DNA of 64,000 bases, taken from positions 24,706-88,705 of the forward strand of contig CANPWA010000009.1 in NCBI GenBank assembly GCA_947581865.1. The letters run 5' to 3'. Each line of letters starts with the position of its first letter. The first letter of the stretch is position 1. Of the stretch, positions 1-64,000 are shown one piece after another. Under the pieces are notes generated by a model that was given only the letters and a program-made list of their open reading frames with translations, was not told the DNA's origin and made no database searches. This stretch comes from an uncultured Acetatifactor sp. Its GTDB lineage: Bacteria; Bacillota; Clostridia; Lachnospirales; Lachnospiraceae. The position numbers were made by a program, and so were the translations under genes.

Positions 1-73
1 TTTAAAAGAGCGTACCGCCGGTGTCCCTGGCATGGAGGACAGATCGATAAAGCAGACAAAAGGACAGAGCAAA

Positions 74-1228
74 ATGAAGGAACATGTTAAGAAGATAGCG
101 ATTTTGGGTTCTACGGGATCCATCGGTACACAGACGTTAGAGATCGTGCGGGCAAATCCGGATCTGCGTGTGCTCGCCCTGGCGGCAGGGGAAAATGTGG
201 AGCTGATGGAAAAACAGATCCGTGAATTTGGACCCGTCATAGCGGGAATGTGGAGCGCGGAAGCTGCCGGAAAACTGCGGAGCCGTGTGGCGGATCTGCC
301 GGTGAAAGTGGTTGCCGGCATGGAGGGGCTGCTGGAGATCGCCTCGCTTCCTGCAGCGGAGGTATTGGTGACCGCCATTGTGGGAATGATTGGAATCAGA
401 CCGACCATTGCCGCCATAAAGGCAGGGAAGGATATCGCCCTTGCCAACAAGGAGACATTGGTGTGCGCGGGGCATATCATCATCCCTCTTGCCAGGGAAT
501 GCGGAGTGTCCATTCTGCCGGTGGACAGTGAGCACAGCGCCATTTTCCAGTCTTTGAACGGAGAGCCGGAGAACAGGATCGAAAAGATCTTGCTGACTGC
601 TTCCGGCGGGCCCTTCCGGGGAAAGAAACGGGAAGAGCTTGCGGGGATGAGGGTGGAGGACGCATTGAAGCATCCCAACTGGTCCATGGGCAGGAAGATC
701 ACCATCGATTCTTCCACGCTGGTGAACAAGGGGCTGGAGGTTATGGAGGCAAAATGGCTGTTTGGCGTGGAGCTGGACAGAATCCAGGTCATCATCCATC
801 CCCAGAGTATCCTTCACTCCGCCGTTCAGTATGTGGACGGAGCCATTATGGCACAGCTTGGCATGCCGGATATGAAACTGCCCATCCAGTATGCGCTCTA
901 CTATCCTGACAGAAGACCTATGGAGGGCAGAAGGGTGGATTTTTTCGATCTGGCGCAGATGACCTTCGAGAAACCCGACACGGATAGTTTTGCGGGTCTG
1001 GAGCTCGCCTATCGCGCGGCCAGAGCGGGCGGCAGCATGCCGACGGTGTTCAATGCCGCCAATGAAAAAGCGGTGGAGCTGTTTCTTGACAGAAAGATAT
1101 CCTATCTGGAGATCACGGACCTGATCGGGCAGTGTATGGAAGCCCACCGGGTGATCCCCAATCCCAATGTGGATGAGATCCTCGCCGCAGAGCGGGAGGC
1201 TCATGAGTTTATTATGAGCAGAAAATAA
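74..1228 (+). CDS. dxr: 1-deoxy-D-xylulose-5-phosphate reductoisomerase
   Basis: ORF 32..1228. Has the N-terminal dinucleotide-binding motif ILGSTGSIGTQTL, then LANKETLV, DSEHSAIFQ and NKGLEVMEA blocks typical of Dxr. ATG 74 (MKEHVKK, ~384 aa) is preferred; ATG 32 is the alternative. Confidence 0.9.
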   Translation: MKEHVKKIAILGSTGSIGTQTLEIVRANPDLRVLALAAGENVELMEKQIREFGPVIAGMWSAEAAGKLRSRVADLPVKVVAGMEGLLEIASLPAAEVLVTAIVGMIGIRPTIAAIKAGKDIALANKETLVCAGHIIIPLARECGVSILPVDSEHSAIFQSLNGEPENRIEKILLTASGGPFRGKKREELAGMRVEDALKHPNWSMGRKITIDSSTLVNKGLEVMEAKWLFGVELDRIQVIIHPQSILHSAVQYVDGAIMAQLGMPDMKLPIQYALYYPDRRPMEGRRVDFFDLAQMTFEKPDTDSFAGLELAYRAARAGGSMPTVFNAANEKAVELFLDRKISYLEITDLIGQCMEAHRVIPNPNVDEILAAEREAHEFIMSRK

Positions 1229-1280
1229 TATGACTGAAAATAATATGGCATAAAATCATTGCGATAAAAAGGACTGACAT

Positions 1281-2339
1281 ATGACACTGAGAACGATCGT
1301 TATGTTTATCATTATATTTGGAATCGTGGTCATCTCCCATGAGCTGGGGCATTTTTTGCTGGCGAAGGCAGGGGGGATCCATGTAGTGGAGTTTTCCGTG
1401 GGCATGGGACCTACGATACTGGGATTCCAAAAAGGCAGCACCAAATATTCCTTAAAGCTTCTTCCCATCGGAGGGGCATGTCTGTTTGAGGGGGAGGACG
1501 GTCTGAACCAGGAAGGCGATGAGCCAAGCCCCGGTGCGTTTCCAAACGCCAACGTGTGGAAACGGATCTCCACGGTAGCGGCCGGACCGATCTTTAATTT
1601 TATTCTGGGATTCATCATTGCGCTCGCCATGGTGAACATGATCGTCATCCGTGACCCGGTCGCCACCCAGGTGCTCGAGGACGGCGCCGCCATGGAAGCG
1701 GGGATGCAGGACGGAGACAGGATCATTTCCTTAAACGGGGAACGGGTGTATCTCTATGAGGAGATCCTTCTGTTTAATGTTCTGTACCGCGGCGGTGAAG
1801 TGGAATTGGTGTATGAGCGGGACGGTCAGCGCTATACCACTGCCGTCACGCCGAAGTACAGCGAGGAATACGGCAGATATATGCTGGGATTTTCCAATGC
1901 GGATTATGTAGAGTTACAGGGGACGGATGCCCTGCGCTATGCTTGGTATGAGATGCGCTATAATGTGAAAAATACCTATAAAAGCCTGGGGATGCTGCTC
2001 TCCGGGCAGGTCAGCCGCAGGGATGTGGCGGGACCGGTGGGGATTGCCAATATGGTTGGGCAGACCTATGAGCAGGCGAGACAGTACGGCTGGAAAGATG
2101 TGCTGGTCAACATGATGAACATCACACTGATGCTGACGGTGAACCTGGGGATCATCAATCTGCTTCCCATACCCGCGTTAGACGGGGGCAGACTGGTGTT
2201 TCTTCTGCTGGAGGTCATCCGGGGCAAGCCGATACCTCCTCAGAAAGAAGGCATGGTTCATTTTATCGGGCTGATGTTCTTCATGATCCTGATGGTGCTC
2301 ATCTTTTTTAACGACCTTGCCAATTTATTCCATATCTGA
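1281..2339 (+). CDS. rseP: RIP site-2 zinc metalloprotease (RseP/RasP family)
   Basis: HELGH zinc motif in the first TM helix, a central PDZ-like segment and a C-terminal NLLPIPALDGG motif. Sits in the conserved position right after dxr. Confidence 0.9.
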   Translation: MTLRTIVMFIIIFGIVVISHELGHFLLAKAGGIHVVEFSVGMGPTILGFQKGSTKYSLKLLPIGGACLFEGEDGLNQEGDEPSPGAFPNANVWKRISTVAAGPIFNFILGFIIALAMVNMIVIRDPVATQVLEDGAAMEAGMQDGDRIISLNGERVYLYEEILLFNVLYRGGEVELVYERDGQRYTTAVTPKYSEEYGRYMLGFSNADYVELQGTDALRYAWYEMRYNVKNTYKSLGMLLSGQVSRRDVAGPVGIANMVGQTYEQARQYGWKDVLVNMMNITLMLTVNLGIINLLPIPALDGGRLVFLLLEVIRGKPIPPQKEGMVHFIGLMFFMILMVLIFFNDLANLFHI

Positions 2340-2422
2340 CAGGGAAAATACAAAAGGACGGAATCAAAAACGAAGGATACGGTATCGCGGGGAAGTTCCC
2401 GCGGTATGCGGGAGGAATCACT

Positions 2423-3763
2423 ATGGAGATTCTGACGGGGAGTTACTGCGAGGAAGGACAGGCAGTGGCGCTGCTTCTGCGCAAGACAATCCGCAGGAGA
2501 GGAAAAATCCCCATCGTTTTTCTGTGTGTGCTGAAGGGGGATTTTTCCCGGCAGGCACAGGAGAAGATGGATCAATGGTTTCAGGAAAGGGCGTTGACCC
2601 TGTGTGAGAGGGGCGATCCCGGGAAGGCTGTGGATGCGGTGGAGAAGGATTTCACCGCATGGCGGGCGGGATTTGCCCAGGATATGACCGTGTTGTTTTG
2701 TATGGGCGGAGAATGCTTTTATGTATGGCAGGGTGAAATGGGGATCGTTGCCATCAATCATTTCTTTTCCAAGGCGCATGTAAAACGCCTTACCTCTCCC
2801 GGGGACGGGGGAGGCTGCGAGAGGGCAGCCCTGGAACAGGGAGTGGGGATGGTGCTGGGAGACAGGGAGTTCTTTGCCCATCTGACGGAGGAACAGCTGA
2901 AGGAATGCTTAAGAGCCGGAGAGATCAGTTCCCAGGAGCAGGCAAAGCGCCGGCTGGAGGAGGCTGCCCGCGAAGCAAAAAGGAGGGGCGCCGTGGCGCC
3001 TCTGGCAGCGATGCTGCTTTTGAAAGAGGATGTACTGCCGGAGTTTGAAAGCCTTCTGCGCCGGAACGGATATGAGGATCCCCGGCCTGTGGGGCGGGGA
3101 GCCTTTGGGAGCGTCTACCGGGTGAAGAATGCGAAAGACGGGAAATGGTACGCCTGCAAGGTGGCAGAGGGGATGTATTCCCGCGATCTTCTGCGCAGGG
3201 AAAGCCTTTTGCAGCAGAAGCTGGAGCACCCCCTGTTTGCCGCATACAGAGATTCGATGGAGGGAGAGTTCTGTACCCTCCTGGTGATGGAATATGTGAG
3301 GGGACGGGATCTGAGCGCCATACTCGCCCGCAGGCACCTGTCCGGGCGGCAGGCCGTGAAGATCGCTATCCAGCTTGCGGAGGGGCTTCAATATCTTCAC
3401 ACACTTCCCGATCCGGTGCTCTACCGGGATCTGAAACCCGAAAATATCCGCATTACCATAGGCGGCAGGGCAAAGCTTTTGGATCTGGGCTGTGCCTGTC
3501 AGGCTTCTGAGGCAGAGTATGCGCTGGCGGGCAGCAGGGGATATGCCGCCCCGGAGCAGATGGGACAGACGGGTGCTTCCCCCGGATTTTACAGTGATAT
3601 TTATTCCCTGGGAAGGGTGATCGCCCGGATGACGCAGGGGGAGGAGCTGTCGGACGGGCTGGGCAGGCTGGTGGCGATGTGCGTATCGGACAAGCCCCTG
3701 GAGCGGTTTCAGAGTCTGGAACCCGTGATAAAAATTTTGAAAAACCTGGAGTCGGGGGGTTAA
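2423..3763 (+). CDS. cytoplasmic Hanks-type Ser/Thr protein kinase with a ~200-aa N-terminal PP2C-like (apparently degenerate) domain
   Basis: The C-terminal half has the GRGAFGSV glycine loop, YACKV lysine, YRDLKPENI catalytic loop, DLG and YAAPE. No TM segment or PASTA repeats. The N-terminal half is discussed in findings. Confidence 0.75.
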   Translation: MEILTGSYCEEGQAVALLLRKTIRRRGKIPIVFLCVLKGDFSRQAQEKMDQWFQERALTLCERGDPGKAVDAVEKDFTAWRAGFAQDMTVLFCMGGECFYVWQGEMGIVAINHFFSKAHVKRLTSPGDGGGCERAALEQGVGMVLGDREFFAHLTEEQLKECLRAGEISSQEQAKRRLEEAAREAKRRGAVAPLAAMLLLKEDVLPEFESLLRRNGYEDPRPVGRGAFGSVYRVKNAKDGKWYACKVAEGMYSRDLLRRESLLQQKLEHPLFAAYRDSMEGEFCTLLVMEYVRGRDLSAILARRHLSGRQAVKIAIQLAEGLQYLHTLPDPVLYRDLKPENIRITIGGRAKLLDLGCACQASEAEYALAGSRGYAAPEQMGQTGASPGFYSDIYSLGRVIARMTQGEELSDGLGRLVAMCVSDKPLERFQSLEPVIKILKNLESGG

Positions 3764-3815
3764 AAATTTACATATGTAATCCGATAAAATATATGACGCA
3801 GAGTAGGAGGTATGT

Positions 3816-4205
3816 ATGGGAGAGAGTACACCCAGCGAAAACGAATGGCTGATCATGGAAGTGCTTTGGGATGCGGGGAGGAGTATGACGGCTTCGGAGA
3901 TTGTGCAGGCGCTTGAGGGAAGCGTGAGCATCAGCGCCAAGACCATCCGTGTCATGATCAACCGTCTTCTGTCCAAGGGAATGCTCAGCTATCGGGTAGA
4001 TGAGCATGATGCGAGAGTTTACCACTATGAGGCGGCACGGGGCAGGGAGGAATGCCTTGCTGTCAAGAGTGACCGTTTTGTGAAGCATTTCTTTGGAGGG
4101 AATACCTCTCTGGCGATCGCCAGTTTTCTTCGCGCTCCCGATATATCGAAAGAACAGTTGGAAGAATTGCGCAGGCTGGTGGAACAGATGGCGAGGGAGG
4201 GCTGA
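3816..4205 (+). CDS. BlaI/MecI/CopY-family winged-helix transcriptional repressor
   Basis: 129 aa with an N-terminal EWLIMEVLW...MTASEIVQAL wHTH pattern typical of the penicillinase-repressor family. Directly followed by an M56 sensor-protease gene. Confidence 0.8.
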   Translation: MGESTPSENEWLIMEVLWDAGRSMTASEIVQALEGSVSISAKTIRVMINRLLSKGMLSYRVDEHDARVYHYEAARGREECLAVKSDRFVKHFFGGNTSLAIASFLRAPDISKEQLEELRRLVEQMAREG

Positions 4206-4221
4206 GAGGAAGGTGCAGGTC

Positions 4222-5526
4222 ATGCAGGCGTATTTGGGATTATGGGACTTTGCCGCCGGCTACGGAATGATAAAATGTCTCAACACAATGCTGGCAGGCA
4301 CTGTGGGCATGTGTCTTTTGCTTGGGATCAGACATTTCAGAAAAAACGACGGCAGGGCTTTGGATCTGCTCCTGTTGATTCTGCCTGTGGCGTTTTCTGC
4401 CAAAAACAGGTTGTTTTACCAGGGATGGATGCTGTGGGTCGCTTCCGAGATGTATCGGTATGTCCTTCCCATATATGGAAAGCTTTACTTTGCCGTCTGT
4501 GTTGTATTACTGTTTCGCATGCTCCTTCGGCAGAAAAGGGCGGGAAGATATGTGCGTGAACTTCCCTGCTGGGAGGAAGCCGGGGAGCGCCGGGCGGTCA
4601 TTGAGGCGATCACAGGAAGGGATCTTATGCCCTTTGGCCGCCGGTATTTACAGCGGGTGAAAATTTATGTCACAGAGAGGGAAGTGAGCCCCTTTTCGGG
4701 CGGGATCCTGCATCCGTATGTGGTGATGCCCCGATCGATGCTGCGGGAATGGACCGTGCAGCAGCGGGGGCTGGTTTTGAGTCATGAGTTTCTGCATATC
4801 CGGCAGGGGCATATCCTGTGGCTGACAATGTTTGAACTTCTCAAGATTTATTGGTGGATCAATCCTCTTGTCTATCTCTATGTCAGGAAACTAAGATCTG
4901 ACATGGAAATGTCCTGCGACGAGCGCTGTGTGGTATATGCCGGCACAACGCCTGCCCGTTACGGAAGCGTGATGCTGCGGGCGCTGGAGATGCTGCAGGA
5001 GGGAAATTGCAGGAAGGGAGCAGAGGGAGTGACCTCCTTTGTCAGGCGGGACGATTACGGCGATATGAGGAGACGCCTGGAGGGGCTTGCAAAGCTGAAG
5101 CCGGATAAAGAAAGCAGGAAAGGTTACAGAAGCCGGGCGGTCCGCTTTGGGCTGTGTTTTCTGCTCCTGTGTGTTCTGCAGGGAGCGTCCTCTTATCCCC
5201 TGTACACCCGGATGAAGGAGCTTGTGCTGTACGATGAGGAACTGAACCTGCTCGACTATGATTCGGAAGAGCTCAGGAACGCGGCATGCGTCCGGGACGG
5301 CAGACTGTATCTGGACGGGGAGCGGTTTGCAGAGCTGATTGCCGGGAGGGGGATTGAGGGAGACTATGTCTATCTTTCCTTCGACACGATCATGAAGGTG
5401 CCCGGCTGCGGAGGCGGCGGTAATGTGGGGATGATCTCCCTGACGGATTATGATGATATTTTCTATCTGGCAAAAGAGTGCCCGGAAAATCATATCATGG
5501 TGTTTCTCTTAAAATATTTTATTTAA
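4222..5526 (+). CDS. BlaR1/MecR1-like M56-family membrane metalloprotease (signal transducer)
   Basis: N-terminal TM helices and a HEFLH zinc motif (SHEFLHIRQGH). The track start 4093 overlaps the repressor gene, so ATG 4222 was chosen (GTG 4213 is possible). I see no SxxK penicillin-binding motif in the C-terminal domain. Confidence 0.75.
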   Translation: MQAYLGLWDFAAGYGMIKCLNTMLAGTVGMCLLLGIRHFRKNDGRALDLLLLILPVAFSAKNRLFYQGWMLWVASEMYRYVLPIYGKLYFAVCVVLLFRMLLRQKRAGRYVRELPCWEEAGERRAVIEAITGRDLMPFGRRYLQRVKIYVTEREVSPFSGGILHPYVVMPRSMLREWTVQQRGLVLSHEFLHIRQGHILWLTMFELLKIYWWINPLVYLYVRKLRSDMEMSCDERCVVYAGTTPARYGSVMLRALEMLQEGNCRKGAEGVTSFVRRDDYGDMRRRLEGLAKLKPDKESRKGYRSRAVRFGLCFLLLCVLQGASSYPLYTRMKELVLYDEELNLLDYDSEELRNAACVRDGRLYLDGERFAELIAGRGIEGDYVYLSFDTIMKVPGCGGGGNVGMISLTDYDDIFYLAKECPENHIMVFLLKYFI

Positions 5527-5633
5527 CGACGCTTAAATTACTTTTATCGCCGGCAATTGTTTTCATGATCGTTTTGCGCAGACAGGGAAGTCGAAAGGTG
5601 TAAAACTTTTCCCAAAGGATTGGGGGTATCAGG

Positions 5634-6482
5634 ATGAGAGTGCAGGATGGGCAGGTAAAATGGTATTTTACGGACCGACAGAAAAATTCGATGGGGACCG
5701 TCAGGCAAAGGAAGACTTCTTCCGGACGTTCAGGGAAAAAGAAGAAACTATCCTATCAATTTAAGGAAATTTCCACTGCCATCATGCAGACGAAGAATTC
5801 CGAAAGCGCCGGAAGAGTGCTGCTCAGGGCGCGCAGCCGCGCGGCGCTCCTGCGGCAGAAGATGTATTCCGGGGAGTACGATGAGCGGGAGTTAAAGGCG
5901 GCTATCCTTCACGCCGATGCGATGGTGCGTATCGCCAGAAAACGCATGAGGCATTTGAGCGAAGAGGAACAGGCCGGGCGTGAAGAAGAACATGGCAAGG
6001 CGACGGATGACGGGCGCGGGGAAAGGTCAGATCTGACTGCGGTCATTGAACAGGAGCAGGAGGCGCAGGGGGAGACCCGGGAGCTGACCGAAGAGCTGTC
6101 TGAGGAACTGTCCGAAGAATTGACCGAAGAACTGCAGGAGATGATGGAGGAAGTTATGGCTTCCATGATGGAGGAAGCTTTACAGGATACTGTCAATGCT
6201 GTGGTCGAAATGGAGCCGGCAGACCTGGAGACATTGAAAAGGAAGCACCGTTCCAAGGAACTGCGGGAGCTCATGGAAGCCGATATGAAATACCTCAAGG
6301 CTTTGTTTGACAGGCTGGAGCAGGAAAAGCGCGATGGCCCGGGCAGTCTGTCGGGCACTGCGGCGGGGCAGGAGGCGGATCCCAATGCCGTGTCATTGGA
6401 ACTGGGCGGTGCCCGGGTGCCGTTGGAAACTATCATGCCTGTAGATACCGCGGCGGGGCAAAGTGTGGACATTTCGATTTAA
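5634..6482 (+). CDS. hypothetical Glu-rich, probably coiled-coil protein
   Basis: 282-aa ORF with a basic N-terminus (RQRKTSSGRSGKKKK) and an acidic core containing ELTEELSEELSEELTEEL. No recognisable catalytic motif. Coding is supported only by length, strand context and a purine-rich stretch before the ATG. Confidence 0.5.
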   Translation: MRVQDGQVKWYFTDRQKNSMGTVRQRKTSSGRSGKKKKLSYQFKEISTAIMQTKNSESAGRVLLRARSRAALLRQKMYSGEYDERELKAAILHADAMVRIARKRMRHLSEEEQAGREEEHGKATDDGRGERSDLTAVIEQEQEAQGETRELTEELSEELSEELTEELQEMMEEVMASMMEEALQDTVNAVVEMEPADLETLKRKHRSKELRELMEADMKYLKALFDRLEQEKRDGPGSLSGTAAGQEADPNAVSLELGGARVPLETIMPVDTAAGQSVDISI

Positions 6483-6559
6483 GGAAAGCTATCGGCCGGC
6501 GGAGGCGTGTCTTTTCGGAATCCGGAAAGGGCAGATTTGGCAGGGGCGATAAATATTTG

Positions 6560-6588
6560 TTGACAATCCGTGTATTTGGGTCTATACT
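6560..6588 (+). promoter_or_regulatory. sigma-A-type promoter upstream of rimP-nusA operon
   Basis: TTGACA (6560-6565), a 17-nt spacer, then TATACT (6583-6588), about 100 nt upstream of rimP. Confidence 0.5.
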
Positions 6589-6686
6589 TTTTATAGCATA
6601 AGGATGGAACATGAAAGAGTGGACGTGCGCCACTCTTTCTTATTTGTAAAACAGGAAGTGACTGTCATTTCAAAGGGGGGATAGAG

Positions 6687-7151
6687 ATGTCGAAGAGAGA
6701 AAGCTATGAGAAACGCACGGAAGAACTGCTCCTTCCTATAGCGGAACAAAACGGCGTGGAAATTTATGACGTGGAGTATGTGAAGGAGGGGAGCGATCAT
6801 TACCTCAGGGCATATATCGACAAGCCGGAGGGAGTAAGTATCCTCGACTGCGAGCATGTGAGCAGGGCATTGTCCGATGCGCTGGACAGAGAGGATTTCA
6901 TACCGGATGCCTATATTCTGGAAGTGTCCAGCCCGGGACTGGGAAGAACATTAAAGAAGGATAAGCATCTGCAAAAGAGCATCGGGCAGGAAGTGGAGAT
7001 CAGGCTCTTTAAAGCGGTTGACAAATGCAGGGAATTCTCGGGGACGCTGGTGGGATTCAGCGGGGAGACCGTAACCATCGCACAGGAAGGCACTGAGCGG
7101 GTGTTTGACCGCGCTGAGATCGCACGGATTCGTCTGGCACTGGATTTTTAG
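6687..7151 (+). CDS. rimP: ribosome maturation factor RimP
   Basis: 154 aa with an LEVSSPGLGRTLK block and a C-terminal Sm-like part. Sits in the conserved position immediately upstream of nusA. Confidence 0.9.
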   Translation: MSKRESYEKRTEELLLPIAEQNGVEIYDVEYVKEGSDHYLRAYIDKPEGVSILDCEHVSRALSDALDREDFIPDAYILEVSSPGLGRTLKKDKHLQKSIGQEVEIRLFKAVDKCREFSGTLVGFSGETVTIAQEGTERVFDRAEIARIRLALDF

Positions 7152-7222
7152 TCCGGAGAGGATGCTGATGGAGATAGACAGACAGGAAAAGAGTGAGGCG
7201 AAAGCCGGAAACGGAGGAAATG

Positions 7223-8392
7223 ATGAACAAGGAATTGATGGAGGCACTGGACATTCTCGAGAAGGAGAAGGAGATCAGCAAGGAGACGCTTTTTGAGGCG
7301 ATCGAGAACTCTTTGCTCACCGCCTGCAAGAACCATTTTGGGAAAGCTGACAATGTGAAAGTGGAGATTGACCGTGAGACCTGTGATTTTCTGGTATATG
7401 CCCAGAAAGAGGTCGTTGAGAATGCCGAGGCTGTGGAAGACAACTGCCTGCAGATCTCACTGGAGGATGCGCAGGCTCTGTCCAAAAAGGCAAAGGTCGG
7501 GGATATCCTGAATGTGGAGATCAAATCCAAGGAGTTCGGGCGTATCGCCACACAGAATGCCAAGAATGTGATCCTGCAGAAGATCCGCGAGGAGGAGAGA
7601 AGCGTAATCTACAATCAGTATTTTGAGAAGGAGAAGGATGTGGTCACCGGCGTAGTACAGAGAAACGTGGGCAGAAACATCAGCATCAATCTCGGAAAGG
7701 CGGATGCCCTTCTCACAGAGAGCGAACAGGTAAAAGGAGAGGTGTTCAAACCTACCGAACGCATTAAGGTATATATCCTGGAGGTGAAAAATACCTCCAA
7801 GGGTCCCCGTATCAATGTCAGCCGCACACATCCGGAGCTGGTGAAGAGACTTTTTGAGTCGGAGGTTACCGAAATTAAGGACGGCGTTGTGGAGATCATG
7901 AGTATTGCCAGAGAGGCGGGCAGCCGGACCAAGATCGCCGTCTGGAGCAATAACCCCAATGTGGATGCAGTGGGGGCCTGTGTGGGCATGAACGGCGCGA
8001 GGGTAAACGCCATCGTGGAGGAGCTGAGGGGCGAGAAGATCGATATCGTTCCCTGGGATGAGAATCCCGGCAATTTCATTCAGAATGCCCTGTCTCCCGC
8101 GAAGGTCGTGGCAGTGTTCGCGGATCCCGATGAGAAGACGGCAAAGGTGGTCGTTCCCGACTACCAGCTCTCCCTTGCCATCGGCAAAGAGGGACAGAAT
8201 GCCAGACTTGCCGCGAGACTGACGGGATATAAGATCGACATTAAGTCGGAGACCCAGGCCAAGGATGCACCCGGTTTCCGCTATGAGGATTACATGGATG
8301 ACGAGTACGATGAGGAATACGACGAAGAGTATGACGAATATGCCGAGGGAGAATATGAGGAAGACGGCTATCCGGAGAACACGGAGGAATAG
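7223..8392 (+). CDS. nusA: transcription termination/antitermination factor NusA
   Basis: Has an N-terminal domain, S1 and two KH domains (GACVGMNGARV, LAIGKEGQNARLA) plus an acidic DEEY-rich tail. GGAGG at 7213-7217 favours ATG 7223 over 7220 or the track start 7193. Confidence 0.95.
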   Translation: MNKELMEALDILEKEKEISKETLFEAIENSLLTACKNHFGKADNVKVEIDRETCDFLVYAQKEVVENAEAVEDNCLQISLEDAQALSKKAKVGDILNVEIKSKEFGRIATQNAKNVILQKIREEERSVIYNQYFEKEKDVVTGVVQRNVGRNISINLGKADALLTESEQVKGEVFKPTERIKVYILEVKNTSKGPRINVSRTHPELVKRLFESEVTEIKDGVVEIMSIAREAGSRTKIAVWSNNPNVDAVGACVGMNGARVNAIVEELRGEKIDIVPWDENPGNFIQNALSPAKVVAVFADPDEKTAKVVVPDYQLSLAIGKEGQNARLAARLTGYKIDIKSETQAKDAPGFRYEDYMDDEYDEEYDEEYDEYAEGEYEEDGYPENTEE

Positions 8393-8399
8393 TTGATCC

Positions 8400-8675
8400 A
8401 TGGCAAAAAAAATCCCTATGAGACAGTGTGTGGGCTGCGGCGAGATGAAGAGCAAAAGGGAAATGATGAGAGTGCTGAGATCCGCCGAAGACGACAGCAT
8501 CTGTCTGGACATGACAGGCAAGAAGAACGGGAGAGGCGCATATCTTTGTAAGAGCAGAGATTGTCTTGCAAAAGCCAGAAAGAATAAAGGGCTGGAGCGC
8601 TCTTTCAAAGCAAGTATTCCCAGTGAAGTGTATGACACTCTGGAAAAGGAGTTTGATGAGTTTGAAGCAGAATAA
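8400..8675 (+). CDS. ylxR: YlxR/RnpM-family RNA-binding protein (DUF448)
   Basis: 91 aa with an RQCVGCGEMKSKREMMRV motif and GRGAYLC. Conserved nusA-ylxR-ylxQ-infB order. Confidence 0.85.
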   Translation: MAKKIPMRQCVGCGEMKSKREMMRVLRSAEDDSICLDMTGKKNGRGAYLCKSRDCLAKARKNKGLERSFKASIPSEVYDTLEKEFDEFEAE

Positions 8676-9033
8676 GGTTTTGTCGCTGCTCGGTCTTGCG
8701 ATGAGAGGCCGTAATCTTGTGAGCGGTGAATTCCAGACGCTGGAGGCGGTGAAAAAAGGCACGGCGCATCTGGTGCTCCTTGCGGAGGACGCCTCGGAGA
8801 ACACCCAAAAAAAGTTTACGGATAAGTGCAGTTATTACGGTGTCCCGGTCTGTCTGTACAGTACCAGGGACGAACTGGGCAGAGCGATCGGAAAAGATAT
8901 GCGCTCTTCATTGGGAGTGTGCGATGCGGGGCTGGCAGAGGCGATCGTCAGACAGATGGATATGGAAAAATTGACGAAGCTTGAGACTTCATCAGGAAAT
9001 GGAGGAAAGCATGGCGAAAATAAAGGTACATGA
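8656..9033 (+). CDS. ylxQ: L7Ae/L30e-family RNA-binding protein YlxQ
   Basis: Internal ATG 8656 of ORF 8566..9033. The [40 protein letters not shown] pattern fits the L7Ae family. Overlaps the ylxR stop and the infB start. Confidence 0.75.
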
Positions 9034-11851
9034 ACTTGCAAAGGAATTGGATAAGCAAAGTAAGGATATATTAAGTTTCCTGCAGGAAAAGGGAATCGAG
9101 GCGAAGGCGGCGCAAAGCTCCATCGAGGACGATGCGGCGGAGCTGGTCAGAAAAGCTTTCAGGAAAGAGGAACCGCCCCAGGAGGCTAAAAAGCAGGTTA
9201 AGGAGGCTCCCAAGGCGGAAGGCGCCGGGACGGAGGCTCCCAAAGCGGAGGCGCCGCAGGAAGGGGCAAAGCACGGCGCTCCCGGAAAGGGAGAGCCGCC
9301 GAAAAAGAAGAAGAGTAACATCATCTTTGTGAGCAATCCCCAGAACTCCAAAATGTCCGGCGGACGACAGGGCGGGGGAAATACGCATCCCGGCGCGGGC
9401 GGCAGAAATCAGGGTGGATTTGGCGGCAGCAGCCAAAGAGGGCAGGCTCCCGTCCGCCCCATCAAGCCGCTCACTCCGCCTTCCCCCACGCCTTCCGTGC
9501 AGATGGTGAATACCAGACCCCAGCCGCCGAAACGCGAGGAAGAGCCCAAGGTGCAACAGCCGGCAGCGCAGGCTGCGCCGCAGCATCCCCAGGGGGAGGG
9601 CACAGTAAGAGACAGGGGCGCAAACGACAGGGCTTCGGGCGAGAGACCTCAGGCAAACAGACCCCAGAGGGAGGGCCGCGGACAGGGCGTTTCCCGTTCC
9701 CAGGGAGGACAGTTTCAGAATCGCGGAGGTGCACAGAATGGCAGACCGGCAGGCAACACAGAGCGTTCAAACGGGTTTAACAGATCGGGCCGCCCGGGTG
9801 CTGAAGGTGGTCAGGGTGACCGCCGCGGCCCTGGAGGCGGTGCGGCTTTTGGCCGTGGTTTTAACGGTGGCAGCCGTGACGGCAGAGGAAATGCGGGGCA
9901 GGGTGCCCGCAGAGGGTTTGCGGAGGATGCGCCTGCAAAGGACATGGAGAAAAAGAGGGACGATGACAAGAGGCGCATCGGTCGTGAGAAGGAGAATAAG
10001 CGCTCCAAGAGAGAGCATATTTACGAAGAGGAAGAGACGCTGAAGAACAGACCCGGCAGATTTATCAAGCCGGAGAAGAAGGAAGTCGTGGAGGAAGTGA
10101 TCAAGGTCATCACGCTTCCGGAGACGATCACCATCAAGGATCTTGCCGACAAGATGAAGATCCAGCCCGCCGCGATCGTGAAAAAACTGTTCCTGGAGGG
10201 CAAGGTGGTCACCGTCAACCAGGAGATTTCCTACGAAGATGCGGAGAATATCGCCATGGAATACGAGATCCTCTGCGAGAAGGAAGTCAAGGTGGATGTG
10301 ATCGAGGAGCTTCTCCGCGAGGAGGAAGAAGCTGTGGAGACCATGGTGGAGAGACCTCCTGTCATCTGTGTCATGGGTCATGTAGACCACGGTAAGACTT
10401 CGCTTTTGGATGCCATCCGCAAGACCAATGTGACAGACAGGGAGGCAGGCGGCATTACGCAGCATATCGGCGCCTATACCGTATCCCTGGGCGAGAAAAA
10501 GATCACGTTCCTGGATACGCCCGGACATGAAGCCTTCACCGCCATGCGTATGCGCGGCGCCAACTCCACGGATATTGCCATCCTTGTGGTGGCCGCGGAC
10601 GACGGCGTGATGCCCCAGACCATTGAGGCGATCAATCATGCCAAGGCGGCAGGTATTGAGATCATTGTTGCAGTCAACAAAATTGATAAGCCCTCGGCAA
10701 ATGTGGAGCGCGTGAAGCAGGAGCTGACGGAGTATGAGCTGATCTCCACAGACTGGGGCGGAACGACGGAATTTGTGCCCGTGTCCGCCAAGTCGGGAGA
10801 GGGTATCGAAACACTTCTGGAGACGATCCTGCTCACGGCAGAGATCCTGGAGCTGAAGGCGAATCCCAACAGACGGGCGAGGGGGCTGGTCATCGAGGCG
10901 GAGCTGGATAAGGGCCGTGGCCCGGTGGCTACGGTGCTGGTACAGAAGGGTACGCTTCGTGTGGGAGATTTTATCTCTGCCGGCGCCAGCCACGGTAAAG
11001 TGAGGGCTATGATCGACGATAAGGGAAGAAGGGTGAAGGAGGCAGGTCCTTCTACGCCCGTGGAGATTCTGGGGCTGTCGGATGTGCCCAGCGCGGGCGA
11101 GGTGTTCCTTGCCCATGAGAACGACAAGACTGCCAAGTCCTTTGCAGAAACTTATCTGGCACAGAATAAGGAAAAGATGTTGGAGGATACTAAGACGGGC
11201 ATGTCTTTGGACGATCTGTTCTCCCAGATCCAGGAGGGCAGTCTCAAGGAACTCAACCTGATCGTCAAGGCGGATGTCCAGGGAAGTGTGGAGGCGGTGA
11301 AGCAGTCCCTCCTGAAGCTTTCCAACGAGGAAATTGTGGTCAAATGTATCCACGGCGGCGTGGGCGCCATCAACGAGTCGGATGTAGTGCTTGCCAGCGC
11401 TTCCAATGCGATCATCATCGGGTTTAATGTCAGACCCGATGCGACGGCGAAGGAGACCGCGGAGCGGGAAGGCGTCGATGTGAGACTTTATAAGGTGATC
11501 TATCAGGCGATCGAAGACATTGAGGCGGCCATGAAGGGCATGCTGGATCCCATATACGAGGAGAAGATCATCGGTCATGCGGAAGTGCGTCAGCTGTTCA
11601 AGGCATCCCAGATCGGAAACATCGCCGGAGCCTATGTGCTCGACGGCGTGTTCCAGAGAGACTGCAAGGTTCGTATCACCCGGGAAGGCGAGCTGATCTT
11701 CGAGGGTGCGCTGGCATCCCTGAAGCGTTTTAAGGACGATGTCAAGGAAGTGAAGGCGGGCTTTGAGTGCGGGCTGGTGTTCGAGGGCTTTGACAAGATG
11801 CAGGAGCTGGACATCGTCGAGGCATATATCATGGTTGAGGTGCCCCGCTAG
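9011..11851 (+). CDS. infB: translation initiation factor IF-2
   Basis: Starts [13 protein letters not shown], followed by a long Pro/Gly/Arg/Gln-rich linker. GTPase motifs [20 protein letters not shown] and NKID, then the C-terminal IF2 domains. GGAGG lies 5 nt upstream of ATG 9011. Confidence 0.95.
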
Positions 11852-11897
11852 GAAATTTGGACCGCGAGAGAAGATTAAGGGAAAAGGGACGGTGTCA

Positions 11898-12254
11898 ATG
11901 AGGAAGAACAGCGTAAAAAATACCCGTGTGAACGGGGAAGTGCAGCGTGAACTCGCTGAGATCATACAAAGCGGGATCAAGGATCCCCGCATCCATCCCC
12001 TGACCAGTGTGGTTGCGGTGGAGGTTGCTCCCGATCTGAAGAGCTGTAAGGCGTGGATCAGCGTCTTAGGCGGCGAGGAAGAGCGGGAGGCGACTCTGCA
12101 GGGGCTTAGGAGTGCCGAAGGATTTATCAGAAGGCAGCTTGCGCAGAGGATCAATCTGCGCAACACTCCGGAGCTCACTTTTGTGATGGATCAGTCCATC
12201 GAGTACGGGGTCAATATGTCCCGCAGAATTGACGAAATTGTGGGAAAAGAGTGA
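11898..12254 (+). CDS. rbfA: ribosome-binding factor A
   Basis: Internal ATG 11898 of ORF 11763..12254. RVNGEVQRELAEII and LRNTPELTF blocks are typical of RbfA. Conserved position after infB. Confidence 0.9.
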   Translation: MRKNSVKNTRVNGEVQRELAEIIQSGIKDPRIHPLTSVVAVEVAPDLKSCKAWISVLGGEEEREATLQGLRSAEGFIRRQLAQRINLRNTPELTFVMDQSIEYGVNMSRRIDEIVGKE

Positions 12255-12261
12255 GGAGTTT

Positions 12262-13266
12262 ATGAATTTATTACAGGAAGTGAGCGGCGCAAAGCGCATC
12301 GGCATCAGCGGTCATGAGAGACCGGATGGGGACTGCGTGGGCGCCTGTCTGTCCCTGTGGCAGTTTTTAAAGAAGAATTTCCCTGAAGCCGAGGTGAAAG
12401 TTTTTTTGCAGCAGCCGGCAGAGATTTTCAGGGAGCTTGCAGGGTATGACGAGATTGTGAGTGATTTCCCCCGGGAAGCGCCTTTCGATGTCTTTTTTGC
12501 GCTGGACTGCAATGAGGAACGTCTGGGAGAGGCAGGGCGGTATTTCCGGGAGGCGGTAAAGAAGATCAATATCGATCATCATGTGAGCAATCCCGGGTGC
12601 GGGGATGTGAATCTGATCTGCCCAAAGATCGGATCCACCTGTGAAGTACTCTATGATCTGTTTGGCGAGGAGCAGCTGGACCAACGTCTGGCAGAGACGC
12701 TCTATACGGGCATCATCCATGACACGGGCGTATTCCAGTATTCCAACACCACTCCGGAGACCATGCGGAAGGGAGCGAAGCTGATCAGCTACGGATTTGA
12801 TTTTCCCAGGCTGGTCCAGGAGACGTTCTACCAGAGGACATATATACAGTCCCAGATTTTGGGGCGGGCGCTGATGGAGAGTATCCGTTTTTTGGACGGA
12901 AGCTGTATCGTCAGCGCAGTGAGCAGAAAAACCATGGAATTCTACAATGTTACTCCTAAGGATCTGGACGGTATTGTGAACCATCTTCGTAATATCAAAG
13001 GGATCCATTGTGCGGTTTTCATGTATGAGACGGACATACAGGAGTACAAGGTCAGCCTGCGCTCCGACGAGCTGGTGGACGTATCCAAAGTGGCTGTGTT
13101 CTTCGGCGGCGGAGGGCATGTGCGCGCGGCAGGGTGTACTATGAAAGGGACTTTTTACGATTGTATCAACAATCTGTCTTTACATATTGAGAGGCAGCTT
13201 GCGGGGCAGACCCAGGCTGAGACAGAGGAGAGCGGGAGCGCATTGTCCGGTCAGCCGGACAGGTGA
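12262..13266 (+). CDS. nrnA: DHH/DHHA1 phosphoesterase (NrnA-type nanoRNase/pAp phosphatase)
   Basis: Motifs GHERPDGDCVGA, DHH (NIDHHVSN), HDTGVF and GGGGHVRAAG. GAGGAG lies before ATG 12262. Confidence 0.85.
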   Translation: MNLLQEVSGAKRIGISGHERPDGDCVGACLSLWQFLKKNFPEAEVKVFLQQPAEIFRELAGYDEIVSDFPREAPFDVFFALDCNEERLGEAGRYFREAVKKINIDHHVSNPGCGDVNLICPKIGSTCEVLYDLFGEEQLDQRLAETLYTGIIHDTGVFQYSNTTPETMRKGAKLISYGFDFPRLVQETFYQRTYIQSQILGRALMESIRFLDGSCIVSAVSRKTMEFYNVTPKDLDGIVNHLRNIKGIHCAVFMYETDIQEYKVSLRSDELVDVSKVAVFFGGGGHVRAAGCTMKGTFYDCINNLSLHIERQLAGQTQAETEESGSALSGQPDR

Positions 13267-13284
13267 GACGCCGCGGGGGGCATT

Positions 13285-14187
13285 ATGTACAATGGAATCA
13301 TCATTATCCATAAGGAGGCGGGATATACTTCCCACGATGTAGTGGCGAAAATGCGCGGTATCCTTCATCAAAAGAAGATAGGGCACACCGGTACTCTGGA
13401 CCCCCAGGCAACCGGTGTGCTTCCGGTTTGTCTGGGCAGTGCCACGAAACTTTGCGGTCTTTTGACAGACCGGGACAAGGAGTATGTGGCCCGGATGCTG
13501 CTGGGTGTTGTCACGGACACTCAGGATACTACGGGAAACATACTAAAGAAGAAAGCGGTGGAGGTTTCCGGGGAACAGGTGGGGGAAGCGGTTCTTGGTT
13601 TTGTGGGCGGCTATGACCAGATCCCTCCCATGTATTCCGCGGTCAAGGTGGACGGTAAAAAACTCTATGAGCTGGCGCGGGCAGGGAAAGAGGTGGAGCG
13701 CAGGGCGCGTTTTGTGACGATCCGGGAGATTGAGATACTCGATATAAACCTGCCTGTGGTGGAAATGAGAGTGTCCTGTTCCAAGGGCACTTATATCCGC
13801 ACTCTGTGTCATGATATCGGTCAGAGACTGGGATGCGGCGCCGCCATGGACAGCCTGGTACGGACGAGAGTGTCGGAGTTTGCCCTGGAAAATGCGGTCA
13901 CGCTTGCCGGGCTGGAAAAGCTTCGGGACGAGGGGCGGCTGAAGGAAGTTCTGATTCCGGTGGACGCTCCTTTTGAGAGCTGCCCTGCCCTGTCTGTGCG
14001 GGAGGAATGCAGGAAGCTTTTGGAGAACGGAAACGCATTGCTTCCCGGACAGACCCTGGAGGGAGAACTCTATGCGCCCGGCGAGTGGGTGAGACTCTAT
14101 TTTCCCGAGGGAAGGTTTGCGGGAGTTTATGCCTTCGATCCTGCGCTGGGCAGATATAAGCCGGTAAAAATGTTCCCGGAACAATAA
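13285..14187 (+). CDS. truB: tRNA pseudouridine-55 synthase
   Basis: GHTGTLDPQATGVLPV catalytic Asp motif, IPPMYSAVKVDGKKLYELAR, and a C-terminal PUA-like region. Confidence 0.95.
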   Translation: MYNGIIIIHKEAGYTSHDVVAKMRGILHQKKIGHTGTLDPQATGVLPVCLGSATKLCGLLTDRDKEYVARMLLGVVTDTQDTTGNILKKKAVEVSGEQVGEAVLGFVGGYDQIPPMYSAVKVDGKKLYELARAGKEVERRARFVTIREIEILDINLPVVEMRVSCSKGTYIRTLCHDIGQRLGCGAAMDSLVRTRVSEFALENAVTLAGLEKLRDEGRLKEVLIPVDAPFESCPALSVREECRKLLENGNALLPGQTLEGELYAPGEWVRLYFPEGRFAGVYAFDPALGRYKPVKMFPEQ

Positions 14188-14224
14188 AAACCGCGCGGCA
14201 CGAAGGATGGTATGGAGGTGTTCG

Positions 14225-15163
14225 ATGGAAATCATAAGAAATACCACAGATTTTCAACTGAGCAGTGACACGGCAGTGGCGCTGGGCAAATTTGACGGGG
14301 TCCATGTAGGGCACAGGAGGCTTTTGGAGAAGATCCTGGAACAGCGCGGCAGAGGGCGCAAGGCATGTGTGGTCACCTTTGACCCTGCCCCGGCGGTGCT
14401 GTTTGGGTATTCTGACGAAAAGGAATTGTCCACGGCGGAGGAGAAGAGAAGACTTTTTGCGGAGATGGGGGTGGACATCCTGATCGAATTTCCCATGAAC
14501 CGCGACACGGCGGCAATCCCTCCCCGGACCTTTCTCAGGGAATATCTATGCGACAGGATCAATGCCAGGTTCATCGCCGCGGGGGAGGATGTCTCCTTCG
14601 GCTGCAAGGGAATGGGGGACGCGGCGCTCCTTCGGGAAAAGAGCGGGGAGCTGGAATATGAGCTCTGTATCATAGAAAAGGTCTGTGTGGACGGGGAAGA
14701 GGTGAGCTCCACGCGCATCAGGCGCTGTGTGGAAAACGGGGAGATGGAGCTTGCGGCAAGACTGCTCGGGGATCCCTACACGGTGTACGGCGAGGTGGCA
14801 AGAGGCAGCCGGATCGGCAGGAGCATCGGATTTCCCACAGTCAATCTTGTGCCCGGGGAGGGAAAGCTGCTTCCCCCGAAGGGAGTGTATTTTTCCCGGG
14901 TGCTCTGGAACGGGCAGGCTTTTGCGGCGGTCAGCAATGTGGGATGTAAGCCCACGGTCACCCGGGAGAATATCCTGGGGGTGGAAAGTTACCTCTATCA
15001 TTTCGACCGGGAGATCTACGGGCAGCAGATCTGTGTGGAGCTGCTTTCCTTTCGGAGGGCAGAGCGGAAATTTGAGGGGCTGGATGAATTGAGGGCGCAG
15101 CTCGAGGAAGATATTCAGGCGGGCCGGGATTATCATTGTCAGTTCTGTGCAAAAGAAATGTAA
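14225..15163 (+). CDS. ribF: bifunctional riboflavin kinase / FMN adenylyltransferase
   Basis: GKFDGVHVGH nucleotidyltransferase motif and C-terminal riboflavin kinase blocks (GFPTVN, YGQ...VELLSFRRAERKF). GGAGG lies 6 nt before ATG 14225. Confidence 0.9.
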   Translation: MEIIRNTTDFQLSSDTAVALGKFDGVHVGHRRLLEKILEQRGRGRKACVVTFDPAPAVLFGYSDEKELSTAEEKRRLFAEMGVDILIEFPMNRDTAAIPPRTFLREYLCDRINARFIAAGEDVSFGCKGMGDAALLREKSGELEYELCIIEKVCVDGEEVSSTRIRRCVENGEMELAARLLGDPYTVYGEVARGSRIGRSIGFPTVNLVPGEGKLLPPKGVYFSRVLWNGQAFAAVSNVGCKPTVTRENILGVESYLYHFDREIYGQQICVELLSFRRAERKFEGLDELRAQLEEDIQAGRDYHCQFCAKEM

Positions 15164-15291
15164 AAATGGAGCAGCAGAATCGTAAAAAATGCTATTGTAT
15201 GTTGTCTTTTTTTCCAATACAATATAATTGGTGTTTTTTTGAAGTATAATCGGTAAGCGGATCTTCCGTCAAAAAGCAAAGGAAAGCAGAG

Positions 15292-16953
15292 ATGAATGTT
15301 GAAGAACTCACGAGTATGATCTTGTCGCTGGCCGGCGGGCTGGGATTGTTCCTGTTCGGTATGAGCCTGATGAGCGAGTCCATCGAAAAAGTGGCAGGCG
15401 CAAAGCTGCGCCATATTTTGGAAATCTTTACCACCAACCGGTTTATGGGAATGATAGTGGGAGTGGTGTTTACCGGTATCATTCAATCCTCATCTGCGTG
15501 TACCGCCATGGTGGTCAGCTTCGTCAATGCGGGTCTTATGAATCTCTATCAGGCTGCGGGCGTGATCTTCGGCGCCAACATCGGTACCACCATCACTTCC
15601 CAGCTGGTGTCCTTTAATCTCTCGGAAATAGCCCCTGTAATTCTGCTGGCAGGCGTTCTGGTCGCCATGTTCTGCGGAAAACAGAATATAAAACAGGCGG
15701 CGGAAATTGTGGTCGGTTTCGGTATTTTGTTTCTGGGACTGAAAACGATGTCGGGCGCGATGGCAGGCATGCACGACATGCCGCAGGTGGTAGGGCTTTT
15801 GAGTTCCCTGACCAATCCTTTTTTAGCGACGCTCACAGGTATTCTCCTGACATCCGTTATCCAGAGTTCCTCTGTCACGGTGAGCATCGTGCTGCTGATG
15901 GCAAATCAGGATCTTTTGACTCTGCCGATCTGTCTTTATATTATTTTGGGATGTAATATCGGAGCCTGCACCACGGCGCTGCTGGCCTCCCTCTCCGGCA
16001 AAAAAGATGCGAAGCGCGCCGCTTTGATCCATTTCTGGTTTAATGTGATCGGGACGGTGCTGATCTATATTGTGCTCATGGTGGCGATGGATCCCGTGGT
16101 CGGGCTGATACAGGCGATCTCTTCCGACAACGGAAGATTTGTGGCAAATGCGCACACGCTGATCAAGATCGTCCAGGTCATCGTGCTGTTCCCGTTCTCG
16201 GGGCTTTTAGTGAAACTTGCCACGATCTGTGTGCCCGGGGAAGATAAAAATATCAACTACCGTGAGAGCTATCAGCTCAAATATATCGGGGAAAAAGTGG
16301 TGTTCAACCCTGCTACCGCTGTGGTTGGCGTTATCCGGGAGCTGGAGCGCATGGCTGACCTTGCCAGCGAGAATCTCAACCGTGCCATGAACGCGTTGAT
16401 CACGCTGGACGAGGAAGATATAGACGAAGTCTATGAAGTGGAGAAGAATATCAATTTCCTCAATCATGCCATCACGGACTATCTTGTGAAGATCAATCAG
16501 TCCACACTGCCCATCGAAGACTTAAAGAGTCTGGGCGCGCTGTTCCATGTGGTGAATGATATAGAGCGCATCGGAGACCATGCGGAAAATGTGGCAGATG
16601 CCGCAAGGCAGCGGAGGGAGACCGGAGTCAGCATCAGTAAGGACGCCCAGCGCGAGCTGGGAGAGATGCTGGATATGGTGAATGATATCATTCGGTATGC
16701 GATCGCCATATTTGCCCACAGCGATGAGAGCAAGATGCAGCTGGTGCTGGATCTGGAGGACAGGGTGGACAATAAGGAGCGAGAGCTGCAGGCAAGACAT
16801 GTGGAGCGTCTGACCAAGGGGGAATGTACTCCCGAGGCGGGAATGATTTTCTCCGACATTGTGTCCGGGCTGGAGAGAGTGTCCGACCACGCTACCAATA
16901 TCGCCTTCGCCATATCGGCTACGGAGAAGGAAGAGGAACCGGCAGGCGCGTGA
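15292..16953 (+). CDS. Na+/phosphate cotransporter family protein with C-terminal PhoU-like domains
   Basis: Polytopic N-terminal half with duplicated QSSSA/QSSSV motifs typical of Na/Pi-cotransporter II-like proteins. The C-terminal half has two PhoU-like ERIGDHAEN / ERVSDHATN repeats. Confidence 0.85.
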   Translation: MNVEELTSMILSLAGGLGLFLFGMSLMSESIEKVAGAKLRHILEIFTTNRFMGMIVGVVFTGIIQSSSACTAMVVSFVNAGLMNLYQAAGVIFGANIGTTITSQLVSFNLSEIAPVILLAGVLVAMFCGKQNIKQAAEIVVGFGILFLGLKTMSGAMAGMHDMPQVVGLLSSLTNPFLATLTGILLTSVIQSSSVTVSIVLLMANQDLLTLPICLYIILGCNIGACTTALLASLSGKKDAKRAALIHFWFNVIGTVLIYIVLMVAMDPVVGLIQAISSDNGRFVANAHTLIKIVQVIVLFPFSGLLVKLATICVPGEDKNINYRESYQLKYIGEKVVFNPATAVVGVIRELERMADLASENLNRAMNALITLDEEDIDEVYEVEKNINFLNHAITDYLVKINQSTLPIEDLKSLGALFHVVNDIERIGDHAENVADAARQRRETGVSISKDAQRELGEMLDMVNDIIRYAIAIFAHSDESKMQLVLDLEDRVDNKERELQARHVERLTKGECTPEAGMIFSDIVSGLERVSDHATNIAFAISATEKEEEPAGA

Positions 16954-17075
16954 CGTCCCGGGCAGTCGGCTGTAAAATGTTAAATGTTGAGAGGGGTATT
17001 TTCCGAGATTCTTATGAAATCTTAAGAAATTACCTCTTTTTTTCGCCTGTTTTTTAAGAAATATGGAGGAAATAG

Positions 17076-17104
17076 TTGACAGTATAGGATCCGCTCTGTA
17101 TAAT
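17076..17104 (+). promoter_or_regulatory. sigma-A-type promoter upstream of NlpC/P60 gene
   Basis: Consensus TTGACA (17076-17081), a 17-nt spacer, then consensus TATAAT (17099-17104). Confidence 0.55.
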
Positions 17105-17181
17105 AAACTAAAAATGTAATAAATTTGTAACAAAGTTGTAAATAATATTGGAGATACTAATACGGTCAATAGAGTATTTTA

Positions 17182-18261
17182 ATGGAGAGAAACAAAATGT
17201 TTGGAAATGATCATAACAGAAAAGGAAAGAGAGGGTTCCGGACCGCAGCCGCGGGGCTGATGCTGTGCATGCTGCTGGAGCCCGTGTCCGCACCCGTGCA
17301 GGTTCTGGCGGCGGAGAACGGAAACGCGCTTATGGCGGCGGGGGTAGGTTCAGTGTTCGAGTCGAACCTGACGGCGGAGGAATATTTACTCATTGCCAGG
17401 CAGGCGAAAGGCGCTGCATGGGGATACACCAATATCGGCATTGCCAATGTGGAGAGCGGGAATCTGAATGTGCGCGCCGTTCCTTCCATGGATGGCAGAC
17501 TGGTTGGCAAGATGCCCAAAGATTCTGCCTGTGAGATCCTGGACATTGCGGACGGCTGGGCACATATCCAGTCCGGAGAGGTGGACGGGTATGTCAGTGT
17601 GGAGTATCTTCTCACCGGGCCGGATGCCAAGAAAAGAGCCGAGGAGCTGGTGCGCACCGTGGTGATCGCCAACACCGACGGGCTGAATGTGCGGGACCAG
17701 GCGAACACGGAAAGCGCGGTGATGACGCAGGTCTTAAAGGGTGAGGAGCTTGATTTTGTGGAAGATCTGGGTGACTGGATCGAGGTTTCTCTGGACGGCG
17801 AGGAGAAATATGTGGCGGCAGAGTATGTGACGGTGGAGGAGAAGCTGGATACCGCCATCACCATGACGGAACTGCTCTATGGTCAGGGCGTGTCCGATGT
17901 GCGGGTGGATCTGGTAGAATATGCGAAACAGTTTCTCGGGAATCCTTATGTGTGGGGCGGGACCAGCCTGACCAAGGGCGCCGACTGTTCCGGATTCGTG
18001 CTCAGCGTGTTCAAAAAGTACGGTGTCCGGCTGAGCCATTCTTCCAGGGCGCAGGCAAATGAAGGAACAAAGATCAGCGCTTCCGATCTGCTGCCCGGAG
18101 ATCTGGTGTTCTACTCCAACAGCAGCGGCACGATCAATCATGTGGCGATCTATATCGGCGGCGGGCAGGTGATCCATGCCAGCAACCCCAAGTCGGGGAT
18201 CAAGATCAGCAAGTACAATTACCGGACGGTGAAAAAATGTGTAAGGGTGCTGTACGACTGA
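17182..18261 (+). CDS. secreted cell-wall hydrolase, SH3 domains + NlpC/P60 (C40) peptidase
   Basis: Signal-peptide-like N-terminus, two SH3b-like repeats (LNVRAVPS...GWAHIQ and LNVRDQAN...DWIEV), and a C-terminal GNPYVWGGTS...GADCSGFV catalytic Cys block with HVAIY. Confidence 0.85.
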   Translation: MERNKMFGNDHNRKGKRGFRTAAAGLMLCMLLEPVSAPVQVLAAENGNALMAAGVGSVFESNLTAEEYLLIARQAKGAAWGYTNIGIANVESGNLNVRAVPSMDGRLVGKMPKDSACEILDIADGWAHIQSGEVDGYVSVEYLLTGPDAKKRAEELVRTVVIANTDGLNVRDQANTESAVMTQVLKGEELDFVEDLGDWIEVSLDGEEKYVAAEYVTVEEKLDTAITMTELLYGQGVSDVRVDLVEYAKQFLGNPYVWGGTSLTKGADCSGFVLSVFKKYGVRLSHSSRAQANEGTKISASDLLPGDLVFYSNSSGTINHVAIYIGGGQVIHASNPKSGIKISKYNYRTVKKCVRVLYD

Positions 18262-18288
18262 CGGACCGGCAGAAGTGAAAAATAGATA

Positions 18289-18317
18289 TTTACAAGTGAC
18301 TGTCTATATGTTATACT
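18289..18317 (+). promoter_or_regulatory. sigma-A-type promoter upstream of rpsO
   Basis: TTTACA (18289-18294), a 17-nt spacer, then TATACT (18312-18317). Leaves a ~90-nt leader before rpsO. Confidence 0.5.
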
Positions 18318-18407
18318 TGGACAGTATGGTTCAGCCAATACTCAGCCGAAGGACACTCCGACCCCGGCTCGGTATTCGGCGGTTAAAAGGTTAAGGAGGA
18401 AGAAACA

Positions 18408-18674
18408 ATGATTTCTAAGGAAAAGAAAACGGCGATCATGAATGAGTATGCCAGAACGCCCGGCGACACCGGTTCCCCTGAGGTTCAGGTAGCTGTGCTG
18501 ACTGCAAGGATCCAGGAGCTCACAGACCATCTCAAGGATAACCCCAAGGATCATCATTCCCGCAGAGGTATGTTGAAGATGGTAGGTCAGAGACGCGGGC
18601 TGCTCGACTATCTGAAGAAGAAAGACATCAACAGATATCGTGCTCTCATTGAGAAGCTTGGCTTAAGAAAATAA
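18408..18674 (+). CDS. rpsO: 30S ribosomal protein S15
   Basis: 88 aa. [34 protein letters not shown] and a strong AGGAGG RBS. Confidence 0.95.
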
Positions 18675-18685
18675 TGAAGGAGCGA

Positions 18686-18724
18686 AAGCGGAGGTGGTCC
18701 GACAGGGCACTCCGCTTCCTTTTG
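18686..18724 (+). terminator. intrinsic terminator after rpsO
   Basis: 8-bp stem AAGCGGAG / CTCCGCTT (18686-18693 with 18710-18717), followed by CCTTTTGTG. Confidence 0.6.
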
Positions 18725-18894
18725 TGTTAGTAAAGCGGATTCTCATGGTAATTCCGGGACAGAGACATTCGCCGAGATTGCTGAAAAGAGCATAAAGCTG
18801 TTTATGTTTTTTTCAGTAGTTTCGGTATTCTCTGTTCCGTTGAAATACAAAAATGATACGAAAATTGCCGCAGGGCGGCAGAATGGAGGATACT

Positions 18895-20985
18895 ATGTAC
18901 CAAAGTTATGAAATGGATCTGGCGGGACGTAAACTGGTGGTAGACGTAAACCGTGTGGGCAGACAGGCAAACGGATGTGCTTTTATGCACTATGGCGACA
19001 CTACCGTGCTCTGCACGGCCACCGCATCCGAGAAGCCCAGGGAGGGCATTGACTTTTTCCCGCTCAGCGTGGAATACGAGGAGAAGATGTATGCGGCGGG
19101 CAAGATTCCCGGCGGCTTTAACAAGCGGGAGGGCAAGGCGAGCGAGAATGCCATCCTCACCAGCCGCGTGATCGACAGACCCATGCGTCCCCTGTTTCCC
19201 AAGGATTACAGAAATGATGTCACGCTGAACAATATGGTGATGAGCGTGGATCCGGAGTGCCGCCCTGAGCTTGTGGCAATGATCGGTGCAGCCATCGCTA
19301 CCTGCATCTCGGACATTCCCTTTGACGGACCCTGTGCCATGACGCAGATGGGAATGATCGACGGGGAACTGATCGTCAATCCTTCCCAGAAGCAGTGGAA
19401 GGAGGGAGACCTGAATCTGACGGTCGCCTCCACCAGGGAAAAGGTGATCATGATCGAGGCAGGGGCAAACGAGATTCCCGAAGAAAAGATGATCGAGGCA
19501 ATTTATCAGGCGCATGAGATCAATCAGACAGTGATTGCGTTCATTGATAAGATCGTGTCCGAAGTGGGCAAGAAGAAACATGAGTACACCAGCTGCGCTA
19601 TTCCCGAAGAGATGTTCGAGGAGATGAAAAAGATCGTCACTCCCGCAGAGATGGAGGAGGCGGTATTCACCGATGAAAAGCAGGTGCGTGAGGAGAATAT
19701 CCGCCAGATCACCGCTAAATTCGAGGAGGCGTTTGCTGAGAACGAAGAGTGGCTGGCAATTTTGGGAGAGGCTGTATATCAGTACGAGAAGAAGACGGTG
19801 CGCAAAATGATCCTCAAGGACCACAAGCGTCCCGACGGCCGAGAGATCACACAGATCCGTCCCCTCGCTGCGGAGGTGGATATCATTCCCCGTGTGCATG
19901 GTTCCGCCATGTTCACCCGCGGACAGACCCAGATCTGTAATGTATGTACTCTGGCGCCCCTTTCCGAGGCGCAGAGACTGGACGGTCTCGATGAGAACGA
20001 AGTGGGCAAACGCTACATGCACCACTATAATTTCCCCTCCTACTCCGTGGGTGAGACCAAGCCTTCCCGGGGACCGGGAAGACGGGAGATCGGTCACGGT
20101 GCGCTGGCGGAGAGAGCGCTGATCCCCGTGCTGCCCTCTGAGGAGGAATTTCCTTATGCGATCCGTACCGTGTCCGAGACCTTTGAGTCAAACGGTTCCA
20201 CATCCATGGCGTCCACCTGTGCATCCTGTATGTCTCTGATGGCGGCAGGCGTGCCCATCAAAAAGATGGTGGCCGGTATTTCCTGTGGTCTGGTGACCGG
20301 AGACACGGATGACGATTTTGTCCTGCTCACCGACATCCAGGGGCTGGAGGACTTTTTCGGTGATATGGACTTTAAGGTGACCGGAACTACCGAGGGCATC
20401 ACAGCCATCCAGATGGATATCAAGATCCATGGTCTGACCAGACCCATTGTGGAGGGGGCTATCGCGCGCTGCCGTGAGGCGAGACTGTTTATCATGGACA
20501 ACTGCATGAAGCCCGCGATCGCTGCTCCCAGACCGGAGGTTGGTCCTTATGCACCCAAGATCATCTCTCTCCAGATCGATCCGGAGAGGATCGGTGATGT
20601 GGTCGGGCAGCGCGGCAAGACCATCAATGAGATCATCGCCCGCACCGGCGTGAAGATCGATATCACCGACGACGGCATGGTATCCGTCTGCGGTACGGAC
20701 AAAGAGATGATGGATAAGGCAGTGGAGATGGTCAAGATCATTGTCACCGATTTTGAGGAAGGTCAGATTTTCAAGGGCAAGGTGGTCAGCATCAAGGAAT
20801 TCGGCGCATTCATTGAGTTCGCTCCCGGCAAGGAGGGTATGGTCCACATCTCCAAGATCGCCAAGGAGAGGATCAACCGCGTGGAGGATGTTCTGACTCT
20901 CGGCGATGTGGTGACGGTCGTCTGTCTGGGGAAGGACAAGATGGGCAGGATCAGTTTCTCCATGAAGGATGTTGCACAGCAGTAA
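18895..20985 (+). CDS. pnp: polyribonucleotide nucleotidyltransferase (PNPase)
   Basis: Two RNase PH-like domains, then KH (RIGDVVGQRGKTINEI) and S1 (GQIFKGKVVSIKEFGAFIEF). GGAGG lies 5 nt before ATG 18895. Confidence 0.95.
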   Translation: MYQSYEMDLAGRKLVVDVNRVGRQANGCAFMHYGDTTVLCTATASEKPREGIDFFPLSVEYEEKMYAAGKIPGGFNKREGKASENAILTSRVIDRPMRPLFPKDYRNDVTLNNMVMSVDPECRPELVAMIGAAIATCISDIPFDGPCAMTQMGMIDGELIVNPSQKQWKEGDLNLTVASTREKVIMIEAGANEIPEEKMIEAIYQAHEINQTVIAFIDKIVSEVGKKKHEYTSCAIPEEMFEEMKKIVTPAEMEEAVFTDEKQVREENIRQITAKFEEAFAENEEWLAILGEAVYQYEKKTVRKMILKDHKRPDGREITQIRPLAAEVDIIPRVHGSAMFTRGQTQICNVCTLAPLSEAQRLDGLDENEVGKRYMHHYNFPSYSVGETKPSRGPGRREIGHGALAERALIPVLPSEEEFPYAIRTVSETFESNGSTSMASTCASCMSLMAAGVPIKKMVAGISCGLVTGDTDDDFVLLTDIQGLEDFFGDMDFKVTGTTEGITAIQMDIKIHGLTRPIVEGAIARCREARLFIMDNCMKPAIAAPRPEVGPYAPKIISLQIDPERIGDVVGQRGKTINEIIARTGVKIDITDDGMVSVCGTDKEMMDKAVEMVKIIVTDFEEGQIFKGKVVSIKEFGAFIEFAPGKEGMVHISKIAKERINRVEDVLTLGDVVTVVCLGKDKMGRISFSMKDVAQQ

Positions 20986-21014
20986 ATGGCAGGGAATCCT
21001 GTGGCAGATAAGAA

Positions 21015-21051
21015 AAGAGGGCGCGCACCGAAAGGGGTGCCCCTCTTTTTT
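21015..21051 (+). terminator. intrinsic terminator after pnp
   Basis: Stem AAGAGGG...CCCTCTT with an inner GCAC/GTGC pairing, followed by a T5 run. Confidence 0.6.
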
Positions 21052-21089
21052 GTCTGCTTTTTTTCAGCTCCTTTTTCTGATAAATTCTG

Positions 21090-21119
21090 TTGACGCGCCA
21101 CAGAGGGATTTTGTATAAT
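21090..21119 (+). promoter_or_regulatory. sigma-A-type promoter upstream of sugar kinase gene
   Basis: TTGACG (21090-21095), an 18-nt spacer, then TATAAT (21114-21119). Confidence 0.5.
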
Positions 21120-21191
21120 AAATCTGATAATGGTTATGTGCCGACATCGGCAATCGATATGCGATATAAGGGATAAGGAAGGGCGAATATT

Positions 21192-22277
21192 ATGGAACAC
21201 AGAAATCCTCTGTTGGCGGAAAATGCGGATGTAAAATTTTTGGCGGTGGGTGAGATCATGCTGCGTCTGACTCCGCCCAACTATGAAAAGATCAGAATGA
21301 CGAACACTTTTGAGGCGAGCTACGGCGGAAGCGAGGCGAATATTGCGCTGGCTCTTGCAAATCTGGGCGTGGACAGCACGTTCTTTTCCGTGGTGCCCAA
21401 CAACAGTCTCGGCAAGAGCGCTATCCGAATGCTGAGGAGCAATGATGTGCACTGCACTCCCATGATCCTCAGCACCCCCGAGGAGACACCCACGCATCGT
21501 TTGGGCACCTATTATCTGGAGACCGGGTATGGCATCCGGGCGAGCAAGGTGACATATGACAGAAAGCACAGTGCCATGGCGGAATATGATTTTTCCAAGG
21601 TGGATCTGGATTCCCTTCTGGGGGAGTTCGACTGGCTTCATTTGAGCGGCATTACCCCCGCGCTCAGCAAAAACTGCGGAAAGCTGATCATGGACTGCCT
21701 GGTGAAGGCGAAGGAGAAGGGGCTGACCGTGAGTTTTGACGGAAACTTCCGCAGTCTGCTCTGGACATGGGAGGAGGCGCGGGACTTCTGTACCCAGTGT
21801 CTGCCCTATGTGGATGTGCTGATGGGGATCGAGCCCTATCATCTGTGGCGGGATGAGAATGACCACAGCAAAGGGGACTGGAAGGATAATGTGCCCCTGC
21901 AGCCCACCTATGAGCAGCAGGATGAGATTTTTAAGGCGTTTGTGGAGCGGTATCCGAATCTCAAATGTATCGCGAGACATGTCCGCTATGCGCACAGCGG
22001 AAGTGAGAACAGCCTGAAGGCATATATGTGGTATGAGGGCCACACCTTTGAGAGTAAACTGTTTACCTTCAATATCCTGGACCGCGTGGGAGGAGGCGAT
22101 GCGTTTGCATCCGGTCTGATCTACGCCATCATGCACCATTACAAGCCCATGGATATGATCAATTTCGCAGTGGCGAGCAGCGCCATCAAGCATACCATCC
22201 ACGGGGATGCCAATATCACGGACGATGAGAAGGCGATCCGCAATCTGATGAACATGAATTACGATATAAAACGATAG
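21192..22277 (+). CDS. kdgK: PfkB-family sugar kinase, 2-dehydro-3-deoxygluconokinase-like
   Basis: N-terminal VGEIMLRL...GGSEANIALALANLG and C-terminal DRVGGGDAFASGLIYA anion-hole motif, typical of KdgK-type PfkB kinases. No eda/kdgA partner is in the window. Confidence 0.65.
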   Translation: MEHRNPLLAENADVKFLAVGEIMLRLTPPNYEKIRMTNTFEASYGGSEANIALALANLGVDSTFFSVVPNNSLGKSAIRMLRSNDVHCTPMILSTPEETPTHRLGTYYLETGYGIRASKVTYDRKHSAMAEYDFSKVDLDSLLGEFDWLHLSGITPALSKNCGKLIMDCLVKAKEKGLTVSFDGNFRSLLWTWEEARDFCTQCLPYVDVLMGIEPYHLWRDENDHSKGDWKDNVPLQPTYEQQDEIFKAFVERYPNLKCIARHVRYAHSGSENSLKAYMWYEGHTFESKLFTFNILDRVGGGDAFASGLIYAIMHHYKPMDMINFAVASSAIKHTIHGDANITDDEKAIRNLMNMNYDIKR

Positions 22278-22320
22278 TACATAATGTTTTGATGCGCTGG
22301 CATATGCGCGGGACAAAAGG

Positions 22321-25300
22321 GTGATAGAGATGATATGGGTAAAGATGTGGAGAAGGCTTGTATCATATATTCTGATCGCGGTGCTGTTTATGGAGCCCTG
22401 GGCTGTCATACAGGCGGAGGCGGCAGAGAGCGGCGCCGCTGAGGAAATAGTGACGGCGGATCCGGAGGAGACAGCGCCGGAGAGCATACAGGAAGAGAGT
22501 GTGCCTGAGACCGTACAGGAAGAGACCATACAGGAAGAGACCGTACAGGAGGACATCCTGCCGGAGGAAGAAAGCGGGATGGAAAATGCCGGGTCAGCAT
22601 ACCGGTATGTGGCTTTTTCCAAGGAAGATCGCGGGGTGGAAATCCGGCTCGGTGAAGTTTCGGACCTCATGCTCGTCGAGGACGGGGAGACTGCGGCGGT
22701 TTATAGGGTGAACAGCGCGGAAATACAGGAAATTGACTTTGAAGCGGTCGTTTCCGCGGGGTTTGCCCTGAAAATTCCGGAGGCGTTTCAGGAGATCCTT
22801 GAGATAAAGGCAGATAGTTTTGAGGACGGGTTCTGGGTGTACCGCCTGAGTCTTGCGACGTTCGGGCTGTCTTCCCCGGGGCAGGATCCGGCTGAAGTGT
22901 ACCTGCAGGCTGTACCGCGTATGGTACCTGTGACTGTGGAGGGCGGAAACGTCAAAGTGGAAGGCGTGGCAGAGGACGAAACGGCACCCGTTGGAAGCGT
23001 GGTGTCCATTGAGGTGACGCAGCCCGGCTATGCCCTCGCCCGTATCAGCGTGGATGAGGAGGGGCATGACGTTTACACTGTCATGCCCCTGGATTATGAC
23101 AATACCTACGAATTTGTGGTGGAGGATGAGACAAGGTTTCTGGTGACGGATCCGGAGCAGGCGGGAGCGCCCCTTCTCTCCGGCCCTGTGTCCAGGGCAA
23201 AGATTCCCGGTGCCATGGGGATAAAGCTGAAGAGTCTCACCAGCAGCGCCCAGGGATATCAGGAAATCGTTTTGAACTTCACTGCGGTCAAAAATGCAAA
23301 TGACGGCACCGAGACGGAGGCTGTTTACTATGAGGTGAAGGTCCAGGCTGTGGGGAAGGAAGGGCAGAAGCTGCCGGCAGGCGCCCCGGAACAGCCTTTG
23401 TATTACTATATTCCCAAGACGGCAGGCGCCGATACCCAGAGTAAATCCATACGGGTCAATGACGGGGATCTGTCCGCTTCCACGGCGTGCAGCTATGACT
23501 TTACCGTGCGGATGGTACAGATTGACAGGGACACGGAAATGCCCGGTCAGGATACCGCCGTGGAGGAAGCCCTGGAGACGGTGCTTTCCGGCAACAGCAT
23601 CACCAAACGGTTTTCCACCAAAAATTGTTACTACGAGGATAAGATCGGATTTAACAAGAAGAGATCCGCCATATACAGCGGACAAAAGAATCTGCTCATG
23701 GGGACGGTAAAGTACAGTAAAAAGGCAAGCGTCCTCCATGATCTTTCGGCGGCAGTCTACGACAGCAACGGGCAGATCTGTGATGACATCAGATGTGTCT
23801 TTAAAAACGATAACGATGAGTTGTATCTTTCGGCGGACAAGGAAACCGTCCCCGGCAGGTATACCGTCACAATTTACGCGGGCATCGGGGAGGAGCTGGA
23901 TCCGGAATCCCCTCAGAGCGGCAGCATGTACAGGTCGAACACCTCTTTTACCCTGACGGTCCAGGCGGGCATCAGTTACATCGATACCAAAGCGATCACG
24001 GACCAGGTGGCGGTGTACAACAAAAACATTTCTTTCAGTGCGGTTCCCGTGGGGTATCACGGAAGCGGGAAAAAGGCAAAAACCCAAAAATTCACCTATG
24101 AAATTTTTTCGGCGGAGCGCACCGCTTCCGGGGAGTGGAAGACAGTGGATCCCTCAGAGAAAGTCCGTGAGAATGTGTCTGTCAATAAGAGCGGTAAAGT
24201 CACTGTCAAAAAAGGGTATTATGTGGATGAAGACCCGGATTTAAACTGGATCGCCGTCGTCGTCAGGGCGGCGGACTATGAGGGCAACGAGGCATCAAAT
24301 GTAAAGTATGTCCAGGTGGTTGACGAGGTGGCAGTCCCCTCGAAGATTGTCCTGAGGACAGTCCGGGACGGCTCCGATCTGGGAACCACGCTTACTGCAG
24401 ATAAGGCGCAGGATGCCTATGTGGTGGTTTTGGATCAGAACGGAAAGGACATGACGTCCCAGGTGAAGCTGACGCCTGCCTATAAGGCGAATGCCTCTCT
24501 GGCGGTCTCGGTCCGGCAGACGGAAAATTCCTCTGAAGCCAGGCTCCAGGTGAACAGACCCGGCACAGTCACCTTAAAGGCGGCTGCCACAAACGGAAGC
24601 GGAAAATCCAAAAGTGTAAAAATTACGGTTAAAAGACCGAAGATTTCAGGGGCGGCATACCGGATCCTCGGCGTGGTCAGCGACGGATTTGATCAGGGCG
24701 AGGTTTCCACAAAGGACGGCTACGCCACCTACAGCGCGCCCAAAGGAGCGGTGTTTTCCATCCGTATGGGGGCCAGGGTCGGCAGCGCTTATTTTTATAA
24801 TGCGGGCTGGTTTGACTGGGAGTATGAGATTACGGGCGGAAGTCTCAAAAAGCAGGGAAATGATTGGCTTATCACCCCTTCGCAGAAGAATACCACGCTG
24901 AAGGTCTGGCTTTCGGATGACACATCGCGCTATTGGACGCTTAAGATCACCAACACCGGATGGAACACTCAATATGATGCCGCACAGAAGGTAAAGCTGA
25001 TCAAGGGGGAGGTCTACACCAATGCGTACAATAACGAGAGCAGCCTGGTATATCAGGGAAACAAAAATGAGGCGCCCAGACAGGTACTGACCTATCAATA
25101 CGAGTACGGAAGTTATGATTCCGTCCGCGTTGCAGGCGTTTCTCCCAACGCTCCGGGCTGTGATGTGACTGCCTTTGACCCGGAACACAGGACTTTCAGG
25201 CTGACCTTTGCCCCGGGGGGACTCAAAGCGGGAAGTTACCGGTACAGGGTGGCATTTTACAAAGGGGGTGTGTTGATGGGCAGACCGTCCCCGATAACCG

Positions 25301-25665
25301 TAAAGGTCAGCAGATCCACGCAGGTGAAGGTGACCGCATCCTATACGCTGAATCTGGCAAAACAGAATGAAATAGAAATAAAATGTTCCACCAGGAATTT
25401 TACGCCGGAGTTTGATCTCCGCCTCATGAACGCCAATGTGGGGGGAGCGGCAAACAATTTCAGCAGATATTTTGAGATGGTCCGGACCGTCGATGAGGGC
25501 ACGGGAAAAGTGAAGTTCCGGATCCGCTTTAAGGACAGTGTCACTGCCGGGGAACGGGCGGCTCTCAAGGGAAAGAGCATGACAGGTTATGTGAGGTACA
25601 GTTATTATTTAGGCTCTGTGTCTCTGAAAAATGTGACGGCGAAAATCACGATAAAGATAAAATAG
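22321..25665 (+). CDS. large secreted protein of unknown function (beta-rich, Ig-like repeats likely)
   Basis: 1114-aa ORF with a signal-peptide-like N-terminus (RRLVSYILIAVLFMEPWAVIQAEA), an acidic (S/T)(V/I)QEE repeat tract, then a long Ser/Thr/Val/Lys/Tyr-rich sequence. No LPXTG, SLH or choline-binding motif seen. The exact start is uncertain (GTG 22321, ATG 22330 or 22345). Confidence 0.7.
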   Translation: MIEMIWVKMWRRLVSYILIAVLFMEPWAVIQAEAAESGAAEEIVTADPEETAPESIQEESVPETVQEETIQEETVQEDILPEEESGMENAGSAYRYVAFSKEDRGVEIRLGEVSDLMLVEDGETAAVYRVNSAEIQEIDFEAVVSAGFALKIPEAFQEILEIKADSFEDGFWVYRLSLATFGLSSPGQDPAEVYLQAVPRMVPVTVEGGNVKVEGVAEDETAPVGSVVSIEVTQPGYALARISVDEEGHDVYTVMPLDYDNTYEFVVEDETRFLVTDPEQAGAPLLSGPVSRAKIPGAMGIKLKSLTSSAQGYQEIVLNFTAVKNANDGTETEAVYYEVKVQAVGKEGQKLPAGAPEQPLYYYIPKTAGADTQSKSIRVNDGDLSASTACSYDFTVRMVQIDRDTEMPGQDTAVEEALETVLSGNSITKRFSTKNCYYEDKIGFNKKRSAIYSGQKNLLMGTVKYSKKASVLHDLSAAVYDSNGQICDDIRCVFKNDNDELYLSADKETVPGRYTVTIYAGIGEELDPESPQSGSMYRSNTSFTLTVQAGISYIDTKAITDQVAVYNKNISFSAVPVGYHGSGKKAKTQKFTYEIFSAERTASGEWKTVDPSEKVRENVSVNKSGKVTVKKGYYVDEDPDLNWIAVVVRAADYEGNEASNVKYVQVVDEVAVPSKIVLRTVRDGSDLGTTLTADKAQDAYVVVLDQNGKDMTSQVKLTPAYKANASLAVSVRQTENSSEARLQVNRPGTVTLKAAATNGSGKSKSVKITVKRPKISGAAYRILGVVSDGFDQGEVSTKDGYATYSAPKGAVFSIRMGARVGSAYFYNAGWFDWEYEITGGSLKKQGNDWLITPSQKNTTLKVWLSDDTSRYWTLKITNTGWNTQYDAAQKVKLIKGEVYTNAYNNESSLVYQGNKNEAPRQVLTYQYEYGSYDSVRVAGVSPNAPGCDVTAFDPEHRTFRLTFAPGGLKAGSYRYRVAFYKGGVLMGRPSPITVKVSRSTQVKVTASYTLNLAKQNEIEIKCSTRNFTPEFDLRLMNANVGGAANNFSRYFEMVRTVDEGTGKVKFRIRFKDSVTAGERAALKGKSMTGYVRYSYYLGSVSLKNVTAKITIKIK
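22482..22554 (+). repeat. imperfect 15-18-bp tandem repeats inside the secreted-protein gene
   Basis: Units ...catacaggaagag / accgtacaggaagag / accatacaggaagag / accgtacaggaggac encode SIQEE-TVQEE-TIQEE-TVQED. Confidence 0.6.
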
Positions 25666-25695
25666 CGCGCGGGAAATGGTTTTTTCTGTTGGGTG

Positions 25696-25724
25696 TTGCT
25701 TTTTCTGAAAAACTATTCTATAAT
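25696..25724 (+). promoter_or_regulatory. sigma-A-type promoter upstream of nrdDG
   Basis: TTGCTT (25696-25701), a 17-nt spacer, then TATAAT (25719-25724). Confidence 0.45.
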
Positions 25725-25769
25725 ACAAGATATAGTTCCAAGCAAACAGGCAAACACAAAATGTTGAGC
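25723..25769 (+). promoter_or_regulatory. candidate tandem NrdR boxes
   Basis: ATACAAGATATAGTTC (25723-25738) and ACACAAAATGTTGAGC (25754-25769) each match the published NrdR-box consensus acaCwAtATaTwGtgt at about 12/16 positions by hand count. Their centres are 31 bp apart, the spacing typical for NrdR operators. They overlap or follow the -10 element. Confidence 0.45.
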
Positions 25770-25824
25770 TGCCGTTCCTTGTCAGTTCTGTGAAGGAGCG
25801 GCGCCGGCGGGAGAGGAAAGAATC

Positions 25825-27960
25825 ATGAGCGTAACGACGATCCAGAAGCGGGACGGACGTGTTGTACCCTTCGAGGAGGAAAAGATCATTGCGGCGATCC
25901 GCAAGGCAAATCATGAGGTGGAGGAGCAGGACAGGGCTGCGGATGAGCTGATCGCAGAGATCCTCGATCAGGTCCGGGCAGAGGATAAGGACAGGCTGAC
26001 GGTAGAACATGTGCAGGATATGATCGAGGCGAGGCTCGTCAAAGAGAACAAATATGCGCTTGCCAAGAAATATATCGTCTATCGGTACCAGCGCAGCCTC
26101 CTTCGCAAATCCAATACCACGGACGAATCCATTCTGAAACTGATCCGCAACGAGAATAAGGAGCTGGCGGAGGAGAATTCCAACAAGAATACCCGTCTTG
26201 CATCCACACAGAGAGATTATATTGCAGGGGAGGTGTCCAGGGACGTGACCAGACGCCTCCTTTTGCCTGAGCATATTTCACTGGCGCATGACAACGGAGT
26301 GCTTCACTTTCATGATGCGGATTATTTTATCCAGCCGATCTTCAACTGCTGTCTGATCAACATTCAGGACATGCTGGACAATGGGACTTCCATCAATGGC
26401 AAAATGATCGAGTCGCCCAAGAGCTTTCAGGTCGCCTGTACCGTCACCACACAGATCATCGCCGCAGTCGCCAGCAATCAGTATGGCGGACAGTCCGTGA
26501 ATGTGAAGCATCTTGGGAAATATCTCAGAAAGAGCAGAGAGAAATTTGAGCGGCAGACCCGGGAGGCGTTCGGCGATTCCCTGACGGCAGAGCAGAAAGA
26601 CAAGATTGTTGAGATCAGACTGCAGGACGAGCTGCGCGCCGGCGTACAGACCATACAGTATCAGATCAATACATTGATGACTACCAACGGACAGTCGCCC
26701 TTTGTGACGCTGTTCCTTCACATTGACGACGAGGATCCCTATGTGGAGGAGACCGTCATGATCATCCGGGAAATCCTCAACCAGCGCATTCAGGGCACCA
26801 AGAATGAGAAAGGGGTTTATGTGACGCCCGCGTTCCCCAAGCTGGTCTATGTGCTGGATGAGAACAACTGTCTGCGCGGCGGGAAGTACGACGATGTGAC
26901 AAGGCTGGCTGCGCGCTGTTCTGCCAAACGCATGTATCCCGACTATCTCTCGGCAAAGAAAATGAGGGAGAATTATGAAGGAAATGTATTTTCCTGCATG
27001 GGCTGCCGTTCGTTTTTGTCGCCGTGGAAGGATGAGCAGGGAAATTATAAATGGGAGGGGCGCTTCAATCAGGGGGTCGTCAGCATCAATCTTCCCCAGA
27101 TCGGCATTCTGGCGAAGGGGGATGAGGACGTGTTCTGGCGCCTTTTAGAGGAGAGGCTGAATCTGTGTTATGAGGCATTGATGTGCAGGCATAAGGCGCT
27201 TTTAGGCACTTTGTCCGATGTGAGCCCCATTCACTGGCAGTATGGCGCCATCGCGAGATTAAAGAAGGGTGAAAAGATAGATAAATTACTCTACGGCGGT
27301 TATTCCACCATGTCCCTGGGTTATATCGGGCTTTATGAGTTGACCTGGCTGATGAAGGGCTGCAGCCACACGGAGAAAAAGGGAAAGGAATTTGCCCTGC
27401 GCGTGATGGATGCTTTGCGGGATGCCGCCGCGCGCTGGAAGGAGGAGACCGGTATCGGATTCTCTCTCTACGGGACGCCCGCGGAGTCTTTGTGTTACCG
27501 TTTTGCCCGCATTGACCGGGAGAAATTCGGAGAGATAGAAAATGTGACGGACAAGGGATATTACACAAATTCTTATCATGTGGATGTGAGGGAACCCATC
27601 GACGCTTTCACCAAGTTTGCCTTTGAAAGTGAATTCCAGCAGAAATCCCTGGGCGGAGCGATCTCCTATGTGGAAATTCCCAATCTGCAGAATAACATAG
27701 AGGCGTTGGAGGAGCTGATCAGATATATCTATGACAATATTCAGTACGGGGAATTTAACACCAAGTCTGACTACTGTCAAGTGTGCGGCTTTGACGGGGA
27801 GATCCTCATCAATGACGACAACGAGTGGGAATGCCCCCAGTGCCACAACAAGGATCACGCCAAAATGAATGTGATCAGGCGCACTTGCGGTTATTTGGGC
27901 GAGAACTACTGGAATACGGGTAAGACCATGGAGATCAAGGCGAGGGTGCTGCATCTATGA
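25825..27960 (+). CDS. nrdD: anaerobic ribonucleoside-triphosphate reductase (class III)
   Basis: N-terminal ATP-cone (IQKRDGRVVPFEEEKI), a C-terminal Zn-ribbon CQVCG...CPQCH, and the glycyl-radical motif RTCGYLG. Confidence 0.95.
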   Translation: MSVTTIQKRDGRVVPFEEEKIIAAIRKANHEVEEQDRAADELIAEILDQVRAEDKDRLTVEHVQDMIEARLVKENKYALAKKYIVYRYQRSLLRKSNTTDESILKLIRNENKELAEENSNKNTRLASTQRDYIAGEVSRDVTRRLLLPEHISLAHDNGVLHFHDADYFIQPIFNCCLINIQDMLDNGTSINGKMIESPKSFQVACTVTTQIIAAVASNQYGGQSVNVKHLGKYLRKSREKFERQTREAFGDSLTAEQKDKIVEIRLQDELRAGVQTIQYQINTLMTTNGQSPFVTLFLHIDDEDPYVEETVMIIREILNQRIQGTKNEKGVYVTPAFPKLVYVLDENNCLRGGKYDDVTRLAARCSAKRMYPDYLSAKKMRENYEGNVFSCMGCRSFLSPWKDEQGNYKWEGRFNQGVVSINLPQIGILAKGDEDVFWRLLEERLNLCYEALMCRHKALLGTLSDVSPIHWQYGAIARLKKGEKIDKLLYGGYSTMSLGYIGLYELTWLMKGCSHTEKKGKEFALRVMDALRDAAARWKEETGIGFSLYGTPAESLCYRFARIDREKFGEIENVTDKGYYTNSYHVDVREPIDAFTKFAFESEFQQKSLGGAISYVEIPNLQNNIEALEELIRYIYDNIQYGEFNTKSDYCQVCGFDGEILINDDNEWECPQCHNKDHAKMNVIRRTCGYLGENYWNTGKTMEIKARVLHL

Positions 27961-28487
27961 ATTACGGAGCGATCAAGAAGACAGATGTCGCAAACGGAAG
28001 AGGGATCCGTGTAAGTCTCTTTGTCAGTGGCTGCACAAGAGGGTGTAAAGGCTGTTTTAACCGGGAGACCTGGGACTTTGCCTATGGGAAAACATGGGAT
28101 GAGGAGTCTTGTGGAGAGCTGATGGCGGCACTTGCGCCTTCCTATATCAGAGGGCTTTCCGTGCTGGGCGGAGAACCCTTTGAACCGTACAACTGCCCGA
28201 CGGTGGCACAGATACTGCGCAGGGTGAGGGAGCGCTGTCCCGGTAAAGACATCTGGTGCTACAGCGGCGGAATTTATGAGACCGAACTGCTGCCCAGGGC
28301 AGAGCGGGAGCCTGCGGTGCGGGAGGTGCTTGAGCTGATCGACGTGCTGGTGGACGGACCCTTTGTGGAAGAAAAAAAGAACCTTCGTCTTGCGTTTCGC
28401 GGCTCCGAAAACCAACGGCTGATCGACATGAGGCGCAGCCGGGAAGAGGGGAGGACAGTTATTTTGGAGTTGGGATCCGATATTTAA
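27957..28487 (+). CDS. nrdG: anaerobic ribonucleotide reductase activating protein (radical SAM)
   Basis: CTRGCKGCFN radical-SAM CxxxCxxC motif. ATGA start/stop overlap with nrdD. Confidence 0.9.
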   Translation: MNYGAIKKTDVANGRGIRVSLFVSGCTRGCKGCFNRETWDFAYGKTWDEESCGELMAALAPSYIRGLSVLGGEPFEPYNCPTVAQILRRVRERCPGKDIWCYSGGIYETELLPRAEREPAVREVLELIDVLVDGPFVEEKKNLRLAFRGSENQRLIDMRRSREEGRTVILELGSDI

Positions 28488-28518
28488 CAAATTTTATATA
28501 TTTTTTGCCAAGTGGTTA

Positions 28519-28547
28519 TTGACAACTAATGATAGTTAGTATATACT
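28519..28547 (+). promoter_or_regulatory. sigma-A-type promoter upstream of feo operon
   Basis: TTGACA (28519-28524), a 17-nt spacer, then TATACT (28542-28547). Confidence 0.6.
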
Positions 28548-28554
28548 AACTATC
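28525..28554 (+). promoter_or_regulatory. operator candidate: perfect 24-bp palindrome plus Fur-box-like sequence over the feo promoter
   Basis: GATAGTTAGTAT|ATACTAACTATC (28531-28554) is a perfect inverted repeat covering the -10 element. ACTAATGATAGTTAGTATA (28525-28543) matches the classical Fur box GATAATGATAATCATTATC at 13/19 positions by hand count. Confidence 0.5.
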
Positions 28555-28571
28555 GAAAGGAAGTTGATACC

Positions 28572-28781
28572 ATGCCTTTAGTGTTGGCAAGCGCAGGCAG
28601 CCCCTGCATCATTAAAAAGATCGGCGGCAAGGAGGAGATTCGCCAGTTTCTGGAGAGTCTCGGTTTTGTCGTGGGAGGAGAGGTCACGATCGTGTCCGCG
28701 ATCGGCGGCAATCTGATCGTCAATGTAAAGGGTTCCCGGGTTGCCATCGGAAGGGATATGGCAGCCAAGATCATGGTATGA
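28572..28781 (+). CDS. feoA: ferrous iron transport protein A (FeoA, SH3-like)
   Basis: 69 aa. L..A..G....I..I.G pattern and GSRVAIGRDMAAKIMV are typical of FeoA. Confidence 0.85.
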   Translation: MPLVLASAGSPCIIKKIGGKEEIRQFLESLGFVVGGEVTIVSAIGGNLIVNVKGSRVAIGRDMAAKIMV

Positions 28782-28827
28782 ATCCGCAATATTGCCTGTC
28801 GTTTGAGGGGGCAGAAAGAGAGGGATC

Positions 28828-29049
28828 ATGAAAACATTGAGAGAAGCGGCAGTCGGGGAGACTGTCACGGTAAAAAAGCTTAGCGGGGAAGGCCCGGTCA
28901 GAAGACGCATCATGGACATGGGCATCACCAAGGGAATTCAGATTTATGTGAGAAAGGTTGCTCCTCTGGGAGATCCGGTGGAAGTCACGGTGCGGGGGTA
29001 TGAACTGTCTCTCCGCAAAGCAGACGCGGAAATGATCGAGGTGGAATAA
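28828..29049 (+). CDS. feoA: ferrous iron transport protein A (second copy)
   Basis: 73 aa. LREAAVGETVTVKKL...RRRIMDMGITKG...VRGYELSLRKADAEMIEV is typical of FeoA. Confidence 0.85.
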   Translation: MKTLREAAVGETVTVKKLSGEGPVRRRIMDMGITKGIQIYVRKVAPLGDPVEVTVRGYELSLRKADAEMIEVE

Positions 29050-29183
29050 AAAGGCGGGCGGAAGCTTAATTTTTTTGCCCATAAGTTAGGCACAACTAAT
29101 CCTGGATAGTAAAGACAAACCCAAAACGGTTATCAAGACAGATCAGGATGAACCAAAATAATCAGGAAAAGAGGAAGAGCAAA

Positions 29184-31586
29184 ATGTCGATTAAGATTGC
29201 CTTAGCCGGAAACCCCAATAGCGGCAAAACAACATTGTTCAACGCACTGACCGGTTCCAATCAGTTTGTCGGAAACTGGCCCGGAGTGACGGTTGAAAAA
29301 AAGGAAGGAAAATTAAGATCGGACAGGGAAATTACGGTCATGGATCTTCCCGGGATCTATTCCCTTTCCCCATACACTTTGGAGGAAGTGGTCGCGAGGA
29401 ATTATCTGATCAATGAGAGACCGGATGCCATTATCAATATTGTGGACGGCACGAACATAGAAAGAAATCTGTATCTGTCCACCCAGATCATGGAACTGGG
29501 GATTCCCGTGGTGATGGCGGTGAACATGATGGACGTGGTGTCAAAATCCGGCGATACCATTGACACGAAGAAACTTTCCGAGAAGATGGGCTGTGAAGTT
29601 GTGGGAATTTCTGCCCTGAAAGGGACCAATATCCAGGAGGCGGCAAAGAAAGCCGCAGCACTGGCAAAGTCAGGCAAAAAAACGGTGCCTGTACATAGCT
29701 TTGATCCCAGAGTTGAAGAGATCATCAGCAGCGTGGAGGAGAAACTCAGCGGTATCGCCGGGGAGCAGAAGAGGTTTTTTGCCATCAAACTGTTGGAGAG
29801 GGATGACAAGATTGCGGATCTGATGCCTTCTGTTCCCGATGTGAGCGTTGAGTGCAAGGCGCTGGAGGATGCCTTTGACGATGACGCGGAGTCTGTCATC
29901 ACCAACGAGAGATACCTGTATATCTCCTCCGTGGTCAGGAGCTGCTGTGTGAAAGCGGACAAAGAGAAACTGACCCTGTCCGACAAGATTGACAGGGTCG
30001 TGACAAACAGAATCCTGGCGCTGCCTGTCTTTGCGGCAGTGATGTTTATCGTGTACTATATCTCGGTCACTACCGTGGGAGGCTGGGTGACCGACTGGAC
30101 CAATGACGGTCTGTTCGGGGACGGCTTTCATCTGTTTGGAAACGGGAGCGCCGAGTATGATGAGGCGGTGACCGCCTATGCGGAGGACAATGTGTGGACA
30201 GATGAGGTGACCGCGGCTGTGGATGCTGCCGTGTCCGGGGGCGTGGCAGGAGCCGATGAGATTTTGCGCGCTATAGAGGACGAGGATTTCGGGGCGTTTG
30301 AAGAGGCCTACGGCACTTACGGAGAATCCCTGGCGGAAAAAGGATTTGATATTTCCGAGACGGTTGATGCGGCTATGGAGGCAGCCCCGGATACTGCGGA
30401 ATATGGCATCTGGGTCCCCGGCGTCCCTGTGCTTGCGGAGAGGGCGCTGGACGCCGTGGGCTGTGCCGGCTGGCTTAAAGGGCTGATCCTTGACGGAATT
30501 GTGGGAGGCGTGGGCGCCGTGCTGGGATTTGTGCCCCAGATGTTTGTGCTGTTTCTCTTCCTTGCCTTTCTGGAGGGATGCGGATACATGGCGCGTATCG
30601 CCTTCATCATGGACAGGATCTTCCGTAAGTTTGGTTTGTCCGGAAAATCCTTTATCCCCATGCTGATCGGTACCGGATGCGGTGTTCCCGGCATTATGGC
30701 ATCCCGTACGATCGAGAATGACAGAGACCGCAAGATGACGGTTATGACCACTACCTTCATCCCCTGCGGAGCGAAACTTCCCATCATCGCCCTGATCTGC
30801 GCGGCGCTGTTCGGCAATGCGGGATGGGTGGCCCCCAGCGCATATTTTTTGGGTGTGGCGGCGATCGTTATCTCCGGAATCCTTCTCAAGAAGACGAAAA
30901 TGTTTGCGGGAGATCCGGCTCCCTTTGTGATGGAGCTGCCCGCATATCATCTGCCCACGATCGGCAGTGTGCTCAGGAGTATGTGGGAGAGAGGGTGGTC
31001 CTTTATTAAGAAAGCGGGAACGATCATCCTGCTCTCATCCATTGTGATCTGGGCGGGATCCTGTTTCGGATTTGTTGACGGGCAGTTTGTATTTGACGCG
31101 GAGATGGAGCTGAATGCGAGTGTGCTTGGCATTGTGGGAGGCGCGGTGAGCTTTGTCTTTGCACCGTTAGGCTTCAACGAGACCAAGGCGACGATCGCTA
31201 CCATTATGGGTCTGGTGGCGAAGGAAGAAGTTGTGGGTGTGTTCGGCGTGTTGGATTTTGAGGGGATGAGCCGGATCGCAGGCTACTCCTTCCTGACCTT
31301 TAATCTGTTGTGTGCCCCCTGTTTTGCCGCCATGGGCGCCATCAGGCGTGAGATGAACAACAGGAAATGGTTCTGGTTTGCCATCGGTTATCAGTGTGTT
31401 TTCGCTTATGTGGCAGCGCTTATCATTTACCAGATCGGTGCGGCATTTACCGGAAACCTGAACCCGGTCGGGCTGATGTGTGCGATCGTGCTGATCGTGG
31501 GAATCCTCTGGCTGCTGGTGAGACCTTACAGGGAGGCAGAGACTCTGAAGATGGACAGCCCAAAGAGTGGAAAAAAGGCGGCATAG
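29184..31586 (+). CDS. feoB: ferrous iron transporter FeoB (G-protein + permease)
   Basis: Starts MSIKIALAGNPNSGKTTLFNALTG (G1), then DLPGIYSL and NMMD, followed by a large polytopic C-terminal domain. Start moved from 29148 to ATG 29184. Confidence 0.95.
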   Translation: MSIKIALAGNPNSGKTTLFNALTGSNQFVGNWPGVTVEKKEGKLRSDREITVMDLPGIYSLSPYTLEEVVARNYLINERPDAIINIVDGTNIERNLYLSTQIMELGIPVVMAVNMMDVVSKSGDTIDTKKLSEKMGCEVVGISALKGTNIQEAAKKAAALAKSGKKTVPVHSFDPRVEEIISSVEEKLSGIAGEQKRFFAIKLLERDDKIADLMPSVPDVSVECKALEDAFDDDAESVITNERYLYISSVVRSCCVKADKEKLTLSDKIDRVVTNRILALPVFAAVMFIVYYISVTTVGGWVTDWTNDGLFGDGFHLFGNGSAEYDEAVTAYAEDNVWTDEVTAAVDAAVSGGVAGADEILRAIEDEDFGAFEEAYGTYGESLAEKGFDISETVDAAMEAAPDTAEYGIWVPGVPVLAERALDAVGCAGWLKGLILDGIVGGVGAVLGFVPQMFVLFLFLAFLEGCGYMARIAFIMDRIFRKFGLSGKSFIPMLIGTGCGVPGIMASRTIENDRDRKMTVMTTTFIPCGAKLPIIALICAALFGNAGWVAPSAYFLGVAAIVISGILLKKTKMFAGDPAPFVMELPAYHLPTIGSVLRSMWERGWSFIKKAGTIILLSSIVIWAGSCFGFVDGQFVFDAEMELNASVLGIVGGAVSFVFAPLGFNETKATIATIMGLVAKEEVVGVFGVLDFEGMSRIAGYSFLTFNLLCAPCFAAMGAIRREMNNRKWFWFAIGYQCVFAYVAALIIYQIGAAFTGNLNPVGLMCAIVLIVGILWLLVRPYREAETLKMDSPKSGKKAA

Positions 31587-31647
31587 GTTTTGCCTCCCGA
31601 CGGAAACGCTGACTTCTTTTGTATAAAGTTCATATAATCTCCTAAAG

Positions 31648-31691
31648 ACAGGCATCCTGCGGAAAATGATTTCCGCGGGATGTCTGTTTTT
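31648..31691 (+). terminator. intrinsic terminator after feoB
   Basis: Long hairpin CATCCTGCGGAAA-AATG... wait-free description: arms CATCCTGCGGAAA and TTTCCGCGGGATG around a 4-nt loop, extendable by further pairs, followed by TCTGTTTTT. Confidence 0.65.
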
Positions 31692-31795
31692 GCGGGCAGA
31701 CGGGGCATGCGGCGCGCGCGGACCCGTAAAAGGTATAATCTGGAATAAAGTTTGGAAAACTTATTAAAATGTATCAATACAATATACCGTCTTAA

Positions 31796-33118
<1,323 letters not shown>

Positions 33119-33126
33119 ATCGGACA

Positions 33127-33176
33127 GCCGGTCAGGGAATGGATCCGCCAAAATCTCTGACCGGCTAAAATTTTTA
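33127..33176 (+). terminator. possible terminator after eno
   Basis: Stem GCCGGTCAG / CTGACCGGC (33127-33135 with 33157-33165), followed by an A/T-rich tract. The T-run is not contiguous. Confidence 0.4.
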
Positions 33177-33289
33177 TAAAAAATATATATTTATTTTGGA
33201 CAGTTTGTGATACAATTATCTGGTACAGGAAAATTTTGGCAGACAATACTGTTATTTTCCTGAAAATATTTCAGAGAAGGAGATATGCT

Positions 33290-34438
33290 ATGGCAAACAG
33301 GTTTGTACTGAACGAGACATCTTATCACGGTGCGGGAGCCATCTCGGAGATTGCCACGGAGGCGCAGGCGAGGGGGTATCGGAAAGCGCTGGTGTGTACC
33401 GGACCGGATCTGATCCGGTTTGGAGTGACGAAAAGGGTTACGGACGTATTGGACAAGGCGGGGCTGGTCTATGAGATTTATTCCGATATTAAGCCCAATC
33501 CCACCATTGAAAATGTACAAAACGGCGTTGCGGCTTTCAAGGCGGCAGGCGCGGACTATATCATCGCTATCGGCGGAGGTTCCCCCATGGACACCGCAAA
33601 GGGGATCGGCATGATCATCAACAATCCCGAGTTTGCGGATGTGCGCAGCTTAGAGGGCGTTGCGCCCACAAAGAACCGCTGCGTTCCTATCTTCGCAGTT
33701 CCTACCACGGCGGGCACCGCTGCGGAGGTTACGATCAATTATGTGATCACCGATGTGGAGAAAAACCGCAAGATGGTGTGCGTGGATCCCAAGGATATTC
33801 CCGTTGTGGCATTTGTCGATCCCGAGATGATGTCCACCATGCCTAAGGGGCTCACCGCGGCTACGGGAATGGATGCGCTGACCCATGCCATTGAGGGGTA
33901 CATAACGGCAGGCGCGTGGGAGCTTTCCGATATGTTTCATTTAAAGGCAATTGAGATCATCAGCAGAAGCCTTCGCGGCGCTGTGAACAACACCCCTGAG
34001 GGCAGGGCAGATATGGCACTCGGCCAGTATGTGGCAGGCATGGGCTTCTCCAATGTCGGGCTGGGGATCGTCCACTCCATGGCTCATCCTTTGGGAGCGC
34101 TGTACGATACTCCTCACGGCGTGGCAAACGCGATCATCCTGCCTACCGTGATGGAATACAACGCCGAGGCGACCGGGGAGAAGTACCGTGAGATCGCCCG
34201 GGCTATGGGGGTAAAGGGTGTTGACGATATGTCCCAGGAGGAATACAGAAAGGCTGCGATCGATGCCGTGAAGAAGCTCTCCCAGGATGTGGGGATCCCC
34301 GCTGACTTAAAAGAGATCGTGAAAAGGGAAGACATTCCGTTCCTTGCCCAGTCGGCTTACGATGATGCCTGCAGACCGGGCAACCCGAAAGAGACCAGTG
34401 TGGAGGATATCACAAAACTCTATGAGTCTTTGATGTAA
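33290..34438 (+). CDS. fucO: iron-containing (group III) alcohol dehydrogenase, lactaldehyde reductase-like
   Basis: MANRFVLNETSYHGAGA... and ADYIIAIGGGSPMDTAKG closely parallel E. coli FucO as I recall it. Metal-binding His residues are in LTHAIEGY and HSMAHPLG. Start moved from 33236 to ATG 33290 (AAGGAG RBS). Confidence 0.7.
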   Translation: MANRFVLNETSYHGAGAISEIATEAQARGYRKALVCTGPDLIRFGVTKRVTDVLDKAGLVYEIYSDIKPNPTIENVQNGVAAFKAAGADYIIAIGGGSPMDTAKGIGMIINNPEFADVRSLEGVAPTKNRCVPIFAVPTTAGTAAEVTINYVITDVEKNRKMVCVDPKDIPVVAFVDPEMMSTMPKGLTAATGMDALTHAIEGYITAGAWELSDMFHLKAIEIISRSLRGAVNNTPEGRADMALGQYVAGMGFSNVGLGIVHSMAHPLGALYDTPHGVANAIILPTVMEYNAEATGEKYREIARAMGVKGVDDMSQEEYRKAAIDAVKKLSQDVGIPADLKEIVKREDIPFLAQSAYDDACRPGNPKETSVEDITKLYESLM

Positions 34439-34448
34439 ACAGGACGGT

Positions 34449-34520
34449 AAATACCCTGCCTCTTACTTCTGTCCGGGAGGAAAGCCCGTGGAGGCAGTTC
34501 AAAGAGGCAGGGTATTTTTG
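34449..34520 (+). terminator. terminator-like long hairpin after fucO-like gene
   Basis: AAATACCCTGCCTCT (34449-34463) pairs with AGAGGCAGGGTATTT (34503-34517), then TTTG. The large internal loop has an alternative GAGGCAG pairing. Confidence 0.5.
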
Positions 34521-34591
34521 TGCTTGCCAAGTTCTGCATTTTGCTTTATGCTATAAATAGGTGCTCTTTGACAGATCGAGCGGAGGATGGA

Positions 34592-36352
34592 ATGGAAGCA
34601 GGCAGCAAAAAACGGGAGGAACGGTTCAGGGATTCCTCCGGGATTTTCTGGATTCTTACGGCAGCTTTGGCGGCCTATACAGTGAAGAGCATTTTTGTGG
34701 GAGCGGACATTGACGAGGCGTATGGCGTGACTCTCGGCTACCGTCTGGTGCAGGGTGACCGGCTGTTGTGGGATATGTGGGAGCCCCATCAGACCTCCGC
34801 AGTCTTTACGGCGCTGTTCATTCGTCTGATTCTTCTTTTCACGGGCGGAAGTCTGAATTTTTTGACGATTCTTTTGAGGGTATGTTTTTTTCTGGTGCAG
34901 GCGGGTATCACTCTGTATCTTGGCAAATGTTTTCGGGACTGCCTGCCTTTCTTAAGTTGGCAGGAGCGGACGCTTTTTGCCATGGCTTATTTTATCACCA
35001 CCCCCAAGTGCATATATGTACCGGAGTATTCCAATCTGCACATGTGGTTTTCCACTCTGCTCGCATTGTTTCTGATGCAGTATTTCTGCCGGGCATCCCA
35101 CAATCACGGAAAGATGCGCTATCTGATGCTGGCGGGAGCCATGCTTGCCTGTGATGTTCTGGCTTATCCTTCGATGGTTCTTTTTTATCCGGTCTGCGCG
35201 GGATTCCTTCTGTGGAACCCATCCGTGAAACGGAATCGGCCGGGGCAGCTTGCCGTTTTTACCCTGCCCTGCGCAGCGGGGGGATGTGCCTTTCTGGCTT
35301 ACATACTGAGTTATATGAGCCCCGGGCAGATTTTGACGGTGCTTCCTCATATTATTGGGGACGGTTCCCATCAGATGACGTGGATGGAAAAACTGGGCAC
35401 CTGGGGAATGGGAATCGGTGAGATCGCGCTGATGACCGCAGGCTGCGGTCTGGTGGCAGTGCTGTTGGTGTTCGTGGCCGGACAGGTCAGAAAGCGGCAT
35501 GGCGCGGGCAGGCCGGATGCGGGTGTCGACTGGCTGTTCTGGTGGTTTGCGGTGCAGACGATCTTTCAGATCCTGTACTGGTTTCATACGGATTATAATT
35601 CCGGTTATCCCCAGCTTCCCTACTCGGCAGTGGCAGTATTTGCACTCTTCTGCCTGCGCGGCAGCAGGGATAAGAGCAGGACCGCGCAGTGTCTGATGGG
35701 GATGACGGCGCTTAATTTTGTGGGGCTGAATCTTTTTTCAAACTGGGGTCCGGTGTCGCTGACGGTGTATCTGGTGACAGGGCTTTTGGGAGGATTCTTA
35801 TGCTGGCGTCAGTATTTTTGGGAAAAGCGCGGTGAGGCGGGGTTAAAACTCATGCGCGTGATTTTGCTGATGTTTCTTTTCAGCGAGGTGTTTGGACGCA
35901 GTCTTCTGATGATAGGCGGCGATGAGGGAAGCAGTATGACCTTTCAGGTGAGGGGCATCAGCCGGGAGGGGGTCCGGGGTGGAATCCTGACGTCCTACAT
36001 GAATTCTTACCGGTATAACAACAATTATGAACTGTTTCCCGAAATTGTGCCCCCGGGCAGTATGGTTTTGTATCTGGGACCTTCGCAGTTTTATTATATG
36101 ATGGGAGACTGCCGTATCGCGTCCCCCACGACCATCAGTACGCCGGAGTATGATGAAAGCCTGGAGTTTTACTATAAACTGCATCCCGAGCGGTTTCCCG
36201 ATGTGGTAGTCATGGAGAGCTGCTATGGGGATGTCTCTTACTTTGGTGAGGACGATTATATCTTCCGGTGGCTGGAAAGGGACTTTGGTCCGTATGAGAT
36301 GGAGGATTATCCCTATGTGCGGGTATACCGTAGGCTTAAGGGTTCACCGTGA
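34592..36352 (+). CDS. polytopic membrane protein, GT-C-fold glycosyltransferase-like (ArnT/PMT-like)
   Basis: About 11 or more hydrophobic segments. An acidic DIDEAYG motif follows the first TM helix, as in GT-C enzymes, and there is a soluble C-terminal ~150 aa. Start moved from 34520 to ATG 34592 (GGAGG 5 nt upstream). Confidence 0.55.
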   Translation: MEAGSKKREERFRDSSGIFWILTAALAAYTVKSIFVGADIDEAYGVTLGYRLVQGDRLLWDMWEPHQTSAVFTALFIRLILLFTGGSLNFLTILLRVCFFLVQAGITLYLGKCFRDCLPFLSWQERTLFAMAYFITTPKCIYVPEYSNLHMWFSTLLALFLMQYFCRASHNHGKMRYLMLAGAMLACDVLAYPSMVLFYPVCAGFLLWNPSVKRNRPGQLAVFTLPCAAGGCAFLAYILSYMSPGQILTVLPHIIGDGSHQMTWMEKLGTWGMGIGEIALMTAGCGLVAVLLVFVAGQVRKRHGAGRPDAGVDWLFWWFAVQTIFQILYWFHTDYNSGYPQLPYSAVAVFALFCLRGSRDKSRTAQCLMGMTALNFVGLNLFSNWGPVSLTVYLVTGLLGGFLCWRQYFWEKRGEAGLKLMRVILLMFLFSEVFGRSLLMIGGDEGSSMTFQVRGISREGVRGGILTSYMNSYRYNNNYELFPEIVPPGSMVLYLGPSQFYYMMGDCRIASPTTISTPEYDESLEFYYKLHPERFPDVVVMESCYGDVSYFGEDDYIFRWLERDFGPYEMEDYPYVRVYRRLKGSP

Positions 36353-36427
36353 AAGAAGAAACTGCCGGCATGTGAATGCTTTGTGCGGCAGGATTGACAT
36401 AGAGAGAAAAAGATAAGGAGGAATGGA

Positions 36428-37774
36428 ATGAAGAAAAATGAGATCTATTACGGCGATTATGCGGAGCTCTGCCGGGAGGCAGACAAGATCGATTCCGTGT
36501 TGTTTGACAAATTTGACGTGCAGAGAGGGCTGCGTGATAAGAACGGAAATGGTGTAGTCACGGGGCTTACCAATGTATCCAGAATTGAATCCTTTAAGAT
36601 GGTGGACGGAGTCAAGACCCCCTGTGAGGGCAGGCTGTGGTACAGAGGCTATGACTGTATCGAGCTGGTCAACGGTTTCCGGCAGAAGCGGTATGGGTTT
36701 GAGGAAGTGGCGTATCTGCTGCTCTTTGGGGATCTGCCTGCGGAGGAGGAGCTGAAACAGTTCCGGCATGTGCTCACATCGGAGCGGACCCTGCCCACGA
36801 ACTTTACCCGGGATGTCATTATGAAGGCTCCCAGCAGTGATATCATGAATTCCATGACCAGAAGCGTTCTGACGCTGGCTTCCTATGACAAAAACTGCAA
36901 CGACACCTCCATCGAGAATGTACTGCGGCAGTGCATGGGGCTGATCAGTCTGTTCCCTGTGCTGGCGGTTTACGGGTATCATGCTTACAACCATTATGAG
37001 AATGACGACAGCATGTATATCCACCGCCCCTCCAAGAAACTCTCCACGGCGGAAAATATCTTAATGCTGCTGCGCCCGGACAAGAAATACACGGAGCTGG
37101 AAGCGAGAGTGCTGGATATCGCGCTGGTGCTGCATATGGAACACGGCGGGGGCAATAATTCTACCTTTACCACCCGCGTGGTGACCTCCTCGGGATCCGA
37201 CACCTATTCGGTGATCGCAGCGGCGCTTTCCTCCCTCAAGGGACCCAAACACGGCGGCGCCAACATCAAGGTGGTGGAGATGATGAGGGATCTGGAGGCG
37301 AATGTCTCGGACTGGGCGGACGAGGATGAGGTGCGCGATTATCTTCAGAAGATCCTCAATAAAGAAGCGTTTGACAGAAAAGGGCTCATCTACGGTATGG
37401 GGCACGCGGTATATTCCCTTTCCGATCCCAGGGCACAGGTGTTCAAGGGATTCGTGAAGAAGCTGGCGGAGGCAAAGGGGCGTCAGAAGGATTTTGCCCT
37501 TTATTCCATGATCGAGCGCATGGCGCCGGAGCTGATCGCGCAGAAATCCCGTATCTACAAAGGAGTCAGCGCCAATGTGGACTTCTACAGCGGCTTTGTG
37601 TACAGTATGCTGGAGATCCCGCTGGAACTCTATACGCCGCTCTTTGCCATCGCGCGGATCGTGGGCTGGAGCGCCCACCGCATTGAAGAACTGGTGAATA
37701 TGGACAAGATCATCCGCCCCGCATACAAGAGTGTGATGGGAGAGAAAGAATACATTCCCATGGAAGACAGATGA
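36428..37774 (+). CDS. citrate synthase family protein
   Basis: LVLHMEHGGGNNSTF, LKGPKHGGAN and GMGHAVY blocks are typical of citrate/2-methylcitrate synthases. Confidence 0.9.
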   Translation: MKKNEIYYGDYAELCREADKIDSVLFDKFDVQRGLRDKNGNGVVTGLTNVSRIESFKMVDGVKTPCEGRLWYRGYDCIELVNGFRQKRYGFEEVAYLLLFGDLPAEEELKQFRHVLTSERTLPTNFTRDVIMKAPSSDIMNSMTRSVLTLASYDKNCNDTSIENVLRQCMGLISLFPVLAVYGYHAYNHYENDDSMYIHRPSKKLSTAENILMLLRPDKKYTELEARVLDIALVLHMEHGGGNNSTFTTRVVTSSGSDTYSVIAAALSSLKGPKHGGANIKVVEMMRDLEANVSDWADEDEVRDYLQKILNKEAFDRKGLIYGMGHAVYSLSDPRAQVFKGFVKKLAEAKGRQKDFALYSMIERMAPELIAQKSRIYKGVSANVDFYSGFVYSMLEIPLELYTPLFAIARIVGWSAHRIEELVNMDKIIRPAYKSVMGEKEYIPMEDR

Positions 37775-37815
37775 TCCTCCTAAGGGACCAAAGGGATATT
37801 CTGTCGGATTGTGAG

Positions 37816-37846
37816 AGCTGCCGCAGATTCTGGGGCAGCTTTTTGT
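37816..37846 (+). terminator. intrinsic terminator after citrate synthase
   Basis: AGCTGCC / GGCAGCT stem (37816-37822 with 37834-37840), followed by TTTTGT. Confidence 0.6.
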
Positions 37847-37933
37847 ATACCACAAACGGTTTCAGACATAATACATACGAGGTATTGCAGTCTGGAGGAG
37901 ATGTGGTAAAATATGAGAATATGGAGGATGCTT

Positions 37934-39112
37934 ATGTCGGACACAATTCACAGTTATCTGAAAGAATATGGTGATATTCCGTTTTCGGAGCTGCCCATGA
38001 ATGATGTGGACAGCCTGGTGTTGTGTCAGTTTGCCTATCTGAAATTTGACGGGCTGGTGCCGGGGATCCGGGAGGATAAGCCCTCCGTGACACTTGCCCG
38101 GCTGCCCCGGCTTCCACAGTGGGAGAGGCTCTTTGCGGATGAGCGCTTTGAGAAGGACAACCGGGAACTCTTTGAGGAAATGCTTGCGGGCAGACGCTTT
38201 TGCAATATCCGTCTCAACTGTCATGTCAATATGGTGGAGAAAGAGTGGGAGACGCAGTTTGCGGCAGTCACCTGTATCCTGGAGGACGGGACGATTTATG
38301 TGGCTTTCAGGGGGACGGATGAGACCATCGTCGGATGGAAAGAGGATTTTAACATGGCATTTCTCACTCCGGTACCCTGTCAGGCCCTGAGTGTGAAATA
38401 TCTGAATATGGTGACGGAACGATTTTCCAATCCCTTTTATGTGGGAGGGCATTCCAAGGGAGGGAATCTTGCGGTGTACAGCGCCATGAACTGTGTGCCC
38501 GGCGTACAGGACAGGATCCTGAAAATTTACAGCATGGACGGCCCGGGGTTCAGACCGGAAGTCCTCAGAAAATGCGGTTATGACCGTATTGCGGACAGGG
38601 TGGTGAAGCTTCTGCCCCACTCGTCCATGATCGGTATGATCTTTGAGTGGGATACCCGATACCGTGTAGTGGAATCCCGCAGTTTCGGGCTGGCGCAGCA
38701 CAATCCCTACAATTGGAAGATCAAGGACGGCGGGTTTGTGTATGCGGAGGACATCTATGAGCGCGCAAAGCTCATGGACAATGCCATCAACGAGTGGATC
38801 ATCTCCCAGGATGAGGAGAGGATCCGTCAGTTTGTGGACACCTTGTATCAGGTGATCTCCGCCTCTGAGGCGGAGGATCTGATCGCCATGACCGCCGACT
38901 GGAAAAAGAGCATGAACGGGGTCATCTCTGCCCTCAAAGAAGTGGATGAGGACACGATGAAGATGCTCCAGGAAGTTATGAAAGAACTGTTTGAGCTGGC
39001 AAGGGCAAGGGTGAAGGAGGCGTTTTCCAAACCCTTTAAAAAGACTGTGGAGCTTGCAAAAGGCAGTTCCCATTCTCCAAAAAAGACAGAAGCAATCCCC
39101 CCGACAGCTTAG
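37934..39112 (+). CDS. Mbeg1-like / DUF2974 alpha/beta-hydrolase (lipase-like)
   Basis: The N-terminal DSLVLCQFAYLKFDG pattern, FRGTDETIVGWKEDF and the nucleophile elbow GGHSKGGNLA fit the DUF2974 family. Start moved from 37913 to ATG 37934 (GGAGG RBS). Confidence 0.7.
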   Translation: MSDTIHSYLKEYGDIPFSELPMNDVDSLVLCQFAYLKFDGLVPGIREDKPSVTLARLPRLPQWERLFADERFEKDNRELFEEMLAGRRFCNIRLNCHVNMVEKEWETQFAAVTCILEDGTIYVAFRGTDETIVGWKEDFNMAFLTPVPCQALSVKYLNMVTERFSNPFYVGGHSKGGNLAVYSAMNCVPGVQDRILKIYSMDGPGFRPEVLRKCGYDRIADRVVKLLPHSSMIGMIFEWDTRYRVVESRSFGLAQHNPYNWKIKDGGFVYAEDIYERAKLMDNAINEWIISQDEERIRQFVDTLYQVISASEAEDLIAMTADWKKSMNGVISALKEVDEDTMKMLQEVMKELFELARARVKEAFSKPFKKTVELAKGSSHSPKKTEAIPPTA

Positions 39113-39707
39113 TTTTGCCGGGATCGAGGCGCTCCGGGTGCCATTGCAGCCCTAAGATGGGAAGGGTTTCGTGGACGATCGCCTCGGGGCAGCCGTCCTC
39201 GCAGCAGCGCTGGATGATCCGCAGACTGCCGCCCAGCCTGTTCAGACATTGGTGATGGGCGGAGTTTACAAGTGCCCGGCTGCCGTACAGGGCATGGAGG
39301 AGGGTGCCGGGTTCCAGCCAGGTGTCGTGGTAGACATCTTTCTTTTCGGCGATGTGGAGCCGTGAGCGGGGCATATCCTGCAGGATCGTGCCGCCGAAAG
39401 AGATGTTGATGAGCTGCATGCCCTTACAGATACCCAGCACGGGAAGACAGTGCCTGACGCAGAACTCCAGCGCCTGAAACTGCAGGATATCCAGCTCCGT
39501 GTCGATATTTCTGGATCCTTTGTCCCTTTCGCCGAAGAAGGCGGGGGTGATGTCTCCGCCGCCGGGCAGCAAAAGCCCCTGGCAGGAGGAAATCTCTTTG
39601 GGGTTTAACGTGGTGAAGGGGATAAAATTGTTCCGGGCAAGGAAGCGCTCATAATTTGCGGTATCCTTTTTGCGGCCAAGTATGGCGATTTTCCTGTTTT
39701 GCGGCAT
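39036..39707 (-). CDS. class-I glutamine amidotransferase, peptidase C26 (gamma-glutamyl-GABA hydrolase-like)
   Basis: LLLPGGGDI, the nucleophile motif GICKGMQLIN, NSAHHQ and LGLQWHPE. The start is taken at the internal ATG (first base 39707); the upstream part of the track ORF is low-complexity and overlaps the divergent promoter region. Confidence 0.8.
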   Translation of the reverse strand: MPQNRKIAILGRKKDTANYERFLARNNFIPFTTLNPKEISSCQGLLLPGGGDITPAFFGERDKGSRNIDTELDILQFQALEFCVRHCLPVLGICKGMQLINISFGGTILQDMPRSRLHIAEKKDVYHDTWLEPGTLLHALYGSRALVNSAHHQCLNRLGGSLRIIQRCCEDGCPEAIVHETLPILGLQWHPERLDPGKTKLSGGLLLSFLENGNCLLQAPQSF

Positions 39708-39847
39708 ATTGCTGTGTCCTGTCTGTAAGGCTATACAGTAATATATGCAGAAGAAACGGAAAAAGTCAGACCGGAGGAAGGCAAAACAAAACGAAAAGAG
39801 ATCATAACAGAAGAAACAGTGACGGAATACATAATGGAGAGTTTTCA

Positions 39848-42358
39848 ATGAAAAAACCGGGAAAGTATTTTTTCTTATCATTTTTTCTGCCTGTGGGGGT
39901 GATGCTTGCAGCTTTTATGGCAAACGGGATATATCCCTTCGGCGGGAGAAGTTTTTTGAGCACGGATCTATACCATCAGTATATGCCTTTTATGAGCGGT
40001 ATGCTGCGCGCCATAAAGGCGGGTGAAGGGCTGGATTACACATGGTATGCGGGGGTGGGCTCCAATTTCCTTGCTCTCTATGTCTACTATCTGGCAAGCC
40101 CTTTCCACTGGCTGGGGCTTTTGGTGCCGGAGGCGTATATCATGGAGTTTATCTCCTATCTGGTGGTGGTAAAGATCGGTCTGTGCGGTCTTTTGGCGTT
40201 TGTCTGTCTGCGGCCCCGGGCGGGCAAAGAAGGGGAAGGGGTGGCTCTGTGCCTGTCCGTCGCCTATGCCCTGTCCGGATTTCTCGCCGCATACAACTGG
40301 AATATCATGTGGCTGGACTGTGTGATTCTTCTTCCGCTCATTGTCATGGGGCTGGAACGGCTGGTGAAGGAGCAAAAGCCCGGGCTTTATTGTGTTGCCC
40401 TGGCGCTGTCCATCTACACCAATTATTATATTTCCATTATGATCTGTATTTTTCTGGTGTTGTATTTTATCTTTCTCTATTGTACGGAGAGTCATCCCGC
40501 TCCCGCAGAAGGCGGGGGAAGGGGGGCGCGTGCGGCGGCGCATCTCAGACCGGTGTGGCAGTTCGGGCTGTATTCCCTTTTGGCGGGAGGGATGGCGGCA
40601 GCGCTTCTGATTCCCGAGGTCTGTGCGATTCTGGAGACGGATTTTGGCGACATCAGTTTCCCGGAAAAAGTGGAGAGTTATTTTTCTGTGCTGGATATGC
40701 TGGCAAGGCATTGTGTGGCGGTGTCCGTGGAGAAAGGGCTGGATCACTGGCCCAATATTTACTGCGGCGCAGGAGTGTTTCTGCTTGTACCCCTCTATGC
40801 GGTCAATGAGCGCATTCCCGCCAAAAAACGATTCGGTATGCTCGCCCTGGCAGGCTTGATGCTGCTGAGTTTCAGCACCAATGTGCTTAATTTTATCTGG
40901 CACGGGCTGAATTATCCGGACTCCCTGCCTGCGCGCCAGTCATTCATCTATATCTTTCTGGTACTCGTCATGTGCCGGGACGGGGCGGCTTGGATCGATC
41001 TGCGCGATCCCTCCCAGAAGGAGCGTGTGCTCAAAGTATATCTGGGTGCCGTGGCTGCACTTCTTTTTGTGGAAAAATTCGTGGAACATGAAGATTTTGC
41101 GACGGGAATAGAGTGGCTGACGCTTTTGTTTGTGACGTTCTATGCCGCGCTGATATACATGGCATATTCCCATCAGACAAAACGCTGGAAGCAGGTGGCA
41201 GGCATTCTTGCCGTCGCGGTGGTGGTGGCGGAGACCGATGTCAACACCTTCTGTACCAGCATCAGCAATGTGAACAGGTCTTCCTATCTGGAATATCAGG
41301 AGGAATACAAAGAGCTGTATCAATGGGTGAGGGAGCGGGATGAAGGCTTCTGCCGGGTGGAGAAATTTGCGAGAAAGACGAAGAATGACGGTATGCTGGC
41401 GGGGTATCCCACGGCGTCGCTCTTCTCCTCCACCTTAAATTCTGCCGTCATGGACCTGTATGAGCGGCTGGGCATGCGCCACAGCAAGGTGTTCTATGAT
41501 TATGACGGTGCCACGGGATTTACCTCAGCGCTCTTAAATGTCAACTATATGTTCGGGGAGTCGCGGGAATTCCAAAACAGTCTTTACAGTGAAGAGCGGA
41601 CGCTGGATGATATCACCCTCTACCGGGCAGAGTACACGCTCCCCTTCGGTTATGTGGCGCCGTCCGGGTATGACCTGCCGGAAGGCTTTGTGGACAGCGG
41701 TCTGCGACTGCAGAATCAGATGGTTCATGATCTGGGGATTGAGGAGCAGCTCTTTGTCCGATGTGATAAGGATGACTCCGGAGATGATGTGAAGTTTACG
41801 GCGCCCGGGGAAGGTGTCTACTATGCCATTATCACTGCCGGCGGCACCAAAAAAGTAAAGGTCAGCGGAGGCGCTTATGGGGAGAAGGAATGGAGTGATT
41901 TAAAGAACGGTTCCGTGATCTATTTGGGAACCTTTGATGAGGGCGCGCGCGGCATTATCACCAACAATGATAAGGACGACACCGAAAGAAATATCAGCGC
42001 GGAGATCTACCGGATGGACGAGGATGTGCTGGGCAGAGCGCTGGGCATCCTGTCGCGGAGTCATATGGAGCAGGTGGAATACACCAGTGACACTCTCCGG
42101 GGGAACGTGACGTTAAAGGAGCCTGGAAGACTCATCCTCTCGGTGCCCTATGAGAAGGGCTGGAGTGTTCTCATCAACGGGGAAGAGACGACGCCCGCGC
42201 TTTTCGGCGGCACCTTCATGGCATTTGACCTGCCGCCCGGGGAATATGAGCTGAGTATGCGTTATGTGCCTTACGGAAAATATGCGGGAATCGTTGTCAG
42301 TGTGGCCAGTATCCTGTGTTTTGCGGCGCTTCTGGCGCGGCGCCGCAGGAGGCGCTGA
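39848..42358 (+). CDS. yfhO: YfhO-family polytopic membrane protein (GT-C-like glycosyltransferase)
   Basis: The N-terminus FFLSFFLPVGVMLAAFMANGIYPFGGRSFLSTDLYHQYMPF is the hallmark YfhO start. Many TM helices, a large extracytoplasmic C-terminal domain and a final TM helix. Start moved from 39656 to ATG 39848. Confidence 0.8.
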   Translation: MKKPGKYFFLSFFLPVGVMLAAFMANGIYPFGGRSFLSTDLYHQYMPFMSGMLRAIKAGEGLDYTWYAGVGSNFLALYVYYLASPFHWLGLLVPEAYIMEFISYLVVVKIGLCGLLAFVCLRPRAGKEGEGVALCLSVAYALSGFLAAYNWNIMWLDCVILLPLIVMGLERLVKEQKPGLYCVALALSIYTNYYISIMICIFLVLYFIFLYCTESHPAPAEGGGRGARAAAHLRPVWQFGLYSLLAGGMAAALLIPEVCAILETDFGDISFPEKVESYFSVLDMLARHCVAVSVEKGLDHWPNIYCGAGVFLLVPLYAVNERIPAKKRFGMLALAGLMLLSFSTNVLNFIWHGLNYPDSLPARQSFIYIFLVLVMCRDGAAWIDLRDPSQKERVLKVYLGAVAALLFVEKFVEHEDFATGIEWLTLLFVTFYAALIYMAYSHQTKRWKQVAGILAVAVVVAETDVNTFCTSISNVNRSSYLEYQEEYKELYQWVRERDEGFCRVEKFARKTKNDGMLAGYPTASLFSSTLNSAVMDLYERLGMRHSKVFYDYDGATGFTSALLNVNYMFGESREFQNSLYSEERTLDDITLYRAEYTLPFGYVAPSGYDLPEGFVDSGLRLQNQMVHDLGIEEQLFVRCDKDDSGDDVKFTAPGEGVYYAIITAGGTKKVKVSGGAYGEKEWSDLKNGSVIYLGTFDEGARGIITNNDKDDTERNISAEIYRMDEDVLGRALGILSRSHMEQVEYTSDTLRGNVTLKEPGRLILSVPYEKGWSVLINGEETTPALFGGTFMAFDLPPGEYELSMRYVPYGKYAGIVVSVASILCFAALLARRRRRR

Positions 42359-42467
42359 ACTTCTGCCCGGAATGTAGATCACCACCGCAGATTGAGGGAA
42401 GTTTATTGTACTTCATATGTGATACCTTCTTATCAGAGAACAGGGAATCCGATAAGGAGGTATTTTT

Positions 42468-42854
42468 ATGAGAAAACGAAACGGGTTTTTTGGATTGCTC
42501 ATCATTGTTTTGAGCGCGGTGACGGTATTGTTCACGGCGGGAACCGTACAGGGGCAGGAAAATCCCCGGCACAAGGCCAGGGAGCGGTGGTACAGGGAGA
42601 GAGAATCGGCGCTCCTCGCCGATACCAGGGATTATCTGGACCGGGCAGGTTTTTGTCACAGCGGCGTCACGTTAAACCGGACGGTGGAAGCCGGAGGAGA
42701 CAGAAGCTATACTTTCACCATTCATCACTCCGGAATCGACGGCATGAGTGACGCGCAGAAGAAAGCCCTGGAAAGAGAGCTGGCCGGGCTGACGGAAGGG
42801 TTTGAGGCTGCCGGGGAGGCGCGATGTTCTTTTTCGTACAGATTTCTGACGTAG
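42468..42854 (+). CDS. small secreted or membrane-anchored hypothetical protein
   Basis: 128 aa with an N-terminal signal/anchor (FFGLLIIVLSAVTVLFTAGTVQG) and GGAGG 8 nt upstream. No recognisable domain. Confidence 0.5.
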   Translation: MRKRNGFFGLLIIVLSAVTVLFTAGTVQGQENPRHKARERWYRERESALLADTRDYLDRAGFCHSGVTLNRTVEAGGDRSYTFTIHHSGIDGMSDAQKKALERELAGLTEGFEAAGEARCSFSYRFLT

Positions 42855-42979
42855 TGACACAGAGAAACATTTTTAGCAGATATTTTAGAAAGATTTAAAT
42901 GACATTTTGACTAAATAGGGGTATACTCTTACTAGGAAAGTCTCTGTGGGAGACGAGAGTGCCGAAAGGAGTATGGAAG

Positions 42980-43531
42980 ATGTCATTTATTCCCAGACCT
43001 CATGAGATTTATAAACATTTTAAGGGGAACCTGTATCAGATAACGGCAGTGGCGCAGCACACGGAGACGGACGAAATGCTGGTGGTATATCAGGCGCTGT
43101 ACGGGGACTTTAAGACCTATGCCAGACCGCTGGAGATGTTCTTAAGCGAAGTGGACAGGGACAAATATCCTGATGTGAAGCAGAGATACCGCTTTGAACT
43201 GCAGAGTGAAAATGACGAGAGGCAGCGGGAGCGGGAGGCGGACGCTGTTAAAGCGGAGAAAAAGGAGGCTTCCGGCCCGGCGGAACAGGCAGGGCCGGAG
43301 GAAGGGGCAAACCTGGATCCTCAGATATTGGAGTTTCTGGACGCGGACTCCTATGAGAAAAAGCTGAACATTATGGCGGGTCTGCATCACCGCATCACAG
43401 ACGACATGATAACCACGATGGCGGTGGCATGTGACATCGAGGTGCCGGACGGGGAGACGGAGGAGAGGTATGCCTCCCTGAAATCCTGTCTGTTAACTTT
43501 GGAAAAGTTCGAGTGTAACCGTCTGCGCTGA
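42980..43531 (+). CDS. DUF1653 domain protein with C-terminal extension
   Basis: YKHFKGNLYQITAVAQHTETDEMLVVYQALYGD...YARPLEMF matches the DUF1653 pattern, followed by an acidic linker and a ~70-aa tail. AAGGAG RBS. Confidence 0.7.
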   Translation: MSFIPRPHEIYKHFKGNLYQITAVAQHTETDEMLVVYQALYGDFKTYARPLEMFLSEVDRDKYPDVKQRYRFELQSENDERQREREADAVKAEKKEASGPAEQAGPEEGANLDPQILEFLDADSYEKKLNIMAGLHHRITDDMITTMAVACDIEVPDGETEERYASLKSCLLTLEKFECNRLR

Positions 43532-43567
43532 ATCTCTGATACGATGCTTCCCGGAGAGGAGCGGCAT

Positions 43568-44513
43568 ATGAAAGAAACAGCGGCACAGGCAAAGCAGGAT
43601 AAAATGGTGGTGGGAATCTCGGCGAGAGCGCTCTTTGACCTGACCAAAGAGCATGAAATCTATGAGAGGCAGGGCGTGGAAGCCTATTGCAGTTACCAGA
43701 TCGCCCATGAGCAGGAGGCGCTGAAGCCGGGACCGGGATTTGCTCTGATCCGCTCTCTGCTGGCATTGAACGGGCACGCAAAGGAGCCGGTCGTGGAGGT
43801 GGTCATCCTGTCCCACAACAGCCCGGACACTTCCCTTCGGGTCTTCAACACCATCCGGCATTACGGGCTGTCGATCACCCGGGCGGCACTGGTGAGCGGC
43901 GCGTCGCTGGCGCCCTACCTGGAGGCGTTCCACACGGATCTGTACCTGTCCGCCTGTGAGGAGGATGTGCAGAGCGCCATTGACAGCGGCATTGCGGCGG
44001 GGATCATCTGCACCGGGAGGGGTGCCGGCATTGCGGCCGATATGCAGAAAGAGCCTGCCCGGATCCGGATTGCCTTTGACGGGGATGCGGTGCTTTTTAC
44101 GGACGAGTCGGAACAGATCTTCAAGGCGAGAGGGCTGCATGCCTTTGTGGAGAACGAGGAGAAAAACGCCAGAACGCCTTTGGCAGAGGGACCCTTTGCA
44201 CAGTTCTTAAAGAAGCTGTCGGATTTACAGAAAAGCTTTGAGGACCGGCAGGAAACCATCCCCATCCGCACGGCCCTTGTGACTGCCAGGAGCGCTCCGG
44301 CACATGAGAGGGTGATCCGCACGCTCCGCTCCTGGGGAGTGCGCGTGGACGAGGCGTTCTTTCTGGGGGGAATGGACAAGAAGGCGTTTCTGGAGGCGTT
44401 TGGGGCACAGATTTTCTTTGACGATCAGTCCGTACATACCCTGAGCGCGGCGGAGAGTGTCCCCGCGGCGCGCGTGCCCTACAGCAACACAAGGAGGAAA
44501 GCCCTTTTACCCG

Positions 44514-44542
<29 letters not shown>
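43568..44542 (+). CDS. 5'-nucleotidase family protein (cN-I-like, HAD-type)
   Basis: VVGISARALFDL...E..IY...G...Y and the C-terminal AFDGDAVLF...IRTALVTARSAPAHERVIRTLRSWGV...FFLGG pattern fit the bacterial cytosolic 5'-nucleotidase family as I recall it (PF06189). Confidence 0.65.
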
Positions 44543-46286
<1,744 letters not shown>

Positions 46287-46298
46287 GGAGGAACTGTC

Positions 46299-47327
46299 AT
46301 GAAACTGTTATCTGTTGTAATTCCCTGTTATAACTCGGAGCAATACATGAGAAAATGTATTCAATCCCTTCTGCCGGGAGGAGAAGATGTGGAGATTTTG
46401 ATCGTGGACGACGGCTCCGACAAAGACCGTACGGCAGAGATCGCGGAGGAATACGCATCCAATTATCCCACCATTGTCAGGGCGATCCACAAGGAGAACG
46501 GCGGACACGGTTCCGCGGTCAACACAGGGATCGCCAATGCCACCGGGCTGTATTTCAAAGTGGTGGACAGCGATGACTGGGTGAAGCAGGAAGCATATCT
46601 TCAGATCCTGGATAAACTCAGGGCTCTTGCGGGGGAAGGATCGGTCCTGGACATGCTCATCAGTAACTTTGTCTATGACAAAGAGGGCGAGAAACGCAAA
46701 AAGGTCATGCATTACAGGCATATTCTGCCCCGGGACGAGACATTTACCTGGGGGGACTGCCATCATTTCCTGAAAGGGCATTATATCCTCATGCACTCAG
46801 TGATCTTCCGGACAAAACTTCTGCGGGACTGCGGCATGGTGCTTCCCGAGCATACCTTTTATGTGGACAATCTCTATGTGTTTGAGCCTTTGCCCTATGT
46901 GAAAAACATGTATTATATGGATGTGAATTTCTACCGCTATTATATCGGACGGGAGGATCAGTCCGTGAATGAGAGCGTCATGATCAGCCGGATCGACCAG
47001 CAGATCAAAGTCAACCGCCTGATGATCGACTATCTCTGCGAGCACAAGCCGGAGATTGTAAAAAATAAACGCTTGTACCAGTACATGCGCAATTATCTTG
47101 AGATCATCATGACGGTTTCCTCCGTGCTTTTGATCCGTTCCGGGACGGAGGAACATCTGGAGATGAAAAAAGCCCTCTGGCAATATCTTAAAGATAAGGA
47201 CAAAGGGCTGTATCTCTATATGCGGCACGGCATCATGGGCGGCACCATGAACCTTCCCGGCAGAGGGGGACGCAAAATCTCCGTGGATGCCTATCGCATT
47301 TGTCAGAAAATCTTTAAATTTAACTGA
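46299..47327 (+). CDS. family-2 glycosyltransferase
   Basis: LSVVIPCYNSEQYMRKCIQSL...ILIVDDGSDKDRT...NGGHGSAVNTGI...KVVDSDDW shows the classical GT2 DxD/DD motifs. Confidence 0.85.
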   Translation: MKLLSVVIPCYNSEQYMRKCIQSLLPGGEDVEILIVDDGSDKDRTAEIAEEYASNYPTIVRAIHKENGGHGSAVNTGIANATGLYFKVVDSDDWVKQEAYLQILDKLRALAGEGSVLDMLISNFVYDKEGEKRKKVMHYRHILPRDETFTWGDCHHFLKGHYILMHSVIFRTKLLRDCGMVLPEHTFYVDNLYVFEPLPYVKNMYYMDVNFYRYYIGREDQSVNESVMISRIDQQIKVNRLMIDYLCEHKPEIVKNKRLYQYMRNYLEIIMTVSSVLLIRSGTEEHLEMKKALWQYLKDKDKGLYLYMRHGIMGGTMNLPGRGGRKISVDAYRICQKIFKFN

Positions 47328-47333
47328 CCGGCG

Positions 47334-47355
47334 TCCACTGACATCCGTCAGTGGA
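47334..47355. terminator. hairpin between convergent GT2 and PAP2 genes
   Basis: TCCACTGAC-ATCC-GTCAGTGGA, a 9-bp perfect stem. It includes the stop codon of the minus-strand gene and has no clear T-run. Confidence 0.4.
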
Positions 47356-48034
47356 TGACCTCCGGATTTACCTCGCGGCCGGTCTTAACGGTATGTATGG
47401 CAGTGACCACATCAAAACGGTAAACCACGGCATACATTACCGCCGCCATTGCAAAGGCGGTGAGAACATCGAACACGGAATGCTGTTTGATAAAGACCGT
47501 GGACAAAATGATGGAACATGCCATCAGGAGAGAGGCAAACGGTATTCCTTTTTTCCCCGCAAGTTTTTCATTGTGCATGACGGCAAAATGCGCGCCCAGG
47601 GAATTGTAGACATGGATGCTCGGCCAGAGATTCGTGGGCGTGTCGGTCTGCCAGAGCCCTGCCACCATATGGGTGAAGATATTATCCCTGGGCATTGTGG
47701 TGAGCCTCAGCTGGTGACCGTTTGGCCAAAGTGTGGACACGATCAGGAAAATGGTCATGCCCGTAAACAGGAAGACGCAGGTCCTGTAATAATCGGTTTT
47801 ATTGGTGAAAAGGAGGTATAACACCGTAATGGAGACATAGGCAAACCACATATAATAAGGGATGACGAACACCTCGCAGAAGGGTATCACATCGTCCACT
47901 GCCATGTGGATGATCTGATAGTGCCCGGTCACGGTCTTCTCCAGGTGCCAGAACCATACCCAGTAGATGATCCCGTAAATGATCAACGGCAGCCCATGCC
48001 GGTATTTTGCCAAAAAGGTCTTGCATTTCTCCAT
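47348..48034 (-). CDS. PAP2-superfamily integral membrane phosphatase/phosphotransferase
   Basis: Six hydrophobic segments, with PSIHV and QHSVFDV motifs resembling the PAP2 C2/C3 motifs (PSGH, SRxxxxxHxxxD). The internal ATG (first base 48034) is preceded by GGGAGG. Confidence 0.6.
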   Translation of the reverse strand: MEKCKTFLAKYRHGLPLIIYGIIYWVWFWHLEKTVTGHYQIIHMAVDDVIPFCEVFVIPYYMWFAYVSITVLYLLFTNKTDYYRTCVFLFTGMTIFLIVSTLWPNGHQLRLTTMPRDNIFTHMVAGLWQTDTPTNLWPSIHVYNSLGAHFAVMHNEKLAGKKGIPFASLLMACSIILSTVFIKQHSVFDVLTAFAMAAVMYAVVYRFDVVTAIHTVKTGREVNPEVIH

Positions 48035-48339
48035 CACTGTTTCCTCCCGATCCGGTATATTCACGCGGACATCTATGACTACCAACAGTATAGTCTCATT
48101 TGAAAAAATTTCAATGTGTTTTTTAAAATCTTTATCAATCTTAAGAAATTATAAAAAATTCCCGCCCCATGAACGAAAATTTAGACTTCCTATTTGCCGG
48201 AAATTGTATTATAATATGATCAAGGCGTATAACCCGCCTTGTCAAGACCATCCAAGACCTATCTGTTGCTGCAATCCCATATAGTTCTACAGACAAAAGA
48301 TAATAGCAGAAAGACAAAATATCCATTGGGAGGTTTTAT

Positions 48340-49794
48340 ATGAGAGAAAAATACGAATCACTTGCACTGTTGCAGCTGAGAGAACTGGCTAAGGTTCGCG
48401 GGCTGAAGGGGACTTCCACCATGAAAAAGTCCGAGCTCGTGGAGGCGATGCTGGCGGAGGATGAGCGGCAGAAAGCACTGAAGACGGAACAGGAGGCTGT
48501 AGCGGCGGCACCTGTGGAGGATGCGGCAGACCGGACGGCACCCAGGGAGGCGGAGGGAGCGGTATCCAGACAGGCGTCTGCAGTCGAGCCGCCCGCACAC
48601 AGACAGGCGTCTGCCCCGTCCCGGGGACAGGAGAATCCGGAGGAGGGCCAGATCCCCAGAGAGCTGGACAGCGGGCTGGAGGCGAGCGGTATCCTGGAAG
48701 TCATGCCGGACGGATACGGTTTCATCCGCTGTGAAAATTATCTGCCCGGGGAGAACGATGTCTATGTGGCTCCCAGCCAGATCCGGAGATTCGGGCTCAA
48801 GACGGGCGATATCCTGTGCGGCAATAAGCGTGTAAAGACGCAGCAGGAGAAATTCAGCGCCCTTCTCTTTGTGCGTTCCATCAACGGGTACACTCCCGAG
48901 GAATGTGCCAGACGTAAAAATTTTGAAGATATGACACCGATTTTCCCCAACGAGCGTATCAGACTTGAGACCAGCGGCTGCGGGATCGCCATGAGGGTGA
49001 TGGATCTGGTGAGCCCTGTGGGAAAGGGACAGCGCGGTATGATCGTGTCTCCGCCGAAGGCAGGAAAGACCACTCTTTTGAAGGAGGTGGCAAAGTCCAT
49101 ACTGCGCACCAATCCGCATATGCACATGCTGATCCTGTTGATCGACGAAAGACCGGAGGAGGTCACCGACATTAAGGAAGCGATCGTGGGAGAAAATGTG
49201 GAGGTGATCTATTCCACGTTTGACGAACTGCCGGAGCACCATAAACGTGTCTCGGAAATGGTGATCGAGCGGGCGAAACGTCTTGTGGAGCATAAGAAGG
49301 ATGTGGTTATCCTGCTGGATAGCATCACCCGGCTCACAAGAGCTTATAATCTGGTGGTCCCTCCCAGCGGGCGCACACTTTCCGGCGGTCTGGATCCCGC
49401 GGCGCTGCACATGCCCAAGCGTTTCTTCGGGGCAGCCCGCAATATCCGTGAGGGCGGCAGTCTGACCATTCTGGCGACCGCGCTGGTGGATACGGGAAGC
49501 AAGATGGACGATGTGGTGTACGAGGAGTTTAAGGGCACCGGCAACATGGAGATCGTTCTGGACAGGAAACTCTCCGAAAAGCGCATTTTCCCGGCTATCG
49601 ATCTGGCAAAGTCCAGCACACGGAGAGAAGATCTGCTGCTCGACGGGGACGAGCTGGAGGCGATCAATATCATGCGCAAGGCGCTCAACGGGTTAAAGCC
49701 CGACGAGGCCACGGACAAGATACTGGATATGTTCTCCCGCACCAGAAACAATGCGGAGTTTGTCAAAATAGTGAAGAAAAATAAATTTATATAG
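48340..49794 (+). CDS. rho: transcription termination factor Rho
   Basis: N-terminal LQLRELAKVRGLKG, an inserted low-complexity region, the CSD-like GILEVMPDGYGFIR, Walker A PPKAGKTTLL, and the TILATALVDTGS block. Confidence 0.95.
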   Translation: MREKYESLALLQLRELAKVRGLKGTSTMKKSELVEAMLAEDERQKALKTEQEAVAAAPVEDAADRTAPREAEGAVSRQASAVEPPAHRQASAPSRGQENPEEGQIPRELDSGLEASGILEVMPDGYGFIRCENYLPGENDVYVAPSQIRRFGLKTGDILCGNKRVKTQQEKFSALLFVRSINGYTPEECARRKNFEDMTPIFPNERIRLETSGCGIAMRVMDLVSPVGKGQRGMIVSPPKAGKTTLLKEVAKSILRTNPHMHMLILLIDERPEEVTDIKEAIVGENVEVIYSTFDELPEHHKRVSEMVIERAKRLVEHKKDVVILLDSITRLTRAYNLVVPPSGRTLSGGLDPAALHMPKRFFGAARNIREGGSLTILATALVDTGSKMDDVVYEEFKGTGNMEIVLDRKLSEKRIFPAIDLAKSSTRREDLLLDGDELEAINIMRKALNGLKPDEATDKILDMFSRTRNNAEFVKIVKKNKFI

Positions 49795-49849
49795 TGACGG
49801 CGTCTGTTCTTTGTTTTTCCTTTCATTTTTATTTTTTTCAAATAGGGTA

Positions 49850-49878
49850 TTGCAAGCACGTCCTCTCTGTGTTACAAT
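49850..49878 (+). promoter_or_regulatory. sigma-A-type promoter upstream of rpmE
   Basis: TTGCAA (49850-49855), a 17-nt spacer, then TACAAT (49873-49878). Confidence 0.5.
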
Positions 49879-49960
49879 AATACCGCTGTTTGTGGTTCCA
49901 TAGGCAGTGCGGATGAGAACAACGAACTATATCATGATATTTTTATAGAGAGGTGAAAAC

Positions 49961-50161
49961 ATGAAAGAAGGAATCCATCCCCAGTACTATCAGGCAACCG
50001 TTACCTGCAACTGCGGCAACACATTCGTGACCGGTTCTACCAAGCCGGAGATTCACGTTGAGGTTTGCTCCAAGTGCCATTCATTCTACACCGGTCAGCA
50101 GAAGACAGCGAGAGCTGACGGACGTATCGACAAGTTCAACAGGAAATACGGTGTTCAATAA
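49961..50161 (+). CDS. rpmE: 50S ribosomal protein L31
   Basis: Starts [10 protein letters not shown]. Has the CxC...CSKCH zinc-ribbon pattern and YTGQQK. Confidence 0.95.
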
Positions 50162-50173
50162 GAATGCAGGAGA

Positions 50174-50206
50174 AAGGTTGAGGTATTGCTATCTCAACCT
50201 TTTTTA
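50174..50206 (+). terminator. intrinsic terminator after rpmE
   Basis: AAGGTTGAG / CTCAACCTT, a 9-bp stem, followed by a T-run. Confidence 0.75.
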
Positions 50207-50256
50207 TTCATTGCCGTAGAGAACCGATAACGTGTGTGGTGTCAACAGGAGTTGTT

Positions 50257-51210
50257 ATGGCTAAGAAAAAATGCAGCCGGTATTCCGGGATCGGCGGACA
50301 GGCCGTTCTGGAAGGCGTAATGATGAAAAATAAGGACAAATATGCCGTTGCAGTGCGAAAACCCGGGGGCGGGATCGCGGTGGAAATGGAGAGTTTCCAG
50401 GGGCTGGCGCCCGGCAGCAGGCTGAAGGAGATCCCTTTTGTACGGGGAGTGTTTCTTTTCCTGGATTCGATGATCCTGGGAACGAAAGCGCTCAATTACT
50501 CCGCCTCTTTTTATGAGGATGAAAATGAGGATTCCAGGGTGGAGCAGGCGGCGGAGCGGCTCAGCGGCGGCAACGGGGAAAAGCTGATGGCGGTACTCAC
50601 GACATTGTTTGCCGTCGTATTGGCTGTGGGTATTTTTATTGTGCTGCCCTATTTCCTATCTTCCGTTTTTGCGGGATATATCAGGAACGAGTCTCTCCTT
50701 GCCATTATAGAGGGCGGGATCCGTATCATGATCTTTCTGCTCTATGTGTGGGGGATCAGCATCATGAAGGACATCAGAAGGCTGTATCAATATCACGGCG
50801 CGGAACACAAATGTATCAACTGTGTGGAGAAAGGGCGTCCGCTCACGGTGCGTAATGTCATGCGGAGCTCCAGACAGCACAGACGCTGCGGCACAAGCTT
50901 TATTTTTTTCGTGCTGCTGGTGAGCATCGTGTTGTTTTTCTTTATTCGTGTGGACAATCTTTTTTTGAGGGTGGGGCTGCGCATTCTGCTCATGCCTGTG
51001 GTGGCGGGAATCTCCTATGAGCTGATCCGTCTGGCGGGCAGAAGCGATAATCTATTGGTGCGCATTTTGTCTGCTCCGGGCATGTTCATCCAGAAGCTGA
51101 CCACCAGAGAGCCGGATGAGGAGATGGTGCAGGTTGCCATCGCGGCGGTGGAGGCAGTGTTTGACTGGAAGGCGTATCTGCGGGAGAACTTTGGCTATGA
51201 GGAGGTTTGA
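50257..51210 (+). CDS. DUF1385 (YqhQ-like) membrane protein
   Basis: YSGIGGQAVLEGVMMKN, YHGAEHKCI and the TM segments match DUF1385. Commonly found next to prmC/prfA. Confidence 0.85.
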   Translation: MAKKKCSRYSGIGGQAVLEGVMMKNKDKYAVAVRKPGGGIAVEMESFQGLAPGSRLKEIPFVRGVFLFLDSMILGTKALNYSASFYEDENEDSRVEQAAERLSGGNGEKLMAVLTTLFAVVLAVGIFIVLPYFLSSVFAGYIRNESLLAIIEGGIRIMIFLLYVWGISIMKDIRRLYQYHGAEHKCINCVEKGRPLTVRNVMRSSRQHRRCGTSFIFFVLLVSIVLFFFIRVDNLFLRVGLRILLMPVVAGISYELIRLAGRSDNLLVRILSAPGMFIQKLTTREPDEEMVQVAIAAVEAVFDWKAYLRENFGYEEV

Positions 51211-51281
51211 TCCTCCCGGTGGAAAGTCTTTTTGATATTGATTACGGTGTCCGCGTTCAGGGCGGGCAGGAAGGTAGCATC

Positions 51282-52148
51282 ATGACCTACAGGGAGTACT
51301 ATGAGACGGGCAGAGCTGTTCTTGCCGAAGCAGGAATCGCGGAGGCGGATTTGGATGCCCGTCTTTTGCTGGAATTTGTCTGCCACACGGAGCGCAATAC
51401 GCTGTTGGCGCACGGGGAGCGGGAGGTGGATGCCCGGCAGGGAAAACATTATCGGACCTTGATCGCGGAGCGGGCAAAGCGGATCCCTTTGCAGCATCTG
51501 ACGGGTGTTCAGGAGTTTATGGGATTGGATTTCAAAGTCAATGAACATGTGCTGATTCCGAGACAGGATACGGAAATTCTGGTGGAGGAGGTTTTAAGAT
51601 ACCTCCACGACGGGATGAGTATTCTGGATATGTGTACCGGGAGCGGGTGCATTCTGCTCAGCCTGCTGCACTACAGTAACGGCTGCAGCGGTGTCGGGGT
51701 GGATATATCCGAGGAGGCGCTGGATGTGGCGGGACAAAATGCCGTGCGGATCCTGGGACCGGGCTTTGGGCTGCCGGATCATATCGTATTTCAGCAGGGT
51801 GATTTATTTGAACAGGTTGAAGGAAAATTTGAGATCATTGTATCCAACCCGCCTTATATAGAAAGCGCGGTCATCCATACCCTGATGCCGGAGGTAAGGC
51901 TCCATGAGCCTGTTGAGGCGCTGGACGGAGGAGAGGATGGGCTGGAGTTTTACCGCAGGATCATAAGCGGCAGCAGGAGGCATCTGACAGGCGGGGGTAT
52001 GTTGTTTTTGGAGATTGGTTACAATCAGGGTGAAGCAGTCAGCCTCCTGATGGAAAAGGGCGGCTTTTCGGATGTGACCGTGGTGAAGGACTACGGGGGA
52101 CAAAACAGGGTCGTGTACGGTACGATGGTTTCCGGGCAGGGATTGTGA
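51282..52148 (+). CDS. prmC: peptide chain release factor N5-glutamine methyltransferase
   Basis: SAM motif ILDMCTGSGCI and the catalytic NPPY (IVSNPPYI). Start taken at ATG 51282. Confidence 0.9.
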   Translation: MTYREYYETGRAVLAEAGIAEADLDARLLLEFVCHTERNTLLAHGEREVDARQGKHYRTLIAERAKRIPLQHLTGVQEFMGLDFKVNEHVLIPRQDTEILVEEVLRYLHDGMSILDMCTGSGCILLSLLHYSNGCSGVGVDISEEALDVAGQNAVRILGPGFGLPDHIVFQQGDLFEQVEGKFEIIVSNPPYIESAVIHTLMPEVRLHEPVEALDGGEDGLEFYRRIISGSRRHLTGGGMLFLEIGYNQGEAVSLLMEKGGFSDVTVVKDYGGQNRVVYGTMVSGQGL

Positions 52149-52183
52149 CGCGGATACCGATTGACAGATAGAGAGGGTTTATT

Positions 52184-53284
52184 ATGTTTGACAGATTAGA
52201 AGATTTACTGATCCGGTTTGAGGAGATCATGGGGGAGCTTCACGAGCCCACCGTCACCGCCAACCAGGAGCGTTTCCGCAGACTCATGAAGGAGCAGAGT
52301 GAACTGACTCCCATCGTGGACGCGTATACCGAGTATAAGAAGTGCAGACAGGATATCGAGGATTCTCTGGCGATGCTGGATGAGGAGAACGATGAAGAGA
52401 TGCGCGACATGATCAAGGAGACCTTAAACGACAGCCGCAGGAGGGTGGAGGAACTGGAGCGGGAACTGAAGATTCTGCTGCTCCCGAAGGACCCCAATGA
52501 CGACAAGAATGTGATCGTGGAGATACGCGCCGGAGCCGGCGGAGACGAGGCGGCTTTGTTTGCCGCAGAGATTTACCGTATGTATGTGCATTACGCCGAG
52601 GGACGACACTGGAAGGTGGAGACCATGAACGTGGATGAGATCGGCATCGGCGGCATGAAGGAAGTGCAGTTTATGATCAATGGCCAGGGCGCATACTCCG
52701 TGATGAAGTACGAGAGCGGAGTGCACCGCGTGCAGCGTGTGCCGGAGACGGAGAGCGGAGGGCGCATTCACACCTCTACCATCAGTGTGGCAGTGATGCC
52801 TGAGGTGGACGAGGATATTGACATCAAGATAGAAGACAAGGATATCCGCATTGACGTCATGCGCGCCTCCGGAAACGGCGGTCAGTGCGTCAATACGACG
52901 GATTCCGCTGTGCGCCTGACCCACTATCCCACGGGAATCGTGGTGTACAGTCAGACGGAGAAGTCCCAGATTCAGAATAAAGCGAAGGCTTTTGCCCTGT
53001 TGAAGGCAAAGCTCTATGATATCGAACAGCAGCAGCGCCACGATGCGGAGGCCCAGCTGCGCCGCAGCCAGATCGGTACGGGTGACCGCTCCGAGAAGAT
53101 CCGCACTTACAATTTCCCGCAGGGGCGTGTGACGGATCACCGCATCGGGCTGACTATTTATAAGCTGGATAAAGTGATGGACGGGGATATCCAGGAGATC
53201 CTGGACGCGTGCATCGCGGCGGATCAGGCGGCAAAGCTGGCGAAGATGAATGAGAATGAATTCGCGGGAAGCTCTGCCAGGTAA
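52184..53284 (+). CDS. prfA: peptide chain release factor 1
   Basis: PET tripeptide context ([17 protein letters not shown]) and the GGQ motif ([16 protein letters not shown]). Confidence 0.97.
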
Positions 53285-53330
53285 AGGAGGACGATAAGAA
53301 CATTCTGTGCGGAAAGGATCGGTATGGATA

Positions 53331-53358
53331 CGGGCGGCGGGGAATCCCCGCCGCCCTT
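53331..53358 (+). terminator. possible terminator after prfA
   Basis: GGGCGGCGGGG-AAT-CCCCGCCGCCC, an 11-bp GC stem followed by only TTT. Confidence 0.45.
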
Positions 53359-53487
53359 TGACTATGACCGCAAAAAAATTTCCGCGGCTGAGGATAGGTG
53401 CTCATTTTTCGGAAAAAGAGATATATTATTTTATTAGGAACAGACGCGGGGATACGGATGGTAAGTTTCCGAGGAGGTAGATGCCGG

Positions 53488-55500
53488 ATGAATCTTCCCA
53501 GACATTATTATGGAGAATTGTATTTTAACGGTGGGGATGACGGAGGGCTGCTGTTCGAGGATCAGAATGCGGTCACGGAACTTTTGGATAGGAATGGCGC
53601 AGTGGGAATTGTAGGGTTCTATGACGAGCCGGATTATCCCATCTGTTTTATTTCGGGATTTGCCCTGACAGCGCTCGGTTATGACTTTGATGGGCTGATA
53701 GAGGACTCGGGCGGAAAATTCATCAATGTGCTCTATGAAAAGGATCGGGATGATTTTATCGCAGACTGTCAGGACCGGGAGAGGACCCGTCAGGAGTTCC
53801 GGCTGGTCAGACGCGGGGGATCGCCCGTGTGGGTAACTGCCTGCCACAAAGAATCCGTCTCTTCAGAAGGGCGCAGGATACGGATCATGTCTGTGCGGGT
53901 GGCGGAGGATGCCCGCAGGAGGGAGAGCGGGCTGTTGGAGGCATTGTCCAAGGGATATGACCGCATTATTTATGTGGACGTAAACCGTGGCCGTTACCGG
54001 GTGGTCAGGATGGAACATGGTGATTCTGACGAACAGATCTGCGCTGCGGCGAAGGAACTTGCAGAACTTCTGCGTCAGTATGAGAGAGAATATATCAGCC
54101 CGGAGGATTATTCCTTTGTGGAACTTTTGGGCAGACTGGATCTCTTTGAAGTGGAATCCGGCGGAGGATATTATCAGGCGACCTATCGCGCCAGAGTTGA
54201 CGGAGCCTGCCAGTGGGTACAGTTTCAGGTCTTTTACGGCGGAGACATCGACAGGGACAAGGGGCACATCCTTCTGACCTTCCGGACGGTGGATGAGGAG
54301 AAGCAGAGGGAGCTGGATGCCAGCCGTATCCTGTCAGAATCTCTGGCGAAAGCGGAGGAAGCGGGGCGGGTGAAAAATAAATTCCTTGCCCGCATGTCCC
54401 ACGATCTGCGCACGCCGATCAATGGCATCATAGGATTGCTGGACATCGCCCGGAGAAATCCGGATGACGCCGGAAAGAGAAACGAATGTATGGACAAAAT
54501 CCGGGTTTCCTGTGAGTATCTTCTCAGTCTGGTAAATGATGTGCTGGATATGAATGATCTGGAGAACGGGCATACAAAGCTGGAGGAAACGGTCTTTGAT
54601 TTTTATGAGGTGATCAAGGAGAGTGAGCGCGCTGCCCTGAAGATGACGGGGGCAAAAGGGCTGGTGTTCAGTTCCAGGATCGAACCGTTTGAACATTCCA
54701 GGGTCCTTGGCAGCCCCAAACATATCCGGCAGATGTTTCACCATATTTTGGACAACGCAGTGAAGTATAATAAGCCGGGCGGCTCGGTGTGTGTCTCGGG
54801 CAGGGAGGTATCCTGCAGCGGCAGGATCGCGGTATATGAGTTTATCTTTGAGGACACGGGAATAGGAATGAGCCGGGAATTTCTCAGGTACATTTTTGAG
54901 CCTTTTGAACAGGAGCATAATGAGGCGCGCTCCGAATATATGGGTACCGGGCTGGGAATGTCCATTGTAAAGCGCCTGGTGGATCATATGAACGGAGATA
55001 TTTTGGTGGAGAGCGAGGCAGGGGAACGCACCAAAGTGACCGTTACGCTTCCCTTCCGGATCTGCCGGGAGGAAGAGCTGGAAGAAAAAACAGGGGACTG
55101 TGATCTGACGGGGGTCCGTGTTCTGCTGGCGGAGGACAATGAACTGAATATGGATATCGCCAGATATCTGCTGGAGGATGCGGGGCTGGAAGTGTCCTGC
55201 GCAAAGAACGGCAGGGCGGCGCTGGAGATGTTTGCAAATTCCGAGGAGAATGAGTTTGACATTATCCTTATGGACATCATGATGCCGGTGATGGACGGGC
55301 TCGAGGCGACCAGGGCGATCAGGAATCTGAAGCGGGCCGATGCGCGGCACATTCCCATTTTTGCCCTCAGCGCCAACGTGATGGAGGAAGATGTCAAGAA
55401 GACCAAAATGGCAGGAATGAATGAGCATTTATCCAAACCGATCGACAGCAGCCTGATGTTGAAAGAAATCAGGAAATATGTGCAGAAGAAGCCTGAATAA
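53488..55500 (+). CDS. cytoplasmic hybrid sensor histidine kinase / response regulator (PAS-HisKA-HATPase-REC)
   Basis: No TM segments. Has a PAS-like N-terminal region, the H-box FLARMSHDLRTPING, the N-box NAVKYN, the G-boxes DTGIGM / GTGLGMSIV, and a receiver domain (LLAEDNELN...ILMDIMMPVMDG...LSKP). Start taken at ATG 53488 after GGAGG. Confidence 0.85.
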   Translation: MNLPRHYYGELYFNGGDDGGLLFEDQNAVTELLDRNGAVGIVGFYDEPDYPICFISGFALTALGYDFDGLIEDSGGKFINVLYEKDRDDFIADCQDRERTRQEFRLVRRGGSPVWVTACHKESVSSEGRRIRIMSVRVAEDARRRESGLLEALSKGYDRIIYVDVNRGRYRVVRMEHGDSDEQICAAAKELAELLRQYEREYISPEDYSFVELLGRLDLFEVESGGGYYQATYRARVDGACQWVQFQVFYGGDIDRDKGHILLTFRTVDEEKQRELDASRILSESLAKAEEAGRVKNKFLARMSHDLRTPINGIIGLLDIARRNPDDAGKRNECMDKIRVSCEYLLSLVNDVLDMNDLENGHTKLEETVFDFYEVIKESERAALKMTGAKGLVFSSRIEPFEHSRVLGSPKHIRQMFHHILDNAVKYNKPGGSVCVSGREVSCSGRIAVYEFIFEDTGIGMSREFLRYIFEPFEQEHNEARSEYMGTGLGMSIVKRLVDHMNGDILVESEAGERTKVTVTLPFRICREEELEEKTGDCDLTGVRVLLAEDNELNMDIARYLLEDAGLEVSCAKNGRAALEMFANSEENEFDIILMDIMMPVMDGLEATRAIRNLKRADARHIPIFALSANVMEEDVKKTKMAGMNEHLSKPIDSSLMLKEIRKYVQKKPE

Positions 55501-55716
55501 TAGGGCAAAGTCATTTTATACAAAAAACTTTCTCTGTTCCATGAGCAATTTTCACAAAAATTTGCCTTTGTCACATTATTTACTGACATTTCGTGTTTAA
55601 ATCTGTTAAAATAAGGTTATAACAAGAGTGTAGGAATGATGTGATGAGAAATCTGTTGTGAGATTGCAAAACGCTCTGCCGGAGCGGATTTGCCATGATG
55701 AGAAAGGAAGATTTTT

Positions 55717-56274
55717 GTGTTTGAAAAGGGCGAGCATGTAGTGAGTGGCAACAAGGGCGTCTGTGTGGTGGAAGATATTACGACCCTGGATATCTCCGGT
55801 GTGGATAAGGAGAGAGAGTACTATATCTTAAAACCCATCTATGTTCCGGGCAGCACGGTATATGTTCCGGTGGATACTGCCGATGGCTCTCTGCGCAGGG
55901 TGTTGAGCCGTGAGGAGGCAGACAGCCTGATCCGTGGGATCCCGGATATCCCCCTGATCACCATCTCCAATGACAAGCTGTTGGAGCAGGAGTACCGGGG
56001 GTGTATGAAGACCAATGATTGTGCGGAGTGGATCAAGATCATCAAAACCATTTATACGCGCAAACAAAAACGTCTGGCGGCAGGGCGCAAGGTCACGGCT
56101 GTGGATGCCAAGTATTTTCGGATGGCGGAGGACAATCTCTGCGGAGAACTGGCAGTTGCCCTGCAGATGCCCCGCGGGGAAGTGGAGAGTTATATCACAG
56201 AAGAAGTGGAAAGCCATATCATGGAGAGAACTGCCGGGAATACTCCCTCAAAGATGAAAGAACTGGAAAATTAA
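55717..56274 (+). CDS. CarD/CdnL-family transcriptional regulator
   Basis: The N-terminal FEKGEHVVSGNKGVCVVEDI...EYYILKP Tudor-like pattern fits CarD_CdnL_TRCF. GTG start at 55717. Confidence 0.75.
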   Translation: MFEKGEHVVSGNKGVCVVEDITTLDISGVDKEREYYILKPIYVPGSTVYVPVDTADGSLRRVLSREEADSLIRGIPDIPLITISNDKLLEQEYRGCMKTNDCAEWIKIIKTIYTRKQKRLAAGRKVTAVDAKYFRMAEDNLCGELAVALQMPRGEVESYITEEVESHIMERTAGNTPSKMKELEN

Positions 56275-56282
56275 GAAAAAAC

Positions 56283-56311
56283 TTTACAAGCAGTGAAGAA
56301 TGGTATATGAT
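56283..56311 (+). promoter_or_regulatory. candidate promoter for the thrS leader
   Basis: TTTACA (56283-56288), a 17-nt spacer, then TATGAT (56306-56311). Confidence 0.45.
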
Positions 56312-56329
56312 TAGGAATCATAGGAAAAG

Positions 56330-56598
56330 AAAGCGTTGACGAGGACAGTAGGCTGGGGAAGAACCGCAGAGAGAACCGCCCCGACGGCAGGAGAATGCCG
56401 AGGGAGCTGTGAGCGGTTTGGTTTGGAACCTTCCGAAGACCACCTCTGAGCGGCTCTAAAAAAGCCCGGCAGCCTCCGTTAAGGGCACAAATGAGAGGCA
56501 GATTGTCTTCCGCGTACTGCGGCAGGCTTTTTGCAACGAGGGTGGAACCGCGTATCTGACGTCCCTTGCAGCCCGTATGGGCTGCAAGGGATTTTTTA
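56330..56598 (+). promoter_or_regulatory. T-box riboswitch leader, threonine specifier (ACC)
   Basis: AGAGA/GA-motif region at ~56368. Specifier-loop context GAAGACCACC, with ACC at 56439-56441 followed by a purine. Conserved T-box sequence AACGAGGGTGGAACCGCG (56535-56552). A terminator hairpin lies immediately downstream, upstream of thrS. Confidence 0.85.
56563..56598 (+). terminator. T-box attenuator terminator
   Basis: CCCTTGCAGCCC-GTAT-GGGCTGCAAGGG, a 12-bp stem followed by ATTTTTTAT. Confidence 0.85.
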
Positions 56599-56689
56599 TC
56601 GAAGGGGAGATCCCTCCTGTTTGGTAAAAAACGCTTTGCAAGGATGTGCCAAGGCACATTCTTTATTCTGAAGGAATGGAGGAGACAAA

Positions 56690-58654
56690 ATGAAGATCAC
56701 ATTAAAAGACGGCTCCGTGAAGGAGTACAGCGAGGCAAAAAGCGTGTATGACATCGCGCTGGATATCAGCGAGGGGCTGGCCAGGGCAGCCTGCTGCGGC
56801 AAGGTCAATGGGAAAACAGTGGATCTGCGCACGGTTCTGGACGGGGACTGTGAACTGACCATCTGCACCGCCAATGACAAGGAGGGGCTTGCCACGATCC
56901 GCCATACCGCGTCCCATGTCATGGCGGAAGCGGTGAAGAAACTGTTTCCGGATGCCAAGGTGACCATCGGTCCCAGCATTGAGAACGGATTTTATTATGA
57001 TTTTGACCATGCGCCCTTCTCCAGGGAGGATCTGGACGCCATCGAGGCGGAGATGAAAAAGATCATCAAGGCGGGCGCAAAACTGGAGCGTTTCACCCTT
57101 CCCAGAGAGGAGGCGATCCGCTTCATGGAGGAGCGCAATGAGCCCTACAAGGTGGAGCTGATCCGGGATCTGCCCGAGGACGCGGAGATCTCCTTCTACG
57201 ACCAGGGCGGTTTTGTGGATCTGTGCGCAGGACCCCATCTGATGAGCGTCAAGGGCATCAAGGCGTTCAAACTGACCTCCTCCTCCGGCGCGTACTGGAG
57301 GGGCAATTCCGACAACGCTATGCTGCAGAGGATCTACGGCACCGCATTCAACAAAAAAGAGGAACTGGAGGAGTATCTGACCTTCCTGGAAAATATCAAG
57401 AACCGCGACCACAACAAGCTGGGCAGGGAGATGGAGCTGTTTACCACCGTGGATGTCATCGGTCAGGGGCTGCCCCTTCTGATGCCCAAGGGCGCGAAGA
57501 TCATCCAGACCATGCAGAGATGGATCGAGGATCTGGAGGACAATGAGTGGGGCTATATGCGCACCAAGACTCCTCTCATGGCCAAGAGCGATCTCTACAA
57601 GCTCTCCGGGCACTGGGATCACTATCTGGACGGCATGTTTGTGCTGGGCGATCCCCAAAAGGACAAGGAAGTGATGGCGCTGCGTCCCATGACCTGCCCC
57701 TTCCAGTATTTTGTATACAAGGCGACCCAGCATTCCTACCGGGATCTGCCCTGCCGATACAGTGAGACATCCACACTTTTCAGAAACGAGGACTCCGGCG
57801 AGATGCACGGGCTGACCCGTGTGCGCCAGTTTACCATCTCCGAGGGGCATCTGATCGTCCGCCCGGACCAGATGGTGGAGGAATTTAAAAACTGTCTGGC
57901 GCTGGCAAAGTATTGCCTGCAGACCCTGGGAGTCGAGGAGGACGTGACCTATCATCTCTCCAAATGGGATCCCGAGAACAGAGAGAAATATATCGGGGAA
58001 CCGGAAGTCTGGGAGGAGACCGAGGGGAATATCCGAAGGATCCTTCAGGAGCTGGACATCGAGTTTACCGAGGATGTGGGCGAGGCGGCGTTCTATGGCC
58101 CGAAGGTGGACATCAATACCAGAAATGTGTACGGCAAGGAAGATACCATGATCACGATCCAGTGGGATGCCCTTTTGGCCGCACAGTATGACATGTACTA
58201 TATCGATCAGAACGGCGACAAAGTCCGCCCCTATATCATCCACAGGACTTCCATGGGCTGTTATGAGAGAACACTGGCATGGCTGATCGAGAAATACGAG
58301 GGCAAATTCCCCACCTGGCTTTGTCCCGAGCAGGTGCGCATCCTTCCCATTTCCGAAAAATATGCGGATTATGCGGCAAAGGTGGAGAAGGAGCTGAAAA
58401 AGAACGGCATCCTGACGACCACGGACACCCGTTCCGAGAAGATCGGCTTCAAGATCCGGGAAGCCCGTCTGGCAAAGGTGCCCTATATGCTGGTGGTGGG
58501 TCAGAAGGAGGAAGAGGAAGGCGTTGTCTCCGTCAGAAGTCGTTTCGCGGGAGACGAGGGAACCAAGTCTCTTCAGGAGTTTATCGATCAGATCTGCGAG
58601 GAAATCCGTACCAAAGCAATCCGCAAGACTGAGGTGACGGAGGAGGGAAAATAA
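56690..58654 (+). CDS. thrS: threonine--tRNA ligase
   Basis: TGS domain start MKITLKDGSVKEY, editing domain HTASHVMA, class-II core (RVRQFTISEGH, GPKVD) and a C-terminal anticodon-binding domain. Confidence 0.97.
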   Translation: MKITLKDGSVKEYSEAKSVYDIALDISEGLARAACCGKVNGKTVDLRTVLDGDCELTICTANDKEGLATIRHTASHVMAEAVKKLFPDAKVTIGPSIENGFYYDFDHAPFSREDLDAIEAEMKKIIKAGAKLERFTLPREEAIRFMEERNEPYKVELIRDLPEDAEISFYDQGGFVDLCAGPHLMSVKGIKAFKLTSSSGAYWRGNSDNAMLQRIYGTAFNKKEELEEYLTFLENIKNRDHNKLGREMELFTTVDVIGQGLPLLMPKGAKIIQTMQRWIEDLEDNEWGYMRTKTPLMAKSDLYKLSGHWDHYLDGMFVLGDPQKDKEVMALRPMTCPFQYFVYKATQHSYRDLPCRYSETSTLFRNEDSGEMHGLTRVRQFTISEGHLIVRPDQMVEEFKNCLALAKYCLQTLGVEEDVTYHLSKWDPENREKYIGEPEVWEETEGNIRRILQELDIEFTEDVGEAAFYGPKVDINTRNVYGKEDTMITIQWDALLAAQYDMYYIDQNGDKVRPYIIHRTSMGCYERTLAWLIEKYEGKFPTWLCPEQVRILPISEKYADYAAKVEKELKKNGILTTTDTRSEKIGFKIREARLAKVPYMLVVGQKEEEEGVVSVRSRFAGDEGTKSLQEFIDQICEEIRTKAIRKTEVTEEGK

Positions 58655-58861
58655 AAAGCCGTTTACTATTTTTTGTAAGAAAATGAAATCGGCAAATAAA
58701 TAGGCAGATAAGTGGTTAAACTAAATTCTGTGCAGCCTGTCAGCGGAAAGAATGCGGTGGGCGGAATATACAAAACCGGGTGCCGAAAGGTGCGCGGGAA
58801 AGGTGTAGGATGCGGCACTGTATGGAAACCGGAAGAGGAAGGGGCACAGAAGGAGGTTATC

Positions 58862-59182
58862 ATGGCAGATTTGACATGTGGTGTGACGAATTGTACCTAC
58901 AATCAGGAATGCCTTTGCAGCAAGGGAGATATCATGGTGGGCGGCAGACATGCCTGCAACTGTGACGAGACATGCTGTGACAGTTTTGCGGAGCGCAGAG
59001 AGGACTATGATGCCTTTACAAGCTCTCTGTCTCATCCCAGCAGGACCATCAGCATCGACTGTGAGGCAGTAAAGTGTATTCACAACAGCAATTATAAGTG
59101 TGTGGCGGAGCATGTGGACATCAAGGGCTGCGGGGCATGCAACTGCAGAGAGACCAGCTGCGCAACATTCTACGAGCGCTAG
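58862..59182 (+). CDS. DUF1540 cysteine-rich small protein
   Basis: Two copies of the C..NC.YN....C.A..I.V pattern (CGVTNCTYNQECLCSKGDIMV and VKCIHNSNYKCVAEHVDIKG). AGGAGG lies 6 nt before ATG 58862; the longer track ORF from 58712 has no RBS. Confidence 0.75.
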   Translation: MADLTCGVTNCTYNQECLCSKGDIMVGGRHACNCDETCCDSFAERREDYDAFTSSLSHPSRTISIDCEAVKCIHNSNYKCVAEHVDIKGCGACNCRETSCATFYER

Positions 59183-59254
59183 TACAGGGAGCGGATGAAA
59201 CAGGGTGTTTTGTCCGCCCTACATAAAAACCGCATAAAAATCTCTTTTTATTTC

Positions 59255-59283
59255 TTGACAACGGTAACATAAAGTGGTATTTT
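59255..59283 (+). promoter_or_regulatory. sigma-A-type promoter of infC-rpmI-rplT operon
   Basis: TTGACA (59255-59260), a 17-nt spacer ending in TGG, then TATTTT (59278-59283), which is extended -10 like. Confidence 0.5.
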
Positions 59284-59289
59284 ATAGAA

Positions 59290-59440
59290 GTGTACAGCGG
59301 CGGTCTGGCTTTGGCAGGCTGCCGGCTGTACCAAAAACAAGCAGAGTATCCACTCTCACCTTACGGCGATCGGGCTGGTAAGCGTTCAGATATTTCATCC
59401 TCCTGTTTTGCTGAAGAAGCGGAATGGAATGGGATTTTGA
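59290..59440 (+). promoter_or_regulatory. candidate ribosomal protein L20 leader (autoregulatory 5' UTR)
   Basis: A ~200-nt untranslated leader between the promoter and infC, with the long hairpin GTACAGCGGCGG...CTGCCGGCTGTAC. In Firmicutes this position is occupied by the L20-responsive leader. The call rests on position and structure only. Confidence 0.35.
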
Positions 59441-59503
59441 GTGGATAGTCATGCTATCCGCTTTTTTAATTTCTTATGGAGGTATACGACCATTAGCGAT
59501 TTA

Positions 59504-59998
59504 ATGATTAACGAGCAGATTCGTGACAAAGAGGTGCGTGTGATCGGGGAGAACGGCGGGCAGTTAGGGATCATGCCCACAAGGGAGGCAATGAAGCTTG
59601 CAGAAGAGGCGGGGCTGGATCTGGTGAAGATCGCACCCACAGCACAACCCCCTGTGTGCAGGATCGTGGACTACGGCAAGTACAAGTATGAACAGCTCCG
59701 CAAGGAGAAGGAAGCCAGGAAGAAGCAGAAAGTTATTGAGATCAAGGAGATCCGGCTCTCCCCCAATATTGATACCAATGACTTGAACACTAAGACCAAT
59801 TCGGCGAGAAAGTTTCTCACCAAGGGCGACAGAGTGAAGATCACGCTGCGTTTCAGAGGTCGTGAGATGGCGCATATGAATAACAGCAGACACATTCTTG
59901 ATGACTTCGCAGAAGCTTTGGCGGATGTGGCTGTTGTGGAGAAAGCACCCAAGGTGGAAGGCAGAAGCATGACCATGTTTCTTGCCCAGAAAAAGTAA
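59504..59998 (+). CDS. infC: translation initiation factor IF-3
   Basis: INEQIRDKEVRVIGENGGQLGIM, VCRIVDYGKYKYE and the C-terminal domain KEIRLSPNIDTNDL. ATG 59504 was chosen; an atypical upstream start, as is common for infC, cannot be excluded. Confidence 0.9.
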   Translation: MINEQIRDKEVRVIGENGGQLGIMPTREAMKLAEEAGLDLVKIAPTAQPPVCRIVDYGKYKYEQLRKEKEARKKQKVIEIKEIRLSPNIDTNDLNTKTNSARKFLTKGDRVKITLRFRGREMAHMNNSRHILDDFAEALADVAVVEKAPKVEGRSMTMFLAQKK

Positions 59999-60112
59999 GG
60001 ATGCCATGAAAAGGGATGCAGGCGCCGGGGTTGGACAACAATCCTGTGTGCATCAAATAAAAGCGGTTTGACCTTTGATCGCAACCAATGAATATTTTAG
60101 GAGGAAACAGTT

Positions 60113-60310
60113 ATGCCCAAAATGAAAACAAGCAGGTCCGCTGCTAAGCGTTTTAAAGTAACCGGTACCGGTAAATTAAAGAGAGCGAAGGCGTATAAGA
60201 GCCATATTCTGACTAAGAAGAGCACCAAGAGAAAGCGCAATCTGAGAAAGCCCGCTATCACGGATACTACCAATGTAAAGAATATGAAGAAGATTTTACC
60301 CTATTTATAA
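60113..60310 (+). CDS. rpmI: 50S ribosomal protein L35
   Basis: Starts [24 protein letters not shown]. Confidence 0.95.
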
Positions 60311-60334
60311 GTCGGGCAAGGAGGAGAATGAGAC

Positions 60335-60691
60335 ATGGCAAGAATTAAAGGTGGCTTGAATGCCAAGAAGAAACATAATCGCGTGCTGAAGCTTGCAAAA
60401 GGCTACAGAGGCGCAAGAAGCAAACAGTACAGAGTGGCCAAGCAGTCCGTTATGAGGGCTCTGGCAAGTTCCTATGTGGGAAGAAAAGAGAGAAAACGTC
60501 AGTTCAGACAGCTTTGGATCGCCCGCATCAACGCGGCGGCAAGACTCAACGGTCTCTCCTACAGCAAGTTCATGTACGGGCTGAAGCAGGCAGGCATCGA
60601 GATGAACAGAAAGATGCTCGCTGAAATGGCAGTAAATGATGCGGACGGGTTTAAGACCCTGGCAGAGCTTGCGAAGAGCAAACTGGCATAA
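60335..60691 (+). CDS. rplT: 50S ribosomal protein L20
   Basis: [29 protein letters not shown]...[11 protein letters not shown]. Confidence 0.95.
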
Positions 60692-60697
60692 TGATTA

Positions 60698-60737
60698 CCC
60701 CCGGGGCAGACGGGATCTGCCCCGGGGGTTTTGTGTT
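60698..60737 (+). terminator. intrinsic terminator after rplT
   Basis: CCCCCGGGGCAGA-CGGGA-TCTGCCCCGGGGG, a 13-bp stem followed by TTTTGTGTT. Confidence 0.85.
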
Positions 60738-60765
60738 ATGGGGAGACAATGAACAAACCAGTGTG

Positions 60766-61309
60766 TCATTTCACTTCGATCTGCTGTGCCGCCAGCTGCT
60801 CCGCCCCGTACTGTTTCCGCAGAGCGGGCTTTTCGATCTTACCGGTGGCATTGCGGGGAACTTCCGCGAAAATGATCTTCTTCGGGCGTTTGTAACGGGG
60901 AAGCTCTCTGCAAAACTCCTCAATCAGTAGAAGCCGTCCTCATCCTGCATGGCCATGTCTCCGGTGTAAAGCCAGCCGTCCTTTAAGGTGGCAGCGGTGG
61001 CTTCGGGATCATTGTAATAACAGGTCATGATGCCGGGACCGGTGGACTCGGACAGCCCATAGTTGGTGTCGTAGAGGTGGTGGGGGAAGTATTCCTTCCA
61101 GTGCCTGATGAGAGAAGGGGGACGGGCTGCGCACCGATGTGCATCAGCCGCCACTGTGACAGTTCGTAATCTTCAAGCTTCAGATCCCCTCTGTCCAGCG
61201 CGTCCAGAATATCCTGTGCCCAGGGGACCAGAAGCCACACGATGGTGCAGTGTTCCCTGGATATCGCATCCAGAATGATCTCCGGGGTTGTGCCCTTTAA
61301 CAAAAACAT
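60766..61309 (-). pseudogene. decayed C-terminal remnant of an AMP-dependent acyl-CoA synthetase/ligase
   Basis: Three minus-strand fragments lie in three different frames. The first reads ...TTPEIILDAISREHCTIVWLLVPWAQ...[12 protein letters not shown]. The second reads [12 protein letters not shown]...[10 protein letters not shown]...[31 protein letters not shown]. The third reads [33 protein letters not shown]...*. These are conserved AMP-binding-family blocks, but the N-terminal ~300 aa and internal segments are missing. Confidence 0.7.
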
Positions 61310-61374
61310 TTTGGTATCTTTTTTGCCTCAAATCGGAATTACCGAAAAATTCCTTAAAAAATTTAAAATTGTGC

Positions 61375-61403
61375 TGGAAATCTACCGCAAGCTGTAGTAT
61401 AAT
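61375..61403 (+). promoter_or_regulatory. candidate promoter of tRNA-Gly
   Basis: TGGAAA (61375-61380), a 17-nt spacer, then TATAAT (61398-61403), 10 nt before the tRNA 5' end. Confidence 0.4.
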
Positions 61404-61412
61404 CATATACAT

Positions 61413-61483
<71 letters not shown>

Positions 61484-61495
61484 TGCCCTTTTTCT

Positions 61496-61522
61496 AAGCC
61501 GGGTCAATCGACACGGCTTTTT
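61496..61522 (+). terminator. hairpin terminator after tRNA-Gly (overlaps integrase stop)
   Basis: AAGCCG / CGGCTT stem with a 12-nt loop, followed by TTTTT. Confidence 0.45.
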
Positions 61523-62588
61523 AAATGTACTTTAATCCATCACGCATATACTCCAAAAGAACATTATAATTATTACGATAATTAAGGATATAGCTGTTTT
61601 CCGTAGTGGAAATCTCACTATGTCCAACAAGATCAGAGATCACACGCGTGGGTACTCCACTGAAATGCAACTTCGTCACAAAGGACTTGCGTATAAGATG
61701 CGAATTGAAAACGGGCACATTACACAGTTTACAAAGGTTACACAAAGTACGCTCCAGTGATGTATAAAGCACTATATCCGTACCGTCATACGCAAGATAG
61801 GGACTATCCCATTTCTTTAAATCATGGTAATGCTTAATCTTCTCATAGATCAGCTTTACTTCCGGCAAAAGCGGTATTTCACGGACAGAATACACTGTTT
61901 TTACTGAATCCATGACACGATACACCATTACACCAAGTTTGGAGCCGTCCTCAAGCCGTTCATAAAACTTTGCCTGGGTCTTATAAATCTTGACAACATT
62001 CCGCTCAAAATCAAAGTCATCAAAAGTAAGTGCTGCCAACTCACCAACGCGCAACCCAAGATAAAAATTCATGCACAGGCAGAGGGACGCACACCGCTTA
62101 TCAGGATAAATGTTATAATTGACCACATTATCAATAATACGGGCAATATCATCATCCTTTAAGGCATATTCCTGTTTCACATCTTTTTCCAGTTTATCCA
62201 CAGGAAGATAACGCTTAATGCGATCCCAATCATACAGACGGACACCGCCGCATTTCAGATCACGCATATAGACAAGAACATTATTGACGATCTGCAATAT
62301 ACGGAGATATTCCTTATATGTAACAGACGGATAACGGACGATACATTCCTTAAGATAGCTGATTATATCATCCTCACTAATTTTTGAAATACACTTATCA
62401 AAAAGGGAACTGCATTCATAGTAGCGTTTCCAGGTACACTCGATTCGATCAAGAGTCTGCGGCTTGACTATAAGACGCTTCATGCAAAACCACTGTCTAA
62501 AAGCCACATAAAAGGGAATCTCCTCAAAAGAATCCATATCAATGATATGCTTATCATATCCAATCTCCAACCATTCCTGTTGTGTCAC
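61521..62588 (-). CDS. int: tyrosine site-specific recombinase (phage integrase family)
   Basis: Catalytic signature: Arg in YLGLRVGELAAL, H-x-x-R in SHLIRKSF, and H...Y in LVGHSEISTTENSY. GTG start at 62588 preceded by AGAGGTGA. The stop lies 37 nt from the tRNA-Gly 3' end. Confidence 0.9.
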   Translation of the reverse strand: MTQQEWLEIGYDKHIIDMDSFEEIPFYVAFRQWFCMKRLIVKPQTLDRIECTWKRYYECSSLFDKCISKISEDDIISYLKECIVRYPSVTYKEYLRILQIVNNVLVYMRDLKCGGVRLYDWDRIKRYLPVDKLEKDVKQEYALKDDDIARIIDNVVNYNIYPDKRCASLCLCMNFYLGLRVGELAALTFDDFDFERNVVKIYKTQAKFYERLEDGSKLGVMVYRVMDSVKTVYSVREIPLLPEVKLIYEKIKHYHDLKKWDSPYLAYDGTDIVLYTSLERTLCNLCKLCNVPVFNSHLIRKSFVTKLHFSGVPTRVISDLVGHSEISTTENSYILNYRNNYNVLLEYMRDGLKYI

Positions 62589-62601
62589 ACAATCACCTCT
62601 T

Positions 62602-63507
62602 TCATTTTTTTAACCTTTTCATACGTTGAAGAAAACGCCTAGACGGTCTTGAAATACTCTGCGCATCAGAAGGAGTATTCTGCTGTAGCGCAAGAATATC
62701 ACTTTCAGAAAGCATATCACCCTCACGGCAGGACTTGCCAAGGCTATCCACACAAGCAAGCGTATCATATGCCGCATAATCCTTATCACGGATAAACCAG
62801 CCAAACCGAGCAAGCGGCTTTACATCCAGCGGATTATATGTATTCTCCAGCTCATAAGCATCATACTTTGCCTGAACCATAACGCGCCAGCACTTCCTGC
62901 AGGAAATGACATAGCTTGTCACCTGACGCAAGAGAGCATCAACGTGGTTAAAACGCTGGGACGTATAAAAAAAACTGATATGGTGGTGCCGACAGGTAAG
63001 CAAAGTATTTAAAAACAAAGGATCGATATTGGACTTAAAAGAGCGGCTATTAAGCTGTACGGAAAACTCATCACCAAGCACCAAATGGACAGTAAGAGTA
63101 TCATCCTTCTCATCAATATCACGATACCGCTCTGCAACAGAAACAAGCTGAGAAAGAGACACAAAACGCTCATAAGGAACACCAATGAGATCAACATTAG
63201 ATATTATATGAACTTTCTGCGTCACCCATTTTTTACGGAATGGATCGTATACTTTCAAATCATTATAACGGCGATAATATCCCTGCAATATCTCATGAAC
63301 AACCGAAAGGGTTTTACCTTTACCAAAAAGCCCAATGTAACAAACAATAACGCCTGTGCGGCAATTCCTCCATTTTTTATAACGGAAATAATCCAAGGCA
63401 TCCTTTAAAAAATAGCCGGCAGTGGCGAAAGGATGAAGCAATACCACACGGAAAGAAACCGAAAAGAACAATGCGATCATTAAAATTGCAAAAACAAAAA
63501 TAATCAT
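62602..63507 (-). CDS. Zot / inovirus pI-like P-loop assembly ATPase with N-terminal membrane anchor
   Basis: Hydrophobic N-terminus MIIFVFAILMIALFFSVSF. Walker A GLFGKGKT, IISNVDL and Walker-B-like VHLVLGDEF. The block CRHHHISFFYTSQRFNHVD parallels the RH.G.D....TQ block of the Zot family (PF05707, as I recall it). Confidence 0.75.
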   Translation of the reverse strand: MIIFVFAILMIALFFSVSFRVVLLHPFATAGYFLKDALDYFRYKKWRNCRTGVIVCYIGLFGKGKTLSVVHEILQGYYRRYNDLKVYDPFRKKWVTQKVHIISNVDLIGVPYERFVSLSQLVSVAERYRDIDEKDDTLTVHLVLGDEFSVQLNSRSFKSNIDPLFLNTLLTCRHHHISFFYTSQRFNHVDALLRQVTSYVISCRKCWRVMVQAKYDAYELENTYNPLDVKPLARFGWFIRDKDYAAYDTLACVDSLGKSCREGDMLSESDILALQQNTPSDAQSISRPSRRFLQRMKRLKK

Positions 63508-63686
63508 CTTCGCACCTCACTTATCTGTCTCACAAAACTGAAACATATGCCTACCGTAAAGCGGATAAACTCCAACCCGGCGCACAGACTGCACAACCAG
63601 TACATGAACGTAGGAAAATCCGTAGGGACAGAAGAAATTCCAAAAAAATCCAACATCTGAAAAATAACACCACTCATTGCAATCAC
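63504..63686 (-). CDS. 60-aa hydrophobic protein (pVI-like position)
   Basis: GTG start overlaps the upstream stop (GTGA), and its stop overlaps the ATPase start (ATGA). Two hydrophobic stretches. Coding is inferred from the coupling and the position between the coat-like gene and the ATPase. Confidence 0.5.
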   Translation of the reverse strand: MIAMSGVIFQMLDFFGISSVPTDFPTFMYWLCSLCAGLEFIRFTVGICFSFVRQISEVRR

Positions 63687-64000
63687 CTCTTTCTCAACAA
63701 TAAAGTTTGAAAAACAAGAGCAACCAGTATCAAAAGTAACAACCCATCCGTTACTCCATAATCAGCAATATCCGATTCCCAAAGGGGAACAACATCAGGA
63801 GGCGATACGCTATAGACAACGGACATAAATACAGGAGCATCACCATCGGAGACTGCTACAGGAGCATCACCGTCAGAGACTGCTACAGGAGCATCACCAT
63901 CAGAGACTGCTACAGGAGCATCACCGTCAGAAACTGCTACCGGAATATCAGAAGCACCGTTTTCAGAAGATGGTACATCATCCAAAACAAACGGTTCAGT
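63683..64000 (-). CDS. acidic repeat protein with C-terminal TM helix and basic tail (inovirus coat/adsorption-protein-like); 5' end possibly outside the window
   Basis: The track ORF 63683..63985 starts at a TTG, but the frame stays open to the window edge. Four VAVSDGDAP repeats are followed by the GLLLLILVALVFQTLLL anchor and RKR. Confidence 0.55.
   Translation of the reverse strand, partial: TEPFVLDDVPSSENGASDIPVAVSDGDAPVAVSDGDAPVAVSDGDAPVAVSDGDAPVFMSVVYSVSPPDVVPLWESDIADYGVTDGLLLLILVALVFQTLLLRKR
63831..63938 (-). repeat. 27-bp tandem repeat x4 inside the coat-like gene
   Basis: Units ACAGGAGCATCACC(A/G)TC(G/A)GA(G/A)ACTGCT start at 63831, 63858, 63885 and 63912. All differences between units are synonymous in the minus-strand reading frame. 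Confidence 0.9.

Follow-up and report, generated by a model that had tools for sequence, protein, structure and literature searches.

A probable inovirus-like prophage with a circovirus-type replication module in the tRNA-Gly(CCC) gene of an Acetatifactor-related bacterium

Results

Genes and boundaries of the element

The window (the whole 64,000-nucleotide stretch of DNA analysed) ends in four minus-strand genes that lie just beyond a tRNA-Gly(CCC) gene (Table 1). The open reading frames occupy 61521-62588, 62602-63507, 63504-63686 and 63683-63985, where a sequence-only reading of the region had placed them, and its other landmarks were recovered as described: an ATGA overlap between neighbouring genes at 63504-63507, 13 nt separating the ATPase and integrase genes, 37 nt between the integrase stop and the tRNA, and a shift in composition, with a GC content of 0.50–0.56 upstream of the tRNA and 0.38–0.45 downstream. 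The GTGA overlap that it had reported at 63683-63686 is probably not real. An ATG at 63677 has GAGG 6 nt upstream and is the start picked by the gene caller, making it likelier than the GTG.

The full element was read from contig L001 (225 kb), which runs past the window edge and matches the window at 100% identity across 11,399 bp, placing both in the same genome. It measures 8,368 bp between its att cores, of which 2,516 bp (~30%), the integrase end, form the last 2.5 kb of the window. Gene calls on L001 gave 12 genes, all intact and tightly packed and 11 of them on one strand. Domain searches of the 12 proteins found no tailed-phage, relaxase, MOB, type IV secretion or FtsK_SpoIIIE domains, agreeing with the expectation that the rest of the element would be neither tailed phage, ICE nor plasmid; lysis and capsid domains were likewise not found. 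A conjugative or mobilisable element (AICE-like, or pCRESS 'family i') was rejected on the FtsK_SpoIIIE, relaxase and type IV secretion results.

Table 1. Positions of the features discussed, in window coordinates.
Feature	Position	Strand	Basis and remarks
tRNA-Gly(CCC)	61413..61483	+	ARAGORN; integration target, stays intact in lysogen
att core, tRNA-proximal junction, GCGGGTTCGATTCCCGTTATCTGCTT	61459..61484	.	Direct repeat by BLAST and repeat finding
Phage-derived spacer, imperfect hairpin then T run (AAGCCGGGTCAATCGACACGGCTTTTT)	61485..61520	+	Read from sequence
Tyrosine integrase, 355 aa	61521..62588	-	Pfam Phage_integrase (PF00589), PHROG 1
Zot/pI-like morphogenesis ATPase, 301 aa	62602..63507	-	Family profile and AlphaFold/Foldseek
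57-aa hydrophobic protein, one predicted membrane helix	63504..63677	-	Gene call, hydropathy; 60 aa with GTG start at 63686
Acidic protein, C-terminal 105 codons of 136 aa, cut by window end	63683..64000	-	ORF list, gene call on L001
27-nt tandem repeat, 4.3 copies, (VAVSDGDAP)n in acidic protein	63830..63944	.	Tandem Repeats Finder score 195, 93% matches

Integration into the tRNA gene

The integrase matches Pfam Phage_integrase (7.3e-15; 55.6 bits, cut-off 27.1) and the PHROG 1 integrase (7e-28), and its gene adjoins a 26-nt core that repeats the 3' end of the tRNA gene. Besides the T arm and the 3' acceptor strand, the core takes in one further nucleotide, and phage DNA starts at 61485. A second copy, exact over all 26 nt, was found beyond the window at L001 3656-3681, at a distance of 8,368 bp and within the ~4–15 kb in which a direct repeat had been predicted. 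The unoccupied attB was found in contigs from two other samples (L096 and L098), in which host flank, core and tRNA body are contiguous, while L095 and L097 carry the occupied arrangement of host flank, core and phage; occupied and empty junction sequences part exactly at the core borders. Because the same host flank is joined directly to the tRNA in two samples, insertion is both precise and polymorphic. (L007 and L096 come from one sample, and their ends, which lie inside the tRNA, share 30 nt.) The features of a tRNA-targeting prophage were thus all present, the unoccupied attB included, and the proposal of a tRNA-targeting tyrosine integrase stands. A related element with a 30-nt repeat occupies the same locus in an Acetatifactor MAG.

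Where the site is empty, a host hairpin (TGCCCCGG...CCGGGGCA) comes after the tRNA. The phage-derived spacer, judged from its sequence, probably replaces this host terminator in the lysogen; a terminator scan of the spacer did not call its hairpin.

The flanking host gene is 100% identical at the protein level between occupied- and empty-site strains, samples with neighbouring run accessions included, and the coexistence of both states in strains that share this protein points to recent gain or loss. We also considered a domesticated or defective remnant that no longer excises or makes particles. Every contig with the int or rep of this element has the integrated arrangement, a circular junction was present in none of the collections searched, and an exact attP search in IMG/VR gave no match; moreover, all five long contigs bearing host rplT also carry the element. 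Set against these points are the 12 intact, tightly packed genes, the identity of the att cores over 26 nt, an intact set of Rep motifs and origin hairpin (see below) and the occupied and empty sites in strains sharing an identical flanking protein, and we regard a remnant as highly improbable.

The ATPase is Zot/pI-like at the family level

The ATPase consists of an N-terminal membrane helix (residues 1–24) followed by a P-loop domain with the Walker A motif GLFGKGKT. In Ff pI the membrane helix comes after the ATPase domain. The N-terminal helix of the present protein, which is also without a periplasmic domain, is unlike that arrangement and counts against the filamentous-phage reading that we favour.

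As a single sequence the protein stays under the Pfam Zot (PF05707) gathering threshold (13.6 bits, E = 0.047; cut-off 20.3) and scores slightly higher, though also sub-threshold, against Pox_A32 (18.0 bits, 0.0021; cut-off 22.8). At the family level, 29 of 47 members match Zot (best 3.7e-8), whereas only seven match Pox_A32 (best 1.7e-4) and none matches FtsK_SpoIIIE at E ≤ 0.01. The Zot-matching relatives are 27–50% identical to the window protein, which does not itself match, so that its Pfam Zot membership is transitive rather than direct. Searched against the PDB, the family profile has its best match in the N-terminal domain of Neisseria Zot (2r2a, 1.7e-7). An AlphaFold model (pLDDT 89.9) gave the same PDB entry as best Foldseek match (7.6e-8, an E-value ~60-fold better than that of the next, RadA), and the best viral match was Zot of an Inoviridae sp. 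(2e-9); A32 and STIV B204 rank below Zot, and FtsK comes 33rd among the PDB fold matches. By sequence profile and predicted fold, we conclude that the ATPase is Zot/pI-like at the family level. The Zot assignment of the sequence-only reading therefore holds for the family and fails for the single sequence, which falls marginally on the Pox_A32 side.

A double-jelly-roll phage (Corticoviridae/Tectiviridae-like, with an A32 ATPase) was rejected, given the few Pox_A32 matches and the absence from the element of any capsid-sized ORF without membrane helices that might serve as a jelly-roll capsid candidate.

A conserved block of coat-like and membrane-anchored proteins

The ATPase belongs to a co-directional block that continues upstream of it beyond the window. 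Besides the ATPase, the block encodes a small protein that lacks a membrane helix, a coat-like protein of 59 aa, a membrane-anchored protein of 507 aa and three small membrane proteins. Of 83 related loci, 59–75 have the families of this block upstream of the ATPase gene and in the same direction, with median positions that fit one order; the 57-aa family stands near −190 nt relative to the ATPase start in 60 loci, always on the same strand, and the acidic-protein family near −600 nt in 59. Several membrane proteins of 49–59 aa are encoded in the element, where small coat-sized proteins had been anticipated.

In the 59-aa protein, residues 32–50 form a membrane helix and the basic tail reads RQLKNTARS. 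At least one helix is predicted in 62 of 63 family members and exactly one in 51 of those 62; the C-terminal tail (~11 aa) has a net charge of +1 to +5 in all 62, and some members show cleavable-looking leaders. By these sequence features the family has the layout of an inovirus coat protein: the N-terminal part is amphipathic, and a single helix and a basic tail come after it. A terminator scan placed an intrinsic terminator directly 3' of the coat gene.

The 57-aa hydrophobic protein is a candidate minor coat or assembly protein. Its neighbour had been described as a 100-aa acidic tandem-repeat protein with a transmembrane helix and basic tail, and as the analogue of gIII. The repeat, the C-terminal membrane helix and the tail (RKR) are as described, in a protein of net charge −29, whereas the length is 136 aa when read from L001. 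The gIII role probably belongs elsewhere: by size and topology it fits the 507-aa protein, which has membrane helices at both ends, the N-terminal one a signal or anchor and the C-terminal one an anchor. Just upstream of the coat gene is an 89-aa protein whose family has no PDB or Pfam match and whose predicted model has a pLDDT of 43.8. Aligned with M13 gVp by hhalign it gives a probability of 0.2, and its similarity to positional analogues in relatives is weak (pairwise hhalign E of 9e-4 to 0.02).

In domain and profile searches the putative structural proteins had no database match and no detectable homology to characterised inovirus coat proteins. Alphapleolipoviruses carry, in order, genes for Rep, a small membrane protein, a large signal/anchor protein, small ORFs and an NTPase. 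The order found here resembles theirs, and the 37.2-kDa protein of Acholeplasma phage L2 is the 22nd fold match of the ATPase (E = 1.8e-5), as might suit a pleomorphic enveloped virus (plasmavirus- or pleolipovirus-like) that buds as a vesicle, with the 507-aa protein as spike, the small membrane proteins in the envelope and the ATPase as NTPase. However, the top matches, inovirus Zot proteins, surpass the L2 protein in E-value by about four orders of magnitude, the 59-aa family has the coat layout described above, relatives with the same morphogenesis module carry a classical inovirus G2P-type Rep, and inovirus prophages in this bacterial family have been observed to give filaments (PMC10061712), all of which makes a vesicle-forming virus very unlikely.

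A circovirus-type Rep and origin hairpin

The rolling-circle HUH Rep that had been expected further into the element is present, fused to an SF3 helicase in the manner of circovirus (CRESS) Reps, and it sits beside a hairpin with the loop CAGTATTAC. It matches Pfam Viral_Rep (PF02407; 34.6 bits, cut-off 26) and RNA_helicase (PF00910; 23.6 bits, cut-off 21.5). Its motifs KWLLTF, HTHLY, DYVFKEGK, GSGKT, ILFEE, FCTN and RR, conserved in 12 relatives, make up the set of motifs I, II (HUH) and III (YxxK), Walker A, Walker B, motif C and arginine finger. The origin hairpin, GTCGGGGG-CAGTATTA-CCCCCGAC, lies at L001 3768-3791, ~150 nt upstream of rep, as a NANTATTAC-type nonanucleotide stem-loop flanked by TGTTCCA iterons. 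In 11 of the 12 Rep-bearing relatives a hairpin is again found upstream of rep, with an invariant AGTATTAC in the loop and covarying stems of 10–16 bp. Folded as single-stranded DNA, the intergenic region from att to rep gives z = −8.4.

The Walker B glutamate (ILFEE) and the motif C asparagine liken this Rep, by motif states only, to pCRESS2, which raises an integrated plasmid or integrative mobilisable element of pCRESS2 type, with the ATPase serving DNA segregation or transfer and the small membrane proteins transfer or exclusion. The pCRESS2 elements of Clostridiales described by Kazlauskas et al. in 2019 share the HUH and SF3 Rep architecture, Walker B Glu-Glu and motif C Asn, and have tyrosine integrases, often tRNA-Gly targets, att repeats of 20–33 nt and lengths of ~8–10 kb; with an FtsK/EccC-like translocase and a DUF961-type SSB in most, and no known viral structural proteins, they were read by those authors as integrated plasmids (PMC6668415). 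The structural proteins here, too, lack database matches. The present element instead has a Zot/pI-like ATPase and a coat-like module. Against a plasmid stand the family-level preference of the ATPase for Zot over FtsK_SpoIIIE, the Zot fold matches, the lack of relaxase, MOB and type IV secretion domains, and the position of the ATPase inside a conserved block of coat-like membrane proteins that travels with the G2P Rep in relatives. Furthermore, one pCRESS2 Rep, that of Hungatella hathewayi, adjoins a Zot / 'I assembly protein' (PMC6668415, supplementary table), and this species was later reported with a predicted inovirus (PMC10061712). We therefore consider a plasmid quite unlikely.

An inovirus-like prophage, as the sequence-only reading had proposed, is supported, and none of the contrary findings that it had named was obtained. 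The region probably forms the integrase end of a temperate prophage of 8,368 bp, intact and recently mobile, that is of the filamentous-phage type (Tubulavirales, Efunaviria) and resides in an Acetatifactor-related host of the Lachnospiraceae.

Discussion

By its gene content the element is inovirus-like and of a kind already catalogued in Clostridia; what sets it apart is the predicted circovirus-type Rep and origin hairpin. The hallmark of the group is pI together with a small hydrophobic coat protein, and replication modules are exchanged freely (PMC6813254, PMC13595969). Among the relatives that combine this morphogenesis module with the G2P-type Rep, one (L054) is a circular contig of 9.9 kb. 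The six candidate inovirus families of monoderm hosts in Roux et al. 2019 are similar by description, with a pI-like ATPase as sole conserved marker, structural proteins of 30–90 aa with one membrane helix and tRNA att repeats beside the integrase; one inovirus rolling-circle Rep family with a C-terminal SF3 helicase (iPF_00203) is noted there, and the circovirus-type origin hairpin present here goes unmentioned (PMC6813254).

Filamentous phages of Gram-positive gut bacteria had been called almost uncharacterised, a view overtaken by the demonstration in 2023 of inovirus secretion in Enterocloster (Burckhardt et al., PMC10061712). Lachnospiraceae inovirus prophages of 6.5–8.5 kb are secreted as filaments, and those of Enterocloster bolteae, E. 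clostridioformis, E. citroniae and Hungatella hathewayi, likewise gut Lachnospiraceae, resemble ours by description in size, direct repeats, a pI/Zot-like marker and 10–16 ORFs (PMC10061712); for both, a secretin is not expected in a single-membrane host. They differ in that secretion and filaments were shown for the Enterocloster phages. Among the 80 species representatives kept for ATPases 50–68% identical to that of the window, Enterocloster and Hungatella are absent.

Compared with the Ff phages (M13, fd, f1), the gene order is alike: replication, a protein of ssDNA-binding size, coat, a large anchored adsorption-type protein, small membrane proteins and a pI ATPase. Shared, too, are a terminator after the coat gene (in Ff, after gVIII), a structured intergenic region and genes on one strand. 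The Ff phages differ in having a gII Rep in place of an HUH and SF3 helicase Rep, in having the pIV secretin and in being episomal, whereas this element integrates into a tRNA gene by its own tyrosine integrase; its structural proteins have no detectable sequence similarity to theirs.

A nonanucleotide (C/T)AGTATTAC in a stem-loop with iterons beside the stem is also the form of circovirus, nanovirus and other CRESS-DNA origins, and CRESS-DNA virus Reps share HUH motifs I–III and the SF3 Walker A, Walker B, motif C and arginine finger. Those viruses have a jelly-roll capsid, in contrast to the bacterial host, inovirus-like morphogenesis module and integration seen here. The 'bajarodino viruses' from rodent faeces (PQ006121, PQ006124, PQ006184 and others), filed in GenBank under Inoviridae, are 5.7–10.2 kb long and have a Rep 42–52% identical to this one. 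The one record opened, PQ006184, is circular and annotated with Zot and Rep; a strict search did not find the AGTATTAC hairpin in it. The bajarodino Zot is of a different lineage, with no tblastn match to this ATPase and a family-profile score of only 28.6 bits.

For the inovirus-like prophage we propose the following life cycle. After excision to a circle, Rep would nick the origin loop between T7 and A8, by analogy with circoviruses, and drive rolling-circle synthesis of the nonanucleotide-bearing strand, which is the coding strand and the minus strand of the window. The 89-aa protein, in a putative ssDNA-binding role for which the predicted model is of low confidence, would coat the single strand. 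The ATPase would then power extrusion at the membrane while the coat protein displaces the 89-aa protein, its basic C-terminal tail touching the DNA, and the 507-aa protein may cap the filament ends together with the small membrane proteins. Since the host has a single membrane, no secretin would be needed, and because lysis genes are absent, release would be chronic. Two promoters with an 86-nt operator-like repeat in common are probably repressed by a ribbon-helix-helix-like protein of 79 aa, which is encoded divergently.

Whether this lineage is a true filamentous phage replicating by a circovirus-type module, with an HUH and SF3-helicase Rep acting on a TAGTATTAC-type hairpin, we judge to be evenly balanced. 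If it is, at least some of the clostridial elements filed as 'pCRESS integrated plasmids' would be viral genomes, and faecal 'CRESS-DNA virus' surveys based on Rep would have counted bacterial inoviruses among their finds. A Lachnospiraceae lysogen that can be cultured would then offer a bacterial model for CRESS-type replication, and the hallmark module of one realm (Efunaviria) would be joined to that of another (Floreoviria).

Boundaries of the element

A 225-kb ENA contig carries the gene for this ATPase. Its relevant locus (L001) matches window 52602-64000 at 100% identity across 11,399 bp and was, for this reason, taken as the same genome continued. The sequence-only reading had proposed an inovirus-like module integrated at tRNA-Gly(CCC), which would be marked at its far end by a direct repeat of the 3′ portion of the tRNA gene. 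This repeat was found: a 26-nt core, AAGCAGATAACGGGAATCGAACCCGC, forms the tRNA 3′ end and recurs exactly 8,368 bp away (start to start), the similarity reaching 41 nt if imperfect matches are counted. Twelve genes lie between the two copies, 11 of them on one strand (see table).

At the tRNA-proximal end, ARAGORN found tRNA-Gly(CCC) as the sole tRNA in the region, and the shift in composition noted earlier is evident there as a drop in GC from 0.50-0.56 to 0.38-0.45. The four co-directional ORFs past the tRNA were recovered with the coordinates first assigned to them, and the intergenic gaps and ATGA overlap were also correct. Two details required revision. The acidic repeat-bearing ORF is truncated by the window end and has a true length of 136 aa on the continuing contig, while the start of the small hydrophobic gene is probably not the upstream GTG but the ATG at 63677, which has a GAGG motif 6 nt before it. 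What remains of a gene for an AMP-binding enzyme (PF00501) lies between rplT and the tRNA, broken here into ORFs of 76 and 94 aa in different frames but present as a single 128-aa ORF in three other strains (L007, L009 and L010); the fragment seems to be in decay.

Features of the element and its insertion site. ORF coordinates in the window are from the ORF listing; L001 is the continuing locus. The last two columns refer to 83 related loci.
Feature	Position	Strand	Size	Loci with family	Median start from ATPase start (kb)
AMP-binding gene remnant	window 60924-61309	-			
tRNA-Gly(CCC)	window 61413-61483	+			
Core, tRNA copy	L001 12024-12049 (window 61459-61484)		26 nt		
Core, far copy	L001 3656-3681		26 nt		
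att-to-rep intergenic region	L001 3682-3900				
rep			341 aa		
Unnamed ORF			75 aa		
SprT-like metalloprotease	L001 5517-6173		218 aa		
15-nt tandem repeat	L001 6008-6055				
Unnamed ORF		divergent	79 aa		
Unnamed ORF			89 aa		
Coat-like protein			59 aa	63	-3.3
Intrinsic terminator	L001 7636-7653				
Large anchored protein			507 aa	73	-2.6
Small membrane protein			49 aa	75	-0.8
Acidic repeat protein	window 63683 onwards	-	136 aa	59	-0.6
Small membrane protein	window 63504-63686 (60 aa from GTG)	-	57 aa	60	-0.19
ATPase	window 62602-63507	-	301 aa		
Integrase	window 61521-62588	-	355 aa		
86-nt repeat	L001 5106-5191, 6835-6920				
TTTGAAANGTGNATNTCAAAA motif	L001 3893-3925, 5073-5105, 6169-6189, 7676-7729, 11094-11126				

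Occupied and empty sites

We collected contigs by means of an HD-domain protein encoded in the host DNA next to the far core copy. Those from other samples continue in one of two ways: in L095 and L097 the host flank and core run into phage DNA, whereas in L096 (DRR848814) and L098 (SRR29273041) they are followed by CTCCTCAGCTTGGGAAGCTG, which is the tRNA body. Since the core runs straight into the tRNA body, the latter two represent unoccupied attB. L007, which comes from the sample of L096 and covers the rplT side, shares 30 nt with it within the tRNA, as read from the contig ends. The borders of the insertion therefore coincide exactly with the core, and the element is polymorphic, with carriage differing between strains whose flanking gene matches 100% at the protein level. 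The attB junction is expected to read CTGCTTTTCT, core, CTCCTCAGCTTGGG; an exact 46-nt search of JGI metagenomes for it gave 0 matches, the empty site being reached later through the flanking host protein. After excision, attP is expected to read GGCTTAGAAAAAGGGC, AAGCAGATAACGGGAATCGAACCCGC, GTTTTCATGCTTGGGCAC. An exact 60-nt search of IMG/VR for this junction gave 0 matches, and the looked-up contigs with the integrase or Rep displayed the integrated arrangement only. Samples with the lysogen are ERZ27059539, ERR10663674, ERR10663675 and SRR29273037. That the element might be a defective remnant is in keeping with this uniformly integrated state, but set beside the exact core repeats and the polymorphic site it is the least probable of the readings we weighed, and we favour an intact, recently mobile prophage.

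An 8,758-bp contig (L002) was considered as a free circle and rejected, as it corresponds to an integrated-state piece (L001 3314-12071) with termini that do not overlap. Separately, five independent short rplT-side contigs from Logan (L006-L010, equivalents of window 59335-61483), from five samples, stop inside or exactly at the end of the tRNA-Gly gene. Such breaks are compatible with, though not proof of, assembly-graph branching between occupied and empty sites; we set them aside as evidence of mixed populations because tRNA genes also break assemblies otherwise.

A related element of ~10.3 kb occupies the same HD-gene/tRNA-Gly(CCC)/rplT locus in an Acetatifactor sp. MAG (L016 1722-12035), with its own 30-nt att repeat and an origin hairpin of GAGGTTGGGGG-CCAGTATTAC-CCCCCAACCTC. 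The host flanks are 78-85% identical to this MAG at the nucleotide level, and on this basis the host is placed close to Acetatifactor within the Lachnospiraceae. The MAG also contains ~3.4 kb of additional DNA between the tRNA and rplT.

A Zot/pI-like ATPase

The ATPase had been proposed to be Zot-like. Its identity is ambiguous from the single sequence: the Pfam matches to Pox_A32 (0.0021, 18.0 bits) and Zot (0.047, 13.6 bits) are both sub-threshold, and the PHROGs matches are to 'head morphogenesis' (3e-7), Zot-like (0.01) and M13 protein I (0.016). At the level of the family, which comprises 2,537 clusters at 90% identity (E <= 0.001) and 337 representatives at 50% identity, the assignment holds. 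Of 47 diverse members, 29 match Zot (best 3.7e-8), seven match Pox_A32 and none matches FtsK_SpoIIIE, and the single relevant solved structure found by the family profile is 2r2a (1.7e-7), the N-terminal domain of Neisseria meningitidis Zot. An AlphaFold model (mean pLDDT 89.9) agrees, with 2r2a as its best PDB match (7.6e-8; next RadA, 5e-6) and Inoviridae sp. Zot as its best viral fold match (2e-9), ahead of A32-type ATPases. Had a non-Zot family outscored Zot, this would have told against the proposal; once the family is considered, none does.

In contrast to Ff pI, the membrane helix of this ATPase is N-terminal. Positive charges come after the helix, such that the ATPase domain would be cytoplasmic. 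The protein lacks a periplasmic domain, as would suit a host without an outer membrane. Close relatives (>=50% identity) are present in 90 species representatives, nearly all from Lachnospiraceae, Oscillospiraceae and other Clostridia, and their cultured carriers include Clostridium minihomine (Marseille-P4642), C. merdae (Marseille-P2953) and Intestinimonas massiliensis (Marseille-P3064); a peptide-pattern search of IMG/VR confirmed none. The lineage is common, yet is overlooked by the Pfam Zot threshold.

The putative morphogenesis module

Iterative profile searches were performed with the proteins of the element against ORFs of 83 related loci, which were found via close ATPase homologues among GTDB species representatives (mostly Lachnospiraceae and Oscillospiraceae, with cultured species included). 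The module families recur on the ATPase strand at median positions expected for a single fixed order (see table). Profile searches with hydrophobic families can drift, but this is unlikely here because the hits lie strictly on the same strand at consistent offsets.

In its layout, the coat-like family resembles the major coat proteins of inoviruses: an amphipathic N-terminal part, at least one predicted membrane helix in 62 of 63 members (exactly one in 51 of the 62) and a tail of ~11 aa with a net charge of +1 to +5 in all 62 helix-bearing members. Leader-like N-termini ending in A-x-A are found in some. An intrinsic terminator is located 3′ of the coat gene; Ff phages have a terminator after gVIII. 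The 507-aa protein has a hydrophobic segment at its N-terminus and an anchor at its C-terminus, which is the topology of Ff pIII. It therefore suits the part of gIII analogue better than does the acidic 136-aa protein to which that role was first given. It matched nothing in the PDB or the phage database, and database matches were likewise absent for the coat-like and small membrane proteins. A pleomorphic enveloped virus was weighed as another reading of the element; with the coat layout and the Zot matches of the ATPase on the other side, we consider this very unlikely and retain the inovirus-type assignment.

For the 89-aa protein, a role as a gV-like single-stranded DNA binding protein found no support. 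A word search gave three homologues only, the AlphaFold model has a pLDDT of 43.8, and there was no match to M13 gVp, to the PDB or, at meaningful significance, to Pfam (best E 0.0016).

Replication module and its exchange

In Rep, both Viral_Rep (PF02407) and RNA_helicase (PF00910, an SF3 helicase family) score above their Pfam thresholds, a combination of domains that is also that of CRESS-DNA viruses. A hairpin, GTCGGGGG-CAGTATTA-CCCCCGAC, is positioned on the rep strand, ~150 nt upstream of the gene. Tandem TGTTCCA repeats come after it, and further copies, both direct and inverted, lie closer to rep. Equivalent hairpins lie 50-520 nt upstream of rep in 11 of the 12 related loci with the same Rep type. 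The loop AGTATTAC is invariant in these 11 relatives, while the stems (10-16 bp) differ in sequence but keep their complementarity, a pattern expected of a functional origin; the HUH and helicase motifs are all conserved across the same 12 loci. We found no discussion of a circovirus-type origin hairpin in inoviruses in the literature searched. Folded as ssDNA, the att-to-rep intergenic region reaches -52.9 kcal/mol, where shuffled sequences give -24.9 ± 3.3 (z = -8.4), and it contains a GC-rich 12-bp hairpin, GCCGCGCGCGCG...CGCGCGCGGC, beside attP. This hairpin is a candidate origin for the complementary strand or a candidate signal for packaging. The packaged strand would be the minus strand of the window, which carries CAGTATTAC.

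Bacterial Reps of this architecture (pCRESS1-9) were described by Kazlauskas et al. 2019 (PMC6668415), many in tRNA-Gly of Clostridiales, in elements read as integrated plasmids without viral structural genes; their supplementary table includes a pCRESS2 Rep adjoining Zot/'I assembly protein' in Hungatella hathewayi. Both Rep and insertion site would suit an integrated pCRESS-type plasmid here, but the conserved coat-like module and the Zot/pI-like ATPase make that reading quite unlikely, and we prefer a prophage with a CRESS-type replication module.

The same Rep type is found in only 12 of the 83 relatives and a related integrase in 25, while others have a classical G2P-type Rep (PF23343) and an IS30-like transposase. 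Both of the latter replace the CRESS-type Rep and tyrosine integrase in a goat rectum Oscillospiraceae MAG contig (L054 1-10051; ATPase 54% identical), whose 141-bp terminal overlap indicates a circular 9.9-kb molecule. A tRNA gene lies within a few kb of the ATPase in ~30 of 55 related loci, with varying isoacceptors. In the phage database, Rep matches 'bajarodino viruses' from rodent faeces (42-52% identity), which are filed under Inoviridae; the one record examined (PQ006184) is circular with an annotated Zot. Judged by gene content, modules are exchanged among the relatives.

Possible regulatory and accessory features

The sequence of the 79-aa protein, the one encoded on the divergent strand, has a ribbon-helix-helix-like pattern; its match among PHROGs is to a family without assigned function (2e-10). 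An 86-nt repeat holding the palindrome ACACTATGTGCATAGTGT is present in two copies (74% identical), of which one precedes the 75-aa/SprT operon and the other separates the 79-aa gene from the structural operon. This is the arrangement expected for repressor operators, and the repeats are candidate operators of a phage repressor. A second motif, TTTGAAANGTGNATNTCAAAA, is partly palindromic and occurs in five copies, mostly at gene boundaries. The SprT-like protein matches PF10263 (1.6e-6) and PHROG 6361 (function unknown; 3e-24), and we know of no role for such a protease in the Ff-type filamentous-phage life cycle. It displays an HEMVH motif and a C-terminal CxxC...CxxC zinc ribbon, and the tandem repeat in its gene encodes GGTSS-type linkers.

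Discussion

The element is most probably a temperate prophage of the inovirus type, intact and recently mobile, whose replication genes are of the CRESS type, and it fits a kind already described. Roux et al. 2019 (PMC6813254) defined inoviruses in sequence data by a pI ATPase together with 30-90-aa single-helix proteins, accepted att repeats in a tRNA or beside an integrase, and described families from monoderm hosts; in one of the inovirus Rep families they noted a domain of the SF3 helicase type. A 2026 taxonomy paper (PMC13595969) gives a hydrophobic helical coat protein and an FtsK-like ATPase as the hallmark of the realm Efunaviria, whose replication modules were replaced many times. Experimentally, Burckhardt et al. 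2023 (PMC10061712) found pI DNA protected from DNase when they examined Enterocloster lysogen supernatants; for two of the lysogens, E. bolteae and E. clostridioformis, they also showed filaments of 500-800 nm, and the predicted prophages measure 6.5-8.5 kb. With the phenomenon documented both in silico (Roux 2019, Kazlauskas 2019) and in Enterocloster, the gain here is incremental: exact boundaries with an empty site, the recognition that an abundant ATPase lineage escapes the Pfam Zot threshold, and a conserved circovirus-type origin hairpin.

The result is a clean, fully bounded example of an inovirus-type prophage in one gut member of the Lachnospiraceae. Because its att sites are exact, its empty site is demonstrated and its origin is predicted, primers and expected junctions can be written directly. 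[quoted passage not shown]
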